Notes under the pieces: model-generated
The model's database searches: none
Told to the model about the DNA's origin: nothing
What the model saw: only the letters and a program-made list of their open reading frames with translations
Origin: Nitrospirota bacterium
GTDB lineage: Bacteria; Nitrospirota; UBA9217
DNA: 64,000 nucleotides
Reading direction: 5' to 3'
Assembly (NCBI GenBank): GCA_963740085.1
Contig: CAVUCU010000004.1
Span: 1-64,000 of the forward strand
Part shown: in pieces, positions 1-64,000 of the stretch
Numbering within the stretch: the stretch's first letter is position 1
Layout: each line of letters begins with the position of its first letter
Translations under genes and position numbers: made by a program

Positions 1-105
1 AACTGATCGGGCTGTAGCCCTCAGTTGCTGCTTTTCCCCACTGGCGTGGGGAAAACCCTGCGATTGGCCAGCGGTGCCTCGGGTGGCCGTCGAGCAAGGC
101 GGACA

Positions 106-162
106 CGGGTCGACGACGTTCTGGCGCTGATTGCCCAGCTTCGAGACGGCAGCTACGCGTAG
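106..162 (+). pseudogene. C-terminal remnant of an Xre/MbcA/ParS-like antitoxin
   Basis: Reads RVDDVLALIAQLRDGSYA*, resembling the C-terminus of this antitoxin family, and lies directly before a RES-like fragment; no 5' part recognisable. Confidence 0.4.
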
Positions 163-173
163 GGCGCAGCCTC

Positions 174-297
174 GTGATCCACGATCCGGCACTGCTCGAC
201 GCCCTGGAGCGCTTCGACGCCGAGCCCTGGCAGGGTCGCGTCTACCGCCACATGCTCGGCTCAGCATCGCCCGAGTTGGTCAACGAGCGCGGGGACG
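174..297 (+). pseudogene. N-terminal fragment of a RES-domain toxin
   Basis: IHDPALLDALERFDAEPWQGRVYRHMLGSASPELVNERG resembles RES-family N-termini; similarity stops where the convergent abiEi gene ends. Confidence 0.5.
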
Positions 298-918
298 TCA
301 GGCGGTGCCAGCCTGTGCTTCGGAGATCAGCGCGCGCAGCCGCCGCGAGACGAGAGTTCGCAATCGCTGCGAGGCGATCCGATCACCCCACTCCCATAGG
401 AGCTTGCGGTTGAAAGGCGACGGCAATGTCAGCTCAGGGAGATATGGGGTGCGTCCGTGCGCGCTTCTGACATAGGCAAGGTCGAACAGGGCCTTCTCGG
501 GCACCGCCAAATACACCCCCTGCTTGTCGCTGCGGTAGCCGGTGAATAGCTCAGGTGCAATCCGGTGGACCTCATAGACGCCGAGAGCGGTCGTGATGCG
601 CCGGGCACGGTCGATCGAGACGAGCGAGATGCTGCGAGGGATCTGGTCGATCATGCCGTGCCGGGCCAGCGCCGAGAAAAGCGAGACATAGGCTGGCCGT
701 GGTGCGGTCAGGTAGGGCCCGATCGCGAACGGGTCGATCTCCGGATCGAGGGCCCAGAGACCGCGGCGCACTCGGCGGATCACGCCTGAGTCGAGCAATG
801 CCCGCAGGCGCTGGGCGGTGGTGGCCGGGCTGGCCTGCCAGACGGCGGCCGCCTCGGCGCTACTGAGAACCGGCCGACCGGCCGCGAGCAGATCGCGATA
901 GGCGTCGGTGACTCTCAT
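298..918 (-). CDS. abiEi: Type IV TA antitoxin, AbiEi family
   Basis: N-terminal wHTH (IRRVRRGLW), AYVSLFSALARHGMIDQIP and AVPEKALFDLAY motifs; 4-nt overlap with the toxin gene. Confidence 0.85.
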   Translation of the reverse strand: MRVTDAYRDLLAAGRPVLSSAEAAAVWQASPATTAQRLRALLDSGVIRRVRRGLWALDPEIDPFAIGPYLTAPRPAYVSLFSALARHGMIDQIPRSISLVSIDRARRITTALGVYEVHRIAPELFTGYRSDKQGVYLAVPEKALFDLAYVRSAHGRTPYLPELTLPSPFNRKLLWEWGDRIASQRLRTLVSRRLRALISEAQAGTA

Positions 919-1667
919 CGCGCGGCCTCGAGCTGCTCGGCGACGAAGGTCTGCATCTGCACCCAGCGCTCCTCGGAGCCGTAGTAATCGCGGAGCTCAG
1001 GCTCGAGGAAGCCGAGTACGTGATCATCGAAGGCGTCGAAGGGGATCTCGAGCGCGATCTCCGCCGCTTTGGCGAGGAGGTCAGCTTCGACCTCGCCCTG
1101 AGGCAGCTCCCGGCGACGCAACAGCAGATCAAGGTCGAAGACGTCACGCGACTGGACCTGCGTGCGCCCGGCCAGGGCGGCGATCTTCTGCTCGGTCGCG
1201 GGGGCGATCGTGTAGTGCTGGACGATCGGCGGCCGCAGCGCGTAGGGGGCGACGATCTGATCCGGAATGGCCTCGGCCTGAAAACGATCGTCAGCGCCGC
1301 GACTGCTGAACTCGACTTTGGTTCGCACCAGCTCACCTTGGCCGGGCGCAGCGATCCCGATCTTCCAACGTCGGGTGGTATCGCTCTGCTTGTGCTCACT
1401 CGACTCCTCGACGGAGAGCCCTTTCACCCGCAACAGGTTGCTCAGCACCGGTGACTCGATCACCTCGCCAACCTTCTCACGCACCCCCCAGGGCGGATCG
1501 CCGAGGAAATCGAGGTCGATGTCCTGCGAGTAGCGCTGACTATCGAAGAAATAGCGCAGGTTCGCGCCGCCCTTGAGGATCCAGCGACCGCGCTCAAGGC
1601 GCTGCTGGAGAGCATCGAGGAAGGCAACGTGGAAGAGCTCGATAACCTGAACTTCTCTCAACTCCAT
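915..1667 (-). CDS. abiEii: Type IV TA nucleotidyltransferase toxin, AbiEii/AbiGii family
   Basis: LKGGANLRYFF..RYSQDIDLD, EQKIAAL..R...RDVFDL motifs. Confidence 0.88.
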   Translation of the reverse strand: MELREVQVIELFHVAFLDALQQRLERGRWILKGGANLRYFFDSQRYSQDIDLDFLGDPPWGVREKVGEVIESPVLSNLLRVKGLSVEESSEHKQSDTTRRWKIGIAAPGQGELVRTKVEFSSRGADDRFQAEAIPDQIVAPYALRPPIVQHYTIAPATEQKIAALAGRTQVQSRDVFDLDLLLRRRELPQGEVEADLLAKAAEIALEIPFDAFDDHVLGFLEPELRDYYGSEERWVQMQTFVAEQLEAAR

Positions 1668-1805
1668 GCGTCAAGAGTACAGGTTATAAAGGTATAATGC
1701 AGTAACTTGCATTCCCAAGGCATCGGATAATCCCGCGTGTCCTCCCGTGCCATGCTCGTCGACCAGGAAGAAGAGTCTCAGCAAATTGATCGGGTTGTGG
1801 GACAG

Positions 1806-2228
1806 ATGAAGCAGCGGGTCAATGTGATCACCCTTGGCGTCGCGGACCTCTCGCGGGCGCGGCGGTTCTATGAGGCGCTGGGCTGGGTGACCGATGCGGG
1901 GCGGATGACGATGTCGTCTTCTTCCAGGCGGGGGAGATGGTGGTTTCGCTTTGGGATCGCGGCAGGCTGGCCGAGGACAGACTGCGTCGAGGACCGGCCC
2001 GGTTGGGGCGGGGTGACGCTGGCGCTCAACGTCGGCTCGCCGGCGGAGGTGGACGAGGTGACCGAGGAGGCGCGAGGCGCCGGCGCGAGAATCGGTCAGC
2101 GAGCCGGCCGAGACGTTCTGGGGCGGCTACAGCTCGGTCATCATCGACCCCGACGGGCACCCCTGGGAGATCGCCCACAATCCGCACTGGACCGTCACCG
2201 AGGACGGCGGCGTACGGCTCGGCGACTA
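1806..2228 (+). CDS. VOC/glyoxalase family protein (frameshifted, end approximate)
   Basis: MKQRVNVITLGVADLSRARRFYEALGW ... GVTLALNVGSPAEVD ... TFWGGYSSVIIDPDGHPWEIAHNPHW assembled across three frames. Confidence 0.75.
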
Positions 2229-2583
2229 TGGCGCCGCCCTCGAACACGTCCATCCGCACGACCAGCCCGTCCTCCAGGCGCCAGCGATGGAGGACGTGGG
2301 TGTCCGACTGGACCTCGCCGGTCTCGGCGTCGCGGACGAGTTGGTGGACGGTGACGTCGATCGTGTCGTCGGGGCCCGGGTCGAAGCGCTCCGACGTCAC
2401 GGTGCTGGAGATCTGCTCGAACTGGCGGCGCCAGTAGGCAGCGACTGCCTCGCGGCCGGTCACCCTGCCTCCCTCCCATGCGTTGGGCCAGTCGACTTCG
2501 GGGCGCATCAGGACGAGAGCCGCGTCGATGTCACGAGCGTTGAACGCCTCGTAGGCAGCGCGCAGGATGTCCTCCTCGCTCAC
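2226..2583 (-). CDS. SnoaL/NTF2-like protein (3' end uncertain; open frame runs to 2026)
   Basis: [56 protein letters not shown]. Confidence 0.75.
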
Positions 2584-2729
2584 CGCGACCTCCACCTGCG
2601 CTCGATCCAGGCGACGATCAGGGGCCAGAAGCGGATCAGGAGGATCACGGCGACTACGGCGACGATCGCGATCCAGCCGCCGCGCGAGGCTTCGCGGAAG
2701 AGCAGATGGCGGCCGAGCGCGAGGGGCAC
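2580..2729 (-). CDS. Small membrane protein
   Basis: One hydrophobic segment [25 protein letters not shown]; stop overlaps the SnoaL start; start codon uncertain. Confidence 0.4.
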
Positions 2730-2773
2730 TCGACCGATGGTAGGAGGACGGCGCAGCGGGTACGGTGTCGGCC

Positions 2774-3152
2774 ATGGAAGAGATCGTCGATGGGTCTTCC
2801 ACTGGAAGGCGAAGCACCCGAGCATCGGGGTCGAGGTCGGCTGCCACTTCGTCGCCGGCTCGGGCACGGCGATCGATCCGCTGCTGCCCGCCGAGGGGAT
2901 CGAGTGGTTCGACGGGCGCGACGTGCAGCGGGTCGTGCTCTCCAACCGCCACCACCTGCGCGACGCCGTCGAGATCGCCGAGTGCTGCGGCTGCCCGATC
3001 CTCTGCCACGACGCCGGGCTGCACCAGTTCGAGGACGGCGGCCCGGAGGTGACCGGCTTCGCCTTCGGCGAGCGGATCGCGCCCGACATCGTCGCCCTGG
3101 AGATGGACTCGATCTGCCCCGAGGACACGGTGCTGCGGATCGAGTCGGCCGG
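2774..3152 (+). CDS. MBL-fold hydrolase-like protein, frameshifted near 2792 and cut off at the composition break
   Basis: [45 protein letters not shown]; codon style changes abruptly after 3152. Confidence 0.65.
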
Positions 3153-3324
3153 CAATGTTGAGCCTCTAAAAAAGCAGATATCTAAAACCCGCTGCCAGGC
3201 ACTCAATATCAGGCACTCAATATTCTTGCAATTAGTCATGTTTTATAATATTCTAACCTCAAGTCGGATGTGCATTGTTTTTAAAAGAGAACCACCAGCG
3301 GACAATTAATCAGGAGGCCGTTTC

Positions 3325-3801
3325 ATGAATAAGTCATCTCGCATGTTTCTTTTCGTCTTCGGATTGGTGCTGGGTATCGCGGGCACGATCTACCTGCCCA
3401 ACTACGTGCGGTCCTACCTCCCCGAGTGGGCGATAGGAAAAGCAACCGTGGTCAAAGGTACCGTTACGGCAAAGCAGAAAAAGGAGAAAGTTCTTCTTTT
3501 GACCGTGAATACACCGGAAGGCGCGCTGCTGGCCACATTCAATAAGAAGGTAGATGAGATCAGCCTTCTGGTGAACGAAAAAGACATCATCGAATTTACT
3601 CTCCCGAAGTACACGCCCTTTGTCGAAGACCCGAAGATCATACGGATCACAAAGGAACAACAGGCGGCTCCTGAGCCGGCCCCCGTTGCCATGCCTGCGG
3701 AGAAAAGCACGAAAGAAGGAAAACCCCAGCGGCAGGGAAAGCCGCAGGCCGTTGCTCCGGCCCGGGGGAGCACAGAGGTCAAACCGCCGGACCTCAAGTG
3801 A
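3325..3801 (+). CDS. Hypothetical membrane-anchored protein
   Basis: AGGAGG RBS, N-terminal TM helix, Pro/Ala/Lys-rich tail. Confidence 0.75.
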   Translation: MNKSSRMFLFVFGLVLGIAGTIYLPNYVRSYLPEWAIGKATVVKGTVTAKQKKEKVLLLTVNTPEGALLATFNKKVDEISLLVNEKDIIEFTLPKYTPFVEDPKIIRITKEQQAAPEPAPVAMPAEKSTKEGKPQRQGKPQAVAPARGSTEVKPPDLK

Positions 3802-3904
3802 AGAGGTGTTTGAAGTAAGACCTCGAGCACGCGTAGGAATAGCGAGAGTTCATATTGTAATGTGATAGGTCAAACAAAACACCTGACAAGGAACAGGAGA
3901 CGGT

Positions 3905-4525
3905 ATGAAAAGACCACTGGCCCTTGTTCTGTTCGTTGTCGTTGTGGCTGCGGGGGTGGTATCTCCGGGGGCCGTATTTGCCGAACCCGAGAACTCGGTC
4001 AATCTTGGCGTTGGCGCGGCGTCACATATCCTGCCACACTGTAAGGCAACCGTCCTCTTTGTTGAGTACGAGCATATGCTTGGCCCGAAGCTCGCGGTCC
4101 TGGGACGGGGCAGCGGCGTGAACTACAAGTTCGACGACGGTAACTATGTGGAAAGAGGGAGGCTGCGGGGCGGCGACATCGGTCTGCGATACTATCCCTC
4201 CGGCGGCATGAAGGGGTTATTTCTAGGCGGGGCATTGGGATACTGGAAGTCGAACTGGATGTTCACCGATGAAAAGGACAAGTCAACCGAGTCGCAGGGC
4301 AAAGGAGACTTCAAGGCCATCAGGGCGGATGTGAATATAGGCTGGCGATTCCCGATCGGCTCCTCGTCTGTCTCGATCCTGCCCGAGGCGCATATCGGTA
4401 AATTTTTCAGGTCCACCACATGCGAGTATACCGCTCCTGCATCCCGGGTCGGAACAGAATGCAGCAAGGACTCAGAGATCGGGCACTACGCTTTCCTGGC
4501 ATTGTCGGTCGGCATCGGGTTCTGA
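3905..4525 (+). CDS. Putative small outer-membrane beta-barrel protein
   Basis: AGGAGA RBS, signal peptide, amphipathic strands, C-terminal LSVGIGF. Confidence 0.7.
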   Translation: MKRPLALVLFVVVVAAGVVSPGAVFAEPENSVNLGVGAASHILPHCKATVLFVEYEHMLGPKLAVLGRGSGVNYKFDDGNYVERGRLRGGDIGLRYYPSGGMKGLFLGGALGYWKSNWMFTDEKDKSTESQGKGDFKAIRADVNIGWRFPIGSSSVSILPEAHIGKFFRSTTCEYTAPASRVGTECSKDSEIGHYAFLALSVGIGF

Positions 4526-4532
4526 TATAAAC

Positions 4533-4742
4533 CTATAGGGTCACTGTCGCGGCATTAATCGACGAGTGACACGCAGGGCACCCCATCTGAAGGGCGAGAT
4601 GCACAAATTTCCCCCTGGTCAATTTCTTGTGGCACGAAAGGCATCTTGTTTTCCCGGCTGCGGAAAGCGGACTGAAAAAGACAGGAACAAACAGCACGGT
4701 TAGGACAAAAAGAAAAAGTGCAAACGCTGCTTTTCTTCTCAT
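4533..4742 (-). pseudogene. Truncated multiheme c-type cytochrome (N-terminus only)
   Basis: Signal peptide, then CLSCH..KFVH..GCPACH, then a premature stop. Confidence 0.6.
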
Positions 4743-4900
4743 AGGATTCAAAAGCTTTCCCTCTCAGCGGGTGTGCTGGAAATGGCATAACAATACCTTC
4801 GGCACACGACTGATATATCAAAGGATCAGGGACAGTACGACAGTCTCTCGCTCACACGGAGGCGGTCGGAGTTTCAATAAAGGCGCAGAGAGGGAAGTCC

Positions 4901-5110
4901 TTACTCACTCTTGTTTCGAGGCAATCTGCAGGTTCCATCGACCACCGCATGCGCCTCTTCCTTGCTCACGTCGTCCGTCTGATAGTAGATGTACTCATCG
5001 ACCATATCGCAAAGCTCTCTGCGGGGAATGTCCGATTTCAATTCAAGCACTTCCTCCTCGAATAATTTCGCAGAGTCGGCAATTGTCTCTTTATTTTCTA
5101 TCCTGTTCAT
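4901..5110 (-). CDS. Small acidic hypothetical protein
   Basis: AGGAGG RBS before MNRIENKETIADSAK; 69 aa. Confidence 0.6.
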   Translation of the reverse strand: MNRIENKETIADSAKLFEEEVLELKSDIPRRELCDMVDEYIYYQTDDVSKEEAHAVVDGTCRLPRNKSE

Positions 5111-5414
5111 AAATCCTCCTTTTCCGCAACTCATTTCCTTACCCAGAAGAAAGAGGTCTCTTTCTATCCTTATTATACCACTATTTAGTTCCCGTCCGGC
5201 AAGTTGCGTTTTTCTTGAACTCGCGGAGAAAAACATTGATGCCATTCTTTACGCGGAGCAGGAGACGATGAATATGCTTGAAATTGAAACGATTATTTGC
5301 TACTTTGTACCATATAAATATTGGGGCATTATTTGTCGAGAACTGCCATAAAGGACGCTTATCAGAGCGACCTGATAAAGCTGATTGCGCAGCTTGACAG
5401 AGCGGGGGGGATGA

Positions 5415-6332
5415 GTGATGGAACGAGCGGGCAGCACAGGCAGCGAGACACTCTTGGATTGTATTGTCATCGGGGCGGGACCGGGAGGACTGCAGGCCTG
5501 CATTCACCTCGGCCGCTACAACTTCCGCTCCATGCTTTTCCACAGCCCCGGGGGGCGGACCTACCATGCGAAACACATCGAGAACTATCTTGGTCTGCGT
5601 GTTGTCTCGGGCCCGGACCTCCTGGAAACCGGTATTGCCCAGGCGAAGAGCTTCGGCGTCACGGTGACAAACGCCAGGGTGGAGCGTGTCACGGTACGGG
5701 AGGGGCACTTCGAGGTGCAGGCCGAGGGGAAGACCTATCGCTCCCGTTTCGTCATCGCCGCCTCAGGGGCCCGGGAGACCCTCGCCCCGTTCAAGAACCT
5801 CCTGCGCTTCTTCGGCACCTCCTACTTCACCTGCATGATCTGCGACGGATATCATACCACCGGCAAAAAGCTTCTGGTCATTGACCGCACTATCAACGGG
5901 GTGCGCAGCAGCGTCGGCATGAAGCGAATGTTCACCAGCGACGTGACCTTCCTCGCGCACGGGTTTTCCCCGGCGCCGGTGTACCGGTCTCTGCTCGAGG
6001 AGGAGGGGATCGGTCTGGTCGAGGGACGGCCGGAAGAGCTGCTGGGAGAGAAGGCCCTTGAGGGAGTGCGGCTCAACGACGGCCGCGTCATACCCTGCGA
6101 GGTCATCCTGGGATGGGGCGGGATCTCCCTCAACGACGAATATCTCGAGGGCCTCCCCCTGGAACGAGACGCCGAGGAATTCAAGATCGTGACGAGGGGC
6201 GCTAGCGAGTCGAGCATCCCCGGCCTCTTCGTCCTGGGAGCTCTCCGCCAGGGCCACTCCCAGGCGATCATCTCCGCGGGCCAGGGCGCCGAGGCGGCGA
6301 TCGAGATCAGTACGAGGATCGTCGAGCTCTAA
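5415..6332 (+). CDS. FAD-dependent disulfide oxidoreductase, thioredoxin-reductase-like
   Basis: IVIGAGPGG, IENYLG, VIAASG, redox CMIC, SSIPGLFVLG. Confidence 0.85.
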   Translation: MMERAGSTGSETLLDCIVIGAGPGGLQACIHLGRYNFRSMLFHSPGGRTYHAKHIENYLGLRVVSGPDLLETGIAQAKSFGVTVTNARVERVTVREGHFEVQAEGKTYRSRFVIAASGARETLAPFKNLLRFFGTSYFTCMICDGYHTTGKKLLVIDRTINGVRSSVGMKRMFTSDVTFLAHGFSPAPVYRSLLEEEGIGLVEGRPEELLGEKALEGVRLNDGRVIPCEVILGWGGISLNDEYLEGLPLERDAEEFKIVTRGASESSIPGLFVLGALRQGHSQAIISAGQGAEAAIEISTRIVEL

Positions 6333-7024
6333 GGGGACATCTTGGAGGTGCCCCTATTTATTCTTCATCAACAATCTGTTTTCTGAATGTTATCTAAGTT
6401 GGCGATTGTCCCAGGTGTGAATGAATTTTTTTGGGCAGCTCATCACTCGGCCACGCAGCATGCCGGGAAGAGGTACAGTACCTCCACCCTGATATGCAGG
6501 ACTCGCATCACTCCACCCTCGCCCTTTAAAAAAGGGCTCGGCCGCCTGCACCCAGCGTTTACGAGTGCTACGTCGCGAGTGCAGGGCGTGTATGCCTTGT
6601 CTTGTTCTGGTAACTATGAACAGTGCAGCATTGCTATGCGTGTCTGCGTCAGAGCTACCCGGCGCAGGGGAACGGCAGAACTCTTTGCCTTTCCAGAAGC
6701 CCCTGCATCCCATAAACAGGTTCGCGCACAGGCATGCCAAGGGAGAAAAGACCGAAGTTGCCATAAAGCCAGGCAGACACGCCGAGCTCTTGCGATAACG
6801 CGGGCGAGGCGGCCAATCTAAGGGAAGTGCTGCGATGCTCGAAAGGCTTGTGATCAGTACCGGCAATCATGCCCTGCGCGGAGCTGTGAACTGGGGTGCA
6901 GAAAAAAACAGGATCGTGACCTGTGCTGAATGAGAAACAGATAAAAGCGACCCACACAAAACCCGGAAGACCCTAAAAAAACAATGCCAGCCTCTTTCAA
7001 CGTTTGGTTCATGCTGAAAACACC

Positions 7025-8005
7025 ATGAAAACACCGGCCCGAAAAATTCAAGTTCGTGATCTCACGATCGAACCGCCCTTGCTCCTGGCGCCGATGGCAG
7101 GCCTTACGCATAATGCCCTCCGGCAGGTCTGCTCCGGCTTTGGCGGGGTCGGCCTGTTGTCAACGGAAATGCTCGCGGCAAGAAGACTGCCCACCGAAAG
7201 CCCCCGGTTCTCTCCGTACATTATCAGGACTACGAAGGGAATACCGCTTTCCTATCAGCTCCTTATCTCCGCAAACGAGGAGGTGGCTCCGGCCATCGAT
7301 GTTCTTCATAAGCTGAAGGCGGACGCTATCGATCTGAACATGGGGTGTCCGGCCGTCACGGTCGGCAGGTTCGGCGCGGGCGGCATGCTTATGGAACGGC
7401 CCGGGGATGTCCGTGTTATGGTGGCCCGGGCGCGGAAACAGACGGCGCTCCCCCTGACGGCAAAGATCCGGCTCGGCATCGATTTGGATGAGCAGAGATT
7501 AATGGACTTCTGCACCATGCTCGAAGACGAAGGTATTGATATGCTTTCCATTCATGCCCGGCTCAAAAAAGAGTCCTTTGCCAGAAACCCAAGATGGGAG
7601 TGGGTCGCCAAGGTAAAAGGACGGCTCAAGATCCCTGTTGTTGCCAATGGCGGTATCTTTTCTGTCCAGGACGCGGAAAATTGTCTTCGCATTTCCGGCG
7701 CCGACGGTCTGATGATCGGCCGGGGCGCGGCGATACGACCCTGGCTTTTTGCCGAGATCGCCCGGGAGGTGTACGGCTGCGCCATTGATCCTCCATTCGT
7801 ATCTTTGCCGATGGTCTATGGCAGCTTTATCGAGCACCTCGAGCTTTACCGCGCTGAATACCGGCTGGGCAGGCTCAAGGAGTTCACCCATTATTTCGCG
7901 CAAAACTATAAGTTCGGCCACCTCCTGTCATCCCGGGTCCAGTCCAGCGCGAGCGTGGATCAAGCCCGGGAAAGGGCGAATCTTTTTTTTGAGAACGGTA
8001 CGTAG
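7025..8005 (+). CDS. tRNA-dihydrouridine synthase family protein
   Basis: LLAPMAGLT, IDLNMGCP, TAKIRLG, IHAR, VVANGGIFS, GLMIGRGA. Confidence 0.9.
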   Translation: MKTPARKIQVRDLTIEPPLLLAPMAGLTHNALRQVCSGFGGVGLLSTEMLAARRLPTESPRFSPYIIRTTKGIPLSYQLLISANEEVAPAIDVLHKLKADAIDLNMGCPAVTVGRFGAGGMLMERPGDVRVMVARARKQTALPLTAKIRLGIDLDEQRLMDFCTMLEDEGIDMLSIHARLKKESFARNPRWEWVAKVKGRLKIPVVANGGIFSVQDAENCLRISGADGLMIGRGAAIRPWLFAEIAREVYGCAIDPPFVSLPMVYGSFIEHLELYRAEYRLGRLKEFTHYFAQNYKFGHLLSSRVQSSASVDQARERANLFFENGT

Positions 8006-8088
8006 AGTTCCTCCGCGCAGTGAGGCCTTGTCCTCTCATAACCTTTGCCGCTGCTCACGATCGGGCGGGCCTGTGCTATACTTTCTGC

Positions 8089-8922
8089 ATGACCATCCCT
8101 ACCCGCATTCTCGGAAGGACCGGCCAAAGGGTCTCCCTGCTCGGCCTCGGCGGCGAAGGGGTCCTCAGGACCTTTGGGCAGGATAAGGACGCCAGTGCAC
8201 TGGTCAACCGGGCACTGGACCTGGGCATCACCTACTGCGAATCCGCGCGGGCCTACTCGGGAAGCGAGGCCTATTACGGGAAGGCGCTCGGGGAGCGGCG
8301 GAAGCAGATCTTCCTCGCGAGCAAATCACACAACCGCGACAAAAAGGGGGCACTGGCCCATCTGCATGAGACGCTGAAGAACATGCGGACCGACCATCTG
8401 GACCTCTGGCAGGTGCATGATGTGCGGGAGGAAGTGGATGTCGCCGAGATCTTCGGACCGGGCGGCGCCATCGAGGCCTTTGTCGAGGCACAGCAGCAGG
8501 GAAAGACGCGGTTCATCGGCGTCACCGGCCATCACGATCCTGCCATTACAAGGAAGTGCATCGAGCAATTCGATTTCGATACCGTGCTGATGCCGGTCAA
8601 CCCCGCTGAGCCGGTCTACAAGAGCTTTGTCGAGAACGTCCTGCCCCTGGCACGCGAGAGGAACATGGGGATCATCGGCATGAAGGTCTATTTGCGCGGA
8701 TTTGTCTCCCGTTTGCCGTGGTACACCACCATGAAGCCGTTCCTGCGCTTCGCCCTCTCCCAGCAAATAACCAACGTCGTCATCGGCTGCGACGACATCG
8801 CACAGCTTGAGCAGAACGCGGAATTCGCCGGTTCATTCAAGCCCATGACGCAGGCAGAACAGCAGAAACTCATCCGCGACGTGTCTCCCTTTGCGCGGCA
8901 ACTCATGTATTACAAACCATGA
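8089..8922 (+). CDS. Aldo/keto reductase
   Basis: RILGRTGQRVSLLGLGG, ALDLGITY, TDHLDLWQVH, GKTRFIGVTGH. Confidence 0.9.
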   Translation: MTIPTRILGRTGQRVSLLGLGGEGVLRTFGQDKDASALVNRALDLGITYCESARAYSGSEAYYGKALGERRKQIFLASKSHNRDKKGALAHLHETLKNMRTDHLDLWQVHDVREEVDVAEIFGPGGAIEAFVEAQQQGKTRFIGVTGHHDPAITRKCIEQFDFDTVLMPVNPAEPVYKSFVENVLPLARERNMGIIGMKVYLRGFVSRLPWYTTMKPFLRFALSQQITNVVIGCDDIAQLEQNAEFAGSFKPMTQAEQQKLIRDVSPFARQLMYYKP

Positions 8923-9037
8923 CCCCTTCGGATGCGGGGATCAGCTGCGAAGGTACAGATCAAATAAGGGGAAAAAGTGTGCAACCTTTTATTCCAGATC
9001 GTGTCTAACCTATAGTGCTGAAGAAGGAGGTGCGCTT

Positions 9038-10528
9038 TTGAATTGGACCCATAGAAAGAGATCGCTGCTTGCAGCTGTCGCTGTGTTCCTTTCGGTCTTC
9101 CTATCCACGCAGGCCCGGGCGGAAGAAGCGGACCTGACATATTCATTATCCTTTACGGACCAGGAGCTTGACGAACTTATTGCCCCCATAGCGCTCTACC
9201 CGGACCCGCTGCTGGCCCAGATGCTGCCGGCCGCGACGTATCCGGACGAGGTTGCCGATGCTGCGGCGTGGCTTGACAATGGAGGGGATGTGTCAGATAT
9301 TGACGAGCAGAACTGGGAGGAGTCCGTCAAGGCCATTGTTCACTATCCGGACATTCTTCACATGATGGCCGGGAGCATGGATTGGACAGCCAACCTGGGA
9401 GATGCCTTTCTCAACCAGCCGGAAGACGTGACCAGTTCGATCCAGCGTCTCAGGTGGCAGGCGAGGGCCGTCGGCAATCTGGTCAGTAATAGTGAACAGA
9501 CGATCATTATCGAAGGAGACTATATCCAGATCGTTCCGGCCCAACCGCAGTATGTTTACGTCCCCCGGTACGACCCTTCGGTTATTTACGTCGAAGAATT
9601 CGGTCCGGGCGGTCCGCCTTTTATTACGTTTGGTCTCGGTCTGGCGATCGGGGACTGGCTGAGCATGGATTTTGACTGGGGTCATCACCACGTGATCTAT
9701 CATGGCTGGAACCGCCCCGGCTGGGTCAATCATGCAAGGCCGTATGTTCACGTAAGGAATGTTTATATCAACCAAAGCAGGCCCTCCATACAACAGACAT
9801 GGAGGCATGACAGATCGCACGGCGATCCGGCCAGGTACCTGTCTTTGCGACCCGGCGGCCCGAAGATCGACCAGTATACGCGGGCCGGTGAAGTCAGGGG
9901 GCAGACTGCGGTGCAGCCCGGGCCCGCGGGAGGGACTTTCGGTCCCGGGGGCGACACCCGAGTGTTCAGCAATCGCGGCAGGGAAAGCCGCGGCGTTGTC
10001 GGTAAGCAGCCGGCGCCATTGACTTCGGGCATCAACCGACGGACGACGATACCTGCCCCAAAGGTCAGCCAGCCGGCGACAATATTTCCCAATGTCAGCG
10101 AGCGGAGGAATGTGCCGACTCCCAGTGTCAACCGGCGGACGACGATACCTGTTCCAAAGGTCAGCCAGCCGGCAACAATATCTCCCAGTGTCAGCGAGCG
10201 GAGTAATGTGCCGATTCCCAGTGTCAGCCGGCGACCGTCGATCCCGGCCCCGGCCGTCACGCAACGGCCGACGCCGGTTGTTCCACAGGCAAGCAGCAGT
10301 CCCTCACGGCAGCCCTCTCCCGCACGTGAGGGCCTGCAACCCAACAGGACGCCGTCGGTCACTTTTGGCGGTTACCGGGGAGCCGATGAGGCCAGGGCTC
10401 AGAGCGTTCGTGGCGAGGCCAGTCGTCAAGGCACTGAAAGAGCGCGCCCGTCCGCGCCCCCCGTGAGCCAGGGCCGCGCCCCCGCAGGCGGGAAATCATC
10501 CGGAGAGAGACAGCGCCGCGGACGGTGA
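9038..10528 (+). CDS. DUF3300 domain protein with Pro/Arg-rich repetitive tail
   Basis: ELDELIAPIALYPDPLLAQMLPAATYP, WTANLGDAFLNQPEDV, YVYVPRYDP; AAGGAGG before a TTG start. Confidence 0.85.
   Translation: MNWTHRKRSLLAAVAVFLSVFLSTQARAEEADLTYSLSFTDQELDELIAPIALYPDPLLAQMLPAATYPDEVADAAAWLDNGGDVSDIDEQNWEESVKAIVHYPDILHMMAGSMDWTANLGDAFLNQPEDVTSSIQRLRWQARAVGNLVSNSEQTIIIEGDYIQIVPAQPQYVYVPRYDPSVIYVEEFGPGGPPFITFGLGLAIGDWLSMDFDWGHHHVIYHGWNRPGWVNHARPYVHVRNVYINQSRPSIQQTWRHDRSHGDPARYLSLRPGGPKIDQYTRAGEVRGQTAVQPGPAGGTFGPGGDTRVFSNRGRESRGVVGKQPAPLTSGINRRTTIPAPKVSQPATIFPNVSERRNVPTPSVNRRTTIPVPKVSQPATISPSVSERSNVPIPSVSRRPSIPAPAVTQRPTPVVPQASSSPSRQPSPAREGLQPNRTPSVTFGGYRGADEARAQSVRGEASRQGTERARPSAPPVSQGRAPAGGKSSGERQRRGR
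10032..10230 (+). repeat. Intragenic 96-bp tandem duplication (32-aa unit) in the DUF3300 tail
   Basis: tcaaccg.cggacgacgatacctg.. begins at both 10032 and 10128. Confidence 0.85.
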
Positions 10529-10600
10529 GGGTGAACAGTTTTTTAGGTCAGTTTCGTTCCTTTATTATGGAACAAATTGAATTCAGAAAGGAAGAAAACC

Positions 10601-11569
10601 ATGGAGACAATGCAACGGAAATCCCCGTTTTCAACGCGAGGCAGGGCCTTTATCGCTGCATTTTTGATTACTGCTGGCGCGGTCGCTTTCTTGAGCACGC
10701 CGCTCATGGCGGCTGCGTCGCAAAAACTTTTTGCCACGCCTGACGATGCCTTGAAAGGATTAGTTGAGGCGGTCAAGACGCATGACAAGGCTGCACTCGA
10801 TCAGATCTTCGGTCCTTCCGCAAAAGACCTGCGCTCCAGTGACGACGTGCAGGCCGCCGCCGAATTTAATGCCTTTGCCAAACATGTAGCCGAGAAGATC
10901 AACATCGTGAAAGAGAATGATGCAAAGGCGATCATTTACCTGGGCAATGAGAATTGGCCCTTTCCTATCCCGCTGGTACAAAAGAATGGCCAGTGGTTCT
11001 TTGATACTGATGCGGGAAAAGAAGAGATCCTGAACCGGCGGATCGGCGAAAATGAACTCACCGCCATTCTGGTCTGCCGTTCCTATGTCGCGGCACAGCG
11101 CGAGTATGTTCTGAAAGACTGGGACGGCGATGGAATTTTTGCCTATGCGCAGAAGCTTCGGAGTGATCCCGGTAAAAAGAACGGTCTGTTTTGGAGGCAT
11201 GCACCCGGAGAACCGTTGAGCCCGCTGGGTGAGCTCGTGGCAAGGGCCAGGGCAGAGGGTTATAAGAAGGGAAAGTCACTCTTTAAGGAGCAGCCGGTGC
11301 CGTTTCATGGCTACTATCTCAAGATACTGACGCAGCAGGGGAAACATGCGCCGGGCGACAGGTACAATTACATCATCAACGGCAACATGGTCGGAGGCTT
11401 TGCCCTGGTCGCGTTTCCCTCAAACTGGGGCAAGTCGGGAGTGATGACCTTTATCGTCAATCAGCAAGGCAAGGTTTACCAGAAGAACCTCGGACCGGAT
11501 ACCATGAAGATCACCACGGAGATGAAAGTGTACGATCCCGACGCGACGTGGACGCCAGCCGGGGAATGA
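10601..11569 (+). CDS. DUF2950 family protein
   Basis: WPFPIPLV, WFFDTDAGKEEILNRRIGENEL, GGFALVAFP..GKSGVMTFIVNQQGKVYQKNLG; usual partner of DUF3300. Confidence 0.9.
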   Translation: METMQRKSPFSTRGRAFIAAFLITAGAVAFLSTPLMAAASQKLFATPDDALKGLVEAVKTHDKAALDQIFGPSAKDLRSSDDVQAAAEFNAFAKHVAEKINIVKENDAKAIIYLGNENWPFPIPLVQKNGQWFFDTDAGKEEILNRRIGENELTAILVCRSYVAAQREYVLKDWDGDGIFAYAQKLRSDPGKKNGLFWRHAPGEPLSPLGELVARARAEGYKKGKSLFKEQPVPFHGYYLKILTQQGKHAPGDRYNYIINGNMVGGFALVAFPSNWGKSGVMTFIVNQQGKVYQKNLGPDTMKITTEMKVYDPDATWTPAGE

Positions 11570-11711
11570 CGGGTCCTTTACAGACGTATGATCTGCTCTC
11601 CCGGGGCCGCGTATCATTCCCGCGCTTTATCGCCCTCAAGCGTGCTGAGCGCAGTTGCTTTCTGATATCCTCCAGTCTTCACTGAAACAGCCTGGGGCAC
11701 CATGTTATTTA

Positions 11712-11900
11712 TTATTTTCCCGTAATAAAATATCGTACAATTCTTCCCAAAATGGTAATCCCCAGGATAATGCCTATCGGGATTGCCAGGAGAAGAGCGA
11801 AAAGTAAAGTCAATTTAAAGACAAACAAAAAAAGAGGGATGAGGACCACGCATAAAATCAGAGTCAGGCATCCGGTTGCAAAATCTTTTGCTTCTATCAT
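11712..11900 (-). CDS. Small integral membrane protein
   Basis: 62 aa, two hydrophobic helices, GAAGGGA RBS. Confidence 0.55.
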   Translation of the reverse strand: MIEAKDFATGCLTLILCVVLIPLFLFVFKLTLLFALLLAIPIGIILGITILGRIVRYFITGK

Positions 11901-12254
11901 AGGGTATCCCTTCTTGATCTATCTTCCCCGATAACCACAGTATCGCCGTCCCGAACCTAGTCTGGATTCTATCACAAATTCTGAAAAGAGAGTGGAAAAT
12001 AGGGTGTACGCCCCGCAAAAGTGCGCTATGATTAAAACAGCTGTTGCTGAGAAAATCTCTGCCCCGCTTTTTTCTATGAAAACGCAAGAGGCAGGGTTTG
12101 AAACAACAGGGCGTCGAGGAATTCCCGGAGAGAACCAGAACACCTTACGTTTTCATCAATAAGATTCTTTGTGCTCTCGTGGTCTCTAAGGACGACAAGG
12201 ATATCGAAGTGCGGGTGCGGAGCATGAAGTGACGGTGCGCCCGGTATCTCTCGT

Positions 12255-14003
12255 ATGAAAAACCAGCAGATAGCGAAGATATTCAACGAAATGGCGGAGC
12301 TGCTCGAGCTCAAGGGAGAGAACGTGTTCCGCATCCGCGCCTACCGCAGGGCCGCGCAAAACATCGACGGCCTGTCCAGGGACGTGACAACGCTCTCGGA
12401 CGAAGAGCTTGCCGCGATCCCGGGCATCGGCAAGGATCTCATAGGGAAGATCCGCGAGTATCTTGAGAAGGGCGCCGTTGCCAGGCACGAAGAACTGAAG
12501 AGGGAAATCCCCGGAGGAGTCCTCGAGCTCCTGCGCGTGCCCGGCCTCGGACCGAAAAAGGCGAAGCAATTCTACGACAAGCTGAAGGTCAAGAGCGTCG
12601 ACGAGCTCGAAGACGCGGTCCGCAGGGGCAAACTTACCGGCCTGCCCGGCATCCAGAAGAAGACCGAAGAGAACATCCTCAAAGGCATCGAGCTGGTCAA
12701 GCGCGGCACCGACCGAAGGCCCCTTGGTCGCGTACTGCCCCTGGCGGAGGATATCATTCGAAGGCTGAAGGACGCCGCGCCCGTGGACCGGATAGAGGTC
12801 GCGGGCAGCATCCGGCGCATGAAAGAGATGGTGAAGGACATCGATATCCTTACGACGTCGAAGCATCCCGATAAGGTTATGGACGCCTTCGTGAAGCTCC
12901 CGCACGTGAGCCGAGTGCTTGCTCAAGGGCCAACCAAGTCTTCGGTCATAACAGAGGACGGCATACAGGTGGACCTGCGCGCGGTGGAAGAAGGGTCCTT
13001 CGGCGCAGCGCTCCAGTATTTCACCGGCAGCAAGCAGCACAACATCAAGCTCCGGGAGATGGCGGTCAGGGCAGGCCTCAAGCTGAACGAATACGGCGCG
13101 TTCAGGGAGCCCGGAGACAAAAAGATCGGCGGGAAGACCGAAGGAGAAATGTACAAGGCGCTGAAGCTTCCCTGGATCCCTCCTGAGCTCAGAGAAGACA
13201 CGGGCGAGATCGAGGCGGCGCTGAAAGGGACGCTCCCCGACCTCGTGAGGCTCGAAGACATCAGGGGCGACCTCCACGTCCATACGAAAGAGTCGGACGG
13301 GAGCCACGATCTCGATACCCTCGTCCAGGCGGCGAAGAAAAAGGGATACTCCTACATTGCGATCACCGATCACACGAAGGGGCTGGGCGTTGCGCACGGC
13401 CTGGATGAGAAAAGGCTTGCCGCGGAGATAAATCTTATCGACGCCGCGAACGAGAAGCTCACGGGTTTCCGGATACTCAAAGGCACGGAGATCGACATCC
13501 GGGCGGACGGCAGGCTCGATCTTGCGGACGAAGCGCTTGCCGGGCTCGATATCGTCGTTGCCTCCATCCACTCGGGATTCAATCAAACGCAGGAGCAGAT
13601 GACCAGGAGGATCATTTCTGCGATCCGGAACCCCTGCGTCAGCGTCATTGCCCATCCCACCGGCAGGATTATCGGTGAGCGGGATGCCTATGCCGTCGAC
13701 ATGGAGGCCGTGCTGAAGGAGGCCGCGAAGTTCGGCGTTGCGATGGAAGTGAACGCCTATCCGCTCCGGCTGGACCTGAATGATATGCATGTCAAACTGG
13801 CGAAGGAATACGGCGTATTTCTGGCGATCAGCACCGATACGCATGTCTCGAACCAGTTCGATTTCATGACCTACGGGGTCTCTGTCGCGCGACGGGGATG
13901 GGCGGAGAAAAAGGATGTGCTGAATACGCTGGAGTATGAACAGCTCATCAGGAGATTAAAGGCGTGCAAAATAAAAAAGCTGCGCATGAAGGAATCGGCA
14001 TAG
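12255..14003 (+). CDS. polX: DNA polymerase X with PHP exonuclease domain
   Basis: [16 protein letters not shown] Hh[41 protein letters not shown]. Confidence 0.95.
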
Positions 14004-14042
14004 CGTTAACCGGGGCCGCGGGACAGCCGGCTGCGGAGGGCA

Positions 14043-16832
14043 TTAACTGCGCAATAATTTTTCTACCTCCTCAGCCGGCATCGGTTTATGGAAATAAAAT
14101 CCTTGTATCGTGTCACATCGTAAAAGACGCAGGAATTTCCACTGTTCTTCCGTTTCGACGCCCTCCGCTATCGTTTTTATTTTGAGCGAATGTGCCATGG
14201 CTATTATCGCGGTTATGATCGACGCGGTATCGGGGTCCTTGGTCATATCTCTGATAAAAGAGATGTCGATCTTGAGATTATCGACGGCAAATCTCTTGAG
14301 GTAGCTTAACGAAGAATAGCCGGTGCCGAAATCATCGATGGACAGGGAAATCCCCTTCTTTTTAAAGTCATCCAGAACGGCTATCGTGAAAGCTATATTC
14401 TGCATGAATGCGCTTTCCGTAATTTCGAAGGTGATCAGAGCGGGGTTTACCGCAAACTTCGTTAACAGCCTGCTTACGGTTTCTGACAGATTTTTCTGAC
14501 GGAATTGTATCAATGACAAATTCACCGATACCGGAACGACGGACAGTCCTTTCTGCTCCCATTCCGTGATCTGTCTGAACGATTCCTCAAATATCCATTC
14601 ACCCACGTCGATGATCATTCCGGTATCTTCGAGTACGGGAATGAATTTGCCGGGAGGGACCAAACCCTGGTCCGGGCTCTTCCAACGTATCAGAGCCTCC
14701 ATTCCCGCTATTCTTTTTGTATCGGTGTCCACATACGGCTGGTAGTGCAGCACAAACTCCCTGTTTTTCAGCGCGTTGAAAAGCCGCCTCTCCATCAGGA
14801 ACATCTCGGATGCCTTATTATCTATGGCAGGAGTGTAAAAAGAGTAGTTTTTCCGCCCCTGTTCCTGAGCTTTGATGAGCGCTGCGGTGGCGTTCTTCAG
14901 CAGGTCATTTGCCGTCTTTCCATCTTCCGGGAATATGGCAATACCCATGGTGATGGTCGTCACTATCTCATTGTCCATTATCTTCATCGGCTGAGATAGC
15001 TCCTTCATAATTCTGTCTGCAACAAAAATAACGTCGTCCGTATCGGCCACATCGACAAGAGCTATTTCAAATTCGTCATTGCCGAATCGTGCGACCGTGT
15101 CTCCTTCACGCACGGAAGCCGAAAGTATTTTCCCGATCTCGAGCAGGACCTTGTCACCGACATCAGGCCCCAATGTTTCGTTGATAAGCGCAAACCTGTC
15201 GATGTCGATGTTCAGTACCGCGACACGCTTCTTGCTGTAGTCAACTTTTAAAATACTCTGCTCAAGCCTGTTCAGAAAAAGTCTCCTGTTCGGCAGGCCC
15301 GTCAATGCGTCAAAATAGGAGAGGTAATCAAGTCTTTCTTCAAGCGCTTTTTGCTGCGTCAGATCCTTTGATGTGGCGACGAAGTGTGTTATAGCGCCCG
15401 AATCGTCTTTGAGCGGGGTAATAGTATGAAAGATTTCAAATATCTCTCCTGTCTTTTTCCTGTTTTTTATTATCGCACTGAATGAGCGACCGGAAAGTAT
15501 GGTTTCCCATAATTCTTTATACAGGTCCCGCTTATGAATACCCGACTTGAAGATCCGTGGATTCTTGCCGATCAGTTCCTTCCTGGAATATCCGGTTATC
15601 CCCTCCACCGCCTTATTGGCATAGGTAATATTTCCACTTCTGTCCGTGATCAGGATCCAGTCCGAGGATTGCTCGACAGCGAGTGAGAGTTTTCTCATCT
15701 CCTCCATCGCCCGCGCCTGGTCGGAGATGTCCCTTCCATAGACGTTTACATAATCGGCTCCCTTGACGCATACCATGATCAATGAAAATATGGATTGATC
15801 GCAGACGACCGGGAACTCTTTGGTCCCGTCCGAACCGCACACATAGGTAATGTAGCTCATGATATCTGCAGGTGCCTTGTCGCCGACTTCGGCGTTCCAG
15901 TGTTTTCTCAATGGCATGCTGGCACGGTTTGCGTATGTGATCGTGCCGTCGAGTGAAAATCTCATGACCGGCGATGGATTTTCTTCGGCGAATTTTGCAG
16001 TATTTTGGATCTTTTCCTCTGCCTTTTTACGCTCGGTGATGTTGTCAAATACCGCGACGAAATACCCTATTTCCGTGCTGAAGGCGGCGACGCTCAGCCA
16101 GCCTCCAAAGGACCCCGAAGAAACTTCGAAACTCTCCGGTTTGCCGGTCATTGCCACTTTGCCGAAGATCTCCAACAACTCGGGATGCGATTCTCGTATG
16201 CCGGGAAGCACTTCGCTGAATTTTCTTCCTACAACATCCTTCAACCCCGTCAACGTTTCAAAAGCGTTGTTCACCTCGAGATATACGAAGTCCTGCGGTT
16301 GGTCCTGCTCAATAATCATTTTGCAATAAGCAAAGCCGTCAAGCATGTTATCGAATAATGAACGATAACGCTTTTCACTGGCCTGTAAGGCGTCATCAGC
16401 CTTTTTCTGTTCGGTAATGTCGGTGAAAAGAGCAAGTCGCGCGTCCCTGCCGTTGAAGGACAGGTCATGGGTGACCACGTCAACATAAATAAGCGTTCCG
16501 TTCTTCTTTTTATGCTTCCAGACTCCGGGACGTCTGATCTCATCGTGGATCCGGCTTACTGATGCAATCAGATCGGTGTGTTGTTCTGGAAAATACAGGT
16601 CCTTAAGCTCCATGGTGAGGAACTCTGTGCGTGAATATCCGTAGTGATCCACGGCGAGGTCGTTGACCGCGAGGATAGAGAGCGTCTCGCGATCATAGAA
16701 CACCATGGGAAGCGGATTATTATCGAACAAAATACGGTATTGATTTTCAGATGAACTAAGTTGATCTTCCTGCTTTTTAGAGCTCTCATTCGTCTTACTC
16801 GCAGCTTTTGGAGGTCTGACTTTTCTGGCCAT
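14043..16832 (-). CDS. Multi-PAS GGDEF-EAL protein, probable c-di-GMP phosphodiesterase
   Basis: Four PAS-like repeats; DALTGLPNR; degenerate GNDEF; EALIRW, DDFGTGYSSL, AEGVET. Confidence 0.92.
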   Translation of the reverse strand: MARKVRPPKAASKTNESSKKQEDQLSSSENQYRILFDNNPLPMVFYDRETLSILAVNDLAVDHYGYSRTEFLTMELKDLYFPEQHTDLIASVSRIHDEIRRPGVWKHKKKNGTLIYVDVVTHDLSFNGRDARLALFTDITEQKKADDALQASEKRYRSLFDNMLDGFAYCKMIIEQDQPQDFVYLEVNNAFETLTGLKDVVGRKFSEVLPGIRESHPELLEIFGKVAMTGKPESFEVSSGSFGGWLSVAAFSTEIGYFVAVFDNITERKKAEEKIQNTAKFAEENPSPVMRFSLDGTITYANRASMPLRKHWNAEVGDKAPADIMSYITYVCGSDGTKEFPVVCDQSIFSLIMVCVKGADYVNVYGRDISDQARAMEEMRKLSLAVEQSSDWILITDRSGNITYANKAVEGITGYSRKELIGKNPRIFKSGIHKRDLYKELWETILSGRSFSAIIKNRKKTGEIFEIFHTITPLKDDSGAITHFVATSKDLTQQKALEERLDYLSYFDALTGLPNRRLFLNRLEQSILKVDYSKKRVAVLNIDIDRFALINETLGPDVGDKVLLEIGKILSASVREGDTVARFGNDEFEIALVDVADTDDVIFVADRIMKELSQPMKIMDNEIVTTITMGIAIFPEDGKTANDLLKNATAALIKAQEQGRKNYSFYTPAIDNKASEMFLMERRLFNALKNREFVLHYQPYVDTDTKRIAGMEALIRWKSPDQGLVPPGKFIPVLEDTGMIIDVGEWIFEESFRQITEWEQKGLSVVPVSVNLSLIQFRQKNLSETVSRLLTKFAVNPALITFEITESAFMQNIAFTIAVLDDFKKKGISLSIDDFGTGYSSLSYLKRFAVDNLKIDISFIRDMTKDPDTASIITAIIAMAHSLKIKTIAEGVETEEQWKFLRLLRCDTIQGFYFHKPMPAEEVEKLLRS

Positions 16833-17220
16833 GTAAGTGCTCCTTGGACAAGATAGACAGCAGTATTTTATTCATAATGACTGTTCTATAAGTATTTCTT
16901 CAGGTTTTGTTTCAAATTATAGCACAGTGCTGCTTATTAACCTCCCTTTTAACAGGATATCTCACTTGAAGTCTGTCCTCATAAGGCATACCAATTTTGG
17001 AATAAAGGTGATTCAATGCGTATATTGAATCTTACGGTGTATAAATTATTGAGGGTTGAATCATTGACTATGCTCAATGAGAAAGAGGACATGCTACGGC
17101 AACAAATGCAGATGTCCGCCCGGCTAAAAATGCGAGGCGATGCCGAACCGGTTGCTGAAGGATCTGTCCGAGATCAGGTGGACGCGGCCTTTTCCGCGCT
17201 TCCCGTTTTTTTTCTTCCTT

Positions 17221-17249
17221 TTGACAGCCGTGCTTTTTTACCGTATAAT
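17221..17249 (+). promoter_or_regulatory. Sigma70 promoter of groES
   Basis: Perfect TTGACA-17-TATAAT. Confidence 0.8.
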
Positions 17250-17287
17250 GCCGTCACAATATTCCAATGGGTATAAGGAGAAATGCC

Positions 17288-17740
17288 ATGAAACTGAAAC
17301 CGATGAATGACTGGGCCGTTGTACGGCCGTCCGACGCGGCGAAGAAGACCGCGGGAGGGCTCTATATCCCGGATAGCGCGAAGGAAAAGCCCCAGGAAGG
17401 GGTTGTTGAGGCGATCGGACCCGGCGCGTACGAGGAAGAGAAGTACGGAAAGAAGAAGACCGAGAAAAAAGATCGAAAGTTCATTGCCACAACCGTGAAG
17501 CCCGGCGACAGGGTGATCTATGAGCGCTATGCGGGCCAGACATATACCATCAATAATGAGGACCTGGTCCTTGTGCGTGAACGGGACATCCTCGGGATCC
17601 TGTCAGGCGCGGGCCAGAAGCCGCTCGAGATACCGGCGTCCACCTCCGAAAAGGGAACGACCGCGATCGCAAAAAAAGCACCTGGCCAGCTGATCAAGAC
17701 GAAAAAATCGGCGGCCAAAAAAACGGGAAAGAAAAAATAG
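17288..17740 (+). CDS. groES: Co-chaperonin GroES paralogue with Lys-rich insert and tail
   Basis: MKLKPMND.AVV, KTAGGLYIPDSAKEKPQEG.V.AIGPG, VKPGDRVIY..YAG, LVRERDILGI. Confidence 0.85.
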   Translation: MKLKPMNDWAVVRPSDAAKKTAGGLYIPDSAKEKPQEGVVEAIGPGAYEEEKYGKKKTEKKDRKFIATTVKPGDRVIYERYAGQTYTINNEDLVLVRERDILGILSGAGQKPLEIPASTSEKGTTAIAKKAPGQLIKTKKSAAKKTGKKK

Positions 17741-17755
17741 CGCGCAGAGGAGCAT

Positions 17756-18343
17756 ATGGAAGATGAGCTCATAGTGCGGCAGAAGAAGATCCTGTCCATC
17801 CTTGAGCAGGAGCTCGAGGATGGCGAGAGCCTGGCGGCCGATGCGAGAAAGATGGTCTCCTATCTGCTGGTTGAGAAAAAGGGATATCTGCCGGAGGACA
17901 TTGAGAAGAGGGTGGTATTCGAGGTGAAGCTCGGCCAGGAGACGGCATATTCTTCCGTGGATTTTCTTGTTTCGATCGCGGGGAAGAGGGCCATGGTCAT
18001 CAAGTGCTCTGCGGGCTCCCTTTCTTCACGGGAACGACAGGCAGTGGCCGCTGCCCGGCTGATCGGATCACCGCCAGTGCCTGTTGCGGTAGTGGCGGAC
18101 CCCGTGAACGCCGAGGTACTGGATGTTGCGACAGGCGAGGTTGTGGGAGAAGGTTTCGGTGCTATTCCTGTCAGGGACCGGCTCATCCAGATACTTTCAG
18201 AATACTCTGCCAAACCGCTCTCGCCGGACCGGCTTGAGAAGGAAAAACGGATCCTGCTCGCCTTCGATGCCATACGCTGCTGCGTGCCGCAGGGAGCGGA
18301 TGGCGGCGTCGCTCTCAAGGATCCCTCCACCTGCCAAGAATAG
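17756..18343 (+). CDS. HsdR N-terminal (PD-(D/E)xK-like) domain protein
   Basis: LVEKKGYLPEDIE, VDFLV..AMVIKC..GSLSSRERQAVAAARL, EVLDVATGEVVGEG. Confidence 0.65.
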   Translation: MEDELIVRQKKILSILEQELEDGESLAADARKMVSYLLVEKKGYLPEDIEKRVVFEVKLGQETAYSSVDFLVSIAGKRAMVIKCSAGSLSSRERQAVAAARLIGSPPVPVAVVADPVNAEVLDVATGEVVGEGFGAIPVRDRLIQILSEYSAKPLSPDRLEKEKRILLAFDAIRCCVPQGADGGVALKDPSTCQE

Positions 18344-18416
18344 ACGCTGCATCCATGCGTGCTATTTCGCTCCACCTCCCGGTGTCTCGGGGTTGTCCTC
18401 ACCTATGCGTTGCGTG

Positions 18417-18782
18417 TTAGTACGTAAAGACCGCGTTGGCACCCACCGAACTCTCGATCAGCTGTGACGCATTCACATAGCCAGTGATCCCGGCCATGCC
18501 GCTGTCGGTCTTGATGTCGCGGGAGGCCATGGAGGGATTGCAGCCATACAGCTTCCCCCCCATGTCCTGATAATGCTGCATCAATTCAGTCAGCGGGTCG
18601 AATGTTGCGGCTTTGAGACCTTTTATATATTCCGGTTGGAACAGCCTGATGCCGTTATCCAGGACGAACATTTCGCATTCGTATTCGAAGCTCAGGGCCG
18701 TCAACGCCTGCGCAAAGATGCTCGATACAAGCTCTATTCGCGCCTTGGGGTCGTGGGTCAAAATATACACGATCTTTTTCAT
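18417..18782 (-). CDS. DsrE family protein
   Basis: MKKIVYILTH, EMFVLDNGIRL, GGKLYGCNPSM, ANAVFTY. Confidence 0.75.
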   Translation of the reverse strand: MKKIVYILTHDPKARIELVSSIFAQALTALSFEYECEMFVLDNGIRLFQPEYIKGLKAATFDPLTELMQHYQDMGGKLYGCNPSMASRDIKTDSGMAGITGYVNASQLIESSVGANAVFTY

Positions 18783-18805
18783 GGGTCCTGCCTCTCCCGC
18801 AATAG

Positions 18806-19345
18806 TTAGATGAACAGCGTCGTATTCGAGCTGAAGGAATTGCTCAGGAACGTTGCAACGCCCCCCACCTCGATGCCGTCGAGCAGGTCCTCTTTTTTGA
18901 TGCCCATGACGTCCATGGACATCTGGCAGGCGACGATCTTGATCTCCATTTCCTGCGCCATCCCGATAAGGGACGGAAGGGATTCGACGTTCTTCTTGCC
19001 CATCATGTAGCGGAACAGGCGCGGGCCGATGCCGCCGAAATTCATCTTGGAGGTCCCCAACTTGTCCGGGCCTTTGGGCCTCATCATGAGGACCATCTTC
19101 TCGAGAAGCTGCCTGCCCGCGGTTTTCATGACCGGTTTTTTGATGGCGTCGAGCCCCCAAAAGGTCACGAACATGGAGACTTTTTTCCCCATGGCCAGGG
19201 CGCCGGTCGCGATGATGAAAGCGGCGAAGACCTTGTCGAAGTCCCCGCTGAAGAGCACCATGGTCAATTGGCGGCTGTTCTTTTCGAGTTTCGCGAGACG
19301 GCCTTCCAACTCCTGCACGGTTTTTGCCAAGTCGTTCTGCTCCAT
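18806..19345 (-). CDS. DsrE2 (DsrE/DsrF/DrsH-like) sulfur-trafficking protein
   Basis: LFSGDFDKVFAAFIIATGALAMG..MFVTFWGL, SKMNFGGIG, IVACQMSMDVMG, GGVATFL. Confidence 0.9.
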   Translation of the reverse strand: MEQNDLAKTVQELEGRLAKLEKNSRQLTMVLFSGDFDKVFAAFIIATGALAMGKKVSMFVTFWGLDAIKKPVMKTAGRQLLEKMVLMMRPKGPDKLGTSKMNFGGIGPRLFRYMMGKKNVESLPSLIGMAQEMEIKIVACQMSMDVMGIKKEDLLDGIEVGGVATFLSNSFSSNTTLFI

Positions 19346-19361
19346 GCTTCCTCCTTTAAAG

Positions 19362-19586
19362 TTATTTTTTCGTGATGGTAGCGGTGATGTCCTTGCCGGA
19401 CTTCGTAATGCCGTTGAGCGTATTCCCGGTCTCGTTGCACCATGCCGTGATGTCTGGTTCGAACGCAGGGTCGTCGCAGACGACCTCGAAGACATCGCCG
19501 GGCGTTCCTTTTCTCGTTGCCATCGAGAGCTTGATGACCGGCATGGGGCAGGCCATACCTTTAAAGTTCAAAACGGTTTTTCCCAT
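19362..19586 (-). CDS. tusA: Sulfur carrier TusA
   Basis: GMACPMPVIK, EVVCDDPAFEPDITAWC..TGN. Confidence 0.9.
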   Translation of the reverse strand: MGKTVLNFKGMACPMPVIKLSMATRKGTPGDVFEVVCDDPAFEPDITAWCNETGNTLNGITKSGKDITATITKK

Positions 19587-19796
19587 AGTTCCTCCTTAAG
19601 TTAGTCATATTCCTTGGCTTATTTTTATCAGTTTTTCAAAAAAAGCTACTGCAAATTACCCGTGAGGACACCTCCCATCCCTTTGAGCGCATGCAACAGC
19701 ATTCAGCGCAGGTCGAAGTTTTATGCATTATACTCTATTGTCCGCATGATGTACATACGCGATGAACATTTTTACAGCCGCGCGCCAAAACAAACC

Positions 19797-19826
19797 TTGA
19801 CTGTCAGCTCGGCCTGATGCTACAAT
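19797..19826 (+). promoter_or_regulatory. Putative sigma70 promoter of the pgpA-kinase unit
   Basis: TTGACT-18-TACAAT with an extended -10 TG. Confidence 0.55.
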
Positions 19827-19854
19827 GCGCAAAAATTTCAATGAATAGAGGCAG

Positions 19855-20319
19855 ATGAACAGGGCAGCGAGAGCGGTCATCCTTTTTATTTCGCAGGGCG
19901 CCTACGCGGGGAGATTCCCGGTCGCCCCCGGCACGGCAGGGACGGTTGTCGGGGTGTTTCTCTACCTCGGGATGAAGGGCCTGCATCCCGGGCAGTATCT
20001 TGCCGTTTGTGTCTTTGTAATCCTTGCAGGGATGTGGACCGCCGGCCGCGCGGAGATCATCCTTGGCCGCAAGGACAGCCCCTCGATCGTGATCGATGAG
20101 ATCGCCGGTTTTCTTACAGCAATGTTCATGGTCCCGTCCGGCTGGTCCTTTATTGGCGCCGGTTTTCTGCTCTTCAGAGTGTTCGACATACTGAAACCCT
20201 GGCCCCTCAGGCGATTAGAGTCACTGCACGGCGGCCCTGGCGTGATGCTCGACGACATCGGGGCCGGCGTGTATGCGAATATCGTGCTCCAGATCGCGGC
20301 ATTTCTTATCTCCCGATGA
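19855..20319 (+). CDS. pgpA: Phosphatidylglycerophosphatase A
   Basis: PVAPGTAGT, KDSPSIVIDEIAG, FRVFDILKPWP, GVMLDDIGAG. Confidence 0.95.
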   Translation: MNRAARAVILFISQGAYAGRFPVAPGTAGTVVGVFLYLGMKGLHPGQYLAVCVFVILAGMWTAGRAEIILGRKDSPSIVIDEIAGFLTAMFMVPSGWSFIGAGFLLFRVFDILKPWPLRRLESLHGGPGVMLDDIGAGVYANIVLQIAAFLISR

Positions 20320-21158
20320 ACCAAATAACCGAAGAGACCTTTGAACAGACCCTCCGGTCCTTCATCCGCTCGGAACAGATCGATCTCCGAGACGTTTCCT
20401 TCATTGATCCTTACGGCATGCTGGGGCTCCTCGAGATCGGCGAGCTTTGCATGCTCGAAGACGTGAAAAAAACCATCACGCTCCCGCAGTCCGGCGAGGT
20501 ATGCGCGTATCTCGAACGGATGGATTTTTTCACCCACGCAAGCCGTTATTTTTCCCTCGATCACTCTTTGTGCCAAACTGCCAATCAAAAAAGTCGCAGC
20601 CCGGAATCGGATGTGCTTCTCGAGATCACGCCTATCGAACGTTCGAACGACATCCACGCTATCGTCGGCACGGTGAGAGACCGCGCACAGGCTATCCTCG
20701 CGACCCATCTGCACTATGACGACCGGGCGATCAACAGCTTCATCGTAGCGCTCTCCGAAGTTTGCCAGAACATCATCGAGCATAGTGAGAACAAGGGGTT
20801 CGTGGGCATCCAGAAATACCGGTTCCAGAGCATGAATAAGAACGTCGTCAAGATCGCGGTCATGGACGTGGGCATCGGGTTCCGAAAGTCCCTGTCAGGT
20901 CGTTTCAAGCTGCGAAGCGATCTCGACGCTATCGACAAGGCCCTGCTTCACGGCGCATCCCGGTACGAGGACGAGGGCAGGGGACACGGCCTGGCCGCGG
21001 TGCGCCGGTTCGTTGAGCAATGGCAGGGCAAGCTTTCCATCCGCTCGGGAACTGCGCGGCTCGCAATTATCCCGACCTGGTCACGCGGCAGGGAACAGGA
21101 GCGAAATCTTACCAGTTTCCCCGGAGCTCAAATCAATATCCTTCTACCAGAAGTATAA
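20316..21158 (+). CDS. STAS-like plus GHKL anti-sigma-type kinase (CapK-like)
   Basis: N-terminal IDLRDVSFIDPYGMLGL; ALSEVCQNIIEHS, IAVMDVGIGF, GRGHGL, FPGAQINILLP; ATGA overlap with pgpA. Confidence 0.8.
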   Translation: MNQITEETFEQTLRSFIRSEQIDLRDVSFIDPYGMLGLLEIGELCMLEDVKKTITLPQSGEVCAYLERMDFFTHASRYFSLDHSLCQTANQKSRSPESDVLLEITPIERSNDIHAIVGTVRDRAQAILATHLHYDDRAINSFIVALSEVCQNIIEHSENKGFVGIQKYRFQSMNKNVVKIAVMDVGIGFRKSLSGRFKLRSDLDAIDKALLHGASRYEDEGRGHGLAAVRRFVEQWQGKLSIRSGTARLAIIPTWSRGREQERNLTSFPGAQINILLPEV

Positions 21159-21192
21159 TTTTGCCACAGCCTCTCCTTTGATTTCTCAGTAG

Positions 21193-21397
21193 CCTCTCCC
21201 TTGACGGGAGAGGTTGGTGAGGGTGAATCGCCGGCTCCTGATTATCCGAATGTTCGTCATTCCCGCGAAGGCGGGAATCCATCCTGTTTATTCTTTAAAT
21301 TTCCCCTTGACAAATCCATCCATTTATGGTTCAATTGATTCAATTGAAGTTAATGTCTTTGCTCCCGACCCCATCGGGAGAGGGCTGGGGCGAGGGG
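21193..21397. repeat. Cluster of small palindromic repeats
   Basis: cctctccc-N5-gggagagg (21193-21213), ATTCCC-N8-GGGAAT (21259-21278), ctcccga-N5-tcgggag (21362-21380). Confidence 0.7.
21307..21348 (+). promoter_or_regulatory. TTGACA followed by a 19-bp near-palindrome, candidate promoter/operator
   Basis: TTGACA at 21307; TTCAATTGATTCAATTGAA at 21330-21348 covers the expected -10 position. Confidence 0.45.
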
Positions 21398-21425
21398 AGA
21401 TTTCTCTTTTGCAATTGGGCTGGAG

Positions 21426-21971
21426 ATGGCCGTGATGAAACAAATAGTAACTACGAACATAATTGAGAGCAAGATATATCTTATCCACGGCCAGAGAGTG
21501 ATGCTCGACAATGATCTTGCTGAGCTCTACGAAGTACCGACAAAGGCCCTTGTGCAAGCAGTAAAGAGGAATATAAAACGTTTCCCTAAAGATTTTATGT
21601 TTCAAATGGAAAATCAAGACGTTATAAACTTGAGGTCACAATCTGTGACCTCAAGTTTGGGGTATGGTGGAAGAAGGTATCTCCCGTATGCTTTCACAGA
21701 ACAAGGCGTTGCCATGCTCTCAAGCGTGCTTAACAGCGATCGCGCGATAGAAGTCAATATCCTCATCATGCGCGCTTTTGTTAAGCTCCGGGAAATGATC
21801 GCATCTCACAAGGACCTGGCGCGAAAGCTCGATGAGCTTGAAAAGAAATATGATGGCCAGTTCCAGATCGTGTTCGAGGCTATTCGACAGCTTATGGCGA
21901 TTGAGGAAAAGCCCAAACGGAAGATCGGGTTCCTGGCCAAGGAAAGCCGGGCAACCTACAAAACAATGTAG
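21426..21971 (+). CDS. ORF6N domain DNA-binding protein
   Basis: [27 protein letters not shown]...[32 protein letters not shown]. Confidence 0.92.
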
Positions 21972-21974
21972 TCG

Positions 21975-22027
21975 GTAGGTCGGGTGATGTAAAACATGTT
22001 GGGTTTCACTACGTTCAACCCAACCAC
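21975..22027. repeat. Degenerate GTAG-family REP doublet
   Basis: gtaggtcggg ... tgttgggtttcactacgttcaacccaacc. Confidence 0.6.
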
Positions 22028-22197
22028 TGTTATAAGTTGGTTTATTGGGAGAAGACTGGATGTGGGCGTTATGAAGAAAATTCATATTGAGCTTGGGCGG
22101 GATTGCACAAGGAAGGAAGAGAGGAAAGGGGAACGAGCGGGAATATGCGAAGAAGAAGGTTGCCGCGAAGATTGCTGCGGCAGGTAATGAACTCGAA

Positions 22198-22751
22198 ATG
22201 GCCATTATAAAAACGATAGTCACAGCTGAAACTTTAGAGCGTAAAATCTATCTGATTCGCGGCTTCAAGGTTATGATTGATAACGATCTTGCCGAATTGT
22301 ACGGTGTGACCACAAAAAGGCTTAATGAGCAGGTGCGGCGCAATATAGACCGGTTCCCGAAAGACTTCATGTTTCAGCTATCCCCGAACGAGTTCGAGTC
22401 TTTAAGGTCGCAATTTGCGACCTTAAGTTTGAACACGGTCGAGGACAACACCGAAAATACATGCCTTATGCCTTCACTGAGCACGGTGCGCTTATGGCTG
22501 CGAGCGTTCTCGATACGCCGCGGGCTGTCGAAGTCAGCCTCTATGTTGTCCGGGCCTTTGTTAAATTACGAGAAATGATCGCATCGCACAAGGACCTGGC
22601 GCGGAAACTCGATGAGCTCGAAAAGAAATACGACGGCCAGTTCCAGATCGTGTTCGAGGCTATACGACAGCTTATGGCGATAGAGGAAAAGCCCAAAAGA
22701 AAGATCGGGTTTCTAATAAAGGAAAACCGGGCAACTTACATAACAATGTAG
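22198..22751 (+). CDS. Second ORF6N domain protein (1-nt frameshift near 22425)
   Basis: [37 protein letters not shown] joined to GRGQHRKYMPYAFTEHGALMAASVL. Confidence 0.85.
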
Positions 22752-22753
22752 TC

Positions 22754-22783
22754 GTAGGTTGGGTATGGTTTTAATGCCCAACA
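22754..22783 (+). repeat. GTAG-family REP upstream of RAYT
   Basis: gtag-gttgggtat..atgcccaac hairpin. Confidence 0.7.
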
Positions 22784-22808
22784 TTTAAATTTGTGTGATG
22801 AAGAAAGA

Positions 22809-23351
22809 ATGCGATATCGTCGATCACAAACACCTGGGGCAACATTCTTCTTTACAGTCGTCACTTATAATCGAAAGAGAATTTTGTGTTTGGGAGACAA
22901 TTCGTTCCGTTTAAGACGATCGATGGAGGCTGTCAAGGCCGATCATCCTTTTACGATCGACGCAATTGTTCTTCTGCCGGAACATCTACATTGCATCTGG
23001 ACATTGCCTCAGGGTGATAACGATTTTTCAAAACGGTGGATGCTTATCAAAAGCAAATTCACGAGAGTATGCGACGATCCGTTTAAAGGTACACCAAGTT
23101 CGAGCAGAATAGAAAAACGAGAGCGGAACATCTGGCAACGTCGGTTTTGGGAACATCAAATTCGTGATGAGATTGATTACAAACGTCATGTCGATTACGT
23201 TCATTACAACCCAGTAAAGCACGGGTTGGTGAAGGCGCCCGTTGATTGGAAATTTTCAAGTTTTCATCGTTACGTAAACAATGGAATATATCATCGTGAT
23301 TGGGGTGCTAATCTTGAAATAGTGATAGATGCCAAGATAGGACGTGAATAA
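22809..23351 (+). mobile_element. REP-associated tyrosine transposase (RAYT, HUH Y1 family)
   Basis: RYRR...PGATFFFTVVT, IVLLPEHLHCIW, IWQRRFWEHQIRDE, YVHYNPVKHGLV..P.DW.FSSF; flanked by inverted GTAG REPs. Confidence 0.92.
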
Positions 23352-23354
23352 GAA

Positions 23355-23450
23355 TGTTGGGCTTCCTAGTGTCAGCCCAACCTACAACTTACAGCATCTT
23401 TCTATAGAGGAAGTTCGTAGGTTGGGCAAAAAGGTTCACCTTGCCCAACA
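23355..23450. repeat. Two GTAG-family REPs downstream of RAYT
   Basis: tgttgggct..agcccaacctac (23355-23385, inverted) and gtaggttgggcaa..ttgcccaaca (23417-23450). Confidence 0.75.
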
Positions 23451-23494
23451 TCATTCAATCATCGACTGGTTCTCTCCGCGCTTCGCAATCGCGG

Positions 23495-23557
23495 AGAGAA
23501 CATGGCACCCAAGACAGACTGTCCCTACGGGACCGCTGCTTAGCGCCGCGATTAAGA
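23495..23557 (+). mobile_element. Degenerate integron attC-like site
   Basis: ..AAC-atggcacccaag-acagact-gtccctacgggac-cgctg-cttagcgcc-gcG(a)TTAAG; AAC/GTT ends, CAAG/CTTAG L boxes, central hairpin. Confidence 0.45.
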
Positions 23558-23593
23558 GTGCAACACAAAGGAACAGCAAAAAAACAACACTGT

Positions 23594-24421
23594 ATGCAGA
23601 AAGAACTTGAAGAAAAATTGACACAACTGAAAGCCTCCAACCTTGTCGACCCGGATGTGGTAGCAGGTCTGTATAAGATGGCTAAAGAGTTAAAAGATAC
23701 TTCACCGCGGGACGCATTGAATATTTTCAGAACGATAGCGATGGCAACTGACAATGTGCGGTTATTTACAACTAAAGAGAAACTGGCATTCTTCGGCGCA
23801 GCGTCAGAACTGGGCTGGACGTTGGGAGAGCCAAAGTGGCATTTCGACCGGCGTACTGCTGAACTTTATCGCGATCAGGATAATCTTGATATGGCCGGGT
23901 TTCAATACGAACGTGCTGCTAAGTCTTTCATTATGGAAGGGACTGCCAATCATATTGCATCTATCCATGATTGGAAGATTCAAGGCCATATGCTTCGGGA
24001 GGCACGGATGTGCTATGAAGCCGCTGGCTCTGGCGCAGATTCGAGCAGGTGTTTCATCGAGTACAAGAAACTATTGAGGGATAACGCTGAAACCCGTCAG
24101 AAAAAGATTATAGAGTGGTCTCTCTACGTGTTCTGGTCATGGGGCGAGAGTCCGTTGAAAGTAGCTATCTGGGGTTCTGTAGTAATCGGTTTGTTTGCAT
24201 TGAGTTACTGCGTGACAGGAATGATGGCATCATCTGGAGAGATTACACACGACTTATTGGAGGCATTCTACTTAAGCATCATCACGTTCACCACACTAGG
24301 CTACGGTGATCTTACTCCAACCTCTGGCATCGGGAGATTCTTTGCTGCCAGCGAGGCGCTTTCTGGAATATTTTTCACTGGGCTATTCTTAGTTACATTT
24401 GTAAAGCGGTTCTCCCGATAA
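23594..24421 (+). CDS. Protein with helical N-terminal region and C-terminal potassium-channel pore domain (Ion_trans_2)
   Basis: WGESPLKV, EAFYLSIITFTTLGYGDLTP..IGRFFAASEALSG; AT-richer than flanking core genes. Confidence 0.85.
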   Translation: MQKELEEKLTQLKASNLVDPDVVAGLYKMAKELKDTSPRDALNIFRTIAMATDNVRLFTTKEKLAFFGAASELGWTLGEPKWHFDRRTAELYRDQDNLDMAGFQYERAAKSFIMEGTANHIASIHDWKIQGHMLREARMCYEAAGSGADSSRCFIEYKKLLRDNAETRQKKIIEWSLYVFWSWGESPLKVAIWGSVVIGLFALSYCVTGMMASSGEITHDLLEAFYLSIITFTTLGYGDLTPTSGIGRFFAASEALSGIFFTGLFLVTFVKRFSR

Positions 24422-24463
24422 AGGCGCTTGGCATCGCGTTTTGAAATAGAAGATTTAGTAAAC

Positions 24464-24518
24464 TCTTAACCTGTCATTCCACGCCGACACTTCGCGGCGT
24501 GTGAACTCGGCGTTGATT
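24464..24518 (+). mobile_element. Integron attC-like site
   Basis: TCTTAAC-ctgtc-attccacgccg-acacttcg-cggcgtgtgaac-tcggc-GTTGATT, 55 bp, 43 bp after the stop of the channel gene. Confidence 0.65.
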
Positions 24519-24577
24519 TCAATTACTAACCTTCTCCAGCATGGCCGGCGAGCGAAAATCGAGGAACAGGACCTGGA

Positions 24578-25139
24578 ATGATCAAGTACGACCTCTATAA
24601 ATTACTTAAAAGACGAACTCGGCAATGGTTCGAAGGACCTTGTCACCCGGCCTTCGGGCCAGGCGATCCGGGAGCGGATCGAGCGGGACATTGAAAAAGA
24701 GCCGAACGGCGCCGTGGTGGCCCTCGATTTCTCGAAGATCGGGGTGATCGACTATTCCTGCGCCGACGAGATCGTGACAAAGCTCGTCTCGCGCCTTCTC
24801 GCCGGGGAATACCGGGACAAGTACCTGCTCCTTGCGGGGTTGAATGAAAACCAGAGGGAGAACATCGAGGTCGCCATCGAGCGAAAGGACCTCGCGGTCA
24901 TGGCGGAGATGCGGGACGGCAGCAGGATCGTTTTGGGCAATCTCAATAATTATCTCAGGGACACGCTTGACTTCATCATCAAAAAGAAACGAGCAACTTC
25001 CAAGGAACTCTCTGATGCCAGAAAGATCGAAGTGAATACGAGCGGCACGCGGCTTCTGAACCTGCACAAAAAGCGGCTGGTGAAGCGCGTCGAGGAAACG
25101 CGCAGCGACGGGAAGGTATGGGCTTACGAGCTTCTCTGA
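24578..25139 (+). CDS. STAS plus winged-HTH protein (CapS-like); +1 frameshift in the A-run at ~24608-24611
   Basis: MIKYDLYKLLK/DELGNGSKDLVTRPSGQAIRERIE..VALDFSKIGVIDYSCADEIV..ATSKELSDARKIEVNTSGTRLLNLHKKRLVKR. Confidence 0.75.
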
Positions 25140-25152
25140 GGGCCAAATTTCA

Positions 25153-25182
25153 TTGACGGCGGGTGCGGCACGATGATACAAT
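25153..25182 (+). promoter_or_regulatory. Putative sigma70 promoter of cinA-thpR-recA
   Basis: TTGACG-18-TACAAT with an extended -10 TG. Confidence 0.55.
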
Positions 25183-25268
25183 GACAAACGTTATTTTTAA
25201 TGCGGATTGATTAAACAGCGGAGGGCATGTTGTGCCGTGTGACGTGCCCTTTGCGAAGGTGGATCTCT

Positions 25269-26504
25269 ATGCGCGCTGAAATCATTGCCACCGGCTCCGA
25301 ACTCCTGTCGGGCGGCGTACTCGACACGAATTCCCTCTACCTTTCGGAAGAGCTCATGCTCATCGGCCTTAAGACCGCGTTCAAGACCGTGGTGGGGGAC
25401 GATGAACAGGACATGGAAGAGGCGTTCCGGAGGGCTTTTGGAAGGGTGGATGCCGTGATCGTCACCGGCGGGATCGGCCCGACCGAGGATGACATCACGC
25501 GCAAGGTGATCGCGAAGATCGTCAAGAAACGGCTGGTCCTGAACGATGATGCATTGAAGGCCATTCACACCATGCTTGCCGGCAGGGGAAAAGAATTTGC
25601 CGCATCGAACGACCGGCAGGCGCTGATCCCGACGGGCGCGAGGCTGCTTCAGAACCCCGTCGGCAGTGCGCCCGGTTTTTTCATCGACGAAGAAGGGCTG
25701 TTCATTGCCGTTCTTCCGGGGGTGCCGGTCGAGATGCGGGCCATGTTCGACCAAGGGCTCCGTCCCGTGCTCGAAGCGCGGTTCAGCAGCAGGATGTTCA
25801 TCCGGCGAAGGGTATTGCGCACCTGCGGTCTGTCCGAGTCGGCAGTGAACCAGGCGATCCAGAATATTCTGAAGCGGAGCGCCCCGGCTGTTGGTCTGAC
25901 CGCAAAGGAAACGGGTGTGGATATTCGCATCATAGCCAGCGGGCTTAATGCCGAGCAGGCCCAGGCGCAGGCCGAACAGGCCGACGCGGGAATACGGGAA
26001 AAGCTCGGCGACGCGGTGTACGGTGTTGACGGCCAGGAGATTGAAGAGGTTGTCGGCGCGCTTCTGAAGCAGCGAAGGCTCAAACTTGCCGTCGCGGAAT
26101 CATGCACCGGCGGGCTGATCGGCGGCCGGATCACGAGCATCGCGGGAAGTTCGGAGTATTTCGAGCGCGGCGTGGTGGTGTACAGTTATCTTGCCAAGAC
26201 CGAGATGCTCGGCGTGCCGCTGGACCTCATTGAGAAACATGGAGCGGTCAGCGTTCAGGTAGCGGAGGCCATGGCACGGGGAATACGACAAACCGCGCAC
26301 ACGGAGCTTGGACTTGCCGTTACCGGCATCGCGGGGCCGGGCGGAGGAACGCAAAAAAAGCCGGTGGGGCTCGTTTACACAGCCCTCGCATCGGCGCAGG
26401 GGGTCAAGGTCGCTGAGCACCGGTTCCTCGGGACGCGGGAACAGGTCCGTATCAGGGCCTCGCAGATGGCGTTGGATATGGTGAGGCGGCACTTGATCGC
26501 GTAG
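25269..26504 (+). CDS. cinA: Competence/damage-inducible protein A (with PncC domain)
   Basis: AEIIATGSELLSG..DTNS, TGGIGPTEDDITR, LPGVP.EM, AVAESCTGG, TGIAGPGGG. Confidence 0.95.
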   Translation: MRAEIIATGSELLSGGVLDTNSLYLSEELMLIGLKTAFKTVVGDDEQDMEEAFRRAFGRVDAVIVTGGIGPTEDDITRKVIAKIVKKRLVLNDDALKAIHTMLAGRGKEFAASNDRQALIPTGARLLQNPVGSAPGFFIDEEGLFIAVLPGVPVEMRAMFDQGLRPVLEARFSSRMFIRRRVLRTCGLSESAVNQAIQNILKRSAPAVGLTAKETGVDIRIIASGLNAEQAQAQAEQADAGIREKLGDAVYGVDGQEIEEVVGALLKQRRLKLAVAESCTGGLIGGRITSIAGSSEYFERGVVVYSYLAKTEMLGVPLDLIEKHGAVSVQVAEAMARGIRQTAHTELGLAVTGIAGPGGGTQKKPVGLVYTALASAQGVKVAEHRFLGTREQVRIRASQMALDMVRRHLIA

Positions 26505-26517
26505 GAGCCAGGTGAGT

Positions 26518-26585
26518 GACGAGAAACGAGGGACGCAAAATCGTCCATCGTCCCAGCGAACGCAGTGAGCGGTCGCCTGTCGTCC
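26518..26585. repeat. GACGAGR-type heptamer inverted repeat (also ~27154-27200, 38941-39020, 39324-39397, 56266-56328)
   Basis: gacgaga aacgagg gacg ... cgtccat cgtccca ... gagcggtcg; related copies in other intergenic regions. Confidence 0.65.
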
Positions 26586-26595
26586 ATTAATTTTC

Positions 26596-27153
26596 ATGAG
26601 ACTGTTCATCGCCATAGAGATCCCGGACGAGATCAAGACAGAATTGGTCAAGGTCCAGGAACAGCTCAGAAAAGCGAGGGTAGACGCAAGCTGGACGCGC
26701 GCGGAGGGCATGCATCTGACCCTGAAATTTCTGGGTGAAATCCCGGAGACGAAGGTTCCGGAGATCGTAACCGGTCTGCAAAAAGCCGCGGAAGGGATCG
26801 GCCGGTTCCCGCTTGAAGTCAAAGGGGTCGGAACGTTCCCGAATCCGCGGAACGCCAGGGTGGTGTGGATCGGACTTTCAGGAGAGATCGGAAAGCTGTC
26901 AAAACTGCAGGAAGCCGTTGAAGAGGCAATGGACCGCATCGGTTTGGCGCGTGAGGACCGGAAATTTACCGCGCACCTTACCCTCGGCAGGATAAAGTAT
27001 ATCCGGTCTCGCGATCAGTGGGTTGCCGTATTGGAAGAGACCAGGGACAGAGTCCTGCCGGGGTTCGAGGCAACCGCGGTCAGCCTGATGAAGAGTGAAC
27101 TCAGGCCGTCGGGCGCGGTGTATACGGAAATGGGCAGGGTGGAGTTGAAATAA
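26596..27153 (+). CDS. thpR: RNA 2',3'-cyclic phosphodiesterase
   Basis: [36 protein letters not shown]...GAVY. Confidence 0.95.
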
Positions 27154-27233
27154 ACGATAGACAAGAGACGACGGACGGGAGACGGATGCGTCCATCGTAC
27201 ATGCGACGATTCATAACTGAAAGGAGATACACA

Positions 27234-28322
27234 GTGGCGGATAAGGATAAATTGAAGGCGCTGGAACTGGCGGTGGGCCAGATCGAGAAACAATTCGGCA
27301 AGGGTTCCATCATGCGTCTGGGCAGGGAGGAGGTCCCCGCGGGGATCCCCGCGATTTCCACCGGGTCTCTGGGCCTGGACATCGCGCTCGGGGTGGGCGG
27401 TGTGCCGCGCGGCAGGATCATCGAGATCTACGGCCCCGAGTCCTCCGGCAAGACCACGCTGGCGCTCCATATCATCGCCGAGGCGCAGAAAGCGGGCGGC
27501 CAGGCCGCTTTCATTGACGCGGAGCATGCGCTTGATGTGACATACGCCCGCAAGCTTGGCGTGCGCACCGACGACCTTCTCATCTCGCAGCCCGACACGG
27601 GCGAACAGGCGCTCGAGATCACTGAAACGCTCGTGCGGAGCGGCGCTATTGACGTGATCGTCGTCGATTCCGTCGCGGCACTTACGCCCCGGGCCGAGAT
27701 CGAAGGCGAGATGGGCGATGCGCACATGGGTCTCCAGGCGAGGCTCATGAGCCAGGCGCTCAGAAAGCTCACCGGCGCGATCAGCAAGTCGGCAACGACG
27801 CTCGTCTTCATCAACCAGATCCGCATGAAGATCGGCGTGATGTTCGGAAACCCCGAGACCACTACAGGCGGCAACGCGCTCAAGTTCTACGCCTCGGTGC
27901 GGCTCGACATCCGAAAGATCGCGGCCATCAAGGAGGGCGAAGAAATGACCGGCGGGAGGGTGAGGGTCAAGGTGGTGAAGAACAAGATCGCCCCGCCGTT
28001 CCGCTCGGCCGAATTCGATATCATGTTCAACGAAGGGGTCTCGAAGATCGGAGAGATCATCGACATCGGTGTGGAGAAGAACATCGTTGAAAAAAGCGGG
28101 GCCTGGTTCTCCTACAGCGGCACGCGGATCGGCCAGGGAAGGGAGAACGTAAAACTTTTCCTGCACGATCACCCCGAGATGGCCTCTGAGATCGAGGTCA
28201 AGGTACGGCAGGCCGCCGGTCTGAACGGCTCCGTCACTTCCGCCCCGGAGAACGCGGGGGCAAGGGAGAAGGAGATCGCCCCGCCCGCTGAGAAACCGGC
28301 GAAAGCCTCGAAAGGAAAATAG
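27234..28322 (+). CDS. recA: Recombinase A
   Basis: [55 protein letters not shown]; AAGGAG before a GTG start. Confidence 0.99.
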
Positions 28323-28543
28323 CGGGAATCGAGAGACGGGGCAGCAGATACCAAAGAGTATACCAAGAAAAAATACCGAAGCCGAAAAGACAAAAAATCC
28401 GAGCAGAAAGACAATAACAGGCTTATACTGAGAGGACACAGAGAAGGAGGAACCCCGGAGAGGACGTTACTCCGTGAAGATGAACCATCCTCTGTGTTCT
28501 CTTCTATGTTTGACAATACGAATGGCCCGCGCGGGAGGTTTCC

Positions 28544-29797
28544 ATGAATCTGAATGAGCTGCTCAAAATTACCAGTGAAAAAAAGGCTTCCGATCTCCAT
28601 CTGAAGGTCGGCGTGCCGCCCATCATCAGGGTCGACGGCAGGCTGATCTCGCTCGATACGGAAAAGCGGACGACCCAGGAGGAGGCCCTTGCCACTGCGC
28701 TGGGCATCATGAACTCCGTCCAAAAAGCAAAGTTCCTTGAGAAAAAAGAGCTCGACATGGCCTACGCCGTGCCGGGGATGGGCCGCTTCCGCGTGAATGT
28801 GTTCCAGCAGCGCGGCAGCGTGGGCATGGTCTTCCGTATCGTCCCGGGGAAAATACTGACCTTTGAGGATCTTTTCCTTCCGACGGTGCTCCAGAAAATC
28901 GGGAGCGAGCAGCGCGGCCTCATACTGGTCACGGGAACGACCGGGAGCGGCAAGTCCACGACCCTCGCATCGCTGATCGATTACATCAACATGTCCCGGA
29001 CCGCCAATATTGTCACGATCGAGGACCCGATCGAATTTTTGCATCGGGATAAAAAGAGCATCGTCAATCAGCGCGAGATCGGCTCAGACACCTTCTCCTT
29101 CAGCGAGGCGCTCCGCAGCGCGCTCCGGCAGGACCCGGATGTCATCCTCGTGGGAGAAATGCGCGACTTCGAGACCATCTCCACGGCACTGACCGCTGCC
29201 GAGACAGGACACCTGGTGCTCTCCACCCTGCACACGCTGGACGCATCGGAGACGGTCAACCGCATCATCACGGTATTTCCGCCGTATCAGCAGAAGCAGG
29301 TCAGGATGCAGCTCGCTTCCGTGGTCAAGGGGATCATTTCCCAGCGCCTTGTGAGCCGGGCAGACGGCACCGGGCGCGTGCCGGCGGTGGAAGTGATGCT
29401 CGGCACGCTGTCGGTGCGCGAGGCGATCATCGACGAAACCAAGACCCGTCAGATACCGACGATCATTGCCGGTGGACAGCTTCACTATGGGATGCAGACC
29501 TTCGACCAGTCGCTTCTCATGCTCTACAAGAAGGGGATCATCAGCTACGACGAGGCGCTGTTAACGGCGAGCAATCCCGACGATTTTGCGCTCAGGGTCA
29601 AAGGCATCCAGTCTACGAGCGATATATCGATGGAGGCGGACGAGAAGAGAACATCGTCGGGCATAAAAGGAACGATCGGTGAAGTGAAATCAGCAACCGA
29701 AGACACCACGGGTCCTTCTCAAAAGCATGGCGAATCACGGGGTGGCAAGTCCGCATCCGACAGTGAATTCAAGATAGACCGGTTCGGGGACAAATAG
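28544..29797 (+). CDS. pilT: PilT/PilU-family retraction ATPase
   Basis: ASDLHLKVG, VTGTTGSGKSTT, TIEDPIE, ALRQDPDVILVGEMRD, STLHT, GMQTFDQSL. Confidence 0.93.
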   Translation: MNLNELLKITSEKKASDLHLKVGVPPIIRVDGRLISLDTEKRTTQEEALATALGIMNSVQKAKFLEKKELDMAYAVPGMGRFRVNVFQQRGSVGMVFRIVPGKILTFEDLFLPTVLQKIGSEQRGLILVTGTTGSGKSTTLASLIDYINMSRTANIVTIEDPIEFLHRDKKSIVNQREIGSDTFSFSEALRSALRQDPDVILVGEMRDFETISTALTAAETGHLVLSTLHTLDASETVNRIITVFPPYQQKQVRMQLASVVKGIISQRLVSRADGTGRVPAVEVMLGTLSVREAIIDETKTRQIPTIIAGGQLHYGMQTFDQSLLMLYKKGIISYDEALLTASNPDDFALRVKGIQSTSDISMEADEKRTSSGIKGTIGEVKSATEDTTGPSQKHGESRGGKSASDSEFKIDRFGDK

Positions 29798-29828
29798 GAG
29801 CCGAACAGGGGATGCGGTGAATCGGTGA

Positions 29829-30329
29829 ATGGGTGATGAAGACAACAAGGAACTGACGAAGGCCAGGAATGCAGCCTACCGTTTCCTCACCTATCGTCCG
29901 CGGAGCAGAGCGGAGATCGACACAAAGCTTCATGAGAAGGAATTCAATGAAGCGATAATCGAGGCTGTTCTTGCCGACCTGGCGCGGCTCGGTTATGTGA
30001 ATGACCCGCAGTTTGCCCGTGAGTGGACGCGCAGCAGGATCAGGCTTCGGGGATTCGGCAGGCGCCGTATCGGGCAGGAACTCAAGAACAAAGGGATCGG
30101 CCGGGATATCATCAGGGAGGTCTTTGCCGAGGTTTTTAGCGAAGAAACCGAGATCGAGATCGCGAAGAGGGTTGCCGGGAAAAAAATGAATACGATGAAG
30201 TCCCTTGACCGTGAGACCCGCAGGCGTCGGCTGGCGGGGTTTCTGGAACGGAAAGGCTTCTCTTTCGAAATTATCCGGGAAGTGTTGAGGAGTACGGAGC
30301 TTTTTTTGCCACGGGTGGACACCGATTGA
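29829..30329 (+). CDS. recX: Regulatory protein RecX
   Basis: AYRFLTYRPRSRAEI..KL, LGYVND..FA, G.RRI.QELKNKGI, FLERKGFS. Confidence 0.93.
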   Translation: MGDEDNKELTKARNAAYRFLTYRPRSRAEIDTKLHEKEFNEAIIEAVLADLARLGYVNDPQFAREWTRSRIRLRGFGRRRIGQELKNKGIGRDIIREVFAEVFSEETEIEIAKRVAGKKMNTMKSLDRETRRRRLAGFLERKGFSFEIIREVLRSTELFLPRVDTD

Positions 30330-30399
30330 CACGGATTGAAATGCAGGAGAATCTCAGGCCGGGATCTAATCCGTGTTCATCAGGGTGAATCCGCGGTTG
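30307..30399. repeat. 9-mer-periodic inverted repeat (related copies ~28430-28505, 60531-60605)
   Basis: ccacgggtg gacaccgat tgacacggat ... atccgtgtt catcagggt gaatccgcgg. Confidence 0.55.
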
Positions 30400-30440
30400 A
30401 TATATTTTATCCCGGCTTGTCCGGGTCCAGGAGTAAAAAA

Positions 30441-33083
<2,643 letters not shown>

Positions 33084-33193
33084 GCCCCCGATAAATGAGT
33101 GTGCCGCCGGTTTCTGTAATCGATCTCTTTCCCGTGCTCGCACCGGCTTTGAGTTATGTTATAATCAGGTATATCTAAACCAAGGAGGTCAAC

Positions 33194-33514
33194 ATGAATG
33201 TTGCGGATGTCATCAAAAGGGCAATGCTTGCAGGGCTGGGAGCCCAGGAAAAGGCCAGGGAATTGGTCGACGAACTGGTCAAGGCAGGGGAACTTTCCAA
33301 AAGCGAGGCCTCCACTCTGGTGAAGGAGTGGGCGTCCAAGGCCGAGGAAAGCACCAAGGATATGGACCTTAAGGTCAAGGACGCCATCGCGGGTGCATTT
33401 GAAAAGATGAATATCCCGACTCGCGACGACCTTGAAAAGCTGGAAAAGAAGATGCAGGGCATCGCGGCGCGACTTTCGAAACTTGAAGGCGGCGAGGGGA
33501 AAGGCGGGGCATAA
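33194..33514 (+). CDS. Phasin/PHA-granule-associated family protein
   Basis: AMLAGLG..EKARELVDELVKAGELS..EA, KMNIPTRDDL; AAGGAGG RBS. Confidence 0.75.
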   Translation: MNVADVIKRAMLAGLGAQEKARELVDELVKAGELSKSEASTLVKEWASKAEESTKDMDLKVKDAIAGAFEKMNIPTRDDLEKLEKKMQGIAARLSKLEGGEGKGGA

Positions 33515-33579
33515 GTTCGGGGCCCCGGCGCTTCCAAGTCTCTTGTTGGGCGGGAAAACAAGGACCTCTCTGTCAGATC

Positions 33580-33830
33580 AACGGATCGGACAGGCCATCA
33601 CGTCGGCGGGCCGGAATGTGTCCGTTCACCTTGTGGAACGGACGCGCCTGCGATGGTTTCTCGCGCCCGGCAGGCGCACCCTTCTGAAAAATTCCCCCCT
33701 CATCGATCATTGGCCGAGCGTGGGGGAATGTCTCTGGACGATGTTCGAGGAATTTGGGCCCGCACTCATCCGGCCCGGACAGAGCCGGCATCCAGACCGG
33801 ACAAATTACCCCATCGATTATTCATGGAAC
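33580..33830 (+). pseudogene. Eroded N-terminus of an AarF/UbiB (ABC1) kinase
   Basis: GECLWTMFEEFGPALIRPGQS mirrors ERLR..FEELGPTFIKLGQ; expected position after the phasin gene. Confidence 0.55.
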
Positions 33831-34059
33831 AGCCGACCATTAACGAAGCAGGAGCACCGTTCCCTCTCTCTCGGTGCCTTGTCGGAAAGGCTTTTTGCTC
33901 ATGAATCGTCCATGACCCGCACGGGAGTGATGAAAGCCGGGTTTTTCTGCTGTCTGACATCATCCGGTCTTTGGTCTTTTTTTAAAAACGTGCTCCTCTA
34001 TTCTTCTCTCCTTTGGGGGGAGGGGTCATGCGAATGAGCTTGGAGAAAGGCTTTTAAAA

Positions 34060-35157
34060 ATGAAAGTAATGAACAAAGGATTAAAAGTCTTTGTCGTCGC
34101 GTGGGGAACAACGCGAAAGTGGGTAAAGAAGAAGTCGTGGTTGTCATTCCTCGTCGCTACCGCTGCCTTGCTGTTCTGCATCCATTTTTATATCGCTCTC
34201 TTTGTTCCGCCATCCAACGAGAAGGTCTGGAAAGAGATCCATGTGACCGAAGGAATGAGCTTTAAGGCGATCGCCGGGGAACTTAAGAAAGAAGGCATCA
34301 TCCGCTACCGTGGATACTTCGAGATCATCGGCAGGCTGCAAGGTATCAGCCGCAAGGTGCGCGCGGGCTACTACGGGTTGAGCACGAGCATGAGCCTTTG
34401 GGAGGTCCTGGACCAAATTCGAACGGGAAGGATCATTGAATACGAGGTAGTGGTCCCGGAGGGATATAACCTGTACCAGATCGGCTGGACGCTGTCCGGC
34501 ACTCCGCTCATCTCCCAACCTCATGACTTCATCGATCTGGTGAAAAACAAGGCCTATGTCCACTCTCTCGGCATTGACGCTGATACGCTTGAAGGATATC
34601 TGTACCCGGATACGTACTATCTGCCTAAAGGCATCAAACTTGAAGATATTCCCAAAAAGATGGTCCAGCGATTTAAGACGGTGTTCACGGACAGCAAAAG
34701 AAACCGCGCGAAAGAGATGGGGTTCACCGAGCAGCAGATCATTACGCTCGCTTCGATCGTTGAAAAAGAAGCCAAGGTGGATTCGGAGCGGAAGCTCATC
34801 GCTGCGGTATATTATAACCGGTTGAAGCGGGGAATGAGACTCCAGGCGGACCCGACCGCGGTATATGGCACCAAGGCTTGGATCACGAAGGTCACCAAGG
34901 CGGACCTCAAGCGGCGGTCTCCTTATAATACTTACCTCCACAAGGGGCTTCCCCCGGGGCCGATCGCGAACCCCGGCGAGGGCTCAATCCTGGCCGCGCT
35001 CTATCCCGAAAAGGTGGACTATCTTTTCTTTGTCGCTCAGGGAGACGGCAGCCACTATTTCTCAAAGGATTTCAATTCGCATGAGAAGGCCATCGGCAGG
35101 TATCGGTCGAGCATGAAGAAGGCGATGCAGCAGGCGAAACAGAAAGAAAATAGATAG
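34060..35157 (+). CDS. mltG: Endolytic transglycosylase MltG
   Basis: VPEG, LEGYLYPDTY, LASIVEKEA, NRLKRGMRLQADPT, SPYNTY..GLPPGPIANPG. Confidence 0.96.
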   Translation: MKVMNKGLKVFVVAWGTTRKWVKKKSWLSFLVATAALLFCIHFYIALFVPPSNEKVWKEIHVTEGMSFKAIAGELKKEGIIRYRGYFEIIGRLQGISRKVRAGYYGLSTSMSLWEVLDQIRTGRIIEYEVVVPEGYNLYQIGWTLSGTPLISQPHDFIDLVKNKAYVHSLGIDADTLEGYLYPDTYYLPKGIKLEDIPKKMVQRFKTVFTDSKRNRAKEMGFTEQQIITLASIVEKEAKVDSERKLIAAVYYNRLKRGMRLQADPTAVYGTKAWITKVTKADLKRRSPYNTYLHKGLPPGPIANPGEGSILAALYPEKVDYLFFVAQGDGSHYFSKDFNSHEKAIGRYRSSMKKAMQQAKQKENR

Positions 35158-35247
35158 GAGACCATTGGTGCAACACCAGCAAGGGTACAATTCCTCAGAG
35201 TGAGGAACAACGCAAAGGCAGAAACCTTCCGCAAGATATTCCGCAAA

Positions 35248-35691
35248 TCAGCCGTAATTTCCCCGCGCAGTTCCGCCGTCAAACGTATCGCCTGACCTGT
35301 GTTCCCCGCGGCTTCTCAGGAGGGAATACGAGATCGCCGTTACGGCCTTGGCGCGAGCCTCTATAATCGGTCCTTTTGAACATAGGCCTCGATCTTTGAT
35401 CATGGTGACGAGGACTTCCTTGAGGTATTGCGATTGCCAGATGATATCGAAGATGGCCTCGTAGCGGGTGCCGGGCAGATCGAGCGTGGTCACGATGAGA
35501 TTGAGCGTTTCCGCGATATGGATTTTCAGTATATCGTCGGTCGTTGTTGGGGTAAAGACCATGATGTCCGCGCGGTTGAGCGGGTTTTCGCACCGCGGTG
35601 TAAAGACGCCATGAGTATCTTTCATAAGATCTGGAAGAAAGGTTGCCCTATTTTCATCCCTTGACCGGCGCAAGGTGCCGTATAAAAGCAA
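35248..35691 (-). pseudogene. Degenerate receiver-like domain remnant
   Basis: LNRADIMVFT.TT.DDILKIH..E..NLIVT.LDLPG resembles atypical receiver domains; flanks unrecognisable. Confidence 0.35.
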
Positions 35692-36543
35692 TTACTCCCG
35701 CTGCCTCGGATCAAGCGCGTCGCGGATGCCTTCGCCGAGCAGATTGTAGCCGAGCACGGTGATGAGGATAGCAAGGCCGGGGAAGGCGGAAAGCCACCAG
35801 GCGATCTCGATGTTGTCCTTGCCGGAGGAAAGAAGACTGCCCCAGCTTGGGGTGGGGGGCTGAACGCCGAGGCCGAGAAAACTCAGGGCCGACTCGATAA
35901 GGATCGCGCCGCCGATGCCCATGGTGGCGGAGACGAGGATCGGGGAGAGGCCGTTCGGCAGAACATGCTTCATGATGATGCGGCTGTCGGTGGCGCCGAT
36001 GGCGCGCGCGGCGAGCACGAACTCACGCTCTTTGAGCGAAATGAACTCAGCGCGGATGAGCCGGGCCGGTTCCATCCAGCTGGTAAGCCCGATCACGATC
36101 ATAATGTTGATGATGCTCGGCTCCAGGATCGCGATCACGGCCAGCACCAGAAATATCGTAGGGATGCTCAGCATGATGTCAACGGCCCGCATGATCGCAC
36201 TATCGATGGCTCCACCATAGAAACCTGCAATGGCGCCGAGAATGATGCCGATGATCGTAGAGATCCCGACTGCCACGAAACCCACCTCAAGCGAGATCCT
36301 TCCGCCCCAGAGCATGCGCGAGAACACGTCCCTGCCCAGATCATCCGTCCCCAGGAGATGGGAAAAGCTGGGGCCGATCAGGATGTTCTTGATGTCGATG
36401 GTTGACGGATTATAGGGTGCGATCAGCGGCGCGCAGATGGACAGAATGAAGACGAGCAGCACGAGCATCCCGCCGATGACGGCGAACTTGTTCTTCATGA
36501 GGTAATGAAGTGTCTGCGATGTGAAGGATTCTGATTTGCCCAT
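35692..36543 (-). CDS. Peptide/nickel ABC transporter permease (OppC/DppC type)
   Basis: HLLGTDDLGRDVFSR, EREFVLAARAIGA..RII.KHVLPN, LSFLGLGVQPPTPSWG. Confidence 0.95.
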   Translation of the reverse strand: MGKSESFTSQTLHYLMKNKFAVIGGMLVLLVFILSICAPLIAPYNPSTIDIKNILIGPSFSHLLGTDDLGRDVFSRMLWGGRISLEVGFVAVGISTIIGIILGAIAGFYGGAIDSAIMRAVDIMLSIPTIFLVLAVIAILEPSIINIMIVIGLTSWMEPARLIRAEFISLKEREFVLAARAIGATDSRIIMKHVLPNGLSPILVSATMGIGGAILIESALSFLGLGVQPPTPSWGSLLSSGKDNIEIAWWLSAFPGLAILITVLGYNLLGEGIRDALDPRQRE

Positions 36544-36559
36544 TTGAAATAATTTCTGC

Positions 36560-36626
36560 CACCCCGAACGAAGTGAAGGGTGTGGTTCGATCAAATTAAG
36601 GATTCTTCGCTTCGCTCAGAACGACA
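36560..36626. repeat. Palindromic intergenic element
   Basis: caccccgaacgaagtgaagg ... gattcttcgcttcgctcagaacgaca. Confidence 0.5.
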
Positions 36627-36660
36627 AACCAAAAATTCACGAGTCTTACTGGCGGCCCTC

Positions 36661-37632
36661 TTATTTCAATCTCACCCTCGGATCGGTAAAGGCATATGCG
36701 ATGTCCGCCAGGAAGTTCCCGAGCAAGGTCAGGAACGCCACGGGCACCAGTATCCCCATGACGAGGTTATAGTCCCGCGACAAGACCGACTGGAACATAA
36801 GCTGACCCATGCCGGGAATGCCGAAGACCTGTTCAATGATCACACTGCCGCCGATGATGCCGGGGAGTGACAGGCCGAGGATGGTAATAACCGGCATGAG
36901 CGCATTCCTGAGCGCGTGTTTGTAAATGACCACGCGCTCGGAAAGCCCCTTGGCCCTGGCTGTGCGAATGTAATCCTGCCTCATGACCTCGAGCATGTTA
37001 TTCCGGACATAACGCGAGAATCCGGCCAGACCGCCGAACGACAGCACGAAGACCGGCAGGATCAGATGACGGAACCTGTCCGCGAGCCTGCCCCAGTCCG
37101 AGAGTCCCGTCACATCCAGGCTCTGGATGCCGGATATCGGAAGCACGCCCCACTGCACACCAAAGAGATAGATGAGCAGAAGAGCCAGCCAGAACGAAGG
37201 CGTGGAAAATCCTATGAAGACGAACATGGTCGTGAACCGGTCAAGGAGCGAGTATTGCCGGGTGGCGGACATAATTCCGATGGGTAGAGCGATCAAAAGG
37301 ACCAGTCCGAGCGAGAGCAGGTTTATCGTGAGCGTGATCGGGAGGCGTTCAAGGATCTTGTCCTTGACCTTGCGGCCATCGGCAAAGGCCTCGCCGAAAT
37401 CAAGGGTCACGAACTTAGTGAGCCACGTGGCGTATTGCTTGTAAAAGGGCTGGTCAGCTCCGTACAGCTTGCGGAGCCGCTCACGAGCTTCGGCGGACGC
37501 CTTTGCTGAAAACTCCATCTGCGCCTCGGCGGGACCGCCCGGGGCGAGTCGCATGACGCCAAAACTCAGCAGGGTGATGCCGAGGAGGATGGGAATCATC
37601 AGGAGCGCGCGTTTTATGACGTAGAAGAGCAT
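36661..37632 (-). CDS. Peptide/nickel ABC transporter permease (OppB/DppB type)
   Basis: LAPGGP, STPSFWLAL, QDYIRTARAKGL..VIYKHALRNA, GSVIIEQVFGIPGMG. Confidence 0.95.
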   Translation of the reverse strand: MLFYVIKRALLMIPILLGITLLSFGVMRLAPGGPAEAQMEFSAKASAEARERLRKLYGADQPFYKQYATWLTKFVTLDFGEAFADGRKVKDKILERLPITLTINLLSLGLVLLIALPIGIMSATRQYSLLDRFTTMFVFIGFSTPSFWLALLLIYLFGVQWGVLPISGIQSLDVTGLSDWGRLADRFRHLILPVFVLSFGGLAGFSRYVRNNMLEVMRQDYIRTARAKGLSERVVIYKHALRNALMPVITILGLSLPGIIGGSVIIEQVFGIPGMGQLMFQSVLSRDYNLVMGILVPVAFLTLLGNFLADIAYAFTDPRVRLK

Positions 37633-37641
37633 CGGTTGGCT

Positions 37642-37896
37642 TTATTCCGTGACCTTGTATACGAGATCGAAGGGCTTTGCGTGCTGGGAAAGCTTGATGC
37701 CGGTAAACTGGCCGCGGATGGCCTTCTGGACCGGTTGGTGGTCGAACTCCAAGCCATCGATCTTCTGAGTGAAGTCGGTGTTGTTTCCCTTGAGGTGAAT
37801 GGTATCACCGATCGCGAGATCGCCGAAATCAAGCTTGACCGCCGCAACGGAAGTTTTTTCAAAAAACCGTATAACCGACCCGATCCGCTCTTCCAT
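37642..37896 (-). CDS. Small EF-Tu domain-2-like beta-barrel protein
   Basis: EERIGSV..FF....VAAVKL..GDLAIGDTIHLKG..TDFTQKI. Confidence 0.7.
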   Translation of the reverse strand: MEERIGSVIRFFEKTSVAAVKLDFGDLAIGDTIHLKGNNTDFTQKIDGLEFDHQPVQKAIRGQFTGIKLSQHAKPFDLVYKVTE

Positions 37897-38054
37897 AGGC
37901 GTAATCATAGTATAAAACTCATGCCATTTCAAGGGAAAAGGGCACGGGGGGAAAAAGGAGGTCAGAATAGAGACAGAAAGAAGGCGGATGGATGCAACCT
38001 TTTTCGTTCATCGCCTGCTCGTCTGCCACCAGTGGTCCCGACGGGACATAGCGC

Positions 38055-38083
38055 TTGACAATGCGGAGGAGTGTGAGTATTAT
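38055..38083 (+). promoter_or_regulatory. Sigma70 promoter of tRNA-Pro/Arg
   Basis: TTGACA-17-TATTAT. Confidence 0.7.
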
Positions 38084-38123
38084 ATGGCCTACCAGTCAGG
38101 GTATAAAGGGAGCTTTTGTACCG

Positions 38124-38200
<77 letters not shown>

Positions 38201-38278
38201 TTGTAATTGGAAATTGAAGGTTGGAAATCGTAAATCTGAAATTTTCAATCTGTAATTTTCAATGGAGCGTAGCGACAT

Positions 38279-38355
38279 GCGCCTGTAGCTCAGATGGATA
38301 GAGCAACAGCCTTCTAAGCTGTGGGCCAGGGGTTCGATTCCCTTCAGGCGCACCA
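38279..38355 (+). tRNA. tRNA-Arg(TCT)
   Basis: acagc-ct-TCT-aa-gctgt, GTTCGATTC, CCA. Confidence 0.97.
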
Positions 38356-38449
38356 ATAAAAGAACAGACGTGCGCAAGCGCGTGAAGGAAAATTGAGAAG
38401 GTCTCCTTTCAGACGTGAATAGAATCAAATGCGGTATACGGATTGTTTG

Positions 38450-38478
38450 TTGACAAATCAAACGTGGCACTATAAAAT
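38450..38478 (+). promoter_or_regulatory. Sigma70 promoter of tRNA-His
   Basis: TTGACA-17-TAAAAT. Confidence 0.65.
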
Positions 38479-38523
38479 TAATTGGTTTCTCAATCCGCAA
38501 TCCGCTTTCTGAAAAAATAACAT

Positions 38524-38600
38524 GGTGGGCGTAGCTCAGTTGGTAGAGCTCCAGGTTGTGGCCCTGGTGGCCGCGGGTTCAAGCCCCGTCGCTCACCCCA
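38524..38600 (+). tRNA. tRNA-His(GTG)
   Basis: Encoded G-1, ccagg-tt-GTG-gc-cctgg, GTTCAAG, CCA. Confidence 0.97.
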
Positions 38601-38662
38601 AATTTCGATCGTAGAGACGGTCACGTCGGCCGTCTCTACAGCTTTTATAAGGTGTTTTTGAC

Positions 38663-38739
<77 letters not shown>

Positions 38740-38920
38740 GAATCACCTTGCAAGATCAGCACCCGGCAAAGAACGAGAAGGGAACTGCTTTCCTGCGGCC
38801 AGAGGGGTGCAGGGGAGATGCTCCGCTGCGGTTCGGGGGAGAAACCAGAGGGGGCAGGCCTCCTCTGGGGAGCCCTTCATGGGCGACGGCTGCACGGTTC
38901 GACTCCTGCCGGGCGCACCA
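38740..38920 (+). repeat. tRNA-linked element copy 1: 88-bp core (38802-38889) plus duplicated tRNA-Arg(TCG) 3' end (38896-38920)
   Basis: 38896-38920 is identical to 38715-38739; core matches 39179-39266. Confidence 0.85.
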
Positions 38921-39034
38921 GGATACCGCAAAGGAACAAACGACGGACGAGAGACGAGGGATGAGAGACGCATGCGCGTCCATCGTCCTAGCGCGCAAAG
39001 AGAGCGGTCGTCTATCGTCCAGCGAGTTTTTATC

Positions 39035-39111
39035 GCGCCTGTAGCTCAGCTGGATAGAGCGTTGGCCTCCGAAGCCAAAGGTCGTGGGTCCGACTCCCGC
39101 CAGGCGCACCA
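39035..39111 (+). tRNA. tRNA-Arg(CCG) with atypical T-loop
   Basis: ttggc-ct-CCG-aa-gccaa; T-loop reads GTCCGA rather than GTTCGA; CCA. Confidence 0.9.
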
Positions 39112-39294
39112 GTTTAATAATCAATGACAGGCAATATGCGCGGCAAAATGGGTCGGCGAAATAGAGGGTCCACGACCTGAGGGTTTCAGGGGAAGCATTC
39201 CCCTGAGTTTCGGGGGAGAAACCAGAGGGGGCAGGCCCCCTTTGGGGAGCCCTTCATGGGCGACGGAGTGGGTCCGACTCCCGCCAGGCGCACC
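39112..39294 (+). repeat. tRNA-linked element copy 2: 88-bp core (39179-39266) plus duplicated tRNA-Arg(CCG) 3' end (39268-39294)
   Basis: gtgggtccgactcccgccaggcgcacc repeated from 39084-39110. Confidence 0.85.
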
Positions 39295-39411
39295 GTCAAA
39301 AAAGAGGAGACAAAAAAGGATTAACGAGGGACGAGAGATGAGGAATGTAATTCGTTTTTCGTCTTAGTGAGCGAAGCGAACGGTCGTCAATCGTCCCATC
39401 ATTTTTTTATC

Positions 39412-39440
39412 TTGCATCAGGCGTTAAAGATAAGTATAAT
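39412..39440 (+). promoter_or_regulatory. Sigma70 promoter of tRNA-Lys/Leu
   Basis: TTGCAT-17-TATAAT. Confidence 0.7.
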
Positions 39441-39475
39441 AACCGCTCTTTGTATCTGATACTCTCATCGCGTAT

Positions 39476-39551
<76 letters not shown>

Positions 39552-39632
39552 TATTAAAACTCAGGGAGCAGTGAGCAGCAGGCAGCGGATCACGAAGGCT
39601 GCTTTACGTTCACTGCTTTCTTTGTTCCTGAA

Positions 39633-39715
39633 GCGAGAGTGGCGGAACTGGCAGACGCGCCAGACTTAGGATCTGGTGGGCGACCATGGGGGTTCAAGTC
39701 CCCCCTCTCGCACCA
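39633..39715 (+). tRNA. tRNA-Leu(TAG)
   Basis: ccaga-ct-TAG-ga-tctgg, variable arm, GTTCAAGTC, CCA. Confidence 0.95.
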
Positions 39716-39828
39716 TGATAGTTCAGAGTTCGGAGTTCAAAGTTCGGAGGGAGATCGTAACGCACCTTGCGCCATGAACCTTGAAGACCATACAATCTCA
39801 ATCTACTCTTATTACAAGGTGGTATCCC

Positions 39829-41115
39829 ATGAAATCAGTGATAGAAGAAATAAATCCGGTAAAGAAAAAGATCAATATCGAAATTGAGCACGAGTCCGTG
39901 GACAAAGAGATGGACAAGGCGATCAAGGACGTTGCCAAAAAGGCAAAGATACACGGTTTCCGTCCCGGTAAGGCACCGAAAAATATCGTGGAAAAACATT
40001 ATGGCGAAGAAGTCCGGTCCGAGGTCACGAACAGGCTCATCTCGGATTCGTACCTCATGGCGCTCCGGGAGCACAATCTCAGCCCCGTGGATATGCCGAA
40101 GATCGAGAACATAACGACGCTTGCAAAGGGCTCTTCGCTGAGCTTTACCGCCATCGTGGAAGTACGCCCGAGCATAACGCTTGGCACCTACGACGGCATT
40201 GAAATCAAGGAACGGGACCTTGCGGTGACCGACGAAGAATTGAATCAGACGCTTGACCGTCTCCGTGAGATGTATGCGCAGCTTGAAGTTGTCGAGGGGC
40301 AGGCTCTCGCGAAGGATCACACGGCGATCATCGATTTCGAGGGGTTCCATGACGGAAAGACCATCGAAGGCGCCAAGGCCACGGACCATATGCTGTCCAT
40401 CGGATCGGGCAATCTGATCCCGGGGTTTGAGGAGCAGCTTATCGGCATGAAGAAGAACGAGACGCGGGATATCAAGGTCACGTTCCCGGCGGATTATACC
40501 AATAAGGAAATAGCGGGCAAGGAAGCGCGCTTTACGGTAACGCTCAAAGAGATCAAGCAGAAAGTCCTCCCCGAGCTGAATGATGAATTCGCGAAGGATA
40601 CCGGCGGCAACAAGACGGTTGAAGAGCTGAGGGCGCGGATCAAGGAAGATCTCCAGGCACGAAAGCGCGACGAGCAGGGGTCTGCCCAGCGCGAGGAATT
40701 GATGTCGAAATTGGTGGACGCTCATGAGTTCGATGTCCCGCAGGGCATGGTGGAACATGAACTGCAGACCATGGCGAGGCAGCAGGCCACCCGCTTCGCC
40801 CGGCAGGGCATGGACCTCAAGTCCTTTGATGCAAAGAAGTTCATGGAGAAGAACCGGGACCTGGCCGTGAAACGGGTCAAGGGAATACTGCTGCTCGAAG
40901 AGATAGCTGAAAAAGAGAAGGTCGACGTTACCGACCAGGAATTATCCGCGTCCATCGCGGCGATGGCGAAGGAAGCGGGACAGACCTCGGACGCCGTCAG
41001 GAAATATTATGAGTCTCAGGACGGGGGCCTTGATAACCTGCGCGCCTCACTGGTCCAGGAAAAGACTTTCGGTCTCTTGATTTCCCGTGCAAAGAAGGTT
41101 TATAATAATCAGTAA
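39829..41115 (+). CDS. tig: Trigger factor
   Basis: GFRPGKAP ribosome-binding loop, [23 protein letters not shown]. Confidence 0.97.
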
Positions 41116-41219
41116 GAAGGATCAAAGAATTCAGGCTGAGAGGGCATAACCTCACTGAGAGACCCGGGAATTTATCTTTGGTGCTTTCGTTTTTCAGTGA
41201 CAACCGCGAAGGAGAATAC

Positions 41220-41825
41220 ATGTCATTGATCCCCATGGTAATAGAACAGACAAGCCGGGGCGAGCGGGCGTACGATATTTACTCCCGGTTGTTGAAGGAC
41301 CGGATCATCTTCCTCGGCACGCCTATCGACGACATCGTGGCGAACACCGTGATCGCGCAGCTCCTTTTCCTTGAAGCCGATGACCCGGACAAGGACATCT
41401 ATATTTACATCAATTCTCCGGGAGGCATTGTGACCGCCGGGCTTGCTATCTACGACACCATGAATTACATCAAGTCTCCGGTCTCGACCATTTGCATCGG
41501 ACAGGCCGCGAGCATGGGTGCGCTGCTTCTGGCATCGGGCGCCAAGGGCAAGAGATTCTCTTTGCCGCACGCCCGTATCATGATCCACCAGCCCATGGGC
41601 GGGTTCCAGGGACAGGCCACGGACATCGAGATCCATGCCAAGGAAATGCTCAAGATGAAGGACACGCTGAACAAGATCCTGGCGAACCATACGGGGCAGC
41701 CGATCGAGAAGATCCATGAGGATACTGACCGGGATTATTTCATGTCCGGTGAAGACGCGAAGGCATATGGTCTTGTTGATGAGGTCATTGCCAAGAAGGT
41801 GCCCGCACTGGTGAAGGAGAAGTGA
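41220..41825 (+). CDS. clpP: Clp protease proteolytic subunit
   Basis: [39 protein letters not shown]. Confidence 0.99.
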
Positions 41826-41829
41826 CCCC

Positions 41830-43072
<1,243 letters not shown>

Positions 43073-43074
<2 letters not shown>

Positions 43075-43160
43075 TCAGAAGCAGGAGTCAGGAGCCAGTA
43101 TTCAGGAGTCAGAAGGAATATTTTTATTCTGACTCCCGGCTCCTGGCTTCTGACTCCTGA
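43073..43160. repeat. AGGAGTC-type heptamer inverted repeat (also ~45770-45865, 55625-55700)
   Basis: aggagtc aggagcc agtattc aggagtc aga ... tctgact cccggct cctggct tctgact cct. Confidence 0.75.
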
Positions 43161-43169
43161 TCTCTCATC

Positions 43170-43778
43170 ATGAAAATACTCTCAGCCGAATTCGTCATCA
43201 GCGCCGTCGGACCGAAGCAGTTCCCGCAGGACGGCAAACCCCAGATCGCCATTGCCGGCCGTTCGAATGTCGGGAAATCATCGATCATCAACTCTCTGCT
43301 TCACCGGAAGAACCTGGTCAAGACGAGCCAGACGCCCGGCAAGACCCAGCTTATCAACTTCTTCGTCATCAATGAATCCTTCTACTTTGTGGACCTGCCG
43401 GGATACGGTTATGCCCGCGTCCCCCATGCGGTGACCGATGCCTGGGCGCCGATGATCGAGGGGTATCTGAAAAACTCGCCGCGTTTGTCCGCCGTCGTCG
43501 TTCTCCTGGACTGCAGGAGAGAACTCGATGAGCGTGACGTCCAATTGATCGAATGGCTCCGGCAGTACGATATCCCGGTGATATACGCACTGACCAAGAC
43601 CGACAAGCTGAACCGGCAGGAGACCGACCGTGCCCGACGGAGCATGAGCGGGGCACTGGGGACCGCTTATGACCTGGTCCTCACCTCCGCCAAAAGCGGG
43701 CAGGGAATCAAAGAACTCTGGTCCGCAATAATAAAAAAATTAAAAGAACCGAGTGTCGGAAATCAGGGGTCAGGGTAA
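43170..43778 (+). CDS. engB: Ribosome biogenesis GTPase YihA/EngB
   Basis: AGRSNVGKSS, TPGKTQLINFF, VDLPGYGYA, TKTDKL. Confidence 0.97.
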   Translation: MKILSAEFVISAVGPKQFPQDGKPQIAIAGRSNVGKSSIINSLLHRKNLVKTSQTPGKTQLINFFVINESFYFVDLPGYGYARVPHAVTDAWAPMIEGYLKNSPRLSAVVVLLDCRRELDERDVQLIEWLRQYDIPVIYALTKTDKLNRQETDRARRSMSGALGTAYDLVLTSAKSGQGIKELWSAIIKKLKEPSVGNQGSG

Positions 43779-44201
43779 CACTATCGATCGTCTTTTTTCT
43801 TATTTTCTGATTTCGATTTCGGTTCCTGACTTCCCGGCTTTCAGCCCCTCCCCATTTCATTTGTGAATCCCCACAGCGTAAAACCCTCCTTTGTCATTTT
43901 CGAAAATACCTGGTATTGCCTTAGATGCCACCATTGCCAATTGGCCGAGACCCCGCCAGTGTGGGGGTATCCCTGGATTTGTTAAGCAGAACCCAAATAG
44001 AGTATAAGCCTTATAACGCACTAAGGGTGCAAAGTCCTCGTTGAAAAATGTAGTTTTCAAATGCCGCTCTTGCGGTGACTTTCAGAAAGAAGTCCAGAAT
44101 ATACCATAAAATAACACGTACACGCAGAACTTTTCTGTATTGAGGCCGATGATTATATGGTCTTGTCATAGACTCTTAGGAGGGCACGGCCGTCCAATAA
44201 C

Positions 44202-45383
44202 TTATCCAAGGGTGAGATATCCCTCCGGGGCAAGACTGGTTGCCAGCATCACCATGTTGATATCGCGATGCTCCCTCCAGCTGCCGGCCTGTCTGTTTGC
44301 AGGTTCAAGCCAAAAAGTCTCAATAACCTCACCAAGCGGTGTATATCGCATCAAGTGTTCGGTTTGCGAATGCAGGCGGCGCTTCATCTTGAAATCGCGA
44401 GGAGTTCGCCTGATCAGGCCCTGCAGCTTCTCAATTGAATGTAATCCTATCGCCAAACCAAGTTCCCGAAATGCAAGCCGCTCGGTGGCAGGAAGCATCA
44501 GGGGATTCTTTCCCCTTGTGTAGGCTTGCAAGCCGATCAGTGAAGAATCCAGGAGAACATCCAGAAGGGCGGCTTGATCAAACCCTTCGATTATGATCAA
44601 TTGAGCCAATTTGCATGCAGTGCCCAAGAGTTCGCCGATTCCAAGGGGGTCATCGGTTACCCAACTTTTCCCTTCACCTATGCCGGCCATGTCTTTAATC
44701 TCTGCGCTGAGGTCGAATTCCGCGGTTTTATTGGGGACTTTTACTGCAGTAGACTGGAGCTGGAGACAGGTGATGAAGCCATCAAGAGGATCGTGCTGCC
44801 CCATCGAGGCTACAAGCGGATGCGAGAGGTCAATGCTCATTTTCCAGTACATGCGTTTCCGGTCGCCGGACGAAGGTACATAGACGAATTTGTCGTGCGC
44901 GGTTTTCGCAAGTTCGATCGCCCATTTGTTGTAGATCGGATCTCCCGTGACCCGGCTTGATCTATTGAGAGCGTGCATCCACTTCGTCAGGTAATGATAA
45001 TATTGTCCGTCTCGATCCCATTCCAACTGTTCATCATAGGGATCACCGGGACCGCGCTCGTTCATCCCCTTGCCGATCCGTAACCCTCCGCGTGTAGGGT
45101 GCGATCTGCCTTCCTGTTCAGAGAGACCGCTTATCCAGCCGGTTCTTGGATCATCTTCACGGTGTCGTCCGAGTATGAAATGAACCTGATCGACGAGGTG
45201 CAACGCGAGCTTTTTGAATTGTTCATCACGTGTCCGAAGATAAAGTCCCAGGAAGTTGCAAACGGCAAACGCGTCTGTCCACAAGTATCGCCGTGGCGTG
45301 GTACTGTCCGATAGCAGCCCGGTTAGATTGGCAAACTCGCTCATGAGATTCAAGGCTATAGAACTGGAGGCGTTTTGCTCCAT
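44202..45383 (-). CDS. Conserved hypothetical protein (possible alpha/alpha-toroid sugar-enzyme fold)
   Basis: ~393-aa ORF with RRYLWTDAFAVCNFL, GGLRIGK, DGQYYHYLTKWMHAL, RMYWKMSIDLS, LAFRELGLAIGL, HRDINMVMLATSL. Confidence 0.7.
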   Translation of the reverse strand: MEQNASSSIALNLMSEFANLTGLLSDSTTPRRYLWTDAFAVCNFLGLYLRTRDEQFKKLALHLVDQVHFILGRHREDDPRTGWISGLSEQEGRSHPTRGGLRIGKGMNERGPGDPYDEQLEWDRDGQYYHYLTKWMHALNRSSRVTGDPIYNKWAIELAKTAHDKFVYVPSSGDRKRMYWKMSIDLSHPLVASMGQHDPLDGFITCLQLQSTAVKVPNKTAEFDLSAEIKDMAGIGEGKSWVTDDPLGIGELLGTACKLAQLIIIEGFDQAALLDVLLDSSLIGLQAYTRGKNPLMLPATERLAFRELGLAIGLHSIEKLQGLIRRTPRDFKMKRRLHSQTEHLMRYTPLGEVIETFWLEPANRQAGSWREHRDINMVMLATSLAPEGYLTLG

Positions 45384-45460
45384 GTTTCCCCTAACGCTCT
45401 TCATGATTATGATTATATCACTTGTTCCAGAGATTGATTTTTACGAGCGGCAGGGTACGG

Positions 45461-45765
45461 GGGATACGGGCGCCGATGATCGAGGGGTATCTGAAAAACT
45501 CGCCGCATTTGTCCACCGTCGTCGTTCTCCTGGACTGCAGGAGAGAACTCGATGAGCGTGACGTCCAATTGATCGAATGGCTCCGGCAGTACGATATCCC
45601 GGAGATCTATGCACTGACCAGGAACGACAAGCTTAATCGGCAGGAGACCGAGCGAGCCCGACGGAGTACCAGCGCAGGGCTGGGAATCTCTGACGAACTG
45701 GTGCTGACCTCGGCAAAGAGTGTGCTGGGGATCAAGGAACTATGGGGGGTAATAATAAAAACAAT
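45461..45765 (+). pseudogene. Duplicated 3' half of engB
   Basis: 45468-45602 matches 43444-43578 with two mismatches seen, then diverges but stays homologous to the C-terminus; no GTPase N-terminus. Confidence 0.85.
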
Positions 45766-46073
45766 TGAAGGAGCCAGGAGTCAGAATTCAGGAGTCAGGA
45801 GAATAATTGTAATAGATTTTTTATCTTTGCTGCTGCTTTCCGTCTTTTATTTCCTGACTTCTGACGCCCCCTTTTTTAAAGGGGCTTTCATGGAAATTTT
45901 GTCGACCTCACCGGTTCGCTGTTCTGGGCTACTGCGTTCAGTCTTATCTTCTTTGCATCGATCGGCACGACTTTCGGCTTTCTCGCTGAAAATCAGATAG
46001 TTGTAACCGATCGGGTCCGGACCTAACCTCTGTATGTTATTCCATATTTTAATTTGCTTCAATTCCATTTTCA

Positions 46074-46102
46074 TTGACAAGCGAAATGTCCTCTGATATA
46101 CT
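46074..46102 (+). promoter_or_regulatory. Sigma70 promoter of the cytochrome gene (long leader)
   Basis: TTGACA-17-TATACT with an extended -10 TG. Confidence 0.6.
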
Positions 46103-46369
46103 CTTGCTGTTTCTTCTTTCATTAAGGCGATGAAGAATGCCTGACCGCATATTTTCATTCACTTTTTCACTATCGCGAGTATACTATAGACCACCCGTTT
46201 TATGCATTTCGGACATCGTACGACAGCCTCAGAAACAGTGTGTTAATGGAATGCAGTTTGATGAATGAAAGGAGGTGGCATCAACAACATTCCCGCTAAA
46301 TTTTTTTTTAGATAGTTTGCGACAGGCTCTAGGCGTGAGAAAAAAAAATTACAGGAGGTAACAAAGGTT

Positions 46370-48933
46370 ATGAAGATTTATAAGCACAAATATGTTTTTT
46401 TGGTATTAGCTTTACTATTCATCCTGCCGTTGATGTTCGTTGGATGTTCGGGCAGTGATGGATCGGACGGCGCGAACGGCGCGGACGGCACGAACGGTAC
46501 GAACGGTACGAATGGCACGACAGCAAAAGCCAATGAACAGTGCCTTCTCTGTCACGGCGCCGGTGGCATAGCGGCCATCGCAGTTATGCACACGGTTTCA
46601 CCGCTTTCCTCCACCACAGCACCGCTTACCGTGGATGGTGCAAATGTGGATATCAACGAGCAGAGTGCCGCACAGCTGGCCGGGCTTACCATGGTAGGCA
46701 CGATTGATCTCGTCACAATCGCGACCGTAACTCCGGTTGTCAATTTCACGGTGAAAGATTCCGCAGGCCACGGTATAATCGGCCTCAATAACACTCAGTT
46801 TGCATATGCAATAGCCAGACTTATGCCGGCTACTGCCACGAATAAGGAGTATTGGGAATCCTACATGGTGACCTCCGCCACCTCACGCCCCGGCACCGAT
46901 TCCGAAGTTGCCAATAATGCGGGTCTGGTGGATCACCTCGACGGCACCTATACCTATACCTTCAACAAAGACCTCACTACCGTCCCCGGTATTGCCAGCT
47001 ATGCGACGACTTCGAACCTGACGCACCGCATAGTGGTCCAGATTTCAGGTACCGTTAATGGAGGCTCGCTCAATGACAGGGCGATAGACATTGTTCAGGA
47101 CTTCGTGCCGACAGGCTTGTCCGTTGATTGGGCCACAGCGAAGGCCGCAGCGACGTTGCATAACATCGTTACGGCGGATGCCTGTAATACATGCCACTAT
47201 AAGATCGGTACTACCACCCCGCACGGTGGTCGTGTTGACTCGCAATACTGCGTGGTATGCCATACGTATCAGCGTGCTAACGGTCGTTCCGCATCGGCCC
47301 CGGATTCTACCGGTGCAATGACCGGCAGCACCTACCTCGTCACCGGCCAGGTGGACGTTGGTAGTGAAACGACATCGACCGCTGGAGGCTTTGCGACCGG
47401 CGAATTCGTCTCCATGGTCCATAAGCTCCACATGGGCGAGGGCCAAAATACGCATGGGACCGTGCAGGGACTGAAACTTACCGGTTGGAACTATGGCGGC
47501 GTCCTGTTCAACGAAGTCACCTATCCCCAGGATGCTCGCAATTGCAAAAAGTGCCATAATGGTACCCAGGGCGATAACTGGATGAACACTCCCAGCCGGA
47601 AGGCTTGCGGTTCCTGCCATGACAACGTAAGCTTTGCAGCGTCTGTTCCGGTAGGGTTCGTTGCCCATTCAGGTGGGGCCTATGCCAATGATTCAGGCTG
47701 CGGTGTCTGTCATCCTGCCACCGGCGGTCTGGCGGGTATTGCCGACAAACACGTTCCTGTCATTTCGCCCGATCCGGCCGACCCGCGGCTCGGCGGCACC
47801 AACAGCCATACCAACGGGTCGTATGTTGCGGCGACAGGCGCACTTCCGACCGGAGCCGCTGGAATCACGTACGTTATCAGCAGCGTGACCAAGACGGCCA
47901 ATCATCCGTCCATCACATTCGCGCTCAAGAGTAGCTTGAGCGGCACGATGGTATTCTCTACCCCGACCTCGACGACCAGCGAACTGATGCCCAACTTCGC
48001 GGATCTCCGAGCGTATACTTTGTATGGGCAGAGCCCCAGGACGGCATCACCGCACCTTCTGATTTCAACAAGTCCGCCAGCGCCTACATCAAGGATGTCT
48101 GGAACGGTGCCGTGACTACCTCCACCATGACCGGCCCCGACGGCAGCGGCTTCTACACTCTCACCATGACCGGCACGACCATCCCCTCTACTGCGGTGAT
48201 GCTCACCGGAGGAGTCGGCTATACCTACGGCTCAGGGTCGCCCGAACTCGTCCAGACGAACCTGTCAGCCTATCCGTACACTGCGGCAACCAAAGTAGGC
48301 GGTCTTGCTGTTCCTCCGCCAAACGTATGGAAGGTTGCAGCAACCTACACCGGCCGCCGTGTTGCCGTGGACACTGCAAAGTGTAACGCGTGCCACGGTG
48401 CACTCGGGGTAGCTCCCACGTTCCATGACGGACAGCGAAACAATGCACCGACCTGCTCGTTCTGTCACAATCCGAACAGAACAAGCAGTGGCTGGTCCGC
48501 GAACGCCAGCACCTTTGTTCACGCAATCCACGGAGCAAGCAAGCGGACAGTCCCGTTCGTGTGGCATGCAACCAGCGAGACGGATAACTTCGGGAAAATT
48601 ACCTACCCGAACCTGCTGAACAACTGCTTGGCCTGCCACGTGGCTGGTTACTACGATTTCTCAGCTGCGACCTCCCTGGCTCAGGAGCCGAATCGCCTGT
48701 TCGAGACCGTCGCAACCGGTACACTCGCTTCGAGCTCAACTGGCTCGTTCGCGTATTCGCCCTATATCACGCAGGATGTGGATTACGGCAGCGCGGGCTC
48801 GGCTAACAACCTGGTGACGTCACCAACCGCCGCCGTGTGTTTCGCCTGCCACGACACCAGCGCGGCAAGGTCTCACATGGAGATAAATGGCGCGGCGATC
48901 TACCAGACGCGGAGCACTGCGATCCAGCCGTAA
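46370..48933 (+). CDS. OmcA/MtrC-family multiheme outer-surface lipoprotein cytochrome (1-nt frameshift near 48000)
   Basis: Lipobox FVGC, Gly-X-X repeat, DGTYTYTF; 10 CxxCH (CLLCH, CNTCH, CVVCH, CKKCH, CGSCH, CGVCH, CNACH, CSFCH, CLACH, CFACH); MVHKLHMG, YPQDARNC, PSRKACGSCH, ARSHMEING. Confidence 0.9.
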
Positions 48934-48990
48934 GAACAGGCGGTGTATGACTGACAACGTGCTGATTCATTAGCGCATGAAAAATCATCA

Positions 48991-49030
48991 AGGCGGACTC
49001 TTCGGAGTCCGCCTCTTTTTCCTTTTTTTC
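48991..49030 (+). terminator. Rho-independent terminator
   Basis: aggcggactc-ttcg-gagtccgcct followed by a T-rich tract. Confidence 0.85.
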
Positions 49031-49205
49031 GTCCGGAATTACATAATTGCGGCTCAAAGAAATAGCATTTGACAAACAATATTCTCTCGTGTAAAGTAAA
49101 AAAAATCGTGCGGAAAGTTTAGTTCATGCTCGCGAAAATGACTTTCCGGAGGAACGGTCGAATCGCAGGTGTTCAGTAAATCGGAGTACAAGGAGGCAGA
49201 AGCAG

Positions 49206-49557
49206 ATGAGAGTCAGGGTGGCAGTTTATCTTTATTATTCATAGTGACGGCTTTAATAGTCAGCACAGCCGGTTGTTCCAAATTCTCGCAACCTTCGGAT
49301 GCTCAAATTCTCAAGGCAATAGAGATTCCGGGGTTTTGAAGGGTAAATCATTTACGATAACATCGCCCTTGGTAATCATGGAACGGGGAAAGCAAAATAA
49401 AGATGGTTCCTGGACGGTAAGAGTAAGATAACCCTTACGATGCAGCTGCCGGACGGGAAAACACTCTGAGCCGAAAGAAAATAATACCTATTTCAGAATA
49501 TTTAAAGGAAAAGACAGTTCTGGTCATAGCGTCTGGAAGGCGATTCTCGGCTCGTGA
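49206..49557 (+). CDS. Small lipoprotein, several frameshifts; absent from the ORF track
   Basis: AAGGAGG RBS; IVTALIVSTAGC lipobox; SQPSDAQILKAI..SPLVIMERGKQNKDGSWTVRV..YFRIFKGKDSSGHSVWKAILGS*. Confidence 0.5.
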
Positions 49558-49724
49558 TCGTTCCAGGATTTACGAAAAAAGAGGGGTAACATGCTCCGCT
49601 CAGAGCCGGCACTACTCCTTTTTCCTAGGATAGCTGATGGACAATGTTTAGGAGTTCCAAGAAAGGAGGAATCATTTTGAGAATTGAGTGGACGATACTA
49701 AGATATGTGAGCGGACCAAGAGTT

Positions 49725-50979
49725 ATGCGAGCAGCAGTAGTCGGGTTTACCCTGCTTCTGTTGTCTCTGCCATCCCTGTCCCCGGCAGTCAACCTGTCGG
49801 GCGATTCCAATACCTATGTGCAATCCCGAGAGGATGCAGACAAGCAGAAGATCCTCGGTACTTACGAATATCTCAATTTTTCCGTTCATGATCCCGGAAA
49901 AGAGGTGTCGTTTCATTTCGGCGGTTGGCTCCGGTATGACCTGAAAACCGAAGAGTTCGGCAACAAATCGAACAGCGACCTTCAATACGGCTATCTCAGT
50001 TATAAAAGTGCGAGCAACAATGCCGTCGTTAATCTCGGCCGCGTCATGGTATTTGAAGGCGTAGCAGCGGAGAGAGTAGATGGCATGTACGCAAGAACCA
50101 ACCTAGCCAAGGGTTTCGGCGTATCGGCTTTCGGCGGAAACCCGGTAGAGACGGAAATTGACCTTCCGGGGAACAATGTCATCTACGGAGGCCGGCTGTC
50201 ACATCAGATACCCGGCCTGTACCGGATCGGAGTCTCTGCGCTAAAGGAAGAAAAGAACAGCGAAGACTTCCGCAAGGAAGAAGGCATCGATCTGTGGTTC
50301 CGGCCGATCAACAAAGTCGAGCTTATGGGCAATTCCAAGTATAATGAGATAACAAAAGACTGGGCGAACCATTCCTATTTCCTTGTGCTCGGTCCCTTTG
50401 CCAGGGTACGGTTCAACACTGAGGCATCCGTAATCAATTACAAGGACTACTTCACCGGCGCGACGTCCTCCGCCTTTAGTTTTCAGCCATCCGTCCTCAC
50501 CAGGACAAAAGGTCAGAATACTGGGAGAGCATATCGCTTTTGGTTTGACTGACAACCTGAATATCTCGTTGGACTACAAGGGGTACTCCTACAGCATCGC
50601 AGGTGACGCAAAATACTACGGCGGTAACATCAGGTATAGCGTGGTAAAGGCCGGGGGTGCAGGGCTGTCGTTGCACAAGATGGACGGCGATGACAACCGT
50701 CTGAAGTATGATGGTTCCCGGGCCTACCTATTTGGAAAGTTCGGCAAGGCTGATGTCACCCTGGACGCGCTTGACGTCAAATATAAGGAAGCCATCAACG
50801 GCGTCAAGGATGCATATTCTGTGTCGCTCGCTGCGGCCTTCGAACTGGCTGAAAAGCTGAAGGATGGTTTCGATGTCGAATATTCGAAAAATCCGGATTT
50901 CGAAAAGGATATACGGACATTCTTTAAATTGATCTACAGTTTTGATATTGGCTACGGCAAGCGGAAGGAGGGGGTGTAA
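49725..50979 (+). CDS. Outer-membrane beta-barrel of a porin-cytochrome conduit, ExtB-like (frameshift near 50505)
   Basis: Signal peptide, YEYLNF, FHFGGWLRYDL, DLQYGYLSY, NLGRVMVFEGVAAERVDG, VEYSKNPDF.KDIRTFFKLIYSFD. Confidence 0.78.
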
Positions 50980-50980
50980 C

Positions 50981-51423
50981 ATGAAGATGAAGCGGTAAAG
51001 ATAGTCTTTCTGCTGCTCCTGCCGGTATTGGCCGGAATGCTGTTCGCCTGCGCGAAAACGGCGAGCATGGCGGCATGGCATCCGGTGGAGGTATCCTATC
51101 CTCCGATGTGCAGCGACTGCCACACTGACGACAGGGCAGCGATGAATCACACGAGCGATTTTAGCACGAGGCACAAGTTCTATGCGAGCCAGAACGAACG
51201 GACCTGCAGCGTCTGCCATAAAGAGGCATTCTGCTCCGATTGTCACGCGCATGTGGAGGAACTGAAGCCGAGCGACAACTACAAAGATTCCCCTGAACTT
51301 GCGCTCCCCCACCGGGGGGATTATCTGAACCAGCACAAGATCGACGGCAGGATCAACCCTTCATTATGCTTTCCGTGCCATGGCCGTCAGAATAATGAGA
51401 GGTGCAAAGCATGTCACCGGTAA
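50981..51423 (+). CDS. Pentaheme lipoprotein cytochrome, ExtC-like (indel in the signal peptide)
   Basis: Lipobox LFAC; CSDCH, CSVCH, CSDCH, CFPCH, CKACH; ELKPS..PHRGDYL..HKIDGRINP. Confidence 0.85.
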
Positions 51424-52238
51424 ATAAAATGATGATGCTCGGCGTGCTCATCCTCGCGGGAATGCTGGTTCTGGGAGGGTGCGGCAGTTCGACCGCGAAT
51501 TCCGAGACACCGTTCAACTCGACCGCGGGGCATCCGTCAGGGTGGCTTCCGGCGGGACACGCGCAGCCAGCACAGGCTGCTCCGGATTCTTGTTTCGAAT
51601 GTCATGGGAGCGATTTGTCGGGAGGCATTTCAAAGGTATCTTGTACTCCCTGCCATTTGAATGGATCGCCTTTCGTATTGACGAATTGTACGTCCTGTCA
51701 CGGGAATCCGCCAACAGGCACAGTCGCACCAAATCAGGTCGGAACGCATGCGGTTCACAATGCGCTGCCCAATGTTGCAAATGTTTGTAATTCCTGTCAC
51801 AACGGCGCAGGGTCCGGTACGCTGAAGCACGATAACAGTGCAGTGGATGTGATGTTCTTGAGCTCCTACAATGCAAAAAGCGGAACCGCTTCCTATGACT
51901 CAGCAAGCAGCACCTGTTCCAAGGTCAGCTGCCACGGGGGGCAGACGACACCTGGTTGGCTGTCGGGAGCGACGATTGACGTAACGCAATGCACAGGTTG
52001 CCACGCTTACGGTACTGCCGAATATAACAGCTTCGTCTCCGGTCAGCACGATTTCCACGTGAATACGGAGCATTTCCCCTGCGATCGGTGTCATGACACG
52101 TTGAAGCTTCCCCTCAACCATTTTACCTCATTGAATACCTCGGTGATGGAAGGTCCTGAATCGGCCACGATCAATAGTAATGTGAACTACAACGGCACTT
52201 CATGCGCGCCGATCTGCCATGGAACTCGAAACTGGTAG
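51411..52238 (+). CDS. Multiheme lipoprotein cytochrome with CxxCH/CxxxxCH motifs, ExtD-like N-terminus
   Basis: Lipobox LGGC; GHPSGW..H; six CxxCH plus CSKVSCH and CAPICH. Confidence 0.85.
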   Translation: MSPVNKMMMLGVLILAGMLVLGGCGSSTANSETPFNSTAGHPSGWLPAGHAQPAQAAPDSCFECHGSDLSGGISKVSCTPCHLNGSPFVLTNCTSCHGNPPTGTVAPNQVGTHAVHNALPNVANVCNSCHNGAGSGTLKHDNSAVDVMFLSSYNAKSGTASYDSASSTCSKVSCHGGQTTPGWLSGATIDVTQCTGCHAYGTAEYNSFVSGQHDFHVNTEHFPCDRCHDTLKLPLNHFTSLNTSVMEGPESATINSNVNYNGTSCAPICHGTRNW

Positions 52239-52280
52239 CAGTCACGAAATGACGATGTGAACGTATAGTAACAGAAAGTG

Positions 52281-52310
52281 AAGGCCCGGACGAAAATCCG
52301 GGCCTTTTTA
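52281..52310 (+). terminator. Rho-independent terminator
   Basis: aaggcccgga-cgaaaa-tccgggcctt-ttt. Confidence 0.85.
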
Positions 52311-52459
52311 ATTTACCAGCTCAGTTCCTGCGCAGGCGAGGAAGATGATAAAAAAGCTATACTGTGGTTTCTTAGTAAAGATAAGCTTCTCTCCTGCAAT
52401 GAGACCACTGCTTCGGTGACCATCGTAAAAAAGGGGCAAACCATTGGGGAAGAGGTTAC

Positions 52460-52570
52460 AAATACCAGGTGGCGAACCCCGGAGAAAGGTCGTATACGGA
52501 CAGCTTCGGAAGGAGATTGGCCCGACCCTGCGGCGGCTGCATGAATTCAAAGCGGTGAAACTTCTACGGA
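52460..52570 (+). pseudogene. IS200/IS605 TnpA N-terminal remnant
   Basis: KYQV../RRKVVYGQLRKEIGPTLRRLHEFKAVKLL parallels KYHIVF.PKYRRKV.YG.LR..IG.ILR.LC..K.V.I. Confidence 0.6.
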
Positions 52571-52582
52571 CACGACTTGCCC

Positions 52583-53050
52583 TCACTCCTCTTCTAGTTG
52601 TCGAAGGGGGGACCTACCGCGAGGTCGCACGGCAGAGTTCGGTTGTTCTGCGCCGTTGCCACGTATTGCTGCGCCCGGCGCATAGGGATCTACCGGCGGC
52701 GTATTGGGTCTGACGGATGATGCGACGTTCCTGGTTTCGTGGGCGATATACATTTCATAGGGTGATCCGTCGGCACCTTTCAGCGATATGCTGTCCTGTC
52801 GCACTTCAACGATCCGCGACCCGTCCGGGAGAATATCGTTTGGTCGGAAAAAAGACTGCTCGCCCTTCGTAACCATAAGTACTGCGCCGGTAAAAGTAGG
52901 GCTTTGTATCGTTCCTATGAGGCGATATTCCTGCACCGAGGCTGGTTGCGCTTCTGTTCTGTCGGCTGAGAACAATGTCGTGGAAAAGAAGACAAACAGC
53001 ATGAAAGAAAAAGTACAGACCGTTTTTCTTATTAATGATCTCTTTCTCAT
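52583..53050 (-). CDS. GspC/PilP-like small secretion-system domain protein
   Basis: Signal/TM segment, YRLIGTI....TGAVL...GEQSFFR..D.LPDGSRIVEV..DSISL. Confidence 0.55.
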   Translation of the reverse strand: MRKRSLIRKTVCTFSFMLFVFFSTTLFSADRTEAQPASVQEYRLIGTIQSPTFTGAVLMVTKGEQSFFRPNDILPDGSRIVEVRQDSISLKGADGSPYEMYIAHETRNVASSVRPNTPPVDPYAPGAAIRGNGAEQPNSAVRPRGRSPLRQLEEE

Positions 53051-53256
53051 ACGCGACAAACGTACCTTGGTAAGGATACCTCGTGGCATCGGCCGATGTC
53101 AATAATCGTCAATGCAGTGATTCGGCTCTTAGCGTCGTTTAAATGGAACGCCACGAACGGGCGACGGAGATCCATCTTCATGATCATCCCATTCACTCAG
53201 CATACTGTGCAGATTTCGTCTTCTCTTGGCAGTAGGGCGGGTCATTCCACAACGAG

Positions 53257-54150
<894 letters not shown>

Positions 54151-54261
54151 TCATAAGCACAATTTACTGCACATGCAAGAGCACCGAAGACTCTAAGTCA
54201 ATATTTGAATGCAACAAGACAATCGTTGAGCGATTTCGATATTCATATTCGTGCTTGTTCG

Positions 54262-55605
54262 TTACAGGATATATCTGCTCAGGTCCTCGCTCTTCATGAC
54301 GTCGGCGAGTCGCTTCTGCACATAGTCCGCGTTGATCGCGACTTTGCTTCCCTTTTTTTCGGGAGCGTCAAAGGAGATCTCGTCGAGCAGTCGTTCCATG
54401 ACGGTGTGGAGCCTGCGGGCACCGATATTCTCCGTGCGTTCATTCACCTTGGCCGCGATGTCGGCGATTTCCTCGATCGAGTCCGTGGAAAAGGTAATCG
54501 AGACCTCTTCCGTGGCAAGGAGAGCGACCTGCTGTTTGATAAGCGCGTTCTTCGGCTCGGTCAGAATTCGGATGAATTCCGCCTTGCCCAGCGAATCCAG
54601 CTCGACCCGTATCGGGAACCGGCCCTGGAGCTCCGGGATGAGGTCGGACGGCTTGGATATATGGAATGCGCCGGCCGCGATGAACAGGATATGGTCCGTC
54701 CTGACCGGACCATACTTGGTCGTGACCGTCGACCCTTCGACGATCGGCAGGAGGTCCCGCTGAACACCCTCGCGGGATACATCCGGACCATGTGCTTCTC
54801 GGCCCGCTATCTTGTCGATCTCATCGAGGAACACGATGCCGGACTCCTCGATTCTCTGGACCGCCTCCTTGATGACCTTGTCCATGTCGATGAGCTTAGC
54901 GGCTTCTTCCTGAACGAGGAGACGGAGCGCGTCCGTTACCTTTACCCTGCGACGCTTGGTCTTTTCGGGGAGGAGCCCGCCGAGCATCTCTTTCAGGTTC
55001 ATCTCGATCTCTTCCATGCCGATATTCGAGATGATACCAAAGGGCATGACCTTTTCCTTCTGCTCAAGCTCAACCATCCGTTCGTCAAGCTTGCCCTCGT
55101 GGAATTGTTGACGAAGTTTTTCGCGCGTGCTGGTGTGTTGCTGTTCCTGTTCAATCGAAGAGGTTTCGGACCCCGGCAGTGTTCTGGGAGGCGGCAGCAG
55201 AAGGTCAAGAAGACGCTCCTCTGCCATGGCCGCTGCTTTCTCCCGGACCTGTTCCGTCATCTCGTTTTTAACCATATTGACGCCGATCTCGGTAAGGTCG
55301 CGAATGATGGACTCCACGTCACGGCCTACATACCCGACTTCGGTGAACTTGGAAGCCTCGATTTTGAGAAAGGGGGCCTGGACGAGCCTCGCGAGTCTGC
55401 GGGCGATCTCGGTCTTTCCCACGCCCGTGGGACCGATCATGATGATGTTCTTCGGCATGACCTCGTCGCGGAGGTCTTCAGACAGGCGTTGACGCCTCCA
55501 GCGATTCCGGAGCGCAATGGCGACGGCTCGCTTGGCCTTGTGCTGGCCGATGACATACTTGTCGAGCTCTTCGACAACCTGTCGTGGCGTGAGAGAATTT
55601 TTCAA
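54262..55605 (-). CDS. hslU: ATP-dependent protease ATPase subunit HslU
   Basis: [55 protein letters not shown]. Confidence 0.99.
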
Positions 55606-55713
55606 AAAAACCTCCGGATAAATACAGTAGTCAGGAGTCAGTAGTCAGGAGAAAAATGGATCAGCATTCGTTGCTTATTCTGGCTTCAGGCTCCTGACTA
55701 ATGTCTCCTGCGT

Positions 55714-56256
55714 TTACAACTCTTCTATCGTAATTACACTATTCGTATAAATGCAGATCTCCGCTGCGATCTTCATCGCCTCTTCCACGATCGCGCGGGT
55801 GTCGAGTGTAGTGTGGTCGATGAGCGCCCGGGCTGCAGCAAGGGCATAGGGACCGCCTGAGCCGATGGCGGAGATCCCATTTTCCGGTTCGATCACATCT
55901 CCGTTGCCGGAGAGAATAAAGGAACGCTCATGATCAGCGACGATCATCAGGGCTTCGAGCCGGCGAAGGACCCTGTCCGTTCTCCAGTCCTTTGCAAGCT
56001 CCACTGCGGCGCGCGTGAGGTTGCCATGGTACTGATCGAGCTTTGATTCGAATTTTTCGAAGAGCGTGAACGCGTCGGCAGTTGCGCCTGCGAAACCGGC
56101 AAGGACCTTATCATTATACATTTTGCGGACTTTTTTTGCATTGTGTTTCATCACGGTTGCACCGACGGTCACCTGGCCATCGCCGGCGATCGCTGTTTTA
56201 CCGTTCCGTCGGACTGCGAGGATCGTTGTACCGTGCAGGGGTGTTATTTCACTCAT
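55714..56256 (-). CDS. hslV: ATP-dependent protease peptidase subunit HslV
   Basis: [41 protein letters not shown]. Confidence 0.99.
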
Positions 56257-56328
56257 GCTGCCTCCATCGTTTCATGATGGACGGTGGACGATTATGCCTA
56301 CGCTCTTCGTCCCTCGTCATTCGCCCGT

Positions 56329-57222
56329 CTAGTTCTTCCGCTTGATCGCTCTCGGATGCGTCTTGTCATATACCTCCATCAGCGAGTCGAGGTTCACATG
56401 CGTGTAGCGCTGGGTGGTTGAAAGGCTCGCGTGTCCAAGAAGTTCCTGGATGGCGCGCAGGTCCGCGCCGGACTCCAGCATGTGAGTGGCATAGCTGTGC
56501 CGAAGCGTATGCGGACTAGCCTTTTGCTGAAGGCCCAGCTGTTTTCTGTGGTTTTCTAAAATACGCTGAACAGTGCGCGCTGTCAAGCGTTTTCCTGACG
56601 GTCCGATGAAGACGGCGGCAGTTTCAGCGATGCGGGACGGGCAGGTCAGATACGCATTGATTGCTTCACGAGCCTTATTACCGATCGGTACGATTCGTTC
56701 CTTGCGGCCCTTGCCTCTGATGCGGACAAGACTGCCGTGTGTGTCTATGTCTTCCCGGTTCATGCCGATGAGTTCGCTCGCACGGATGCCGGTGGAGTAA
56801 AGGGTTTCAAGTACGGCACGGTCTCTCAGTACGATGCAGCGGCCTTCAGGTTTCATCGAGTTCGGCGATTCCATGAGTCTTAACGCGTCGTCAGCGGTCA
56901 GCACGGCAGGAAGACGTTTTTCACGGCGCGGTGTAGCGACCAGTCGGGCCGGATTGCTCGAGAGTATCCCTTCACGGTTCAGATACCGGAAGAACGACCG
57001 GATGGCGGAGAGTTTTCTTGCTATGGATGATTTCTTCACCTCGCCCTGCATGAGGCGGGCGATGAACCGCCGAAGCGTTTGATGGTCAACTGCAGACAGC
57101 TCTTTATCGCCGAGAAAGGTGGAGAGTTGTTCGAGATCGGAAAGATAGCCCCGCAGCGTGTGAGGAGAAACGTTTCGCTCATTTCTGAGGTAGGAGAGAA
57201 AATCAAAAATGTGTTTGCGCAT
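56329..57222 (-). CDS. xerC: Tyrosine recombinase XerC
   Basis: ERNVSPHT, RDRAVLETLYSTGIR.SEL, GKGRKERIVP, SPHTLRHSYATHML..GADLR.IQELLGH..LSTTQRYTH; upstream of hslVU. Confidence 0.95.
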   Translation of the reverse strand: MRKHIFDFLSYLRNERNVSPHTLRGYLSDLEQLSTFLGDKELSAVDHQTLRRFIARLMQGEVKKSSIARKLSAIRSFFRYLNREGILSSNPARLVATPRREKRLPAVLTADDALRLMESPNSMKPEGRCIVLRDRAVLETLYSTGIRASELIGMNREDIDTHGSLVRIRGKGRKERIVPIGNKAREAINAYLTCPSRIAETAAVFIGPSGKRLTARTVQRILENHRKQLGLQQKASPHTLRHSYATHMLESGADLRAIQELLGHASLSTTQRYTHVNLDSLMEVYDKTHPRAIKRKN

Positions 57223-57343
57223 GTGGATACTTTAGCGTAACAGCCGCAAATTTGCAAGGGAAGAGGTGAATTGTGCATGGGTTGATACCGGCTGCCGATG
57301 AGCAACGTGGAAAGGAGGAGATCATTTGGCCGGGAGTATCTTG

Positions 57344-59953
57344 CTAAGATTTTGCGGGAGAGATAGATGCCGATGATCTCTTTTTTCTTGAAGGCTTCTT
57401 GGCCGCTTTCCTGGATGGTGTGCGTTTTTTTCGCCCGCCGCCGTTGTTCGCATTATCACGACGAATCGCCAGCAGTTCATAAGCTCGTTCTGGTAACATT
57501 TCCTCGAGGCGGTCGCTCCGCGTGAGGCTGGCATTGGTTTCCCCATCGGTGACATAAATGCCGAACTTGCCCTCTTTGGCCAGAACCGGTTTGCTGCTCA
57601 CCGGGTCATTGCCGAACTCGCGCAACGGAGGCTTTGGTGCAGCGCGGCGGCCGTACTGGCGAGGTGTAGCAAGCAGCGCAAGGGCTTGTTCGACGGTAAT
57701 ATCGAAGATCTGTTCTTCGCTCGCGAGCGTACGACTTTCCTTGCCCTTGGTGATATAGGGGCCATAGCGACCATTTTGTGCGGTGATCGCCACTCCGTCA
57801 ACCGGATCAACGCCCACCACGCGTGGAAGTGAGAGCAACCGCGCAGCGTCCTGGGGAGTGACGTGAGCCGGATCCATTGTCTTGAACAAGGACACCATCT
57901 TCGGTTTGTCGAGCCCGGGTGGGGGCGCATCAGGAGTACCCAGCTGAACATACGCGCCAAAGCGTCCGCTCTTGATGAAGAGAGGCAGACCATCCATTTG
58001 GCCGATCGGGTCGGTCCCCTTTGGCGCAGTGAGGAGTTTCAGCGCCACCTCCAGTGTCAGCTCATCGGGCGTCATGGTATCGGGAACGCTGGCTGTTTCT
58101 TCACCGCGGCGAACGTAGGGACCGAATTTCCCCGGCTTAACCACGACCTCAAGACCGGTCTCGGGGTCAATGCCGACGGGGAAGGTGTTGATCGCCGAGG
58201 CATCGATCTCATCGAGGTTTATAGCAACGCGTTGCTTGAGCCCAACGAGACCCTGGTCATTGCCGAAATAAAAATCAGCGAGCCACTGTTCCTTCTTCTG
58301 CAGACCCTGCGCGATCGCATCGAGATCTTCTTCCGTGTTCGCGGTAAAACTGTAGTCGACAAGACCTGAGAAGTGCTTTACCAGCAGATTAATGACGGAG
58401 AACGCGACCCAGTTGGGTACGAGCGCCTGGCCTTTTTTCCAAACGTAGCCGCGATTGACGATCGTTTGCATGATGGATGCCCAGGTTGAGGGACGGCCAA
58501 TGCCCAGTTCCTCAAGTTTTTTGATCAGCGACGCTTCAGTGTACCGCGCGGGTGGCTGCGTTACGTGTCCGCTCGGAGTGATGTCGGCAATATTTACCTT
58601 GTCACCAACAGCAAGCTTCGGCAGCAGCGCTTCACCCTTGATGTTCTCGGTATCGTCGTCCGTCGATTCCTCGTATACCTGTCGGTAGCCTGCAAAGGTG
58701 ATCGTAGTGCCGCTTGCGGTGAATTCGCAGTCAGCTCCATTGCTCAGTGCGCCCAGGCGTATGCTGACGGTGGTGCCGATCGCGTCGGCCATCTGCGAAG
58801 CGAGGGTGCGCTGCCAGATCAGCTCATACAGGGCAAGATCCTGCGAGTTCAGCTCGCTCTTGAGTTCGCGCGGTGAACGCATCGGCGTGCTCGGACGGAT
58901 CGCTTCATGGGCTTCCTGGGCGTTCTTCACTTTTGACGAGTAGGCGCGAGGGGTTGGGTAGAGGTATTGCGGGCCGTACAACTTCCCCACTTCCGCGCGG
59001 ATCTCCGCAAGCGCTTCATCGGAGATCACCACATTGTCCGTTCGCATATACGTGATGAAACCGCGTTCATATAAACCCTGTGCGACACGCATGACCTGTG
59101 CCGCGGACAGGCGTAATTTCCGGCCGCCCTCCTGTTGAAGGGTTGATGTCATGAACGGCGCCTTTGGCGTCGATCGGTAAGGTTTTTCCTCGACGCTTCG
59201 AACCGTGAGAAGCGTTTGGTCAAGGCCTGCGGCCAGCGCCATTGCCCGGGTCTTGTCGATTACGATGACCTTGCCGCTGGCACGACCCTGGCTGTCAAAG
59301 TCCTTGCCCGTAGCGACTTTGGTGCCGTCGAGTGTGACGAGCGTGGCGATAAAGGGAGGTGTTGTTGCCGTTGAAATATCGATACCCCAGTATCCGGCAG
59401 CGACATGAGCGATGCGTTCACGTTCGCGTTCCACCACGAGACGGAGTGCGGGGCTCTGAACCCGGCCGGCCGATAAGCCGCGATTTACGCGTCGCCACAG
59501 CACCGGAGACACCTCGTATCCAAAGAGCCGATCCAGTATCCGGCGGGTCTCGGCAGCGTCAACCAGCCCGTGGTCGATGCCGCGGGGATTGGCGAGCGCG
59601 TGTTCGATAGCGGATTTGGTGATTTCATGGAACACCATGCGTCGCACCGGTATCTTCGGCTTCAGATGCTCAACAAGGTGCCACGAGATCGCTTCGCCCT
59701 CGCGGTCTTCGTCGGTCGCGAGATACAGGGCGCTTGCGTTTTTCAGTGCTTTCCGGAGATCGCGCACAACCTGAGTTCCGCGTTCGGTGAGCTCGTAGGT
59801 GGGTTTAAATCCATTGTCAACGTCGACCGCGAGCCCTTTGCTTGGGAGGTCTGCAATATGGCCCACAGAGGCGCGCACATCAAAGGCATCACCGAGATAT
59901 TTTGCGATGGTTTTTGCCTTTGCCGGTGATTCAACAATGACGAGGGATTTCAT
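57344..59953 (-). CDS. topA: DNA topoisomerase I with Topo_C_Rpt-type C-terminus
   Basis: LVIVESPAKAKTI, ATDEDREGEAI, SAGRVQS, ITYMRTD, AQEAHEAIRP, GIGRPST; four G(R/K)(F/Y)G.Y repeats and a Lys/Arg tail. Confidence 0.97.
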   Translation of the reverse strand: MKSLVIVESPAKAKTIAKYLGDAFDVRASVGHIADLPSKGLAVDVDNGFKPTYELTERGTQVVRDLRKALKNASALYLATDEDREGEAISWHLVEHLKPKIPVRRMVFHEITKSAIEHALANPRGIDHGLVDAAETRRILDRLFGYEVSPVLWRRVNRGLSAGRVQSPALRLVVERERERIAHVAAGYWGIDISTATTPPFIATLVTLDGTKVATGKDFDSQGRASGKVIVIDKTRAMALAAGLDQTLLTVRSVEEKPYRSTPKAPFMTSTLQQEGGRKLRLSAAQVMRVAQGLYERGFITYMRTDNVVISDEALAEIRAEVGKLYGPQYLYPTPRAYSSKVKNAQEAHEAIRPSTPMRSPRELKSELNSQDLALYELIWQRTLASQMADAIGTTVSIRLGALSNGADCEFTASGTTITFAGYRQVYEESTDDDTENIKGEALLPKLAVGDKVNIADITPSGHVTQPPARYTEASLIKKLEELGIGRPSTWASIMQTIVNRGYVWKKGQALVPNWVAFSVINLLVKHFSGLVDYSFTANTEEDLDAIAQGLQKKEQWLADFYFGNDQGLVGLKQRVAINLDEIDASAINTFPVGIDPETGLEVVVKPGKFGPYVRRGEETASVPDTMTPDELTLEVALKLLTAPKGTDPIGQMDGLPLFIKSGRFGAYVQLGTPDAPPPGLDKPKMVSLFKTMDPAHVTPQDAARLLSLPRVVGVDPVDGVAITAQNGRYGPYITKGKESRTLASEEQIFDITVEQALALLATPRQYGRRAAPKPPLREFGNDPVSSKPVLAKEGKFGIYVTDGETNASLTRSDRLEEMLPERAYELLAIRRDNANNGGGRKKRTPSRKAAKKPSRKKRSSASISPAKS

Positions 59954-60036
59954 AAGAGTTTAAACCTTTTAGTCGAAACGTCCGAAGAGACAGCGCAAGT
60001 ATTGTTCATGTTCTGATAGACTGCTTCAACAGCCGG

Positions 60037-60513
60037 TTAATTCCATGCGGTATTTTTAATCCGCCGGAGATTCGCAGAAGAACTATGCTCATGATCATGC
60101 GGGGAGACGAAGAAGATAAGGGCAATAAGGTTCTTGATATGGTCAAGCTCGATCCGTTCAGTATATGCCGTCATGGCCTTTTCCAGCAATTCTTCCCGCT
60201 GGTCCTCGGAGATGATCCCGAGGTGGGTGAGCTTTGATACAAAACCAAAAGCTTCAACAGTAAACCGTTCGCGTTCTTCCCGGTTCATCGTCCTCATCCG
60301 TATGGAAGATGCCTTCAGTTCTCGCGTGATGAGGCTTTCTGATTGGTTCTGTACGAGGGTCTGCATGAGGGTGAGCGCAGCGTCAGCTTCAGTGAGCCGG
60401 AAACCGCTGTTCAGCAGAGTTTGCATGATCTTGCCTTCGTTATCGAACAACTCCTGTTTGTTTCGAACCTGGTCCGCGATAATCGAGACGAGGTCCATCA
60501 TCTGTTCGTCCAA
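60037..60513 (-). CDS. smg: Smg/DUF494 family protein
   Basis: L...GF...E...AL, MRTMNREERERFTVEAFGF..KL..LGII....RE; between dprA and topA. Confidence 0.75.
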   Translation of the reverse strand: MDEQMMDLVSIIADQVRNKQELFDNEGKIMQTLLNSGFRLTEADAALTLMQTLVQNQSESLITRELKASSIRMRTMNREERERFTVEAFGFVSKLTHLGIISEDQREELLEKAMTAYTERIELDHIKNLIALIFFVSPHDHEHSSSANLRRIKNTAWN

Positions 60514-60627
60514 AAAAATCTCCTTTGTGTTTACTACAGAGGCACAGAGAAAACTTATATTAATTCAAAAATACTTTTCTCCGTATCTCGGCGTCTCTGC
60601 GGTAGACAATGACTTTTTACGACCGTC

Positions 60628-61761
60628 TCAATCTTCCCGAACAAAATACTTCCCGGGAAGCTGTTTCGTCATTCCTTTCAACTCCAGATTGATCAGGACT
60701 CCGCTCAGTTTCCCGGCATTGGCGCCGCTTTCCTTCATAATGATGTCAATGTGCTTCGGTTCATTCGTAATACAGCAAAGCACGGTTGTTTCTTCGCGGG
60801 TAAGCGCAGGCAAGGGGCGGGAAGATATGGCTGAACCCTTATCCTGCTTGTCCATCCCGAGGTTCTTCAGGATATCTTCGACGCCTTCTACGAGGATCGC
60901 GCCCTGCTTGATCAGGCTATTCGTGCCCTTGCTGGTTAACGAGCCGATGTTCCCCGGTACGGCATAGAGCCTGCGGCCCTGTTCGAGCGTGTACTTGGCG
61001 GTGATGAGCGAGCCGCTGTCCTCGGCAGCCTCGATGATAACGGTTCCCCGTGACAGCCCGCTGATGATCCGGTTCCTGGCCGGGAAGTAACCCGATTCAG
61101 GTTGTGTGCCAAAAGGGTTCTCGGTCACCACGGCCCCGCGCCCCGCGTGGCTGATCTCTTCCATCAGGCCTTTGTTCTCTGGCGGATACACGACGTCAAT
61201 ACCGCATCCGAGTACTGCTATGGTCCGGCCTTTTGCCGCAAGTGAACCACGATGCGCCTGGGTGTCGATCCCCCTCGCCATGCCGCTGACAATAGTAAAG
61301 CCTGCCGAAGAAAGTTCTGATGCGATCCGTCGCGTGACGGTTATCCCATAGTGAGTGGGTTTGCGGGTGCCGACGATCGCAATGGAGTTTCTGTCTTGTG
61401 CCTGCAGTTCGCCTTTCACGTACAGGTAGGGCGGCGAATCCGGTGCATTCCTGAGGCTTTCGGGATACGCAGGGCTGTCGGCCGTCACGATCGCAACGTT
61501 CGCTTCAGCCGCTTTCGCGACCTCCTGTTCCGCATGTTCCTGCCAGGGGAAGGACCCTATCGCCGCGGCGACCTTGTCGGACAACATGCCGATCTTCCGA
61601 AGCTCCTCATGAGAAGCGAAGAGTACACGCTCCGGTGAACCGAAAAGGTCGACAAGTTTCCTGAACGTGATGCGTCCGACCCCCGGAACGCTGCTGAGTC
61701 CTATCCAAGTGAGGGCCGGATCGGAATTGTTTTGTATGAGGCTGTCCGTGTGTGTACTCAT
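60628..61761 (-). CDS. dprA: DNA-processing protein DprA
   Basis: YPESL...PD.P..LYVKG, IAIVGTR, IVSGMARGIDT.AH, FPARNRIISGLS, SGSLITA. Confidence 0.97.
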   Translation of the reverse strand: MSTHTDSLIQNNSDPALTWIGLSSVPGVGRITFRKLVDLFGSPERVLFASHEELRKIGMLSDKVAAAIGSFPWQEHAEQEVAKAAEANVAIVTADSPAYPESLRNAPDSPPYLYVKGELQAQDRNSIAIVGTRKPTHYGITVTRRIASELSSAGFTIVSGMARGIDTQAHRGSLAAKGRTIAVLGCGIDVVYPPENKGLMEEISHAGRGAVVTENPFGTQPESGYFPARNRIISGLSRGTVIIEAAEDSGSLITAKYTLEQGRRLYAVPGNIGSLTSKGTNSLIKQGAILVEGVEDILKNLGMDKQDKGSAISSRPLPALTREETTVLCCITNEPKHIDIIMKESGANAGKLSGVLINLELKGMTKQLPGKYFVRED

Positions 61762-62385
61762 TCCGCACTTAAGGTTAGGAATTATACAGTCTCAGGAAAG
61801 ATAGTCAAGAATTTTTTTCGGACCGTTCTCAATTATGATCTCGATTAACGTTCGATTGCACAATATGCCAGTGCAGAGAAAAATCAGGGGAGTTACATTA
61901 AATGTCTTGAGAACCAATGTCCAGACAGTTTCCCGAATGTTCCCTTATCAGCCGGAACGGAAAACTGCAGGGAGGCGATTGCGCGGTGTTTAGTGTCAGG
62001 TCGGTCATTCCCTTTTGTGCTGTCACCTTCGTTTCTCATTGCCTCAGCTGCATATGACGAGGTCATGTCTTTCATCAATGTGAATATTTATGAGGCGAGC
62101 GGGGGGGGCATTTTCCACTCAGGCAGCATGGTCTGATGGCATGAATGAGGCTCCCGCTTACACTCAAGTTTTACCATCATCCACCTGAACGATAAGGATT
62201 CATTAAATATGATCCTGGAAGTGCGGCGCTTCACTCTTTTCAGAGACTTGCTCGTTGTTTAGATGCTCTTATGAAACCAAGGATTAGAACGATGTTTCTT
62301 TGCATTTTTGATAAATTAACGTCAAGTTTAGCATTCTTGCAAAAACTTACTCTTGCATGCATCCTTTAGATTCAATGTGATATCT

Positions 62386-62402
62386 TTGGCACATAGGATG
62401 CA
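62386..62402 (+). promoter_or_regulatory. Putative sigma54 (-24/-12) promoter
   Basis: TTGGCAC-ATAGG-ATGCA with exact GG-N10-GC spacing. Confidence 0.6.
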
Positions 62403-62709
62403 TGTACTCTAAAGTCGAAATGGAATATGTCCATAGGCAGACGATGATTATAGACCGGTAATTCGTTAGATCAGCATCCGGCCCGCATTATTCGTGATCG
62501 TCGCGTTATTTTCCGGCAGTGCCGGACTATTTTTTGCCTTCATAGTTGCAAAGATTATTAACAATGCAACTATTCCTTGTATGAGCTCACTTTCGGTGCG
62601 CGTTTTATGGTCATAGTTTACCTCGTTCTTATTGCGAAGGGAGGTGAAAGGGAACAATAAGCATCTGATCTGATATCCAGGTTTTTAAATTATAAGGAGG
62701 CATTCGGTA

Positions 62710-64000
62710 ATGAAAAAAGTACTTCTAGTGGCAATGTCGTTCGTCCTTTTGACCGCAGGCTTTGCAGCGGCTGCTGATGAAACCTCATGGCTTGAGATCG
62801 GCGGTGATTACCAATACAGGTTTGATTCGCTCAAAGGTACGGTTCATGAATACTATAATTTCCAGGATGTTCTGCCCTGGCAGCTCGGAGGTATGACGAC
62901 CCCCCCGCCGGACACCGTAAAAAGTTATGATGTCAAGAACGATTCGCTCATGACGAACCGCTTCGGTCTGAACTTGAAGGCAAACGCCCTGGAAGACGTT
63001 AGCGTCAAGGCTCGTTTTATCATGTACAAAATATGGGGACATGAGACCTCGGGGCCCGCTGACGGCTCCTTTTTCTCGGACAGGGCAACGGGACCGAACG
63101 ACGGCACGATCGGCCACATACCCCAGGACAACACATTACGGGTAGATTATGCTTATGCCACTGTTAGCAATATCGGACAGCTGCCCCTCTGGTTCTCCGT
63201 GGGCAGGAGGCCGACCACGGGCGGCGTCCCCACGAACATAAAAAATAATGAAGAAAAGACCGGCAGCGCGGGCGTACCCGCCATCCTGGTCGACTACGCC
63301 TTCGACGGCGCTACCATAGGTTATGCTCCGGATATAGAGGCAATGCCGGGCGCGTTCGTAAAACTCTGCTACGGCAAAGGTTTTGACAGCGGTTTTTCTA
63401 CGCAGACCGGTTCCTCTCTCAAGGACACGTCATTTTACGGTATAATGGCGGCACTGTACGACACTGAGAACCTGCGGGCACAAGTGCAATATCAGAGAGG
63501 TGCTCACATTTTCGATGCGCCTTCCGATGGCAGTGCCATGACCGGGCCAGTACAGCACAACCTCGGCGACATCGACTGGGTTGGCGGCGTTGTTATGGGG
63601 AAAGTATCCGATCTAAACCTATTTTTGTCCGCCGCTCAAAGCAAGACCCATCCTAATGACGAGCTGTTCCAGGTCGGTACCGTTCCTGTTGCCGGTCTGA
63701 TGTACGATGCAGGCAGTAATGCGGAAAGCCGTACCGGTACTGCCGTGTATATCGGCGGACGTTATGACATCGATTCCCTGGGCACGAAGATCGGCGTGGA
63801 ATACAATCAGGGATCGAAAAACTGGATCGGCATGGTGCCAGCCGCGGATGACAGCTGGACGAGCAAACTCGGGACCCGCGGCAGTGTCTACGAAATCTAC
63901 GTCATCCAGGAGTTGAAGAACCCGCCTATTTCCAAGAAGGGAATGGCCTTCTTCAAGCTCGGCTATCAATACTACAAGTTCGACTATACGGGCAGCAACA
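62710..64000 (+). CDS. DUF3373-family outer-membrane beta-barrel protein (runs off the window; absent from the ORF track)
   Basis: AAGGAGG RBS; MKKVLLVAMSF signal; SWLEIGGDYQYRFDSL, NDSLMTNRFGLNL, LRVDYAYAT, WFSVGRRPTTGG, VDYAFDG, CYGKGFDSG, SKLGTRG. Confidence 0.85.
   Translation, partial: MKKVLLVAMSFVLLTAGFAAAADETSWLEIGGDYQYRFDSLKGTVHEYYNFQDVLPWQLGGMTTPPPDTVKSYDVKNDSLMTNRFGLNLKANALEDVSVKARFIMYKIWGHETSGPADGSFFSDRATGPNDGTIGHIPQDNTLRVDYAYATVSNIGQLPLWFSVGRRPTTGGVPTNIKNNEEKTGSAGVPAILVDYAFDGATIGYAPDIEAMPGAFVKLCYGKGFDSGFSTQTGSSLKDTSFYGIMAALYDTENLRAQVQYQRGAHIFDAPSDGSAMTGPVQHNLGDIDWVGGVVMGKVSDLNLFLSAAQSKTHPNDELFQVGTVPVAGLMYDAGSNAESRTGTAVYIGGRYDIDSLGTKIGVEYNQGSKNWIGMVPAADDSWTSKLGTRGSVYEIYVIQELKNPPISKKGMAFFKLGYQYYKFDYTGSN

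Follow-up and report, generated by a model that had tools for sequence, protein, structure and literature searches.

tRNA-linked repeats (TLRs) were first described in Escherichia coli in 1978, and the sections of the literature account on which we draw assign them no known function (PMC8144298). [quoted passage not shown] The same sections record that a function claimed for the tyrT unit in 1991 was withdrawn in 1994 (PMC8144298). The rRNA-operon units rrA/B/F are described there as lying between two terminators, giving read-through products that are processed, and binding Hfq and CsrA in vitro; the authors propose the repeat as an RNase E processing signal for rrA/B/F (PMC8144298).

The E. 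coli tyrT-tyrV locus contains four units that score 133-138 bits with the Rfam family RtT (RF00391). In every unit, a 10-mer of the T-loop/T-stem 3' strand of tRNA-Tyr recurs in inverted form, followed by ~88 nt of core and then by the final 19 nt of the tRNA in direct orientation. The consensus structure of RF00391 pairs the inverted segment with the direct tRNA-end copy, and the annotated E. coli sRNA rttR extends from +8 to +178 after tyrV, ending at the CCA of the copy.

Here, we describe a family of tRNA-linked units in Nitrospirota, beginning with two copies in a window of 64,000 nt (positions 1 to 64,000 of contig CAVUCU010000004.1, forward strand, from GenBank assembly GCA_963740085.1). 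Like the TLRs of E. coli, so far as the cited sections describe them, the units lie in a tRNA operon, directly 3' of the gene and on the same strand, and the gene's 3' end recurs at their own 3' ends. A locus has between one and several units (one to five in E. coli), and some lie between two terminators, where they would be reached by read-through. The last 22 nt of the first unit in the window are identical to those of its tRNA, and the second unit differs from its own tRNA in the final base only. By adjacency, 3'-end identity and units per locus, the Nitrospirota family falls within the definition of TLRs. It differs from the E. coli units in occurring in a different phylum with unrelated sequence, in having a longer copy (27-32 nt, against the 18-19 nt given in those sections), and in carrying a near-perfect host antisense arm of 9-22 nt that co-varies with the host. 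It is our judgment that each block is probably a unit of a separate, previously uncatalogued Nitrospirota TLR family, made as a co-transcribed RNA with tRNA-like 3'-end processing.

The likeness to RtT is one of layout. Both combine an inverted copy with ~88 nt of core and a direct tRNA-end copy that has CCA; both form units of ~170-180 nt (178-bp repeats behind tyrT/tyrV) and tandem arrays. The outer helix of RtT, formed by the inverted segment and the copy with a single-stranded CCA tail, has a counterpart here, in which the window class uses another part of the T arm: its arm is antisense to the variable loop and T-stem 5' strand, not to the T-stem 3' strand. The core fold also differs. No match to RF00391 (gathering score 45 bits) was found in the window (E up to 10), at 7 Nitrospirota loci (E up to 1) or in the whole genome (E up to 0.01). 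In the reciprocal direction, a covariance model built from the second class of Nitrospirota copies (R2, see below) scored only 3.7-8.7 bits on the four E. coli units (our locus L124; E 0.2-4, not significant). Homology to E. coli RtT had been considered since a 10-mer is shared at the same place, but it was rejected on the R2 score. As judged by sequence and model searches, there is no detectable homology to RtT and the Nitrospirota family is not a member of that Rfam family. Its existence argues for a TLR layout under selection, as opposed to a chance feature of the tyrT locus.

Two units in a tRNA cluster

ARAGORN orders the tRNA genes of the cluster as Pro-Arg(TCT)-His-Arg(TCG)-Arg(CCG)-Lys-Leu on the + strand. 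A sequence-only reading of this DNA had placed blocks of 181 and 183 bp, each with an 88-bp core, behind tRNA-Arg(TCG) and tRNA-Arg(CCG), and the coordinates hold (38740-38920 and 39112-39294). In both, the order is a short variable spacer, an antisense arm, a three-hairpin core, a sense copy running to the CCA position and, at this locus, a terminator-like hairpin. The ~60-65 bp ahead of the core had been taken for unrelated spacer. This is true of most of its length, which is not conserved; the last 9-13 nt are the reverse complement of the host variable loop and T-stem 5' strand, and form what we term the antisense arm.

The host of the first unit, tRNA-Arg(TCG), encodes its CCA and occupies 38663-38739 on the + strand, as do all features below (ARAGORN; Rfam tRNA, 71.3 bits). 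Its non-conserved spacer (38740-38791) belongs to a type of segment with a median identity of 55% among copies behind the same host, compared with 86% for the cores. Arm 1 (38792-38800) is the exact reverse complement of host positions 38708-38716, in the variable loop and T-stem 5' strand. Core 1 (38802-38889) comprises hairpin H1 (38809-38829), a G-rich joint (38830-38844), H2 (38845-38868) and H3 (38872-38884). The sense copy (38890-38920) repeats the last ~31 nt of the host, with variable loop, T arm (carrying an extra C at 38895), acceptor 3' strand and ACCA. A terminator-like trailer (38921-39034) follows, with a long hairpin (-44 kcal/mol) and then TTTTTATC.

The second host, tRNA-Arg(CCG), lies at 39035-39111 (ARAGORN; Rfam tRNA). 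Spacer 2 (39112-39165) is 59% identical to spacer 1. Arm 2 (39166-39178) is complementary to host positions 39079-39091, at 9 contiguous positions plus two of the other four. Core 2 (39179-39266) has H1 at 39186-39206, the joint at 39207-39221, H2 at 39222-39245 and H3 at 39249-39261, and its sense copy (39267-39294) repeats the last 27 nt of the host, with T arm and acceptor 3' strand, and ends in CCG, not CCA. Trailer 2 (39295-39412) is likewise terminator-like, with a long hairpin (-32.5 kcal/mol) and a T run. Contigs from a DNA sequencing run match 38755-38905 and 39200-39392 without a difference, although this run may be the source sample and hence is not independent.

Identity between the two units varies along their length: 83% for the tRNA, 59% for the spacer, 50% for the arm, 86% for the 88-nt core, 74% for the tRNA-end copy and 70% for the trailer (80 of 114 positions). 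Within the core, the first 30 nt are 77% identical and the last 58 nt are 97% identical (56/58). The two differences in the last 58 nt are both G-C/G-U changes inside H2, as had been noticed from the sequence. Both copies follow the tRNA of their own unit (28 of 32 aligned positions plus one extra C in unit 1; 27/27 in unit 2), which bears out the observation of host-specific copies, with a length of 27-31 nt. The copy is host-specific although it is flanked by a homogenized core end (97%) and a similar trailer (70%), and we agree with the sequence-only reading that plain tandem duplication fails to explain such tails.

A more elaborate version of that explanation is that the units are a by-product without function, left by a partial tandem duplication of tRNA genes that is decaying, with tRNA likeness kept only by gene conversion. 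It is in keeping with the likeness of the window units over tRNA, core and trailer, with a spacing of 372 nt from one unit to the next. Both window cores also share, in their last 58 nt, derived states that are missing in other genomes, and this suggests local conversion between the two units, judging from the sequences. Evidence from the core and from relatives, given below, leaves this explanation very improbable.

BLAST searches of the 3.46-Mb genome found full-length copies of the core only in these two units; the remaining five matches are of 14-25 nt with E>0.9. A third, distant relative of the element occurs elsewhere in the genome. No Rfam match to the element was found in the window at E up to 10, the best non-tRNA matches falling far under their cut-offs. 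The 12 largest open reading frames in 30336-48115 were assigned by Pfam to alaS, yceG, ABC permeases, tig, clpP, clpX, a GTPase and a multihaem cytochrome, with no recombinase among them, in agreement with the earlier statement that no integrase lies nearby.

Distribution, tRNA hosts and descent

A BLAST search of 60 related genomes with the core found it in 16 of 36 other genomes of the same family and in 0 of 24 genomes of other families. All but one of the 29 copies found in this way sit 44-75 nt 3' of a tRNA-Arg gene on the same strand, the 29th being a tandem second copy. Their hosts are tRNA-Arg(TCG) (7), CCG (7, plus one tandem second copy), TCT (8) and ACG (6). Across 185,579 species genomes, one 22-mer of the core has 21 exact occurrences. 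Nineteen of these occurrences lie ~60-105 nt behind a tRNA-Arg, two without a nearby tRNA are taken as chance, and the carriers are Nitrospirota/Nitrospiraceae metagenome-assembled genomes.

A covariance model of the element (R1), which scores core 1 at 136.8 bits and core 2 at 139.4 bits, finds it in 48 of 64 family genomes and in 18 of 19 genera. R1 also exposes a second class at 27-60 bits. Among 51 such weaker matches examined, 38 lie 25-58 nt behind tRNA-Leu(TAA) (6), Leu(CAA) (14), Ala(GGC) (12), Ala(CGC) (5) or Val(GAC) (1), and one is a second copy behind Arg(TCT). The other 12 have no intact tRNA within 260 nt upstream; several of them are second copies in tandem or follow a displaced 3' half of a tRNA. 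Model R2, built from this second class (class II; Leu, Ala and Val hosts), detects both window copies (49.9 and 26.1 bits), and therefore class II is homologous to the window type (class I; tRNA-Arg hosts).

In a sample of the phylum, the element was present in 19 of 27 genomes of family f1, 3 of 18 of f9 and 1 of 7 of f17, and absent from all 98 genomes of 19 other families. The hosts in f9 and f17 are tRNA-Gly(CCC), Gly(GCC) (with a tandem array), Ser(GGA) and Ser(CGA). Gly- and Ser-linked units are present in two complete genomes of these sister families. A specificity for tRNA-Arg is thus ruled out by the presence of the same core behind Leu, Ala, Val, Gly and Ser tRNA genes, and what the family is specific for is tRNA 3' ends. 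Thirteen kinds of host anticodon are represented (Arg x4, Leu x2, Ala x2, Val, Gly x2, Ser x2), with arm and tail re-tailored to each. The ~90 diverged copies, 13 anticodon kinds and three families of a distant phylum go beyond what E. coli offers for the study of TLRs.

The sequence-only reading offered two interpretations, a co-transcribed structured RNA and a miniature non-autonomous element targeting tRNA genes. The former is supported by our results and the latter is not. According to the mobile interpretation, an integrative element homes to tRNA 3' ends, the copy is an attachment scar, the arm-copy hairpin is a folded recombination site and the recombinase is encoded elsewhere. Direct repeats of tRNA 3' ends are the hallmark of integration, and in the units, as at the attachment sites of tRNA-integrating islands and phages, an intact tRNA gene is followed by a direct repeat of its 3' end. 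There are at least 13 kinds of tRNA host with re-tailored arms, tandem copies occur at L013, L079, L082, L091, L110, L113 and L130, and occupancy is patchy even within a genus, with different tRNA-Arg genes occupied in genomes G000, G001, G002, G006 and G008. However, 27-32-nt direct repeats flanking each unit make its loss easy, so patchiness is explained equally well by recombination between them. In contrast to attachment sites, the units have no integrase, only ~150 nt between the repeats, a conserved structured core and orthologous conservation. All 75 tRNA-adjacent copies begin 12-59 nt after the tRNA (measured to the model hit, arm included), always on the tRNA strand, and none has genes between tRNA and core; longer, gene-carrying versions were not found among them.

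The tree of 36 cores likewise disagrees with mobility. Nine of the 11 TCG-linked copies form one clade (support 98/95) that spans six genera, which indicates vertical descent. Copies with non-TCG hosts are unresolved, and the two copies of the window genome are not sisters. Given orthologous TCG copies across genera, a genome with only two full copies and one distant one, a constant size and no recombinase among the 12 largest reading frames within 30-48 kb, we regard the mobile interpretation as improbable. Retention of the element at the same site across genera, despite deletion-prone flanking direct repeats, also speaks against the functionless by-product described above.

Core, sense copy and antisense arm

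The hairpins proposed from the two window copies are borne out by the family. Covariation in H1 and H2 is strong across 89 distinct copies drawn from all classes, 18 of 23 pairs having changed on both sides. In this alignment, which was fitted to the model, 97.5% of cells pair compared with 82.4% when shuffled, and the covariation score is 0.392 compared with 0.157 when shuffled and at most 0.103 with partners slid. A MAFFT alignment of 27 Arg-linked copies gave 96.4% paired cells and six pairs changing on both sides. G-U pairs are frequent on the tRNA strand only, which agrees with an RNA read from that strand. The joint strands between the hairpins are G-rich and nearly invariant.

These observations bear on the by-product explanation. 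Compensatory changes preserve H1 and H2 across three families, the joints hardly vary, and the core is not tRNA-like, there being no Rfam tRNA match on it. Some copies are clearly decaying (L020, L032, L081 and L023_tct), as that explanation would have it. The clear covariation, the nearly invariant joint nucleotides and an arm that tracks the host base by base make the architecture testable by mutating arm, copy or core.

A role as a CsrA sponge was considered by analogy with rrA/B/F and on account of a GGA-containing H1 loop. CsrA (PF02599) is present in only 1 of 64 family genomes and not in that of the window; with CsrA not found in the other 63, it is excluded as the partner in the Nitrospirota family.

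The sense copy is held close to the host. In class I, the tail agrees with the host at 96% of positions over 22 nt, with no difference in 25 of 37 copies, and ends in CCA in 34 of 37; in class II, identity is 94% over 18 nt (identical in 21 of 35), with CCA in 33 of 35. On the basis of these comparisons, the tail is probably under selection: it lies outside any stem and stays host-like despite saturated spacers, a pattern that also counts against an attachment scar. Gene conversion could, instead of selection, account for the host tailoring of tail and arm. In a few copies (L086, L098 and L119) the tail is mismatched to the host acceptor, which favors the mobile interpretation. An extra base in the T-stem 5' strand of the copy is found in 23 of 37 class I copies (14 C, 8 U, 1 G), including the TCG unit of the window and excluding the CCG unit.

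The units share a T arm and an acceptor 3' strand with CCA with tmRNA and other tRNA-like domains. They differ in that the element has no acceptor 5' strand of its own and gives no match to tRNA or tmRNA models. When the spacer was searched for such a strand, the best 7-mer complement beat 95% of shuffles in only 2 of 29 copies; a tmRNA-like or tRNA-like RNA with its own acceptor stem was ruled out on the 27 of 29 in which it did no better. The class I arm-copy stem leaves a 22-nt tail, and hence the acceptor helix is not mimicked. ARAGORN calls a 97-nt 'tRNA-Ala' across one copy (L013), which we regard as spurious.

RNAalifold found no clean outer stem in an alignment that included the flanks, where indels upset their register, and the flanks were therefore analyzed sequence by sequence. 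In class I, the arm is complementary to the variable loop, the T-stem 5' strand and the beginning of the T loop; in class II, its target is the T loop together with the T-stem 3' strand and as many as six bases of the acceptor. Predicted duplexes are stronger with the host than with the copy for both arm 1 (-21.4 and -15.4 kcal/mol, respectively) and arm 2 (-22.9 and -13.4 kcal/mol). Mean energies for arm-host, arm-copy and shuffled arm-copy duplexes are -21.7, -15.4 and -11.2 kcal/mol in class I and -29.5, -18.8 and -11.3 kcal/mol in class II. Real arms pair more strongly with the copy than shuffled ones, and the host is the better partner for 31 of 37 arms in class I and for 33 of 35 in class II. 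Since the arm fits the host tRNA better than the copy, closing an arm-copy stem is insufficient on its own as an explanation of the arm. In three copies (L015, L018 and L032), the arm follows the copy where the copy departs from the host.

These duplexes raise the possibility of a cis-acting strand-exchange module, in which the arm would invade the host T-arm strand in the precursor and the copy would serve as a second 3' strand for the tRNA body. Two states would alternate at the locus, one a normal tRNA together with a free element and the other a long chimeric RNA resembling a tRNA, and in this way the maturation of that tRNA would be tuned or checked. The better fit of the arm to the host is what such a module would need, and the arm prefers the variant of its own host over other variants of the same isoacceptor in 49 of 62 comparisons, although related genomes are not independent and the match can also be explained by common origin or gene conversion. 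The extra base of class I copies weakens both the T arm of the copy and the arm-copy stem, and in 32 of 37 cases the minimum-energy fold of the joined tRNA and element has the acceptor 5' strand base-paired to the distal copy. In those folds, however, the arm is paired with the host in just 15 of 37, and the swapped fold is predicted to gain nearly as much energy with a shuffled arm (-6.3 kcal/mol; swap lower in 33 of 36) as with the real one (-7.6 kcal/mol; 34 of 36). As the advantage survives shuffling, the folds are not counted as evidence of design. tRNA folding also occurs during transcription, ahead of synthesis of the arm. We consider strand exchange an unlikely account of the units.

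A wider hypothesis is that TLRs, from at least Nitrospirota to E. coli, are a general class of tRNA-dedicated RNAs that work through their flanks. A near-perfect antisense arm, directed at one strand of the T-arm region of the host tRNA, would be kept in check by a deliberately imperfect copy, and the RNA could swap strands in cis or in trans with the tRNA it is dedicated to, with the precursor of that tRNA or with its 3' fragments. This would allow it to sense, sequester or proof-read that single tRNA species. We put this forward as a speculation that has rather little chance of being right in this general form.

Transcription and a possible processing route

The preferred reading, a TLR family expressed as co-transcribed RNA, is supported by copies on the same strand as the tRNA, covariation with G-U pairs, tails that are 94-96% host-identical and a layout shared with rttR/RtT. 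Transcription, processing and stability of the element RNA are what we infer by analogy. Two promoter-like sites were predicted, ahead of tRNA-Pro and tRNA-His, and none ahead of tRNA-Arg(TCG), in a promoter/terminator scan. A terminator-like hairpin lies between tRNA-His and tRNA-Arg(TCG), and in most class II copies a terminator lies between tRNA and element, so that transcription of the element needs read-through wherever a terminator intervenes.

Among the sequencing runs searched, none contained half of the sampled words. A 322-nt contig in one metatranscriptome, from a relative with 26 differences and 4 gaps, begins at the first base of tRNA-Arg(TCG), crosses the spacer, the element and the copy, and stops at 38961; a 128-nt contig in another spans 39181-39294. 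Contigs of RNA libraries may derive from DNA and cannot show transcript ends, and we take these two as a weak hint of element RNA.

It is hypothesized that each unit is transcribed together with its tRNA, by read-through where a terminator intervenes, and that the cut that matures the tRNA 3' end would be the source of the 5' end of the element. The sense copy would recruit the same 3'-maturation machinery, with an endonuclease cut just past the CCA, trimming and CCA repair, and the element would thereby gain a tRNA-like 3' end. The antisense arm would pair with the copy, closing the core, or, in the precursor, with the host tRNA strand, which is the better fit. The predicted outcome is a stable RNA of ~135-180 nt made in step with the tRNA, whose conserved core would be the working part and may bind a putative partner.

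Units of this kind have the appearance of integration scars or tRNA pseudogenes, and genomic islands can be misannotated on their account. Elsewhere in the genome, tRNA-Ala(GGC) bears a true integrated island that is quite unlike these units.

Displaced tRNA-Ala half at the third unit

The third unit of the source genome (L131), of class II, lies on the window's contig, CAVUCU010000004.1, outside the window (315361-315473, minus strand). The tRNA sequence preceding this unit is only a displaced 3' half, which begins in the anticodon loop of tRNA-Ala(GGC); the intact tRNA-Ala(GGC) is present at 356162-356237, also on the minus strand. Together, the displaced half and the intact gene imply that tRNA-Ala(GGC) has been interrupted by a genomic island of about 40.7 kb. 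The same arrangement occurs at loci L085, L090, L114 and L118. In L083, L085, L114, L118 and L131 the displaced halves are adjoined by repeats of a TGTGCTAAAATTGTGCTAAAA-type motif, which may be arm-type binding sites for the island's integrase.

Tails and the sequence preceding them

At three loci (L086, L098 and L119) with tRNA-Leu(CAA), or a remnant of it, as host, the tail matches the 3' strand of the host T-stem and carries a foreign acceptor part, …CTACGCGCACCA in place of …CCGCCGGCACCA. This foreign part may be a trace of exchange between units with different hosts. In class II units (A6), as in the RtT units of the E. coli locus (L124), the tRNA-end copy is immediately preceded on its 5' side by GCGAAGCGCG and then TGAG. 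A covariance-model test for homology between these two sets of units was negative, and the shared GCGAAGCGCG-TGAG may therefore reflect chance or convergence.

Transcription signals around the window units

A terminator-like hairpin of 12 bp with a T run (38611-38639) was found directly 3' of tRNA-His, 14 nt 5' of tRNA-Arg(TCG). Promoter-like sites were predicted at 38055-38083 and 38450-38478, and none was predicted ahead of tRNA-Arg(TCG) in the window. The trailers of the two window units (38921-39034 and 39295-39412) are long hairpins that are 70% identical and terminate in TTTTTATC. Because the first trailer extends to the last base 5' of tRNA-Arg(CCG), there is no space for a promoter ahead of this gene.

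Annotation and binning of unit-bearing loci

One contig in a MAG titled Betaproteobacteria (L044, L045) carries a Pro-Arg-His-Arg-Arg-Lys tRNA cluster and two units, matching the Nitrospirota records, and may be mis-binned. In L013, ARAGORN called a 97-nt 'tRNA-Ala(GGC)' (1522-1618, oriented copy) that spans a unit's core and its tRNA-end copy; units of this kind are open to mis-annotation as tRNA genes or pseudogenes.
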